Of a DNA stretch of 32,902 nucleotides, positions 1-32,902 are shown piece after piece (within the stretch, counting starts at the first letter, position 1; each line of letters starts with the position of its first letter). The notes under the pieces are model-generated. The model saw nothing but the letters and a program-made list of their open reading frames with translations. It did not search any database and was not told where the DNA came from. Made by a program: the position numbers and the translations under genes. The stretch comes from Elusimicrobiota bacterium (GTDB lineage Bacteria; Elusimicrobiota; Elusimicrobia; F11): the NCBI GenBank assembly GCA_046153645.1, contig JBJXGI010000079.1, positions 1 to 32,902 of the forward strand. Reading direction: 5' to 3'.

Positions 1-219
1 AATGAGTTTTCCGCTGAGTCTCATGGAACAAAAATAAATGTTTTATCGATAAAAATCAAATCGTTCCTCGACGAAAAAAAAAGGTGGGTCGTCACGACAT
101 TCGCCGGAACAAATGGATCCCGGCTTACTGCTTTCTCAGCATTCTCATCCCTCAACAAAAGGGCCGGGATGACAGCTTATTGCCTTGCTTTCGCAACAGT
201 CCCAGGATTTAAAAAGTAA
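1..219 (+). CDS. Possible 3' end of a gene entering from the left (hypothetical)
   Basis: Frame +1 is open from base 1 to TAA at 217-219 (NEFSAESHGTKINVLSIKIKSFLDEKKRWVVTTFAG...PGFKK*) and converges on the 253..2214 gene. No recognisable motif. Confidence 0.3.
   Translation, partial: NEFSAESHGTKINVLSIKIKSFLDEKKRWVVTTFAGTNGSRLTAFSAFSSLNKRAGMTAYCLAFATVPGFKK
114..173. repeat. REP-like palindromic element (TGGATCCCGGC...GCCGGGATGAC)
   Basis: ATCCCGGC (117-124) and GCCGGGAT (163-170) are perfect inverted arms. The flanking TGGAT and GATGAC resemble widespread bacterial palindromic repeats. Only one copy in the window. Confidence 0.45.
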
Positions 220-252
220 GCAGTAAAAACGAGCTGATTTTAAGGAATCTTT

Positions 253-2214
253 TTACTTTATTATAGTGAAGCGAAAACTACCCCTAAATTCTTTTCCATC
301 TATTTTAGAGCTAATTGAGCCTAAATAAGTTGCAGATTTGAATAATTTTGGATCTAATGGAATTTCATAAGTTAATTTTCCATTTGTAAATTGGCTTATA
401 GTTTCAACTTTTGATTCGTAGGCCAAGTCACCAGCGATATCGTAAATTCTGAAAGACATTTCAGCGGGTTTCACATTAACTTCAATATGAAGTGTGGGCG
501 TCTGGCCTGACTTCGTGGGGTTGGGGTAAACATAAATATCACCAAAATCAATTCGAGGCTTAATGATAGCGGCATAAACTTGGTAATAACCGAACTGAGG
601 TGGGTTAAAAATAATTGTGCCGTCTTCTATTCTTTGTTGTTGAACTTTTTCCCATTTGTTCCTTGCTCTTAAAATATAAACCGCGGGAGTTCCCAAATTA
701 GATCCCAAAGTAGGAAGTTGAATAACCCGCTGATTTTGTGTACTTGGGGGTGGATTTGATTCGGGATTATAAACCAAAAGCAAATCAACACAAATATCCG
801 GATCTAACAAATTCCCAATGCCTTCTGGCGGTGGAATTTGACCATTTTCATTGGCAATTCCAAATGCATTCCCAAGGGGCAAAAGACCATTTTCTGCGCC
901 AGATTGTCCCGCTTGATTTTGAATACTATTTGGCGCATTCAAAACATCAACTTCACAATCTCGATCCGCAGCTAACGTTTCTGTTGGAATAGCGGTTTGA
1001 GTTCCGAGTGGACTGGTACTGGTTGGATAACTCGTTCCCGTATTATCGGTTGATCTTGTAGGATCCGGAACAACACCTGTATTAACAACATTGGTTCCCG
1101 TTGGGTTTGGGCACCACCAACAATACCAGGGCTCCGTAGACGTTGGGTTGGGCGTTCTTGTGGGATTCAAACTTGAAGTTGGGTCATATGAAGGGTTATA
1201 GATTATAGTTGGATTGACTATGCTTGTATTTGTTGGAGAAACACTCCCCGTTAGTGAAGCAGTCTGTGAAACCGATGGCACAATAGTCATGGAGTTCGAA
1301 GTATCTGGTGATGTTGATGCTAAACCAGTGGCAGAGGGCGTTCTAGACGTCGTTTGAGTTGTTGTGGCGTAAGTTGTCCCTGCTATTGTCGACCCTACTG
1401 ATCCAGTGACAGTGGGTGATTTGGTTGTGGTGGCAGACTTAGTAGCCGAAGTTGTTGCCGATGTGGTTGCCGTCGTTGTTTTGGTTGTTGTGGCAGTTGT
1501 AGTGGCTGACGTCGTTTTAGTTGTGGTTTTCGTTGTTGTTGTTGTGGGATAACAAAAGTTAGGCCCGTTGACCCAAGTATGAAGAGCGATTTTCCCAGCT
1601 GATTGAGGAGAAACACCATAGGAGGCAACAATAAAAACAGCTTTTTGGTTTGCCGTTAACCTTGGCTTATCTTTCAAATTAAAATAAGGCTTAGCCAGAG
1701 TTGGATCAATTTCGTATCTTAGAACATCATCAACTGTTGGATTGCCTCCCATAATAACCAATTTTTTAGATTCTAAAACTTGCCCCAAATTATGAATTTG
1801 AGACTGAGAATAACTCGGTGCCCAACCACTATCAACAATACTTAAATAAGCTGCAACGTTATTTACATCATAGGGTGCAATTCCAGGGGTTTGGTTCCCA
1901 CAGGGTGGAGGCAATTTATATTCAGCGCGTAGTTTAAATGTTGCTTTGCAATCCTGAACACTGACGGCATAAATTTCCGCGATATTACCACCCGCAGCCG
2001 CTTTATCAACGCAGAAATTATTGGCGCCACAGGAATTAGGATCGTCAATCACTGTACAAGCACAATTAACAGGAGGAGGACATTGTTGAGCTTCCACAAA
2101 AGTATTAAATTGAGATAAAACAATTGAAGAAGTAATAAATAGTCGGCAAACAGAAAAAAAATTTATTTTCTGCATTTTTTTAAAAATATTTAATGCTGCT
2201 ATTCGTTTTTCCAT
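253..2214 (-). CDS. Secreted protein: Cys-rich N-terminus, Thr/Ser/Pro-rich stalk, T9SS type A/FlgD-Ig-like C-terminal domain
   Basis: Signal-peptide-like N-terminus ending VEA, Cys-rich CPPPVNCAC...C...C, long poly-Thr linker, C-terminal IYVYPNP...RIYDIAGDL...Y motif. The true start may be the second Met (MQKINFF). Confidence 0.8.
   Translation of the reverse strand: MEKRIAALNIFKKMQKINFFSVCRLFITSSIVLSQFNTFVEAQQCPPPVNCACTVIDDPNSCGANNFCVDKAAAGGNIAEIYAVSVQDCKATFKLRAEYKLPPPCGNQTPGIAPYDVNNVAAYLSIVDSGWAPSYSQSQIHNLGQVLESKKLVIMGGNPTVDDVLRYEIDPTLAKPYFNLKDKPRLTANQKAVFIVASYGVSPQSAGKIALHTWVNGPNFCYPTTTTTKTTTKTTSATTTATTTKTTTATTSATTSATKSATTTKSPTVTGSVGSTIAGTTYATTTQTTSRTPSATGLASTSPDTSNSMTIVPSVSQTASLTGSVSPTNTSIVNPTIIYNPSYDPTSSLNPTRTPNPTSTEPWYCWWCPNPTGTNVVNTGVVPDPTRSTDNTGTSYPTSTSPLGTQTAIPTETLAADRDCEVDVLNAPNSIQNQAGQSGAENGLLPLGNAFGIANENGQIPPPEGIGNLLDPDICVDLLLVYNPESNPPPSTQNQRVIQLPTLGSNLGTPAVYILRARNKWEKVQQQRIEDGTIIFNPPQFGYYQVYAAIIKPRIDFGDIYVYPNPTKSGQTPTLHIEVNVKPAEMSFRIYDIAGDLAYESKVETISQFTNGKLTYEIPLDPKLFKSATYLGSISSKIDGKEFRGSFRFTIIK
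1411..1544 (-). repeat. Low-complexity Thr-rich coding repeat (mucin-like linker)
   Basis: (GTT)n-rich tract on the + strand encoding TTTTTKTTTKTTSATTTATTTKTTTATTSATTSATKSATTTKSPT. Confidence 0.85.
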
Positions 2215-2220
2215 AATTAC

Positions 2221-2238
2221 ACTTTATAATTATAAAGT
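2221..2238. promoter_or_regulatory. Perfect 18-bp palindrome containing TATAAT on both strands (candidate operator or -10 box)
   Basis: ACTTTATAATTATAAAGT is its own reverse complement and lies 6 bp upstream of the ATG at 2214. Confidence 0.45.
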
Positions 2239-2382
2239 ATTCATTAACGAGTTTGTTAACTTACACATTAAAAACACCTTAATATTCGGTTAATATTTAA
2301 CGAAACTGAAAATGGAGCCCAATAAATCAAGTTTGATAGATATTGCGAAGATTTACAATGAAATATAGATATATTTTTAAAT

Positions 2383-2397
2383 TGGCACAAATGTTGC
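2383..2397 (+). promoter_or_regulatory. Sigma54 (-24/-12) promoter
   Basis: TGGCAC-AAATG-TTGC matches TGGCAC-N5-TTGC exactly, oriented towards the ATG at 2411. Confidence 0.7.
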
Positions 2398-2410
2398 GTG
2401 AATACTAAAT

Positions 2411-3298
2411 ATGGTTAAACAAAATAATAAATGGGTTCATTCTTCAATTGGGTTTGTTATTTTAGCCCTTATTTTAGTGGGGTTAAGTGGCGCGTCCATT
2501 GAAGTCCCCGTTATGCCCCATGAACCTGAAATATTGGCCCAAGAATTTAAATTTGACGCGCAATCGACAGGGCTCATCGAAAAATTAGATCAACTAGGAC
2601 TTCTCAGTAGATTAAATGAAGACCGCTTGGATGAGTTTTTAGAATTACAAATAAACACGAAAAGATCATTGGCTCAAATTCTTAATGACAAAGAGTGGCA
2701 AAAAGAGTTGGGGCTCACTTCGAATCGATTTTTGGCAACTTGGTATGTGGCCAATCCGTTTGAAATGTTACCCGTGGAAATTCAAAAAGGCATTAAAAAA
2801 GTATCCGTTCCATTCAAAACAAGACGTGATATTAGTCGCTGGTTAGAACAAATCAAAGCGCCAAGTATCTGGACAAAAGCAATAGAAGTAGCATTGGTTG
2901 AAACAACTCCTCAAAATTTATGGCGAGCTTCAAGAGGTCTTCGTCCCTATGCGAAAAATGGACAGTTTCTTGAGCCTATTGTGATTGATCATGGAAAAGG
3001 CAAAATTGAAACCAGAGAAGGACACATTGCCACTGACCCGAGAGTTATTCCAACCAACTCCAAAGTTATTTTACTGGTGAGAGTGAAAGGAAAAGATCAC
3101 GTTTTAAAAGTAAAAGCAGCTGATATTGGCCAAGCGATTAAAGGATATCACGTCGATTTACCAGTTCATATGAGCAAACCCAAGAATCCAATGCCCTACT
3201 TAAGATTACCGAGAGAATATCTACACAACCCAACAGTCCAAATATTAATACCAAAACAAAGGTCTCGTATAAAAACTAGTCTAAATCGAAAGGCCTAA
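2411..3298 (+). CDS. Membrane-anchored or exported 3D-domain protein (MltA-like, putative peptidoglycan lytic enzyme)
   Basis: N-terminal hydrophobic segment. C-terminal GHIATDPRVIPTNSKV...AADIGQAIKGYHVDL contains the three Asp of the 3D domain. Confidence 0.8.
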   Translation: MVKQNNKWVHSSIGFVILALILVGLSGASIEVPVMPHEPEILAQEFKFDAQSTGLIEKLDQLGLLSRLNEDRLDEFLELQINTKRSLAQILNDKEWQKELGLTSNRFLATWYVANPFEMLPVEIQKGIKKVSVPFKTRRDISRWLEQIKAPSIWTKAIEVALVETTPQNLWRASRGLRPYAKNGQFLEPIVIDHGKGKIETREGHIATDPRVIPTNSKVILLVRVKGKDHVLKVKAADIGQAIKGYHVDLPVHMSKPKNPMPYLRLPREYLHNPTVQILIPKQRSRIKTSLNRKA

Positions 3299-3581
3299 GC
3301 GGTTTTTCAGAAATCCCTTCTTTCTTAACTTTTTCAACTTCTGATTGGAAAACGTTTTCTAATTTCTTTTTATGATCTTTCATTTCATCTTGTTTTTGTT
3401 CAAACAGATGAACTCTTTTCTTCTTGGCGTCTTCTATTTTTTTTAACGCGGCGTTCATTTTATCTTCACCTGAAACTTGATTTTCTTGGGCTGACCACTT
3501 TCCTACAATGCCCCCCGACGCCGCGTCAATTTCAAGCATTCCTTTGCAATGTGGGCAGGTCACATAATGAGTTTTGCTCAT
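3276..3581 (-). CDS. Small hypothetical protein with N-terminal CPxC knuckle and coiled coil
   Basis: VTCPHCKGMLEID followed by a Lys/Glu-rich helix ending RPFDLD. Start overlaps the ftsB stop (ATGA). Confidence 0.75.
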   Translation of the reverse strand: MSKTHYVTCPHCKGMLEIDAASGGIVGKWSAQENQVSGEDKMNAALKKIEDAKKKRVHLFEQKQDEMKDHKKKLENVFQSEVEKVKKEGISEKPLRPFDLD

Positions 3582-3865
3582 TGATTAATAAACCGAATTT
3601 CTTTTTCACCCGGTCGAAGGTAGCCTAAATCTCTTCGGACAAGATATTCATAATAGGTGGGGTTTTTATTGAGACTATTCAGTTTTTCACGTGTCATGAC
3701 AACTTCTTGATTAAGTTCAGTTAATTCTTGATTGGCTTGGCGTATCGCTTTTTGGTTGGAGATGGTTTTACGCACATTACCATTAAAAACATAGATCATC
3801 ATAAGTAGTGCAAAACCACCTATGATGATCCATTTTTTATGGGTTTTAAAAATCGATAAATCCAT
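3578..3865 (-). CDS. ftsB: Septum formation initiator FtsB/DivIC
   Basis: One TM helix, coiled coil, EYLVRRDLGYLRPGE motif. Classic position directly downstream of eno. Confidence 0.85.
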   Translation of the reverse strand: MDLSIFKTHKKWIIIGGFALLMMIYVFNGNVRKTISNQKAIRQANQELTELNQEVVMTREKLNSLNKNPTYYEYLVRRDLGYLRPGEKEIRFINQ

Positions 3866-3891
3866 TAAAAAGAGTATATCTTTTTATTGAA

Positions 3892-6435
<2,544 letters not shown>

Positions 6436-6439
<4 letters not shown>

Positions 6440-7185
6440 TTGATAATTTGCGTGCCTTTCTCAATTTGAATTCCCCAATTACCATTTGTTATGGTGACTT
6501 GTTTAATTCCTTTGAGAATAGCCATGCGTGCTGATTGTATTTTGGGAATCATTCCACCTGTCACAACACCTGATTTAATATAGCCATCTATTTTATTTAA
6601 TCTCAAAATAGGAATTCTTTTTTTGTTTTGATCCAAAACACCAGGAACATTCGTGAGAAAAACAAGATTATCCACTTTCAATTCTTGTCCAATGGCGCTG
6701 GCGGCATCATCCGCGTTAATATTAACCGCGTTTCCTTTCGAATCAGATCCAACTGATGAAATGACGGGAGAAAATCCATTTGAAATAAGAGCTTTTAATA
6801 AATGCGTGTTAATTTTCACAGGTTTTGCCGCACGGCCCAAACCTGGAATGGGAGAAGCAATAACCAAGTTCCCATCTCGGCAAGAAAGTCCCACTGAGGG
6901 AATGCCTTTAAAATTTAATTCGCCCACAAGTCCTTTATTAATTTCACCACTTAGGACTCGTTCAACGACAATCATTGCTTCAGGAGAAGTAACTCTTCTT
7001 CCTAGTTTAAATTCGTGAGGAATATTTGCCTTAGTTAATTCCTGCTCAATTTGAGGGCCGCCACCATGCAATAAAACAACGGCATATTTTTTTCGCAGCC
7101 TCAAAATATCTTTGATAATTTTTTCCCGAATTAGGCGGCTACCCACCATTTCCCCACCAGCTTTTATGAGCCAAACTTTTTTCAT
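6436..7185 (-). CDS. argB: Acetylglutamate kinase
   Basis: KAGG, HGGGPQI, GRRVT, NINADDAA and GGMIPK motifs. Start moved from 7209 to the ATG at 7185 (AAGGA SD, ATGA overlap with the upstream stop). Confidence 0.93.
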
Positions 7186-7904
7186 TTTGATTCCTTGTAA
7201 TATTCGCATCGCTTCCCAATTTCACAAAAAGAGCAATAAGATATGTTGGGTGTAAATATCTTATTTTTAATCTGATTGGCTGTTTTTTGGATAAGTGTTT
7301 CGAGTTCTAAATATTGATCATCCGAACGAGATGTTTCAACCCAGGTGTGAGATGATAGAAAATAATATTTAAGTCGAGGATTATTAATTTTTAATTCTTT
7401 TTTCATGGCATAAGCGTAAAGCGTCATCTGCAAATCCTGGTTTATTTTTTGATCGCTCCATCCTTCCTGGTTTGATTTATATTCAATGATTTCATAAATA
7501 CCAGCGGGACTCAAGTCAAGCCGATCGATAATACCGATGAGGGTAAGATCAGAGTTTATCTCTATTCGAAATTCTCTTTCTGTTTCAATCTTTTGTGATT
7601 TGTTATTTTGATGATCTATCAAAAAATTTCTGAGGATGTCTTTTCCTTTAGAATAGGTGTCTAGTGTTTGTTCGATTGATTTGTAACCTTCATTGACCCA
7701 GGCTTGATCATAAATCTCCAGGAGACGTTCTAGTGTTTTTTCAGAATTTTCATCGTCTAGAAAAGCGCCTAAAGTTCGATGTAACGACGTACCAAAAGAC
7801 ATGGAACCCGTTTTTCCACCTCTCATCCCTTCGTCAAAAACCAAGTGATATAACCAAGGACACCGTTGAAAACTTTGGATTCTAGAAAACGAAAGATCTA
7901 TCAA
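7182..7904 (-). CDS. PD-(D/E)XK nuclease, RecB/AddB/Cas4-like, with a probable Fe-S cluster
   Basis: SFSRIQSFQRCP, GTSLH, GIIDRLD, IIEYKS, QMTLY and a C-terminal CSFCEIGKRC (1+3 Cys). TTG start overlapping the rsmD stop. Confidence 0.88.
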   Translation of the reverse strand: MIDLSFSRIQSFQRCPWLYHLVFDEGMRGGKTGSMSFGTSLHRTLGAFLDDENSEKTLERLLEIYDQAWVNEGYKSIEQTLDTYSKGKDILRNFLIDHQNNKSQKIETEREFRIEINSDLTLIGIIDRLDLSPAGIYEIIEYKSNQEGWSDQKINQDLQMTLYAYAMKKELKINNPRLKYYFLSSHTWVETSRSDDQYLELETLIQKTANQIKNKIFTPNISYCSFCEIGKRCEYYKESK

Positions 7905-8479
7905 ACATTGTCCTCAACAAATCGAAAAAAATCTACCAAGGTGTCTCCGTATTTTTCTGTTCTAAATTTAATGAGATTCTGAACCTGATCGGGAATTTTT
8001 TCTTTTTGATGATGCTGAATAATAATGACTCCTTTCGGATTTAACAACTTATGATTAATTATGTTTGAAAGAGTTGGTTCCGATAAGCTTAGTGGTTTTT
8101 TATTTTCATCAACATAGGGTGGCCCCATAAAGATAATGTCATAGGTGGGACCTTCGAAAGGAAATTTTTGAGTGACATCAAGCGAAAATGTTTCCGATTT
8201 ATCTCTGAACCCGAGTTTGTCGAGATTGGATTGAAGATGGCTTAATGTCTGCCGATTCTTCTCAATAAAAACAACTTTTTTGGCCCCATTTGATAAAGCC
8301 TCCATTCCAACTGATCCCGTTCCTGCGTAGAGATCTAAAAAAGTGCAGTTGGGTAAACGGAAGTGAAGAATATCAAACAGAGATTTCTTAATTCGACTTA
8401 GGATGGGTCTTAAATAAAGGCCTTTCGGAAGTGGTAGTAAACTACGACCTCTGGCTGAACCCGATAATATTTTTTGCAT
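7901..8479 (-). CDS. rsmD: 16S rRNA m2G966 methyltransferase RsmD family
   Basis: KILSGSARGR, LRP, FLDLYAGTGSVGMEALSNGA and EKYGDT motifs. Start moved from 8533 (inside the tRNA) to MQKILSG at 8479. Confidence 0.9.
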   Translation of the reverse strand: MQKILSGSARGRSLLPLPKGLYLRPILSRIKKSLFDILHFRLPNCTFLDLYAGTGSVGMEALSNGAKKVVFIEKNRQTLSHLQSNLDKLGFRDKSETFSLDVTQKFPFEGPTYDIIFMGPPYVDENKKPLSLSEPTLSNIINHKLLNPKGVIIIQHHQKEKIPDQVQNLIKFRTEKYGDTLVDFFRFVEDNV

Positions 8480-8491
8480 GGAAATTAAAAG

Positions 8492-8564
8492 TGGAGCTGA
8501 TCGGGATTGAACCGACGACCTCCTGCATGCCATGCAGGCGCTCTCCCAGCTGAGCTACAGCCCC
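8492..8564 (-). tRNA. tRNA-Ala (GGC), CCA not encoded
   Basis: GGGGCTGTAGCTCAGCTGGGAGAGCGCCTGCATGGCATGCAGGAGGTCGTCGGTTCAATCCCGATCAGCTCCA: full cloverleaf, G3:U70 alanine identity pair, anticodon GGC, followed by CTT rather than CCA. Confidence 0.98.
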
Positions 8565-8637
8565 TTTCTCACTTGTATCAATAATCTTGAATTGAGTTAA
8601 CTAACCAAGAAGTGAAGAAGGGATCCTACTAAAAAAA

Positions 8638-10542
8638 TTATTTTGATTCAACATAGGGAACAATTCCATTAAATCCAGAAGCACCTGGAAATATTCTTTT
8701 CTGTTCTTCGATTGTTTGAGACAGAATGTCGATGATGGGCGGTGGGTTTGCCCCTAAGGTGGCCCCTCCAAAATTTCGAGCACTTGCAGAGGGTGAAATG
8801 GAGGCCGGAGTTATTTCCATTTCACCTTTTGCTGGTACCGCACCTAAAGCAATAACACTCAGACGCCATTTTTCAGGATCGCCTTTTAAAATTGATCGCG
8901 GAACAGAAACAGAAAGCGTATTTGAATTTGGAGTGATGGTTGATAAAAGTTTTAATCGACGTGGTGAAGCATTTGATAGTGCTTGAAATAAATGGGCTTG
9001 GCCAGGAATCAAATTGAGCGCATATTCCCAAGCGGCATTTTTGTCGATGGAAACAGCTCCTCTGTTTTTAAGAGGTGTTGTGTTTCCCGCTCCAGAAACA
9101 CGATTTACATCAATATAAACATCGAAGAGTGGTTGGAGAATGGTTTTTGCGCTAACAAAAGGTCCTTCCGTCATTATTGAAAAAGTAATCTGATCTTCAT
9201 CCCACGAAATCGAAAATTCTTTAATATCAAAAATCCCTTTATTATTCCCTCCGGTTGGATAAGTGAAGTTCCCTGGTCCAAAATCATCTTGAGATAAATC
9301 ATTCCAAGTTGATTTTTGATTTCCGCTGGTAAAAAAAGGTTTATCACTTGCAGAAGGCATATGAGGCTTTACATAAGTGTTATTTATTTTGGGATTATAT
9401 TGTTCCGAAAACGACCGATTCAAATAAGGCGGTATTGGTAAACCACAAAGTCGATAGACATTGCTGAGGGTGGCTAGAAAAGTTCTTTCACTATTGGGAA
9501 TAAGTACATCCGTTTGACCCAACGCCAGTAAAAAATCTCCAGCTTGAGCTTGATAAAGTTCCTCGAGCGCAGAATCAAGCCTCTGTAAGTTCGCTGTTCC
9601 AGAATTTTTATATTTTTCAATATTAGACCTGGCTTCACTTAAGCTGTACCAAGCGCGCTTTTGTTGCGGAGTTTGGATCCAAAGACTAAAGTCGTTTTCG
9701 AACTTAAAATCTTTGTCATTGATGATCAATTCTTCTGGAGCCGTTTCAGTTAATTCTATACCGGTTTGAAACTGTGCATTATCCAGATTAGCGCGTTTAC
9801 TTATTTGGGTTAAAAACGCCAAATCGGAAGCTGGATCATCACGCAAAGAAGAATCTACCAGCGCAAAGGGTCTTTCTAGGGCCCAAATGGCTGTCTCTTT
9901 GGCCCAATTATCAGTTGAAATAGACGGGTCTAAAAGAGGTTGAGGTTCTGATACAACCAACCCCATTCCCCCAAAAAATAAAATACCCCATTTATTATCA
10001 GGTTTTGAAACAATCCAATTGATTCTGAATCTTTTTAGAGAATCAATAACATCAACAGATAAAGCCAAATAGGGAGGATAAAACCCATTAGGCTGCTGTA
10101 ACCATTCTTTTTGAAATCGTCCGCTGCCTCTGGCTATTTGAGCGGCGATATCATCAGGCCAAATATAATCAAAACCCCACTTTAAAACGCGGTCCCCGGC
10201 CTGACTTAAACGCGATAAAAGCGGTAAATTTGGCTCATTATTGAGAGTTAATGCCACTTCTATTTGCCCAGAACTCTGAAGAACCCTAAACTTCTGAAGG
10301 GTTTCTTTGCGTTTTGGATCTGTGAAATAGCGTGCTGGAAAAATAAGGTTAATTTTTAAAAAAGGTTTGGTTGAGAGAAACTTCTGAATCTGATCTGCAT
10401 CTCCCTCTGGGTGCAAAACTAAAAATATTGACCAGTCATGGGGTGTAGAAACAACACGCGGTTGGTCTTCAGAATGAATTCGAGCACAGACAAGATTTAA
10501 AACAAAAAAAAGTCCGAGAAATATATGTTTTTGAGATTTCAT
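8638..10542 (-). CDS. Exported GH57-like (degenerate) protein with C-terminal glucodextranase DOMON-like domain
   Basis: Signal-peptide-like N-terminus. GQIEV...PNLPLL...DIAAQI...PNGFYPP resembles the GH57 amylopullulanase core. DDFGPGNFTYPT...FDIKEF...YID...AWEYAL resembles the glucodextranase C-terminal DOMON domain. Confidence 0.75.
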   Translation of the reverse strand: MKSQKHIFLGLFFVLNLVCARIHSEDQPRVVSTPHDWSIFLVLHPEGDADQIQKFLSTKPFLKINLIFPARYFTDPKRKETLQKFRVLQSSGQIEVALTLNNEPNLPLLSRLSQAGDRVLKWGFDYIWPDDIAAQIARGSGRFQKEWLQQPNGFYPPYLALSVDVIDSLKRFRINWIVSKPDNKWGILFFGGMGLVVSEPQPLLDPSISTDNWAKETAIWALERPFALVDSSLRDDPASDLAFLTQISKRANLDNAQFQTGIELTETAPEELIINDKDFKFENDFSLWIQTPQQKRAWYSLSEARSNIEKYKNSGTANLQRLDSALEELYQAQAGDFLLALGQTDVLIPNSERTFLATLSNVYRLCGLPIPPYLNRSFSEQYNPKINNTYVKPHMPSASDKPFFTSGNQKSTWNDLSQDDFGPGNFTYPTGGNNKGIFDIKEFSISWDEDQITFSIMTEGPFVSAKTILQPLFDVYIDVNRVSGAGNTTPLKNRGAVSIDKNAAWEYALNLIPGQAHLFQALSNASPRRLKLLSTITPNSNTLSVSVPRSILKGDPEKWRLSVIALGAVPAKGEMEITPASISPSASARNFGGATLGANPPPIIDILSQTIEEQKRIFPGASGFNGIVPYVESK

Positions 10543-10721
10543 TATTGCGCAGATAAACTATGTAAATAAATCCCAGTTGTGCCGCTTCTGAGTTGCAGCA
10601 ATTCATTTTTTACCTCCGCCCCTTCTTTTCTGGATTTCCAAAAAAGAGATACAGAAATCCCAATGAGAACAAGAGATAAAAGCGAAGATAATATGATGAG
10701 AGTTATTTTCTGAGAGGACAT
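10542..10721 (-). CDS. 59-aa single-pass membrane protein (not in the ORF track)
   Basis: MSSQKITLIILSSLLSLVLIGISVSLFWKSRKEGAEVKNELLQLRSGTTGIYLHSLSAQ*. Its TAA overlaps the next ATG (TAATG). Confidence 0.7.
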   Translation of the reverse strand: MSSQKITLIILSSLLSLVLIGISVSLFWKSRKEGAEVKNELLQLRSGTTGIYLHSLSAQ

Positions 10722-10744
10722 TTTTTTCCGACCCTTTGTGTTTT

Positions 10745-10777
10745 AAAAAAACCTCTGAAATTTAAAGCTTGAGAGGC
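10745..10777 (-). terminator. Possible weak intrinsic terminator after the PilZ gene
   Basis: Minus strand GCCUCUCAAG-CUUUAAA-UUUCAGAGG followed by a run of U: imperfect stem plus U-tract. Confidence 0.35.
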
Positions 10778-10805
10778 TGCAAATTATAACTTATTAACTT
10801 TGCTT

Positions 10806-11303
10806 TTAAAGGGCTTGAATCGCAATTTCAAATGATTGAAGAGAACTTCTTTCAAGGGATTTGACTCTGAATGGTTTACGGCATAGCTGATGGAAAGAGC
10901 AAGACACATCACACCACGGGACCATTTGTTGCAACCGATCTTCGCAGGCCCCGTTATCCTCGACCATTGCTTTGATTTCTTTTCCGAATTTACCAGCACT
11001 TTTTAAGAACTTGACACCTAAAAAATCGCCTTTTTTGAGAGAAAAAACGTGCAAAATCTTTCCAGAACAATGGACAGGATGTTTTCCAGGGATTCTAAGG
11101 TGAAGTGTAATTTTCTGGCCTTGTTTAATAGGCTTTTCATTCAAGGAATTAAGCTGCAGTGACATTCCTCCTTCAGAAATATTGACCAATTGGGCATAGA
11201 GAGTTTCCCCTATAAAGGGCATCACCGGGAATATTTGAACTTGCACTTTGATGGATTGGTCAATACGTAATCTTTGATATGTTCGGCGATTAACAGTTTT
11301 CAT
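10806..11303 (-). CDS. PilZ-domain (c-di-GMP-binding) protein with C-terminal four-Cys motif
   Basis: RRTYQR (RxxxR) and NISEGG (D/NxSxxG) motifs. Tail CEDRLQQMVPWCDVSCSFHQLC. Confidence 0.88.
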   Translation of the reverse strand: MKTVNRRTYQRLRIDQSIKVQVQIFPVMPFIGETLYAQLVNISEGGMSLQLNSLNEKPIKQGQKITLHLRIPGKHPVHCSGKILHVFSLKKGDFLGVKFLKSAGKFGKEIKAMVEDNGACEDRLQQMVPWCDVSCSFHQLCRKPFRVKSLERSSLQSFEIAIQAL

Positions 11304-11306
11304 AAT

Positions 11307-12236
11307 TTAAAATCTGAATAATGCGCCGTAACGGAAAGTGTTTCCTAAATCCCCAAATGGAACCCAAGCAAAATTAAGTTCTAGCTGCTTTATTCCAACA
11401 CCCGCACCCAGTGAAATTCCATGGGCCCCATCTGGACCAGTGGTTTCAGAAGAATATCCTGCGCGTAAGGCGGTCGAAAAGTCTTTGCCGATGGGTTGAA
11501 TGTACTCTGCGCCAAAGCCATATTGAACATCGTTATCGCGAGGTTTTCTTAAATCTGTGGCCAAAACTAATTTATCTGAAAAAAACCTATGGGCAGCTCC
11601 CACATCAAAAGTCAAAGGTTGTGGATCGCTTTCATCTATAAATTTTATTTCAGGTCCAAAATGACGAACAGCAAACCCAAATGAAAGAGGTCTGGAAGCC
11701 ATTTGATAACGTAAACCTAAGTCACCACTCATTGCTTGGGCAGATTCTGTATCAATTTCTTCTTTGATATACCGAAGAGTTACTCCAGCCGCCAAATTAT
11801 CGATAATATTTCGCCCATAAGACAAAGCATAAGCCGCATCAAGATTCTCAAAGGTTCCTAAATCTGATTCATCATTTCCTCTTTTTTGTATATCACTTGC
11901 CTTAAGAGTCGCCGCAGAAATCGCAAACGTTCCAATTCCCGTAGGCACTGCAAAAGCTCCAAAATCATAATTTAAATTTTGGAACCACTGCGTGTGCATG
12001 GCCGTCATTTGACTCTCTTCAATCAAAGCCAATCCGGCGGGATTATGGTGAACAGTATTTATATCATCGGCAATCGCGACGAAGGCCTCTCCCATCGCCG
12101 TCGGGCGCGGGCCAGAACCAATTCTTAAAAATGACGCGCCACTGGTTCCAACATTTTTATTCGCAGCAAAAGCTGAATTTACTTGTACTATAAAGAGTGC
12201 AAAGAACCCTATTAAGAGGCGATTAAAATTAATCAT
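11307..12236 (-). CDS. PorV/PorQ-family outer-membrane beta-barrel
   Basis: Signal peptide (AFA), GASFLRIGSGPRPTAMGEAFVAIADDINTVHHNPAGLA family signature, amphipathic strands, C-terminal Phe (YGALFRF). Confidence 0.88.
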   Translation of the reverse strand: MINFNRLLIGFFALFIVQVNSAFAANKNVGTSGASFLRIGSGPRPTAMGEAFVAIADDINTVHHNPAGLALIEESQMTAMHTQWFQNLNYDFGAFAVPTGIGTFAISAATLKASDIQKRGNDESDLGTFENLDAAYALSYGRNIIDNLAAGVTLRYIKEEIDTESAQAMSGDLGLRYQMASRPLSFGFAVRHFGPEIKFIDESDPQPLTFDVGAAHRFFSDKLVLATDLRKPRDNDVQYGFGAEYIQPIGKDFSTALRAGYSSETTGPDGAHGISLGAGVGIKQLELNFAWVPFGDLGNTFRYGALFRF

Positions 12237-15200
12237 TTAAGCACCGCCATTTTAAAGAACTTTTCCTTATTACCTATTTCTAATCGAGCAATATAAGTTC
12301 CCGAGGCGACTTTTTCGCCCTTCTCATTTTTCCCATTCCATTCCAAGTAGTAATGTGTTCCTGCTGTTGGGATGTTTATTTTTAAGGTCTTTATTTTTTC
12401 ACCCAACACATTAAATATTTCCACCTCTGCGTCTCCCGTTAAATCAGGTGGGATACTCAACTTAATAAGAGTCCCCTCAATATTTTGAGTACTCGAATTT
12501 GACCCTGGGTTTTGAAGTGTAACGGTTTTTTGTTTTAGATTAAATGGATTTGGAAAATTGAGAACAGCCAATTCACCAGTGTACCCACCTGAACCCGTCA
12601 GAACAGATGAACTAGATGAAAAGACGGTAAAAACAGACGCATGCCCAATATCAACGCATATCCTTTGATTTTCTGTATCAACAACTTTATTCTGAGATTC
12701 AATGACGTATTCATTCGTTTCAGGATTGTAATAATAAACGTTGAGCTTTCCCGCATCTGAATCTGAAATAGTTGAGTCGTAGGATAAACAAAGCGTCGCT
12801 TCTTTCCCTTTTGGAAAAAAGTGGTTAACGCCGGCTGGCAATGTTATTTGAAGGAAATCGCCTAAGGGATCAGCCGCCAAAGTACCCAATCGAGAAAGAG
12901 CAGAAGCCATTTCACCTGGATAAGCCTTAAGACCTACTTTTTTTGTCAATCCAAGTACACCTTGGCCCGAAGCTGAATTTAATTCATCTAATGTTCCTGC
13001 CAATGCCATAGAAATATCAAAAGAGAGATTGGTATTGTTACCAAATGTTCCAGTAACAGTATTAAACTCCGTTTGGTCAATTTGGATACTGGATTGATAG
13101 GAATTTTTAAAGCTACCTTCTTTTAACCCTTTTAAACCGTTAAAAAACTCGACATCTTCGTCAACTGTATAATTGGTTTGAGTTAGAGGATTTTCTTTTT
13201 CATAAGTAGCATTAACATGAAATATGACTTTTGAATCATTGGCTGCTGGTGTATAAGTTGCAGTCAAAGATTGCCGATCGGACCCCAGGGCTTCGATAGA
13301 GTCAATGCTTAATGTCCCGTTTCCTTGTGACAAACTCAAAATTTCCTCAGCTGTGTCATCAAGTATTCCATCACTATCATTATCAATGACGTCTGAATTT
13401 CGAAGTGGCGTAGAAAAGAAAAACTGAAGAGAAATATCACTCCCATTTTTTGAAAAAGTATGGAAAAACTCTGGCGTACTCTTTTTAAAGGTTAATTGAA
13501 TTCCGCTTACGTTATTGGCAGGCATTGTTAAACTGTCAATTGTCGTTACATCAGAATCATTTTCTCCAACAGAGATAACTTTTGTTGCCCCCTCTTGAAC
13601 ACCCGTAATTTCCCAAGACAAAACAGTTCCATCGTCATCGGTGGTTAAATTACCAATAGCAAGTGAATCAACAAAATCATTTCCAAAAGCAATCAATTGG
13701 CCCACATCGTTCTGATTAATAGGGGATCCATCTTCACCAACAATACTACCGCTGGCCGTGTACCCAGTATTGAGCGTGATGGTTCCCAGGTTATTTTCTC
13801 CTTGTGTTAAAACGATATTACCGAGAACTTTTGTTCCATAACCTTTTGCAATCGCAAATAATTTTTCTATGTTGGTTCCTGATTTTAAACCTGTTAGAAC
13901 AAAGTTCCCACTGGCATCTGTCTCCGTTTCATGGTTTCCAAGAGGGTTATCAGTGAGTGCCTCGTTGGCGACCCTTGCGACAACGCTACTCCCTTTTCTG
14001 TCAACTTTAGTATCTCCAAAAGGAACAATAGGATCTGGACCTGCTGGGTCGGGCTTTACAACTGTTCCTGTAATATACGCATCGGCCACCTGGAGTTTAA
14101 AATTAACCCCAGGACTTACATTGGGCGCTTTAACATGAATTCTTTTTTGCTGAACATACAACAACCCATCAGAACCATCAGTCCCATCAAAATCATCTGG
14201 TCTTCTTGAGGGGGCAACTGTAATGTCGTAGTAAGAATTATTTTTCAAGCCATTCAAAGTATATTTACCCAACTCATCTGATATGGCGGAAATAAAAACT
14301 TCATTTCGATCATCTTGAGCTGTAACAATAATATTGGGCAAGGGGAGATTGCTGCTATCGGTTATCTCTCCGGTGATAGTAACGCCTGGCTCTAAATCAA
14401 CTGGAAAAATTTTTGTTTGACCAGCTTCGAGTTTAAATCCATTAATTGTTTTATTGACATAAACTTGTTTACCTGATGCCACATCAGATTGAGATGGGGA
14501 TCCGTGCTGCCCTAATGCAAGGGCACAAGGAACATTGGGCGATAGAGATAAACTGTAATAACCATCACTATTAATTGCTTTAGCTCTGGCAAAAGTATTG
14601 TTTTCACAACGAGCTTCAATGAAAAAAGAATTTGATAGCACATCACCTGCATTGCTTGAGGTCACAATTGTTCCGGATTTACTGTCGCGCAACTGCAATA
14701 ACAATTTCGCAATTTTTTGGAGTGGTATTGATTTTCCTGATACGTTTGTCGCAGCAACCTGAACTGGGATACCAATAGATGTGTATTTCGCCTGAATTGA
14801 TGGCGGGGCTTCTTGTTCCACAGCGCGTAACGTATACAATCCTGGCGCTACTCTCGGCATTGTAAAAGGTTGAGATGTCCCTGAAAAAGATATTTCTGTT
14901 TGATTTAGAGTTCTTTTATTTTGCTCTAAACTAATAGTGATATTTCTTGTGTTAGTTTCAGGATCACTGGGATCCTCCAAATCAACTGTTCCACTAATAG
15001 AATAACCAGATTCCAGTTGAACAGTTAAACCTGTAACAGCATTATCAAAAACTTCAATAAATTGTTTTGCGTTAGCGGCTTCTGGACCATCTGAGGAATT
15101 ACCATTGAGTTCAACATTCGCAGATAGTTCATAGACTCCTTGAGGAATGGTCCCTGAAAATTGACCTGAAGCGTTAAAAGGCATAACAAAAAAGTTATTA

Positions 15201-17233
15201 AAATCATTAAAATTATTTGGCCCACTCATGTTATTAGCAAAATTTCGATTAAACGCTTTTTTGAGAACAATATGACCAACAGGGTATGTTCTCGAAGAAG
15301 AGTCAAAATTATAATAGGTAAAAGTAAAAGTACTGGAAGTAATATTTGAAATTGTATAAAGACCACCTACAGTTGAAGTGACAGTTCCCGATACCAAACG
15401 AGATTTTTTAAATTGTGTTGTTATGTCTTTCTCCACGCCATTTTGAGCTTGGAAATTTCCTTCATAAAAGTCTAATGTGGTGTTCTCTAACCCTCTAATG
15501 GTTACAAAACTTGTGTTTAATTTATTGAAACAAAAAGCGCCTGATCCATCGGGAATTTTACTTCTCACGCCTTGCCCATCCGGACCAAAACTCATTAACT
15601 CCATTCTTACATTTGACATGGTAAATCCGGGGCTTCCAGCTGGAGGAACAACTGTCCCACAAATATCTCCCGTGTTTTCATTTAAAACGATATTTTTTGT
15701 TCCTATGCCTCCGGAGATAGTGACATTCATAGGGCCGGGTGGATTAACTTGAAAACCAGGAAGATATGTCCATAAATTATAAGTGCCATCTGCTAATCCT
15801 GAAATTTGATAAGAGGATGTTGTTGAGGTTGGATGAGGCGTTAAATTAGCTTCTATATATCCACCCGATTGAGTGGCTTGTAAAAAAACAGAAACAGGAA
15901 CTTGAAAAGGATTGGGGTTAGTGGATGTATCGCCATTCACAGTAATGCTCCCACTCAGTATTCCCCCTTTATCGAAAATAGGGAAATTAATTCCGCCAAC
16001 ATCAACATTTGAAACATTCGCGCGAATATTTGAGGAAATGAAACCTTGAGAATAGGCTCTAATAAAATATTTCACCACTGTCGCACTAGCAGGAACGGAA
16101 ATCGAATAAGGGGCTGACGTGGCAGCTGGAGAAAAGCTCGTTCCACCGTAAAAGTTTTTATTGGGGTCTGAAGTATCACACTTACTATCTTCATTTTGAT
16201 CAACACAAGCATGCAACCATGCGTGCATTCCACTAGGATTATCAAGAGAAGCAACATTTAAAATCCCTGATATTTCTGGAAATTTAGCCAGTGTGATGGT
16301 TTGATCTGTGTTGGTTGTCAAATTTACGGTATAGGGAGCGATCCCATATCCAGGAATAGAAACACGAATATTATAAAGAGTACTTGCTCTTAAAAAAAGA
16401 TCAATATGAGGAGTGGGCGTGACATTCCAGGTATCCCCTAAATCTGCGGTTATAGAAGAACTGGCAAATCTAAAAGGTGATGATGTCTGATAAGAATATG
16501 TATTTGTATAGGCATCAATATGACCAAATCGCTCTGGTAACGAACCAGCTGATGGTCGCAAAACAGTCAAACGATATCGTATTCCTGGTTCTAATGTGAC
16601 ATCCCCTAAATCATTGAGCGCCACATTTGATGTGAACTGCAAATTTTTCTCTAAATAACCATTTCTTGATAATTTAAATGAATAGGACTGCCCTTGTTTT
16701 AACCCATAGATAGTGGCATACCCAGATGGATTTGTGAATTTTGAATCATAAAAATTAGCACCAAAAACTTCTAAACGTGCACCTTCAAGAAAAGTAGCCA
16801 GGTTATTTTGATCTACTGCGCGTATTTGAACTCCATTTGTTACTGAGACCGCTGTTAGTTGACTATTTGAATCAATCACTGACCCAAGAGAATTTCTAAT
16901 GATAATATTAATATTATAAGTCCCCGGGTCTCCATAGCTATAACCTTGCCCGGGAATATTAACTCTTCCGTTCCATGGAATCCTCACCGAGGAATTCGTT
17001 CCTGCAAAAAAATCGACAGGCATGCTTAAACGCTCTATTTGAACTTCCCACGAATTACCTACACCAGCATTAAAGTTAATAAAAACTTCATCAGAAGTAC
17101 CATCACCATCAGGAGAAAATGTTGCCGACAATGACGATCCCAACGTTCCCGTGTCAATGGTTGGCGTTATTGCTCTGGCAATACTGGCAACCGACAGGAA
17201 AAAGATAAACGAAATTATTTTTTTAATATTCAT
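12233..17233 (-). CDS. Giant secreted protein (~1666 aa) with carboxypeptidase-regulatory-like beta-sandwich repeats and FlgD-Ig/T9SS-like domains
   Basis: Signal peptide MNIKKIISF...ARA (start moved from 17317 to 17233). Repeated I.G.V...G.Y...GL..G.Y units. N-terminal FSPDGDG...WNG...PGTY. C-terminal NFPNPFN...IFNVLGEKIKTL...WNGKNEKGEKVASGTY. Confidence 0.88.
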   Translation of the reverse strand: MNIKKIISFIFFLSVASIARAITPTIDTGTLGSSLSATFSPDGDGTSDEVFINFNAGVGNSWEVQIERLSMPVDFFAGTNSSVRIPWNGRVNIPGQGYSYGDPGTYNINIIIRNSLGSVIDSNSQLTAVSVTNGVQIRAVDQNNLATFLEGARLEVFGANFYDSKFTNPSGYATIYGLKQGQSYSFKLSRNGYLEKNLQFTSNVALNDLGDVTLEPGIRYRLTVLRPSAGSLPERFGHIDAYTNTYSYQTSSPFRFASSSITADLGDTWNVTPTPHIDLFLRASTLYNIRVSIPGYGIAPYTVNLTTNTDQTITLAKFPEISGILNVASLDNPSGMHAWLHACVDQNEDSKCDTSDPNKNFYGGTSFSPAATSAPYSISVPASATVVKYFIRAYSQGFISSNIRANVSNVDVGGINFPIFDKGGILSGSITVNGDTSTNPNPFQVPVSVFLQATQSGGYIEANLTPHPTSTTSSYQISGLADGTYNLWTYLPGFQVNPPGPMNVTISGGIGTKNIVLNENTGDICGTVVPPAGSPGFTMSNVRMELMSFGPDGQGVRSKIPDGSGAFCFNKLNTSFVTIRGLENTTLDFYEGNFQAQNGVEKDITTQFKKSRLVSGTVTSTVGGLYTISNITSSTFTFTYYNFDSSSRTYPVGHIVLKKAFNRNFANNMSGPNNFNDFNNFFVMPFNASGQFSGTIPQGVYELSANVELNGNSSDGPEAANAKQFIEVFDNAVTGLTVQLESGYSISGTVDLEDPSDPETNTRNITISLEQNKRTLNQTEISFSGTSQPFTMPRVAPGLYTLRAVEQEAPPSIQAKYTSIGIPVQVAATNVSGKSIPLQKIAKLLLQLRDSKSGTIVTSSNAGDVLSNSFFIEARCENNTFARAKAINSDGYYSLSLSPNVPCALALGQHGSPSQSDVASGKQVYVNKTINGFKLEAGQTKIFPVDLEPGVTITGEITDSSNLPLPNIIVTAQDDRNEVFISAISDELGKYTLNGLKNNSYYDITVAPSRRPDDFDGTDGSDGLLYVQQKRIHVKAPNVSPGVNFKLQVADAYITGTVVKPDPAGPDPIVPFGDTKVDRKGSSVVARVANEALTDNPLGNHETETDASGNFVLTGLKSGTNIEKLFAIAKGYGTKVLGNIVLTQGENNLGTITLNTGYTASGSIVGEDGSPINQNDVGQLIAFGNDFVDSLAIGNLTTDDDGTVLSWEITGVQEGATKVISVGENDSDVTTIDSLTMPANNVSGIQLTFKKSTPEFFHTFSKNGSDISLQFFFSTPLRNSDVIDNDSDGILDDTAEEILSLSQGNGTLSIDSIEALGSDRQSLTATYTPAANDSKVIFHVNATYEKENPLTQTNYTVDEDVEFFNGLKGLKEGSFKNSYQSSIQIDQTEFNTVTGTFGNNTNLSFDISMALAGTLDELNSASGQGVLGLTKKVGLKAYPGEMASALSRLGTLAADPLGDFLQITLPAGVNHFFPKGKEATLCLSYDSTISDSDAGKLNVYYYNPETNEYVIESQNKVVDTENQRICVDIGHASVFTVFSSSSSVLTGSGGYTGELAVLNFPNPFNLKQKTVTLQNPGSNSSTQNIEGTLIKLSIPPDLTGDAEVEIFNVLGEKIKTLKINIPTAGTHYYLEWNGKNEKGEKVASGTYIARLEIGNKEKFFKMAVLK

Positions 17234-18434
17234 AAGTGAACCCAAACTGATAGTTAGAATTGTTGTAGTTATATTGATATACAGCTTCATAATCGTTATT
17301 TGATCTGGTCTGTCCAAAATTAGATTGAATTTTTGCTCTAAAATGTTTTGCTATGGGGTAACTAAAACCGAGGTTTACCATAGAATCGGTGATAAATAGT
17401 TTTTCATTCTCATTGTAATTTCCAGCCACCGTTTGGATATGCCTGTTCAAGTAGTTCTTATGTGAATAGCTATATCCTGTTTCTAAAATAATGGGACCGG
17501 CTTGTGGACCTTTAATACCCAATGAAAATTGCGCGCCAACACTTTTCACATCATAAGAATAATAGTCGTCATTAAACCTTGCCACTCTGGCATCATAGTT
17601 ATTTTGATTTGAAGAGAAATTTGTATACCCCATATTCAAACGTGAGGTAAAAATACCCCAATGTCCAAAACCCCAGCGCTTGTCAATTCCACTCGTGAGA
17701 CCGGAATAAACATCGTTCCTTTTTGATGCGGTTAATAAACCACTTTTATTAACAATTGTTTGGTCTGTATAAAAACGTGGAGAGTAAACAATATTCATTT
17801 TTAAACCAAACCCAAAAAACAAAGGCAATTCAGTACCCAATGAAAAAACATGAATATAATTATCAAGCGGGTTTTCAGCTGAAAACTCCCTGGCCAAATT
17901 ATCTTGTGAGGCTTCTAACGATTGATAATTAGGAAATTTCAAAAATGAAAAATCATAGGCGAGTGCTAATTTTTTCTTTTTTCCCCAACTATATTCTCCC
18001 TCTAAACCTCCGGTAAAAGTTCTGTAATCATAAAGGCCTTTATTCCAATTTTCATCAGATGTTTCTCGGTACCATTTTTGTCGAACTCCCATACGTTCTT
18101 TTAGTTTAAAGCCTTTTTGGTTATTTTGAATTGCTTTTATATTAATGGCATTATCCCAGCTATCTTGGAAAAGAGTGTTTCCCCCGGCTAATTCTTCAGC
18201 AGACCTTGTCCCTCTATATTGACTTTCGACATTTGAAATGAGTGAATTTTTTTCAGAAAATTTTATAGCAGGAATGAAATTAATTCCTACATTTCCGCCC
18301 AAACCGCTTTTCTCCCCTTCAAAATAATACTGACCTGTGTAGAATTGACCATTAATAAGAGGAATATATTCCGCGCTAAAGGCAGAACCCACTAAAACCA
18401 TAGATAAAATAAATGAAATTATGACGTTTTTCAT
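17223..18434 (-). CDS. Putative outer-membrane beta-barrel protein
   Basis: Signal peptide (AFSA), Tyr/Asn/Gly-rich alternating strands, C-terminal beta-signal-like NYQFGFTYEY. Confidence 0.78.
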   Translation of the reverse strand: MKNVIISFILSMVLVGSAFSAEYIPLINGQFYTGQYYFEGEKSGLGGNVGINFIPAIKFSEKNSLISNVESQYRGTRSAEELAGGNTLFQDSWDNAINIKAIQNNQKGFKLKERMGVRQKWYRETSDENWNKGLYDYRTFTGGLEGEYSWGKKKKLALAYDFSFLKFPNYQSLEASQDNLAREFSAENPLDNYIHVFSLGTELPLFFGFGLKMNIVYSPRFYTDQTIVNKSGLLTASKRNDVYSGLTSGIDKRWGFGHWGIFTSRLNMGYTNFSSNQNNYDARVARFNDDYYSYDVKSVGAQFSLGIKGPQAGPIILETGYSYSHKNYLNRHIQTVAGNYNENEKLFITDSMVNLGFSYPIAKHFRAKIQSNFGQTRSNNDYEAVYQYNYNNSNYQFGFTYEY

Positions 18435-20176
18435 TTCAAGAGTCCCGATTCAATCAACACTTTAGGAGTAATGCATAAATCGATTTTTCTCCCACTAAAT
18501 TCTGTGGCAGTAATAACTGTTTCAAAATTCCATTTCATTAACTCATTTCTATAATCAGCTCCATTGGAAAGCCCTGAAAAATCATCTCTTGTGGCTATTT
18601 TTCCCTCATCATTAATAATGTAATTATCAAAGCGCAAATATTTTCCGTCTGCGTAATAAAGCGTATTCCGGCTATAAAGAGTATCGCTTCCACTTGGATA
18701 CTCTGATGCAGCAGTCACAGGCGCATAATTAAATGTCCCATCTAAATCTTGAGCCAAAATATGTTGCCCCACTGTTGAAGGTTCATATTGAGTTTTAATG
18801 GAACTATTGGCTTTCAAAGTATAGTTATCAAAAGAATTTTTCCAAAGCGTATCGGCGGAAGTTAAATTTCTATATTCGGACGTGGTAGGATCTTGAACAG
18901 AAACTTTTTTGGCTGATTCTAAATTGGCTGGTGTCACCAGAGAAAATGTATCGGTATCAGGATTATAAACTTTATAATTGCCATCACTTAAGAGTTCTGC
19001 AGCATCAATATCTCTTGTGTTGGATGTTACTGTTGGATCGGTTAATGTATAAGTATTTCCATCATTTGTAATTTGTACGAGATGCCCTCCACTGGCTTCA
19101 TCCGTTAATGAGTCAATTGTGTTTGATCGAATTTTTTCGTAAGCCGTGAGGTAGTATTCGGGCGCTGTGCCTCCAATTTTTCCATTTAAGTCTCTTAAGG
19201 CGAGTGATAGATCCTCTGGTAAAGATTTATTAAAGGTTCCTTTATAAGTAAAATAATCAAAACGTGACTCTCTCTCGTTTAAAACAACCAATTTAAATTG
19301 ATCTGAAGCAGGACGTGTAATGTACTCTTCCGTTCGAACTCGTAAACCATTAACATCCATGAAAGTTTTAGCTTCTTGATAATCCGCCGTCTTTAATTCT
19401 TCCGCGGCCATAGCGATTAAATTATCTTTGACTTGTGTATTCATGACTTCAGATTGAACCGCTTCTTTATCAATAATCTGTTGTACGCCAGTCGATTTAA
19501 CAGGGTCCCCCATTTGGCCTTCTATTCCAAATTTAATACTTTCACCGCCATTAACCATAACCTCATTTGATAAGTCACCCAACTTTGCAACAACAACGGA
19601 GCCTTCGTTAACATCGACTTGCATGCTTTTGCCATCATCAGTAATTTCGACTTCGAAATCTGTTCCTCTTACGCTGGCTACGCCAATGGGCGTTTTAATT
19701 TTGAAATTATTTCCGCCTTTTATTTTTGACACGATGGCGCGAACGCGTCCTTTAAGAAGTTTGATCGTTTTTTCAACTGTAGAAAGATTCTCTACTTCTG
19801 CTTGAGAATTTTGTAAGAGTAAAATTTTTGAACCATCCGATAGCTTAACGCGCGCCAACGATCGAGATCCGGTTTTAATTTGATCATCTTTTTGAAGTTG
19901 CGATTGGTTTTTTGCTTTATCCCATTTAGTCGCATTGCTTTTTTTGACCTCGACTTGACGTGTTACTGATTCTATCGCACCTATATTGGGATTATTTTTT
20001 AGGGAAATAGCAGACCGGTTCGACAACTTCCTGGAGAGGGATTTTTTGGATATCGTTTTTGAATTTAATGGCGCAGCATCAACCTGAACTGTCAAAGTCC
20101 ATGTTAAAACAAATGCGACGAGGAAAGAAAAATAAGAAATTTTCTGTTTTTGAAAAAAAGCTGCCTTTGTACCCAC
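18431..20176 (-). CDS. Exported FecR-domain protein with a large uncharacterised C-terminal region
   Basis: IKTGSRS...LSDGS...LLKGRVRA...KTPIGVASVRGTDFEV is a FecR-domain signature. The GTG at 20176 is preferred over 20182 because it lies 5 nt after an AGAGG SD. Confidence 0.85.
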   Translation of the reverse strand: MGTKAAFFQKQKISYFSFLVAFVLTWTLTVQVDAAPLNSKTISKKSLSRKLSNRSAISLKNNPNIGAIESVTRQVEVKKSNATKWDKAKNQSQLQKDDQIKTGSRSLARVKLSDGSKILLLQNSQAEVENLSTVEKTIKLLKGRVRAIVSKIKGGNNFKIKTPIGVASVRGTDFEVEITDDGKSMQVDVNEGSVVVAKLGDLSNEVMVNGGESIKFGIEGQMGDPVKSTGVQQIIDKEAVQSEVMNTQVKDNLIAMAAEELKTADYQEAKTFMDVNGLRVRTEEYITRPASDQFKLVVLNERESRFDYFTYKGTFNKSLPEDLSLALRDLNGKIGGTAPEYYLTAYEKIRSNTIDSLTDEASGGHLVQITNDGNTYTLTDPTVTSNTRDIDAAELLSDGNYKVYNPDTDTFSLVTPANLESAKKVSVQDPTTSEYRNLTSADTLWKNSFDNYTLKANSSIKTQYEPSTVGQHILAQDLDGTFNYAPVTAASEYPSGSDTLYSRNTLYYADGKYLRFDNYIINDEGKIATRDDFSGLSNGADYRNELMKWNFETVITATEFSGRKIDLCITPKVLIESGLLK

Positions 20177-20187
20177 ACACACCTCTA

Positions 20188-20285
20188 GACTTCGGTAGCC
20201 CGGCCCACCTTTATTGATTTTTCAACAGTCGGTGCCTCGGCTTTGCGCCTCTTCGTTTACACGAAGGTTGCCCTTTATCACGTTC
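20188..20285 (-). ncRNA. Cyclic di-GMP-I (GEMM) riboswitch
   Basis: Minus strand GAUAAAGGGCAAC-CUUCGU-GUAA-ACGAAG-AGGCGCAAAGCC...GGGCUACCGAA: conserved GGCAA, GNRA-capped P2, CGCAAAGC junction, P3 hairpin (AGCC/GGCU, GGC/GCC, ACC/GGU, UGUUGA/UCAAUA) and terminal UACCG. Located in a 5' UTR. Confidence 0.88.
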
Positions 20286-20311
20286 TAAAAGTTACAGATA
20301 AAGATCGATTG

Positions 20312-20340
20312 AATATAGACGAGGAGAATTAAAATTTCAA
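20312..20340 (-). promoter_or_regulatory. Sigma70-type promoter for the riboswitch-led operon
   Basis: TTGAAA (20340-20335), 17-bp spacer, TATATT (20317-20312), about 25 nt upstream of the aptamer. Confidence 0.6.
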
Positions 20341-20372
20341 GGGATATAAAAATCGTGAAAAACGCTTCTATT

Positions 20373-21185
20373 TTATAAGCGGTTTATTCGAAAAAGTTGA
20401 AAACTATTTATTAACAGCTGTTCCGATAAAGCAGAAAGTTCCATTTTTTTTAATAAGGCCACCATTTCTGCAATCGCTGGAATAAGCGCAGGTTCATTCC
20501 GTTTGCCACGATGAGATTGAGGTGGTAAATAAGGAGAATCGGTTTCAATAACCAAATTTTTAATATCAAAATTTTTTATTATCTCTCTTAATGACTGGGA
20601 ATTGGGATATGTGATAGGGCCATCAATTCCGAGAAAGAAACCCATTTCGGTTAATTGCTTTGCGTGCTCGATTGAGCCTGAAAAGCAATGAATAACTCCT
20701 GGTCTTTTATTGGCTTGGGCAAGTTTCTTTAAATTAATATCAAACGAATTTAAAATAGGAATTAAGTCTTCAAAAGCATTTCTACAATGAATAATAAGCG
20801 GTTTATCAATTTGAAATGAAATTTGAATGGCTTTTTCAAAGGCTTTGATTTGGATATCTTTTGACACGCTGCTTTTCACATAATCAAGACCAACTTCACC
20901 AATGGCAACAAACTGAGGTTCTAAAGAAAGATGGGAGAGTTGATTCCAAACTTCATCGCTGGCTTGGTCAGCATAATAAGGGTGTAGCCCTGCAGACCAC
21001 CACATTTGATTAATATAGTTTCTGGATAATTCTTGAGCTTTTTTCCATTCATCGGGGCCATCAGCAATTTCGACTATATATGAAACACCGGCATCAAACG
21101 CGTTTTTTACTGTTTGATGCCGGTCTAAGTCAAATTTGATATCAGATAAATGAGCGTGTGTATCAAACCAAACAGGCTGGCTCAT
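20373..21185 (-). CDS. tatD: TatD-family hydrolase/DNase
   Basis: DTHAHL, GLHP, AIGEVGLDY, IIHCR, GVIHCFSG, ETDSPYL and GKRNEP motifs. Confidence 0.95.
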   Translation of the reverse strand: MSQPVWFDTHAHLSDIKFDLDRHQTVKNAFDAGVSYIVEIADGPDEWKKAQELSRNYINQMWWSAGLHPYYADQASDEVWNQLSHLSLEPQFVAIGEVGLDYVKSSVSKDIQIKAFEKAIQISFQIDKPLIIHCRNAFEDLIPILNSFDINLKKLAQANKRPGVIHCFSGSIEHAKQLTEMGFFLGIDGPITYPNSQSLREIIKNFDIKNLVIETDSPYLPPQSHRGKRNEPALIPAIAEMVALLKKMELSALSEQLLINSFQLFRINRL

Positions 21186-21646
21186 TACTCAACTTTTAAT
21201 AACTCGACATCAAAATGTAATTCGGAATTAGCTGGAATAATATTTCCGACTCCCCGATCACCATAACCGAGGTTTGCAGGAATAATAAGTTTTCTTTTTC
21301 CGCCCACTTTCATTGTTGAAACGCCTTCATCCCATCCTTTAATCACCTGTCCGACACCAATGACAAATTGAAATGGTTGAGCTCGATCCAATGAACTATC
21401 GAATTTCTTCCCATCGGCTAATGTTCCCGTATAGTGAACGGTAACAACCTGTCCTTTTTGAGGTGAAACACCATCCCCTTCTTTAACATCAACATATTTC
21501 AGACCACTGGCAGTGGACACTGTTTTATCCATTTTTTTCTCCATTGATACAGCTTTTGTGGGTTCAACTTTCTTTTTGGTTTCAGCATAAGAAAAATTTG
21601 AGCCCAAAATTAAAAACAAACTGACTACATAAAAAATATTTTTCAT
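21185..21646 (-). CDS. Exported FKBP-type peptidyl-prolyl isomerase
   Basis: VHYTGTL.DGKKFDSS, GQVIKGWDEG, IPANLGYG and FDVELL motifs. Signal peptide from MKNIF at 21646 with an AGGAGG SD (ORF track start 21670). Confidence 0.95.
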   Translation of the reverse strand: MKNIFYVVSLFLILGSNFSYAETKKKVEPTKAVSMEKKMDKTVSTASGLKYVDVKEGDGVSPQKGQVVTVHYTGTLADGKKFDSSLDRAQPFQFVIGVGQVIKGWDEGVSTMKVGGKRKLIIPANLGYGDRGVGNIIPANSELHFDVELLKVE

Positions 21647-21709
21647 AATTCCTCCTAGGAATAAAGACATTTAATTCTATAAGTTAGGAAAGACAAAGGT
21701 AAGGAAAGT

Positions 21710-22198
21710 TTAAACAACTTTTTGGAAAGTAATATGAATTTCTTTATTTATGGGAGTTGAGTTATCAATAATATTTTTTTGTTCTTTGCTACATAAAGAG
21801 AAAAAAGCACAAGAATTCCGACATATATTCGACTCTTGTTTTTGAATCCTATTTTCACAATCAATAAACTCTGAAGACATTTGGTTTATTTTATCTGACA
21901 ATTTTGAATCAATTTTGATGAATTCAAAACCATAAAGTGTCTTTTTACCGTTGGGTCTAAAATGTCGAAGTTCAACAATAGCTTCTATTAATGTTCCATC
22001 TGAAAATTGAAGGGCTAAGTGAAGCAAAGTATTTTGAGGAAGATAACCATTTATGTTAACAGACATGCCACCCGCAGAGAGATCTATTAACTTTCCTTTT
22101 AAGGTTGACCCAAAAAAGGGAGGAAGAGGTGTTATATAAACCGGCGTATTTAAAAATGCCGTAGCGGCAAATCGCTTATGTTTTCTTTTTTCAGTCAT
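21710..22198 (-). CDS. PilZ-domain protein with C-terminal four-Cys motif (paralog of 10806..11303)
   Basis: KRKHKR (RxxxR), DLSAGG and YGFEF motifs. Tail CENRIQKQESNICRNSCAFFSLC. Confidence 0.88.
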   Translation of the reverse strand: MTEKRKHKRFAATAFLNTPVYITPLPPFFGSTLKGKLIDLSAGGMSVNINGYLPQNTLLHLALQFSDGTLIEAIVELRHFRPNGKKTLYGFEFIKIDSKLSDKINQMSSEFIDCENRIQKQESNICRNSCAFFSLCSKEQKNIIDNSTPINKEIHITFQKVV

Positions 22199-22260
22199 GC
22201 TCAGAATGTACCGAAGGGTTGTGATATTCCTATGACATGATAACGATAAACAGATGACAA

Positions 22261-23115
22261 CTATTGAGAAAAAAAACTGTCTCCAAAAAGAGATTGATAA
22301 CCCGCCTTAAAATCAGGGTACTGAAAAGAATAGCCGGTTTGAAGTAGTTTTTCATTTGAGCAACGTTTGTTTTTTGATGAACTACGGTGATTAACATCTG
22401 ATTCAAATGGCATGTTTACTTTTTCCCCCAACCACTGAAATATCTCACCTCTGAGAGCCGAGTGATTATCAACCCCATTTAATATTTCCGTTTTATTTAT
22501 TTTTGATAAAAGATAGAAAATGCTTTTCGCGGCGTCGGTTACATGAATGAGGTTTAAATATTGATTTTGGTTTTCTTTTGGTAATTCGCCTTTTCTAGCC
22601 GCTTCAATTCTATTTCTCCCGGGTCCGTATATCCCACCTAAACGATAAACAATTCCAATGGTCGCGTTACTTACAATTGCCTCTTCAGCTCGACACAAAG
22701 CCTGCGTTCGTTGATTAGATTTTAATAATGCACTTTGCTCGTTAACCCATTCCCCTTCATTTTGTTCGTAGACCCCAATACTAGAGGTATATAGAATTTT
22801 CTTAGGTAATTTATTGAGTTGATATAAATAAGAGACAAAATGAGGAATCCCCTGTTCATATACCTGGGAGTATCCATCTGAAATAGAGCCAGATGGAGCC
22901 GCGCAAATAACAAGCAAATCAAAATGAACTTGCTTTAATTCAAAACAATCTTGAGGATGGGAAAGATTGAGAAGTATTGAAGAAATACCGCATTTTTTAA
23001 GCTCTGAGAGTTTAGATTCAGTTGTTGTAGAGCCAAAAACATTCCAATGATGGAATAGAAATTCTTTGGCGACTTGTTTTCCCAGATAACCGCAACCAAC
23101 AATGAGAACGTTCAT
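22261..23115 (-). CDS. NAD(P)-dependent epimerase/dehydratase-like atypical SDR (YeeZ-like)
   Basis: IVGCGYLG Rossmann motif, YTSSIGVY, RLGGIYGPGR, NLIHVTD and KRCSNEKL. Confidence 0.88.
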   Translation of the reverse strand: MNVLIVGCGYLGKQVAKEFLFHHWNVFGSTTTESKLSELKKCGISSILLNLSHPQDCFELKQVHFDLLVICAAPSGSISDGYSQVYEQGIPHFVSYLYQLNKLPKKILYTSSIGVYEQNEGEWVNEQSALLKSNQRTQALCRAEEAIVSNATIGIVYRLGGIYGPGRNRIEAARKGELPKENQNQYLNLIHVTDAAKSIFYLLSKINKTEILNGVDNHSALRGEIFQWLGEKVNMPFESDVNHRSSSKNKRCSNEKLLQTGYSFQYPDFKAGYQSLFGDSFFSQ

Positions 23116-24665
23116 TACTTCCAGCGGCCACCTTTTCGCATAAAGAGTGGGTCACCTTTAAGAACAGTTTGATTCTTGAAAAATTGTGGATATTTACCCT
23201 CAGCAAACAAAGCGAGAACAACCTTCCCCTCTTCAGATAAATTCCCTTTTTCTCCTAATCTTTGCCAAATCTCTTGAGTCTTGGTAGGCATGTAAGGGTG
23301 GAGGTAAACTGTTAGAGTTTTTAAAACCATTAAACATTCCAAAAGAATTTTAGAGAGATCATCTAGCTTATCAGCTCCAAGTGTCCACGGAGCTGAGTCA
23401 TCGATAAATTTATTGGTCTTCATCATAATTCCAAAGAGAGTTTCTAAAACACCTCCTAAATTCTTTTCTTCAAATAATAATTCAATAGAAGAAAAGAGCT
23501 TTTTTGTGTCGCCCAGAATTTGAGAAGAAATTGTTATTTCAGGAATAACACCGTTTAAGTTTTTTAGTAACAAAGTTGACGTACGCTGAAAAAGATTTCC
23601 CAAATTGTTAGCCAATTCAGAATTATAACGACTCAGTAACGCCTTCTCAGAAAAATCCCCATCGGCTCCAAATGGTACTTCTCTAAACAAAAAATATCGA
23701 AAAGCATCAACACCGTATTCTTCAGCCATTTTATGTGGATCAACAACGTTCCCCAATGACTTTGACATTTTTTGGCCTTCAACCGTCCACCAGCCATGAG
23801 CAAAAACTTGAACGGGAAGTGGTAAATCAAGTGCCATCAACATGGCAGGCCAAATAACCGTATGAAACCTGAAAATTTCTTTTCCCACAAAATGAATATC
23901 TGCAGGCCATAAGGTCTCGAAAGAAAAGCCTCCTTTTTCACTTTTTCCAGTTAAATATCCTGGTGATGTGATGTAATTGATCAAGGCATCAAACCAAACA
24001 TAAACAACATGTTTTGGATCTGAACTCAGAGGAATCCCCCAGCTCACTTTCGTACGTGAGACTGAAAGGTCTTTTAACCCGGACTTAACAAAATTAATAA
24101 TTTCATTTGAACGATGTTTCGGAAAAAGGAATTTTGGATGTTTTTCATAATAAGCTAAAAGTTTTTCGGCATAGCCTGATAGTTTAAAAAAGTAACTTTC
24201 TTCTTGAAGTTTTTGCAATTCTCTCCCACAAGTAGGGCATTTTTTATCAATCAATTCAGATTCGCTGAAATATGATTCATCATGAATGCAATACCAATCT
24301 TCATAGATGCCTTTGTAAATATCTCCTTTGGCTTTTAGTTTTTCAAAAATGTCTTGAACGACGGCTTTATGACGATTGCTGGAAGTTTGAATAAAATCGT
24401 CATACGAAATATTGAGTGTTGTCCACATACGTTTGTATTCATTGGCAATACGATTGACAAATTCAGCAGGCGTTTCTCCGGTTTTTTCAGCGGCTTTAGC
24501 AATTTTCGCGCCATGCTCATCTGTACCGGTAAGAAAAAAAACAGCTTCATTATTAAGTCTTTTCCACCTTGCCAAAATATCAGCGGCAATGGTTGTATAG
24601 GCATGACCAATATGAGGAACGTCGTTAACATAATAAAGTGGGGTTGTTAAATAGAATTGCTTCAT
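23115..24665 (-). CDS. metG: Methionine--tRNA ligase (short form, no C-terminal tRNA-binding appendix)
   Basis: YLTTPLYYVN.PHIGH, GTDEHG, YVWFDALINY and KMSKS motifs. Confidence 0.98.
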   Translation of the reverse strand: MKQFYLTTPLYYVNDVPHIGHAYTTIAADILARWKRLNNEAVFFLTGTDEHGAKIAKAAEKTGETPAEFVNRIANEYKRMWTTLNISYDDFIQTSSNRHKAVVQDIFEKLKAKGDIYKGIYEDWYCIHDESYFSESELIDKKCPTCGRELQKLQEESYFFKLSGYAEKLLAYYEKHPKFLFPKHRSNEIINFVKSGLKDLSVSRTKVSWGIPLSSDPKHVVYVWFDALINYITSPGYLTGKSEKGGFSFETLWPADIHFVGKEIFRFHTVIWPAMLMALDLPLPVQVFAHGWWTVEGQKMSKSLGNVVDPHKMAEEYGVDAFRYFLFREVPFGADGDFSEKALLSRYNSELANNLGNLFQRTSTLLLKNLNGVIPEITISSQILGDTKKLFSSIELLFEEKNLGGVLETLFGIMMKTNKFIDDSAPWTLGADKLDDLSKILLECLMVLKTLTVYLHPYMPTKTQEIWQRLGEKGNLSEEGKVVLALFAEGKYPQFFKNQTVLKGDPLFMRKGGRWK

Positions 24666-25606
24666 AATTTTTCCTTTTTTAATTGAATAAATAAATTTTC
24701 CAGAGCCAGCTTTGGCGATACGTTCCGACTTATCTGATAAGAAGTTTTTAATATTTTTTTCATTTTTGAAACTTGCGTTAAGTCGCCTTTATATAAATTT
24801 TTTCGCGACTGCTCGATTAAATGGGTTAAAGTTTCTTGAGATCTTTTTCGAGCGTCTTTTTTCCACTTGGGTTCACTTAACATTTCGAACAATTCTTCTA
24901 GAGAAAACTCATTTAAATCTTGAAACTCTTCTTCGCCCTTTAAATAAATTTCCTGGGCTTTTTCTAATGATCCGGTAGAGAGTTCGGCGATTTCCTGAGC
25001 TTTTTCAAAAGGAATTTTTAGTTTTTCAGCAAGGTGTTTAGATAAAAGCTCAATTGAAAGTGGTTTAAATCTTAAAATGGCGCATCTCGATAGAACCGTT
25101 GAGGGAAGACTATGCTCATCTGCCGCCAATAGAATAAATTGCGCGTTGTTGGGCGGTTCTTCTAATATTTTCAGCAAAGCATTTGCGGCTTCAGTGGTCA
25201 TTTTATGAGCGTCTTCTATAATAACACAACGTCGCTTACTTTCAATTGGTTTAAAATACGCAAACCGATCTGACTCTCGAATGGAATCGATTTTGATAGC
25301 AGTCTGAGTTTCGGGTTTTTCTTTTAAAACAAATGCCTGATAGTTCATATTAACCAATAACAAATCAGGGTGTGAATTGCTTAAAACTTTTTGGCATCCA
25401 ACACATTCTCCGCAATACGGAAGTGTCTTTTTTTGAATAGAAATCTCATCTCTTTTAAGACAGGAATAACAAGCCGCAAGCAATAAAGCCGCATTTTTCT
25501 TACCCGTTCCCTTAGCTCCAACAAACAATAAACTTGGGCTTAACCTGTTGGCCTTAAGGCCTTCAGAGAGATATTGAATGACGATGTTTTGACCAATGAG
25601 ATCCAT
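24662..25606 (-). CDS. holB: DNA polymerase III subunit delta'
   Basis: LLFVGAKGTGK, CGECVGC, HPD, AANALLKILEEPP and TVLSRC motifs. tmk-holB-metG synteny. Probable start MDLIGQ at 25606 (ORF track 25654). Confidence 0.9.
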   Translation of the reverse strand: MDLIGQNIVIQYLSEGLKANRLSPSLLFVGAKGTGKKNAALLLAACYSCLKRDEISIQKKTLPYCGECVGCQKVLSNSHPDLLLVNMNYQAFVLKEKPETQTAIKIDSIRESDRFAYFKPIESKRRCVIIEDAHKMTTEAANALLKILEEPPNNAQFILLAADEHSLPSTVLSRCAILRFKPLSIELLSKHLAEKLKIPFEKAQEIAELSTGSLEKAQEIYLKGEEEFQDLNEFSLEELFEMLSEPKWKKDARKRSQETLTHLIEQSRKNLYKGDLTQVSKMKKILKTSYQISRNVSPKLALENLFIQLKKEKL

Positions 25607-26234
25607 AAATTTTTTTGAGTACTTCTGTTCGAATGAGTTTTTGTGTTTCTTCAATTGCGGGTTGCAAATTAATTTTCTTAAAACGTTTTGGGTCTGATTT
25701 GGCTAAGTACTGATATCCATTCCAAACTTTTTCCTGGAAAGAAACCCCTTCTTTTTCAAGCCTATCTGGTGAATTTTTGGATCGATTTAGAGCTTTGGTA
25801 AGACTAGTTTTTGGCGAAACATTTAAAAAGAGAGTTAAATCGGGTTTAATGTTTTGAGTTGCTATTTTATTGAGATTCTTTATTATTGGAATAGAAAGTT
25901 TTCTGGCAAATCCTTGATAGGCTATTGTCGCGTCTGTAAATCGATCACATATGACAATTTTCCCTTCTGCAAGTCCTGGTTTAATAACTTTTTCGACATG
26001 TTCAGCCCGAGCTGCTTCGTAAAGAAATAATTCCGTCAAAGAATGCATTTTGGTTTCTGGGTTTAATAAAATTTCTCTTATTTGTTCGGCCAAAAATCCT
26101 CCCCCGGGTTCACGTGTCAAAGTCGTAGAAAGCCCCAGGGTTTGAAGCCAATCAGAAAGCAGCTGAACATGAGTTGTTTTACCCGCGCCATCGGTTCCTT
26201 CAAATGTAATAAAAATTCCTTTTTTACTCTTCAT
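25563..26234 (-). CDS. tmk: Thymidylate kinase
   Basis: FITFEGTDGAGKTT, TREPGG, ICDRF and AYQG motifs. Confidence 0.97.
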   Translation of the reverse strand: MKSKKGIFITFEGTDGAGKTTHVQLLSDWLQTLGLSTTLTREPGGGFLAEQIREILLNPETKMHSLTELFLYEAARAEHVEKVIKPGLAEGKIVICDRFTDATIAYQGFARKLSIPIIKNLNKIATQNIKPDLTLFLNVSPKTSLTKALNRSKNSPDRLEKEGVSFQEKVWNGYQYLAKSDPKRFKKINLQPAIEETQKLIRTEVLKKIYGSHWSKHRHSISL

Positions 26235-26393
26235 TGGCCTATCGTATCAAAACCAAATCATTCTGACGATTTTGAATCTCTAAAATTATAAATCGAGCGG
26301 ACAATTAGAAATGTTTTTAGATGCCATAAATCACAGAAGAGTTTTAAAAAGGGGCTGGAATCTGTTGCTGCTCATAATATATAGTAAGGAGCA

Positions 26394-28925
26394 ATGATTA
26401 AAAAACAGAAAAAGGTTTATTCTGGAACAACTCTCATCGAACTCATGATCGCTGTGTCCCTATTAGCCATTATGGGAGTGGGCTTTGCAGGTGTATTTGC
26501 GAATGTTGGAAAAGCCATACAATTTTCTAAAGCAAAAACATTGGCTTCAAATATTGCACAAGAACAAATGCAAATTTTGAAACAAAAATCATTTGATCGT
26601 GTCCTTGTTACAACATCCGCTGCTTACCTCACGCAGTTTTCTCCAAGTATCCCTTACGACCCTGGTTATTATCCTCCTGAAACTATTCTTGAAGGAAATA
26701 TACGTTATACGAGATATACATATGTTCAAGTGGCTGTAGAAAATAGCGGAGTTATTGACCTTTATGGGGCAATACCAAATACGGGAATGAAAGCCATCAC
26801 GATCACAGTCGTGTGGAACCAAGGTTCAGAGGCGAAGTACCAACAACTTCGAAGTGTTTTAGGAAATATTGATACAACGCAATCAAATGCTATTTTTAGT
26901 GGGGCCATTACAACTTCAACGGGTGGAGCCATTGCCAATGCCCTTGTCACCTTTGCTGAAAATTTTGGTTGGCAAGATTTTTCTAATTCTTCTGGACAAT
27001 ACACAATCAACCTTTCTCCAGGCACCTACTCAATGTATGTTAGTGCTCAAGGCTATTTTCCATCATATAGAACTGTATCAATTGCAGCCAATTCCACTCA
27101 AACTCAAGATTTTACCCTTGCTAAAATGTCTTCGGGAACCGTCAGAGGAACGGCCTGGATTAACAACCATCTCGTCATTAGTCAAATTGTGGGAAGTACA
27201 ATGAATGCTTCAGGGTTTTGCGAAGAATATGTCGAACTTTTTAATCCTTCCACATTTACATGGACCATGGCAGATAGCTTTGGAACCCCTGTCATAGATT
27301 TGGTTTATCAAAGATACGGAGATCCAGGGCCCTCTTCTTTTGGATTAACTTATAACACTCTTACCATTGGGGCTGGAAAATATTATCTCATCGCCAATAC
27401 AACAACGATTAATGCAGGAGGTGTTTCCCGATCTGCTGATGCCTATTATTCAGCACCGCAACCTGAGGGTCAAATATGGGTTGCCGGAGGAGGGAGCTGC
27501 GGGGGCGGTGGTAACGCGGATGCTATTGGACTCATTTATAACGATGGCACTGGAAACAGGGTAGATGTTGTTGGATGGGATCAATCTCCCCGAGTTCCTG
27601 AAGCTTTTGAAACCGACGGTTATGATCAAGTGATAGGTCTTCAAGACGGTGAACAATTTGTACGAAAAGCCAGCACACAAGGAGTTTCATCAACTTTAGG
27701 GGCGGCTTATGATTCTGGAAACAATAATGTAGATATCTATGGTTACACCCCCATCTGGATCCCACCAAGAAATTCCTCTATATCTGGAACAGTCGTTTCT
27801 GGAGTTCCGGCCATCGGAGCTTATGTCAGCGTTGGAGATGGACTTTCATCTGTTGCTCAAGCCACTTCAGTAGGAAATCCACCTGCGGCAGAATTTATTC
27901 TCACAGAAATTGCAACCGGATCTTGGACAGTTTATGTTACCAGCTCATCTCGATATACTGAAATTTCGACAATTACGATCACTTCTTCTGGTCAAACCTT
28001 TTATATTCCTAATTCTGCCACAACGCCCTCTTGGCCTTCTAGCGGACATTATGCCGCTATACTTTCCTCAACAGCAACGCAAGGGTTCATTTCAGGTTCG
28101 GTTAAAAATCCGAGTGGCGTGGCCATTTCGCCTGCCATTACAATAAGAGCTTCTGGTTTTTCTACGACAGCCAATACAACTAATGGGAATTATTTTCTTT
28201 CATTAGATCCAGGAACTTATGATGTGACGGCAAACCCGAATAATTTAGTGGGAAGTTACGTTTCCGCAACGACTCAAACCATTACAATTGTGGCTGGTAC
28301 CATTGAAAACGGCATTAATTTTGTCTTATCGCAAGGTGGAAAAATAAATGGATTTATTACACGCGATGGTATTAACTCTCTTGCAGGAATTTCTGTTATT
28401 GCTTCTGATTCCAATGGAATTGTTCGAGCACAAGAAGTGAGTGGTAGTGACGGGCGGTTTACCATGATTAATTTATCGACAGGAGTCTATACTGTTGAGA
28501 CCGTGTTGGGTTCTGGTGAAAGTTCAAGTCCTGTTTCCTCTACGAAAACTGTGACGGCAGGAAGTACCATTCACGCAGGCACTTTCACTGTAACCGGAGC
28601 TTATGGTTACATTCGTGGTTCGGTAACAGCTTCAGGACAGGCCATAAATACAGGCGTTTTGTTGATTGCAAGCACAAGTACAATTACGGGAGTTCCTCCC
28701 ACTTTAAGTGCGTCTACCTTAACGGGCGCCAGCTACTACTCTACAAATAGCTATGAAGATGGGTCATATACGCTTGAGGTTCGAGGGAGTACGACAACAA
28801 CTTATAAAGTTTATGGGTATTACACCACTCTAGTCGGAAATACGCCAACAGTAACTTCTCAGTCTGCTACTGGAATTTCAGTTGTCGCAGGTCAAACTGT
28901 ATCAGGGACAAATTTAAGTTGGTGA
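26394..28925 (+). CDS. Type IV prepilin-like (PilV/GspI-like) protein fused to carboxypeptidase-regulatory-like repeats and a lamin-tail-like domain
   Basis: Class III leader KKQKKVYSG|TTLIELMIAV with E5. Repeated beta-sandwich units (SSGQYTINLSPGTY, NGNYFLSLDPGTY, SDGRFTMINLSTGVY). LTD-like HLVISQI...EYVELFNP...DVVGW...PRNS. AAGGAG SD. Confidence 0.85.
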   Translation: MIKKQKKVYSGTTLIELMIAVSLLAIMGVGFAGVFANVGKAIQFSKAKTLASNIAQEQMQILKQKSFDRVLVTTSAAYLTQFSPSIPYDPGYYPPETILEGNIRYTRYTYVQVAVENSGVIDLYGAIPNTGMKAITITVVWNQGSEAKYQQLRSVLGNIDTTQSNAIFSGAITTSTGGAIANALVTFAENFGWQDFSNSSGQYTINLSPGTYSMYVSAQGYFPSYRTVSIAANSTQTQDFTLAKMSSGTVRGTAWINNHLVISQIVGSTMNASGFCEEYVELFNPSTFTWTMADSFGTPVIDLVYQRYGDPGPSSFGLTYNTLTIGAGKYYLIANTTTINAGGVSRSADAYYSAPQPEGQIWVAGGGSCGGGGNADAIGLIYNDGTGNRVDVVGWDQSPRVPEAFETDGYDQVIGLQDGEQFVRKASTQGVSSTLGAAYDSGNNNVDIYGYTPIWIPPRNSSISGTVVSGVPAIGAYVSVGDGLSSVAQATSVGNPPAAEFILTEIATGSWTVYVTSSSRYTEISTITITSSGQTFYIPNSATTPSWPSSGHYAAILSSTATQGFISGSVKNPSGVAISPAITIRASGFSTTANTTNGNYFLSLDPGTYDVTANPNNLVGSYVSATTQTITIVAGTIENGINFVLSQGGKINGFITRDGINSLAGISVIASDSNGIVRAQEVSGSDGRFTMINLSTGVYTVETVLGSGESSSPVSSTKTVTAGSTIHAGTFTVTGAYGYIRGSVTASGQAINTGVLLIASTSTITGVPPTLSASTLTGASYYSTNSYEDGSYTLEVRGSTTTTYKVYGYYTTLVGNTPTVTSQSATGISVVAGQTVSGTNLSW

Positions 28926-28926
28926 T

Positions 28927-29427
28927 ATGAAAAACATAAAAAGACATTCAATTGGTTACACTTTAATAGAGGTCATGATCTCAGTTGCTATTATTGGAGT
29001 TATTGCGAGCACCGCGCCGAATCTTATTATTCAACTAAGGAGATTTTTTCAATTAAGCAACACTAAACTTGAAATTCAAAGAGAAGCAAGGTCGGTCATG
29101 AATTTAGTCACTCGCAATCTTCGCCAAGCACAATCATCGACGATTGTTATTGATCAGGCTTCAGCTGCTGAACCTTACTATTCTCGGATATCTTATACTG
29201 ACGTGAACGGCAATTATCTCAGGTTTTATCAAGAAGGTCGGAATTTAAAATTGGTGGATGTTTCAACAAGGACGATTGCGTCCAATATTAGATATATTGC
29301 TTTCAGTCTACCTAGAACAGATGACATGGGAATCGTTTCTGTTTCTTTTACTTTAGAAAAAGGAACATACGAAAGTAAAACAAAGGCTTTACATATGGCT
29401 TCAGAAAAAGTGCAGGTCATGAATTAA
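28927..29427 (+). CDS. Type IV minor pilin/pseudopilin (PilW/GspJ-like)
   Basis: KRHSIG|YTLIEVMISVAII with E5, and QREAR...NLRQA helix. Confidence 0.85.
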   Translation: MKNIKRHSIGYTLIEVMISVAIIGVIASTAPNLIIQLRRFFQLSNTKLEIQREARSVMNLVTRNLRQAQSSTIVIDQASAAEPYYSRISYTDVNGNYLRFYQEGRNLKLVDVSTRTIASNIRYIAFSLPRTDDMGIVSVSFTLEKGTYESKTKALHMASEKVQVMN

Positions 29428-30803
29428 TGAAAAAAGAACAAGGTTTTTTTCTCCCTATGATAGTAGGAATTATTTTTGTGGGGCTTATTTTATTGCCCGC
29501 CTTGGTTACGTGGGTTCAACACGACTCAAAACAAGCGGTTAAGGTCAGCAAATCAAATGTAGCTTTTAACTTAGCCGAAACGGGAGCAGATAGAGGAATG
29601 TGGAAACTAAAAAGCTCAACCTCTACTTTTGCTCAAGCAAAGGTAGGACAAGTTATTACAGGTTATAACTTTGACACAGTTTATACTGATGACGTTACCG
29701 GCTCAGGCGGTAAATATCGAATTAAGTTTTCTTCTGGTCCCAATTCAAGAGAAGTCACTGTCTTAGCTGAAGGAAAAGATATTAAAACGGGTGAAACGAG
29801 AGCCGTTAAAGCAGTTTTTAAAAACCAAACCTTTGGCGGGGCTATGATTTCGGGAGGTGTCATCACTTGGGCCAATGCTTTTTCCGCTCATTGGGGACCG
29901 ATTATGGCGCATAACAATATTAATATCACCGACGCGAATGCAGCGCAGGATTTCTTTCCTAGAAAATTTTCAAGACAAGTGGTCCAATGCACCATCGGTT
30001 CATATGACAGAGATACAAATGGCCTGACAGCCCCAAATACAGATAGCACTGAATGGTGGTCTGATTATTCAGTTCCAGAACTCCCTATTTTAGATTTTGC
30101 CACTCTTCGGTCCTCAGCTTCTGCTACCAGTACTCTCAACTTTTTGGCTTGTTCTAAAATGGGTAGTTACACCGGTACTAAATACTGGTCAGGAAACTGT
30201 AATGTCGGCGGTAAAAATCACAATGGCTTGTTACATTTTCAAAATCCATGGAATCAGCCAAACGCCAGAAAACAATATGTCTTTTATTGGGATGGTGATG
30301 TTATCTGGACCGGAAGTACGGGAAGTGAAGGCGCCGGTATTTGGGGAACCGTTGTTGTAAGAGGAAATTTTACTAATTACACTGGCGACAACTATTCTTA
30401 CACTGGAAGTGTTCCCTCCAGCGCTTATGAGGAATACTCAAAAATCAGTAAAACCGTGGGTGATACCAGTGCTAAAAATGAATACCCCGCTGATGACGGT
30501 TCAAAAAAGAATCGTTCAACATTTAGTTTTGGTGGTGAAACCTGGACGGGAGGAAAGTCTCCGCCCCCAGCGGGAAACACTGATGTGGGAATCAGGGGTT
30601 TACTCTATATTGGTGGTGACTGGAATATTGAAGGAGCGATGGATGTGAACGGCGTTATTTGGGTTGCTGGCAATGTTAGTAAAGCTGTTGGGGCTGAACG
30701 AACAATTGTTTTTTATAATGACGCACTCGATGTTCCTACACTTAATGTTATTCTCACTCGTCAATCATGGGATGAAGTTTCACCCACTGCCAGCACTTGG
30801 TAA
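29427..30803 (+). CDS. PilX/GspK-like minor pilin with large C-terminal domain
   Basis: MKKEQG|FFLPM lacks E5, as in PilX/GspK. AFNLAETG motif. Gly/Val-rich beta repeats near the C-terminus (GTVVVRGN, GLLYIGGD, GVIWVAGN). Confidence 0.8.
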   Translation: MKKEQGFFLPMIVGIIFVGLILLPALVTWVQHDSKQAVKVSKSNVAFNLAETGADRGMWKLKSSTSTFAQAKVGQVITGYNFDTVYTDDVTGSGGKYRIKFSSGPNSREVTVLAEGKDIKTGETRAVKAVFKNQTFGGAMISGGVITWANAFSAHWGPIMAHNNINITDANAAQDFFPRKFSRQVVQCTIGSYDRDTNGLTAPNTDSTEWWSDYSVPELPILDFATLRSSASATSTLNFLACSKMGSYTGTKYWSGNCNVGGKNHNGLLHFQNPWNQPNARKQYVFYWDGDVIWTGSTGSEGAGIWGTVVVRGNFTNYTGDNYSYTGSVPSSAYEEYSKISKTVGDTSAKNEYPADDGSKKNRSTFSFGGETWTGGKSPPPAGNTDVGIRGLLYIGGDWNIEGAMDVNGVIWVAGNVSKAVGAERTIVFYNDALDVPTLNVILTRQSWDEVSPTASTW

Positions 30804-30812
30804 TGTTTTTTA

Positions 30813-32902
30813 ATGTTTAAATCCCATTCATTCCGATTTGGGGTACTTCTTTTTTGTTTTTTCCTGTCTGGAATAGCTGCTCTTATTTATGAGATTTTAT
30901 GGATAAGAGAACTCACCATGGTTTTAGGGCATTCCACCCCAGCTATTTCAGCTGTTTTGTCTGCTTATATGTGTGGGTTGGGGCTCGGAAGTTTTATTTC
31001 CGGAAAGTTACTGGAAAAAGTAAAAAACACTTCACTTCTACGACTTTACATTTATTTAGAACTTCTCATCGCTTTAACAGCGGTCCTCTCAAAATTTTTT
31101 ATAAAAGACTTCACTTTTTTTATATCTCAAGCTATTTTCACTCAGCTATCCGCTTTCTCATTTAATCTTGTTTCTTTTTTTCTCACCTTCTTTATTATTT
31201 TAATTCCCACGGCTTTTATGGGAGCTACTTTACCAGTATTAAGCCAATGGATAGACCAAGAGAATAAATCAGCCAATAAGTTTGGAATTCTTTATGGAAT
31301 TAATACGTTAGGCGCAGTAACGGGTGTTTTAATCACTGGTTTTTATCTAATTCCTCACATAGGAATCTCGAACTCTTATTATTTATCGGCCATAATAAAT
31401 ATTTTTGCCGCCGCCCTGGTTTTTATCTTTTTTAGAAATGAGAAACTAAATTCCATCACAATCACTTCATTTGAAAACAACAATCAACCGATGCTTAAAA
31501 ATAGTCAATTTATGATGGTTTTAACGGTGGTGTTCTTATCAGGCGCCGGCGCTATGATTTGTGAAGTCAGTTGGACGCGACTTTTTTCACTCATTCTGGG
31601 GTCATCTACCTATGCGTTCTCAATCATGCTGTCAACTTTTCTAGCCGCTTTTGCTCTGGGCGGAGTCGCCTATTCCAAGTTTTATTCCCGGTTGAATCAA
31701 TATCCAATTGGTATTTCTTTTTCTCTCTTGGGCATCGCTGCGAGTATTTTGGTTTATCTTAATTTTTTCAACTATATTCCTTATGCCTATATTCGATTGT
31801 TTGCCTTCGCGATGGAAAGTGTGTTTTTCATGCATTTGGTTCAATTTATCCTTTGTTCAATTATTATGTTTGTACCAGTTTTTCTTATGGGAATCACTTT
31901 TCCTTGGATCATATCCAAAACCCAGGAAAACACCACGCTCTTTTCTTCGCAAGTCGGATGGCTTTATTCCTTTAATACTTTGGGAGGAATCATTGGTTCA
32001 GCTTTGACTGGACTTTATTTTCTACCGAAATGGGGTATAGAGACTTCGCTTTTAATCGCCGGACTGGCATATGGGTTAAGCTCTATTGTTTTTTCTTTGT
32101 CGAAGTATGTTTATGAAATGAAGCAACAACGATGGGGATTATCAGCCATTTTGGGATTATTTTTATCGCTGGTGATCGTTTTTCATCCCTCATTAAATGC
32201 CTATATTCTCTCCAGCGGTGTTTTTATTTATGCTCCCGAATACCGACGTTTTCCTTCTTACGATGCCTTTTTAGAAGGCACACAAGAATCAAAACTCTTA
32301 TTTTTCAAAGAGGGTGTTTCAAGCACAATTTCAGTTTTTGAAAGTGCCCATGGAGAAAAATATCTAAGAGTAAATGGAAAAACAGACGCCTCTTCTGGAA
32401 AAGATATGGGAACGCAACTTCTCCTGGCCTATATACCCATGGTTTTTCATTCTAAAAATCCTGAATCCGCCCTGGTTATTGGATTTGGAAGTGGTGCAAC
32501 TGCAGGAGCTTTGGGAACATCACCTTTCATGAAAAAAATTGATTGTGTGGAATTAGAACCCGCGGTTATTCAAGCCAGTCAGTATTTCACAGACGCCAAC
32601 CGTTCTATTACAAAAGATCCTCGCTTTAAATTGATTGAAGGAGATGGAAGACATTATTTATCACTAACGAAAAATAAATACGATCTCATCATTTCAGAAC
32701 CCTCTAACCCCTGGATTGCCGGAATTGGAAACTTGTACACAACCCAAGCTTTTGAACAAGCCAAACAACATTTAAACCCTTCGGGACTTTTTGGTCAGTG
32801 GTTTCATGCTTATTCGATGGGTGAAGACGACTTTAAAATGGTATTGAATACTTTTGCCTCTGTTTTCCCTCACGTCAAATTATTCTCAACGGACAGCACT
32901 GA
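30813..32902 (+). CDS. Fused MFS-like membrane domain/spermidine synthase-like SAM-binding protein (3' partial, not in the ORF track)
   Basis: Reads MFKSHSFRFGVLLFCFFLSGIAALIYEILWIRELTMVLG... and, in the same frame, LRVNGKTDAS, ALVIGFGSGATA, VELEPAV, GDGR and YDLIISEPSNPWIAG. Runs off the window end. Confidence 0.9.
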   Translation, partial: MFKSHSFRFGVLLFCFFLSGIAALIYEILWIRELTMVLGHSTPAISAVLSAYMCGLGLGSFISGKLLEKVKNTSLLRLYIYLELLIALTAVLSKFFIKDFTFFISQAIFTQLSAFSFNLVSFFLTFFIILIPTAFMGATLPVLSQWIDQENKSANKFGILYGINTLGAVTGVLITGFYLIPHIGISNSYYLSAIINIFAAALVFIFFRNEKLNSITITSFENNNQPMLKNSQFMMVLTVVFLSGAGAMICEVSWTRLFSLILGSSTYAFSIMLSTFLAAFALGGVAYSKFYSRLNQYPIGISFSLLGIAASILVYLNFFNYIPYAYIRLFAFAMESVFFMHLVQFILCSIIMFVPVFLMGITFPWIISKTQENTTLFSSQVGWLYSFNTLGGIIGSALTGLYFLPKWGIETSLLIAGLAYGLSSIVFSLSKYVYEMKQQRWGLSAILGLFLSLVIVFHPSLNAYILSSGVFIYAPEYRRFPSYDAFLEGTQESKLLFFKEGVSSTISVFESAHGEKYLRVNGKTDASSGKDMGTQLLLAYIPMVFHSKNPESALVIGFGSGATAGALGTSPFMKKIDCVELEPAVIQASQYFTDANRSITKDPRFKLIEGDGRHYLSLTKNKYDLIISEPSNPWIAGIGNLYTTQAFEQAKQHLNPSGLFGQWFHAYSMGEDDFKMVLNTFASVFPHVKLFSTDST

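Follow-up and report, generated by a model that had tools for sequence, protein, structure and literature searches.

We describe an operon from a member of the Elusimicrobiota for which the chances appear about evenly balanced that it is a c-di-GMP-gated module for surface display of a large protein via a reduced, T9SS-like route. The window (the whole stretch of DNA analysed, 32,902 nucleotides from a genome that is 99.7% complete) carries on its minus strand a c-di-GMP-I aptamer and, behind it, a compact run of five genes that encode in order a FecR protein, a 403-aa barrel, a 1666-aa cargo, a PorV/PorQ barrel and a PilZ protein, and every element of the operon that a preliminary description of the locus had named was recovered in its place.

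In the proposed mechanism, binding of c-di-GMP would change how translation is initiated at the first gene and, via coupling, at the rest. The cargo would be exported by Sec and would cross the outer membrane via the single SprA-like giant barrel of the genome, which is encoded elsewhere, whereupon the PorV/PorQ-like barrel, the product of the very next gene, would capture its type-A-like C-terminal domain. As no PorU-type sortase was found, this tail probably stays uncleaved and bound, and would anchor the cargo as PorQ holds PorZ. The roles of the remaining three proteins we can only infer, namely the FecR protein and the 403-aa barrel as a conserved accessory pair, a periplasmic adaptor and its outer-membrane partner, which may help translocation or anchoring of the cargo, and the PilZ protein as a second, protein-level reader of c-di-GMP.

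Organization and conservation of the operon

The stops and starts of the five genes overlap or abut, the junctions being in order overlaps of 4, 11 and 4 nt and then a 3-nt gap, in agreement with the tight coupling first described. The dedicated promoter and possible terminator proposed to flank the operon fared less well. A sigma-70-like candidate (TTGAAA, 17 nt, TATATT; 20312..20340, minus strand) lies ~30 nt upstream of the aptamer and is, with 10/12 matches, the joint best site in the region, but promoter-like sites as a class were not enriched (28 found versus 29.3 +/- 5.4 in shuffles), so the candidate can only be called consistent with a promoter. The possible terminator, a weak hairpin with seven U spotted by eye after the PilZ gene (about 10745..10778, minus strand), folds at -6.8 kcal/mol (z -0.65), a value at least equalled by 45 of 200 shuffles, and a terminator scanner reported none downstream of that gene. 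Just beyond the operon on this side lies a GH57/glucodextranase-like gene. Upstream, a second PilZ paralogue (21710..22198, minus strand) stands outside the transcription unit, with FKBP and TatD genes lying in between, and the same arrangement is found in L028, L029, L030, L031 and L034.

Throughout the class Elusimicrobia, the FecR-barrel-cargo-PorV core is found again. The FecR gene adjoins the barrel gene in 17 of 21 loci, the giant ORF comes next in all 15 loci having downstream DNA, and PorV follows it in all 10 in which the end of the giant ORF is available. Conservation of gene order holds for this core but not for the trailing PilZ gene, which is confined to the closest relatives, being present in 3 of 10 complete relatives' loci and missing from 7.

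The riboswitch and the PilZ protein

That a GEMM riboswitch heads the operon is borne out by the aptamer itself (20191..20282, minus strand), which matches RF01051 with 50.9 bits (E 2.7e-7; gathering score 35 bits) over the full length of the model (positions 1-87 of 87), and by homologous aptamers occupying the same place in relatives' operons. In the RF01051 alignment, the GGC position of the window is occupied by G and its 3' CCGAA contains CC, residues that under a provisional column mapping may correspond to the G20 and C92 ligand contacts of Vc2. In GEMM variants that sense cGAMP, A20 stands in place of G20. Conservation of the riboswitch is partial, as it precedes 9 of the 19 orthologous operons examined with upstream DNA but is absent from the other 10. 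The aptamer attains the gathering score in the window, L027, L033, L034, L038, L064 and G006:C227, with L083 (34.8 bits) and L087 (variant RF03167, 32.9 bits) just below it. A genome-wide search for GGDEF genes returned 11 matches.

The aptamer's expression platform would act on translation, since a start codon abutting the aptamer implies translational control and not termination. A Shine-Dalgarno-like AGAGG and the likely GTG start of the first gene (20176..20186, minus strand), assigned from the sequence and from alignment with relatives, lie 5-15 nt past the aptamer with no terminator in between, and in the aligned relatives the CCGAA end is followed within about 10-25 nt by a purine-rich stretch and a start codon. 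A possible closing helix, which would mask the ribosome-binding site, was no better than shuffles (mean z -0.35, 7 sequences).

At the other end of the operon, the last gene (10806..11303, minus strand) encodes, as first described, a PilZ protein, which is cytoplasmic and 165 aa long (PF07238, 44.3 bits). Both of its motifs, RxxxR (RRTYQR) and (D/N)xSxxG (NISEGG), are intact and conserved in the alignment of the family (A7), which also displays an invariant C-terminal four-cysteine motif.

The cargo and its predicted partner

The third gene encodes the exported cargo (12233..17233, minus strand), composed of a signal peptide, diverged beta-sandwich domains (CarboxypepD_reg) and a C-terminal sorting domain. 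The ORF extends from 17317 to 12233, giving 1694 aa from a TTG, while a start at the ATG at 17233 yields 1666 aa beginning with a typical signal peptide. The term 'giant repeat protein', used initially, does not fit, as neither DNA tandem repeats nor significant internal protein repeats were found (best i-Evalue 0.041), and family scans returned no catalytic or known binding domain. The PNP-type C-terminal domain that had been assigned to it does, on the other hand, resemble a type IX sorting signal. This T9SS type-A-like tail (NFPNPF ... VASGxY ... FKMAVLK; 12236..12610, minus strand) has 22 invariant columns across 12 orthologues, matches FlgD_ig with 27.7 bits and, as an isolated 125-aa segment, attains the cut-off of TIGR04183 (25.0 bits versus 23), a model that does not appear at E<=0.01 in a scan of the full 1694-aa cargo.

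The gene that follows encodes a 309-aa outer-membrane barrel of the PorV/PorQ family (11307..12236, minus strand), with 176.5 bits against NF033709 (cut-off 90), scores below cut-off against the PorV/PorQ equivalog models (NF033710, 80.2 versus 250; NF033711, 91.7 versus 220) and weak, FadL-like matches to Toluene_X and UPF0164. It is the predicted cognate partner of the cargo tail, as the co-fold of the two reached an ipSAE of 0.94 in 3/3 runs versus 0.00 for the best of 3 controls, with a partner pLDDT of 92 and a contact agreement between runs of at least 95%. When the method was calibrated, 116 of 157 solved complexes attained this mark, as did 2 of 215 mismatched pairs, counts that hold only roughly here because the co-fold was made with custom alignments, and the score may stem from likeness to solved PorV complexes instead of from binding of this pair. 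On the tail side, the predicted interface involves the invariant NFPNPF, VASG and C-terminal FKMAVLK, and on the barrel side the invariant N-terminal GTSG..FL and the R119 loop.

The pairing of cargo and PorV is a genome-wide module and not peculiar to the riboswitch operon. Fourteen ORFs in the genome end in a cargo-type tail (CTD), eight of which directly precede a same-strand PorV-family gene at a spacing of -3 to +2 nt, and the PorV family is expanded in all 41 relatives. Over 9 pairs, distances between CTDs correlate weakly with those between their PorV partners (Mantel r 0.34, p 0.10).

The FecR protein and the 403-aa barrel

The first gene encodes a secreted FecR-domain protein (18431..20182, minus strand; PF04773, 66.5 bits) of 581-583 aa, the longer form starting at 20182 and alignment with relatives favouring the GTG at 20176, with AGAGG ahead of it. 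It comprises a signal peptide, a FecR beta-sandwich, a long helix and a beta-rich C-terminal domain without an assigned family, for which structural matches are weak (Z about 8). Residues 92-239 of its AF2 model (pLDDT 83.4) align structurally with the cell-surface-signalling domain of PupR (Z 17.6, rmsd 2.2 over 133 residues), and the FecR domain also superposes on BDI_1681 (Z 16.4). The second gene (17223..18434, minus strand) encodes the 403-aa outer-membrane beta-barrel, of about 16 strands in the AF2 model (pLDDT 87.4), for which 34 of 41 related genomes encode a homologue and which matches no Pfam or NCBIfam family, with OMP_b-brl being matched in 5 of 19 of its relatives. A structure search with this barrel yielded generic barrel matches only, topped by the specific porins OprP and chitoporin (Z 19.7) and also including OprB, CdiB (Z 18.1), FhaC (17.3) and TamA (17.1).

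These two proteins bear on whether the operon could be a self-contained unit, in which the 403-aa barrel, with help from FecR, serves as the translocon or usher of the cargo and the PorV-like barrel as its anchor, without a SprA-like pore, a reading that we consider unlikely. Its about 16 strands liken the barrel to those of two-partner secretion and Omp85 (CdiB, FhaC and TamA above), but the scores of porins equal or exceed theirs, so the fold cannot tell the two apart, and a 16-strand pore would be narrow for a folded multi-domain cargo. Its Atlas cluster of structural neighbours (TM 0.70) is partly Slam, with SlipAM in 19% of members, but the Slam/type XI barrel model PF04575 (SlipAM/DUF560) matches 0 of 19 members of the family at E<=10 and the barrel lacks a POTRA domain. 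The FecR and barrel genes, coupled in translation through their 4-nt overlap, are adjacent in the 17 of 21 loci given above and always upstream of a giant ORF, and the FecR domain resembles that of PupR, a domain which docks on an outer-membrane protein. The other 7 CTD and PorV pairs in the genome, however, have no barrel of this type, both the barrel and the FecR protein being single-copy by phmmer, and in family f4 (L043) the barrel stands alone among housekeeping genes, so a tie to secretion is not obligatory.

More improbable still is a role in uptake and sensing, with porin-like and FadL-like channels importing a substrate that FecR senses and the large protein binds or degrades at the surface. 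The specific porins at the head of the barrel's structural matches, the FadL-like character of the PorV family and the GH57/glucodextranase-like gene just downstream would all suit such a role, as would the classical function of FecR domains in sensing transport events. Yet this FecR protein has neither an N-terminal cytoplasmic anti-sigma domain nor a transmembrane helix, beginning with a signal-peptide-like helix and a disordered linker, no ECF sigma factor gene lies near it (the neighbours being TatD, FKBP and PilZ), and the large protein shows neither a catalytic nor a known binding domain. The systematic pairing of PorV-like with CTD genes (8/14) and the confidently predicted interface between tail and barrel likewise speak against an uptake role.

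T9SS components in the genome

Surface display by a reduced T9SS-like route would draw on what the genome encodes beyond the operon, where a search for SprA, PorK-N and PorU gave a candidate for SprA alone. On contig C100, a 1801-aa SprA-like protein matches TIGR04189 in three colinear stretches (88.7 bits, E 1.5e-25), but below the cut-off of 200, and SprA_N with 26.0 versus a cut-off of 27, with no sequence match in the PDB. This divergent, single-copy protein, present in 39 of 41 relatives, is encoded away from the operon, which casts doubt on the preliminary description of the module as self-contained; the module probably is not.

The remaining components were not recovered, although very divergent homologues could escape the searches. 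GldL (TIGR03513) and GldM (TIGR03517) were found in 0 of 5 Elusimicrobiota genomes, leaving no energy source for translocation identified in these, versus 4 of 4 Bacteroidota genomes used as positive controls. Two models run without a positive control gave, for GldN, 0 of 5 genomes and, for GldK, nothing in the source genome, with a single match, below threshold, in 1 of the 5. PorU (NF033707) was matched in the 5 genomes solely at about model positions 950-1095, its own tail domain, and never at or above the cut-off. No canonical T9SS was recovered from the genome, and it is highly improbable, and largely refuted by these searches in a near-complete genome, that the operon encodes ordinary cargo of such a system located elsewhere, despite the type-A-like CTD, PorV-family barrel and SprA-like protein that would be expected of one.

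Relation to known systems

In the T9SS of Bacteroidota, PorV shuttles CTD-bearing cargo. The Elusimicrobiota system is alike in its cargo, which joins a Sec signal peptide to a beta-sandwich sorting domain at the C-terminus scoring above the TIGR04183 cut-off, in a barrel of the PorV/PorQ family as the predicted binding partner of this domain, and in a candidate SprA-related giant barrel in the genome. The proposed retention of the tail also has a parallel, as one review reports that the PorZ CTD is retained, bound to PorQ, and suggests that cognate PorV-like barrels may protect a CTD from cleavage (PMC10202324). The same review states that CTD proteins are restricted to Bacteroidota (PMC10202324), whereas the host phylum here is Elusimicrobiota. 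The PorL/M motor, PorK/N ring and PorU sortase were not found here, and the SprA-like protein, at 1801 aa, scores under its family cut-off. While the type A CTDs of Bacteroidota all use one PorV (PMC12618676), 8 of 14 cargos here bring their own PorV-like gene.

A parallel in gene linkage is provided by Flavobacterium johnsoniae, in which type B CTD cargo genes are linked to a dedicated outer-membrane barrel, a PorP/SprF-like protein needed for secretion and localisation of the cargo (PMC12618676, PMC9143113). Cargo and dedicated barrel genes are linked here too, but the barrels belong to the PorV/PorQ and not the PorP/SprF family, the tail resembles type A, scoring 22.3 bits against CHU_C where the cut-off is 27, and the unit would operate without the remainder of the T9SS. 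With FecR/PupR anti-sigma factors, the first protein of the operon shares a FecR beta-sandwich that superposes on the C-terminal signalling domain of PupR. It differs in having a cleavable signal peptide where these factors carry a cytoplasmic anti-sigma domain and a transmembrane helix, in an additional 320-residue beta-rich domain, and in having neither a sigma factor nor a TonB-dependent transducer gene adjacent.

Control of surface-protein genes by c-di-GMP riboswitches is described for Clostridioides difficile (PMC6200980), and there as here genes for cell-surface factors carry a GEMM-type aptamer in their 5' leader. In contrast to that system, the aptamer runs right up to the start codon, which implies control of translation, the regulated unit is a putative operon for display at the outer membrane whose barrels are PorV-like or novel, and a PilZ protein is encoded within the riboswitch-headed operon itself.

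A c-di-GMP-I riboswitch and five packed genes

The operon lies on the minus strand and opens with a full-length c-di-GMP-I aptamer at 20282..20191 (Infernal, 50.9 bits against a gathering score of 35, E 2.7e-7), about 30 nt downstream of a sigma-70-like site, TTGAAA-17-TATATT, at 20340..20312. This site is the joint best match of the region, and because such sites are no commoner here than in shuffles (28 observed against 29.3 +/- 5.4) it can be called only consistent with a promoter. Five genes follow, all on the minus strand, namely ORF 1 for a FecR-domain protein (20182..18431, 583 aa), ORF 2 for a barrel (18434..17223, 403 aa), ORF 3 for the cargo (17317..12233, 1694 aa from a TTG), ORF 4 for a PorV-like barrel (12236..11307, 309 aa) and ORF 5 for a PilZ protein (11303..10806, 165 aa). 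An internal ATG of ORF 3 at 17233 gives a protein of 1666 aa and opens a classical signal peptide; with the cargo started there, the junctions claimed in the preliminary description (overlaps of 4, 11 and 4 nt, then a 3-nt gap) are matched exactly, and its observation of a riboswitch heading five packed genes is confirmed as a whole.

Alignment with relatives places the start of the first gene at a GTG at 20176 with AGAGG before it, so that the ribosome-binding site begins 5 nt past the aptamer, and no terminator was found between the two. A closing helix masking the ribosome-binding site, formed by a 5' strand CUUUUAGA and a 3' strand UCUAGAGG, was considered and rejected, since duplexes between the aptamer flanks were no better than in shuffles (mean z -0.35 for 7 FecR-linked and -0.24 for 13 PorV-linked riboswitches); predicted accessibility of the Shine-Dalgarno sequence was likewise unchanged when the aptamer fold was enforced. 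At the far end of the operon, a terminator scanner found none 3' of the PilZ gene, where a hairpin followed by seven U is visible with a weak fold (-6.8 kcal/mol, z -0.65). The public sequencing runs that contain the locus are four DNA runs of one biofilter study, with no RNA run listed.

Beyond this weak terminator lies a short ORF (10543-10721, minus strand; about 59 aa) whose product contains a hydrophobic stretch, then a GH57/glucodextranase-like gene (8638-10542) and a tRNA gene (8492-8564, minus strand). Equal-scoring tRNA matches occur near the orthologous operons of two relatives (loci L028 and L030), so the wider neighbourhood is syntenic too.

Conservation of the gene order

The genome that carries the operon is 2.63 Mb in size and 99.7% complete, its nearest named relative being Candidatus Obscuribacterium magneticum of the Elusimicrobiota. 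Homologues of the 403-aa barrel are present in 34 of 41 related genomes, and synteny was followed over 21 loci (L013 and L027-L046). The proposed succession of genes holds among them: the FecR gene adjoins the barrel gene in 17 of the 21, the giant ORF comes next in all 15 loci with downstream DNA (14 by phmmer, L038 by ORF size only), and a PorV-family gene follows in all ten in which the 3' end of the giant ORF is in hand. In the remaining four loci (L036, L041, L043 and L044), all from family f4, the barrel stands alone, the best homologue at L043 sitting among housekeeping genes with leuA-like and histidine-kinase genes on either side; the barrel family is thus not limited to operons with FecR and cargo genes.

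The outer elements of the operon vary among the loci. A PilZ gene directly follows the PorV gene in 3/10 complete loci and lies about 1.4 kb upstream instead in five loci. Of the 19 operons with upstream sequence, nine have a riboswitch before the FecR gene (seven at or above the gathering score, two just below), the other ten upstream stretches having no riboswitch at E<=1. The riboswitch count includes one genome (G006) in which a FecR gene between the riboswitch and a barrel fragment was inferred from spacing. L013 and a further match, L014, represent one locus found in opposite orientation at both ends of JAJAPZ010000001.1 (184,798 bp) with identical match coordinates, which looks like a palindromic assembly artefact.

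A type-A-like tail and its predicted partner barrel

The cargo matches CarboxypepD_reg and, at its C-terminus, FlgD_ig and a sub-threshold CHU_C (Pfam/NCBIfam); it is rich in Ser, Gly, Thr and Asn and consists of diverged beta-sandwich domains in a chain. Its earlier label of 'giant repeat protein' is unsupported, since neither DNA tandem repeats nor significant internal protein repeats were found in it. When the last 125 residues were scanned alone, they reached 25.0 bits with the T9SS type A sorting-domain model, for which the cut-off is 23, and this tail has 22 invariant columns in 12 orthologues, including NFPNPF, VASGxY and a terminal K-x-A-V-x-K. Against PDB sequences the sole match of the cargo was FlgD (E 0.014), again to the tail.

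The protein of ORF 4 scores 176.5 bits with the PorV/PorQ subfamily model (cut-off 90) and fails both the PorV and the PorQ equivalog models. Co-folding of the tail with the mature PorV-like barrel, using a 12-row alignment for each, gave an ipSAE of 0.94 in three runs against 0.00 for the best of three controls, with a partner pLDDT of 92 and at least 95% of contacts agreeing between runs, and the predicted interface is made by invariant residues of both partners. In calibration, 116 of 157 solved complexes reached this mark, as did 2 of 215 mismatched pairs; these counts are only roughly valid here because our own alignments were used. The SprA-PorV structure 6H3I is among the structural matches of the 403-aa barrel, and substrate-bound PorV complexes have also been solved, so the high score may reflect likeness to these and is not proof that the pair binds.

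The combination recurs across the genome. A search of all ORFs with one set of HMMs for the tail and another for the PorV orthologues found the tail at the C-terminus of 14 of them. A same-strand PorV-family gene follows at -3 to +2 nt in eight of the 14, which makes a cargo with its PorV-like barrel a general module; for a ninth such gene it lies 233 nt on, and a 4107-aa ORF whose only tail-like match is internal has one 4 nt on. Among these pairs, the FecR protein, 403-aa barrel, PilZ and strong riboswitch are found in this operon alone. PorV-family matches number 23 in the genome, 14 of them above the cut-off, and such genes occur in all 41 relatives, mostly 8-29 in each, with 2-3 in the family of small genomes. 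As a rule, each cargo appears to have a partner barrel of its own; co-divergence of nine tail/PorV pairs was not significant (Mantel r 0.34, p 0.10). One related genome, which is complete, has (G032:C1:2185000-2232000) at least 11 large ORFs in a run, each with a tail matching the C-terminal domain part of the PorU model, which suggests, from sequence, a tandem array of such cargos.

The FecR-domain protein and the 403-aa barrel

The product of ORF 1 has a FecR domain (66.5 bits, Pfam), which in a model of pLDDT 83.4 superposes on the cell-surface-signalling domain of PupR over 133 residues (Z 17.6, rmsd 2.2). A signal peptide takes the place of the anti-sigma/transmembrane part, and no sigma gene lies near the FecR gene in the operon neighbourhood. 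For its extra C-terminal beta-rich domain there was no usable Atlas match, and VIA gave partial barrel sheets at Z ~8.

The 403-aa protein has no Pfam or NCBIfam match, and its confident model (pLDDT 87.4) shows a barrel with about 16 strands. Porins, at Z 19.7, and Omp85/TPS barrels, at Z 17-18, resemble it about equally. Generic barrels alone were returned by Foldseek (TM 0.47 or less), VIA-align (48,161 chains), a profile search of PDB sequences and Pfam searches of 19 family members. An Atlas neighbour cluster (TM 0.70), in which 19% of members carry SlipAM, is a lead only, none of the 19 family members matching SlipAM. We infer an accessory role for this barrel and the FecR-domain protein, which form a conserved pair.

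Further links to c-di-GMP

The ORF 5 protein matches PilZ at 44.3 bits, with RRTYQR and NISEGG present, and a second PilZ paralogue is encoded on the other side of the operon at 21710..22198. In both types, and in the orthologues of each, the PilZ domain is followed by an invariant C-x2-R-x(7-8)-C-x(3-4)-C-x-F-x3-C-x-K, a four-cysteine motif that may, judged by its pattern, be a metal-binding module.

Among the 30 top-scoring riboswitch loci in the class Elusimicrobia, the first downstream ORF encodes a PorV-family protein in 13, a FecR protein in one and a tailed protein in one, and these 15/30 represent a new class of regulated target for c-di-GMP riboswitches. On another contig (C81:1667-12600; L048, L212), a sub-threshold c-di-GMP-I match of 32.8 bits heads a gene series encoding, in order, a PorV-TPR fusion (592 aa), a FliG-M/C and TPR protein (648 aa), two proteins without a family match (583 and 1080 aa), MotA (269 aa) and MotB (232 aa). 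The series may encode a motor that is not flagellar and is tied to PorV-like barrels. On a third contig (C71:51365-55701), two GGDEF genes lie directly upstream of another tailed protein and PorV-like pair with a 4-nt overlap, and this adjacency again connects c-di-GMP with such pairs at the genomic level.

Search for type IX components across the genome

Components of the T9SS were sought in five genomes, the operon's own and those of four relatives. Searches for GldM, GldL and GldN matched nothing in any of the five, GldK had no match in the operon's own genome, and the PorU model matched in the five through its own tail domain alone; with the GldM and GldL control searches finding the genes in four of four Bacteroidota genomes, these negative results for motor, ring and sortase indicate that a canonical T9SS is not present. 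The SprA/Sov model matches a 1801-aa protein on contig C100 in three colinear stretches (88.7 bits, E 1.5e-25, cut-off 200), which has no match in PDB sequences at E<=1 and occurs, essentially as one copy, in 39 of 41 relatives. Its gene (C100:29459-38556; L047) is divergent from lptF/lptG, with a weak PorV-family protein (472 aa) and a TPR protein encoded on its other side. The earlier interpretation as T9SS-like display is therefore upheld in part: a tail at the type A cut-off and its predicted binding to the barrel favour it, and the claim that the module is self-contained is made doubtful by a SprA-like protein encoded elsewhere.

Proposed mechanism and relation to known systems

In the mechanism we propose, c-di-GMP binding to the leader would alter translation initiation of the first gene, and translational coupling would carry the effect down the operon. 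The cargo would be exported by Sec and cross the outer membrane most likely via the SprA-like barrel, after which its cognate PorV/PorQ-like barrel would hold it at the surface with the tail uncleaved, as no sortase was found; PilZ would be a second reader of c-di-GMP. Retention of a C-terminal domain on a cognate barrel is described for PorZ-PorQ, and proposed generally for cognate PorV-like barrels, in the T9SS review PMC10202324.

A more far-reaching reading, which we consider rather unlikely, is that the Elusimicrobiota possess a streamlined secretion system of their own, distinct from the T9SS but related to it. Many cargos would share a short SprA-like pore, and each cargo, with its type-A-like tail, would be anchored permanently by a PorV/PorQ-like barrel of its own, no sortase taking part. 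A flagellum-derived rotor/stator cluster with the PorV-TPR fusion at its head would replace the PorLM/PorKN engine, and c-di-GMP control would act at riboswitches before the PorV-TPR motor genes and the cargo operons. Two further levels of that control would come from diguanylate cyclase genes beside other cargo pairs and from PilZ proteins, which could brake or engage the FliG-like rotor in the manner of YcgR in flagella. In this operon, the FecR protein would form with the 403-aa barrel a new adaptor, specific to the cargo, for translocation or anchoring.

The T9SS and its C-terminal signals are described as confined to Bacteroidota in PMC10202324 and in T9SS abstracts. Literature searches on Elusimicrobiota type IX secretion, c-di-GMP riboswitches with PorV, and PorV-like proteins found no paper joining these elements, PMC7031533 and PMC12204202 having the T9SS in their reference lists alone. 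The apparent pairing of each cargo with one barrel makes a natural minimal system in which to ask what the core of tail, PorV and SprA does alone, and allows a test of the proposal that uncleaved tails are protected and anchored by cognate PorV-like barrels. The operon is not categorically new, since both T9SS-like sorting and the control of surface proteins by c-di-GMP riboswitches are known. The type-A-like tail, the PorV/PorQ-like partner and the SprA-like barrel, the three most substrate-proximal parts, are found here in a distant phylum, the Elusimicrobiota, without motor, ring or sortase.
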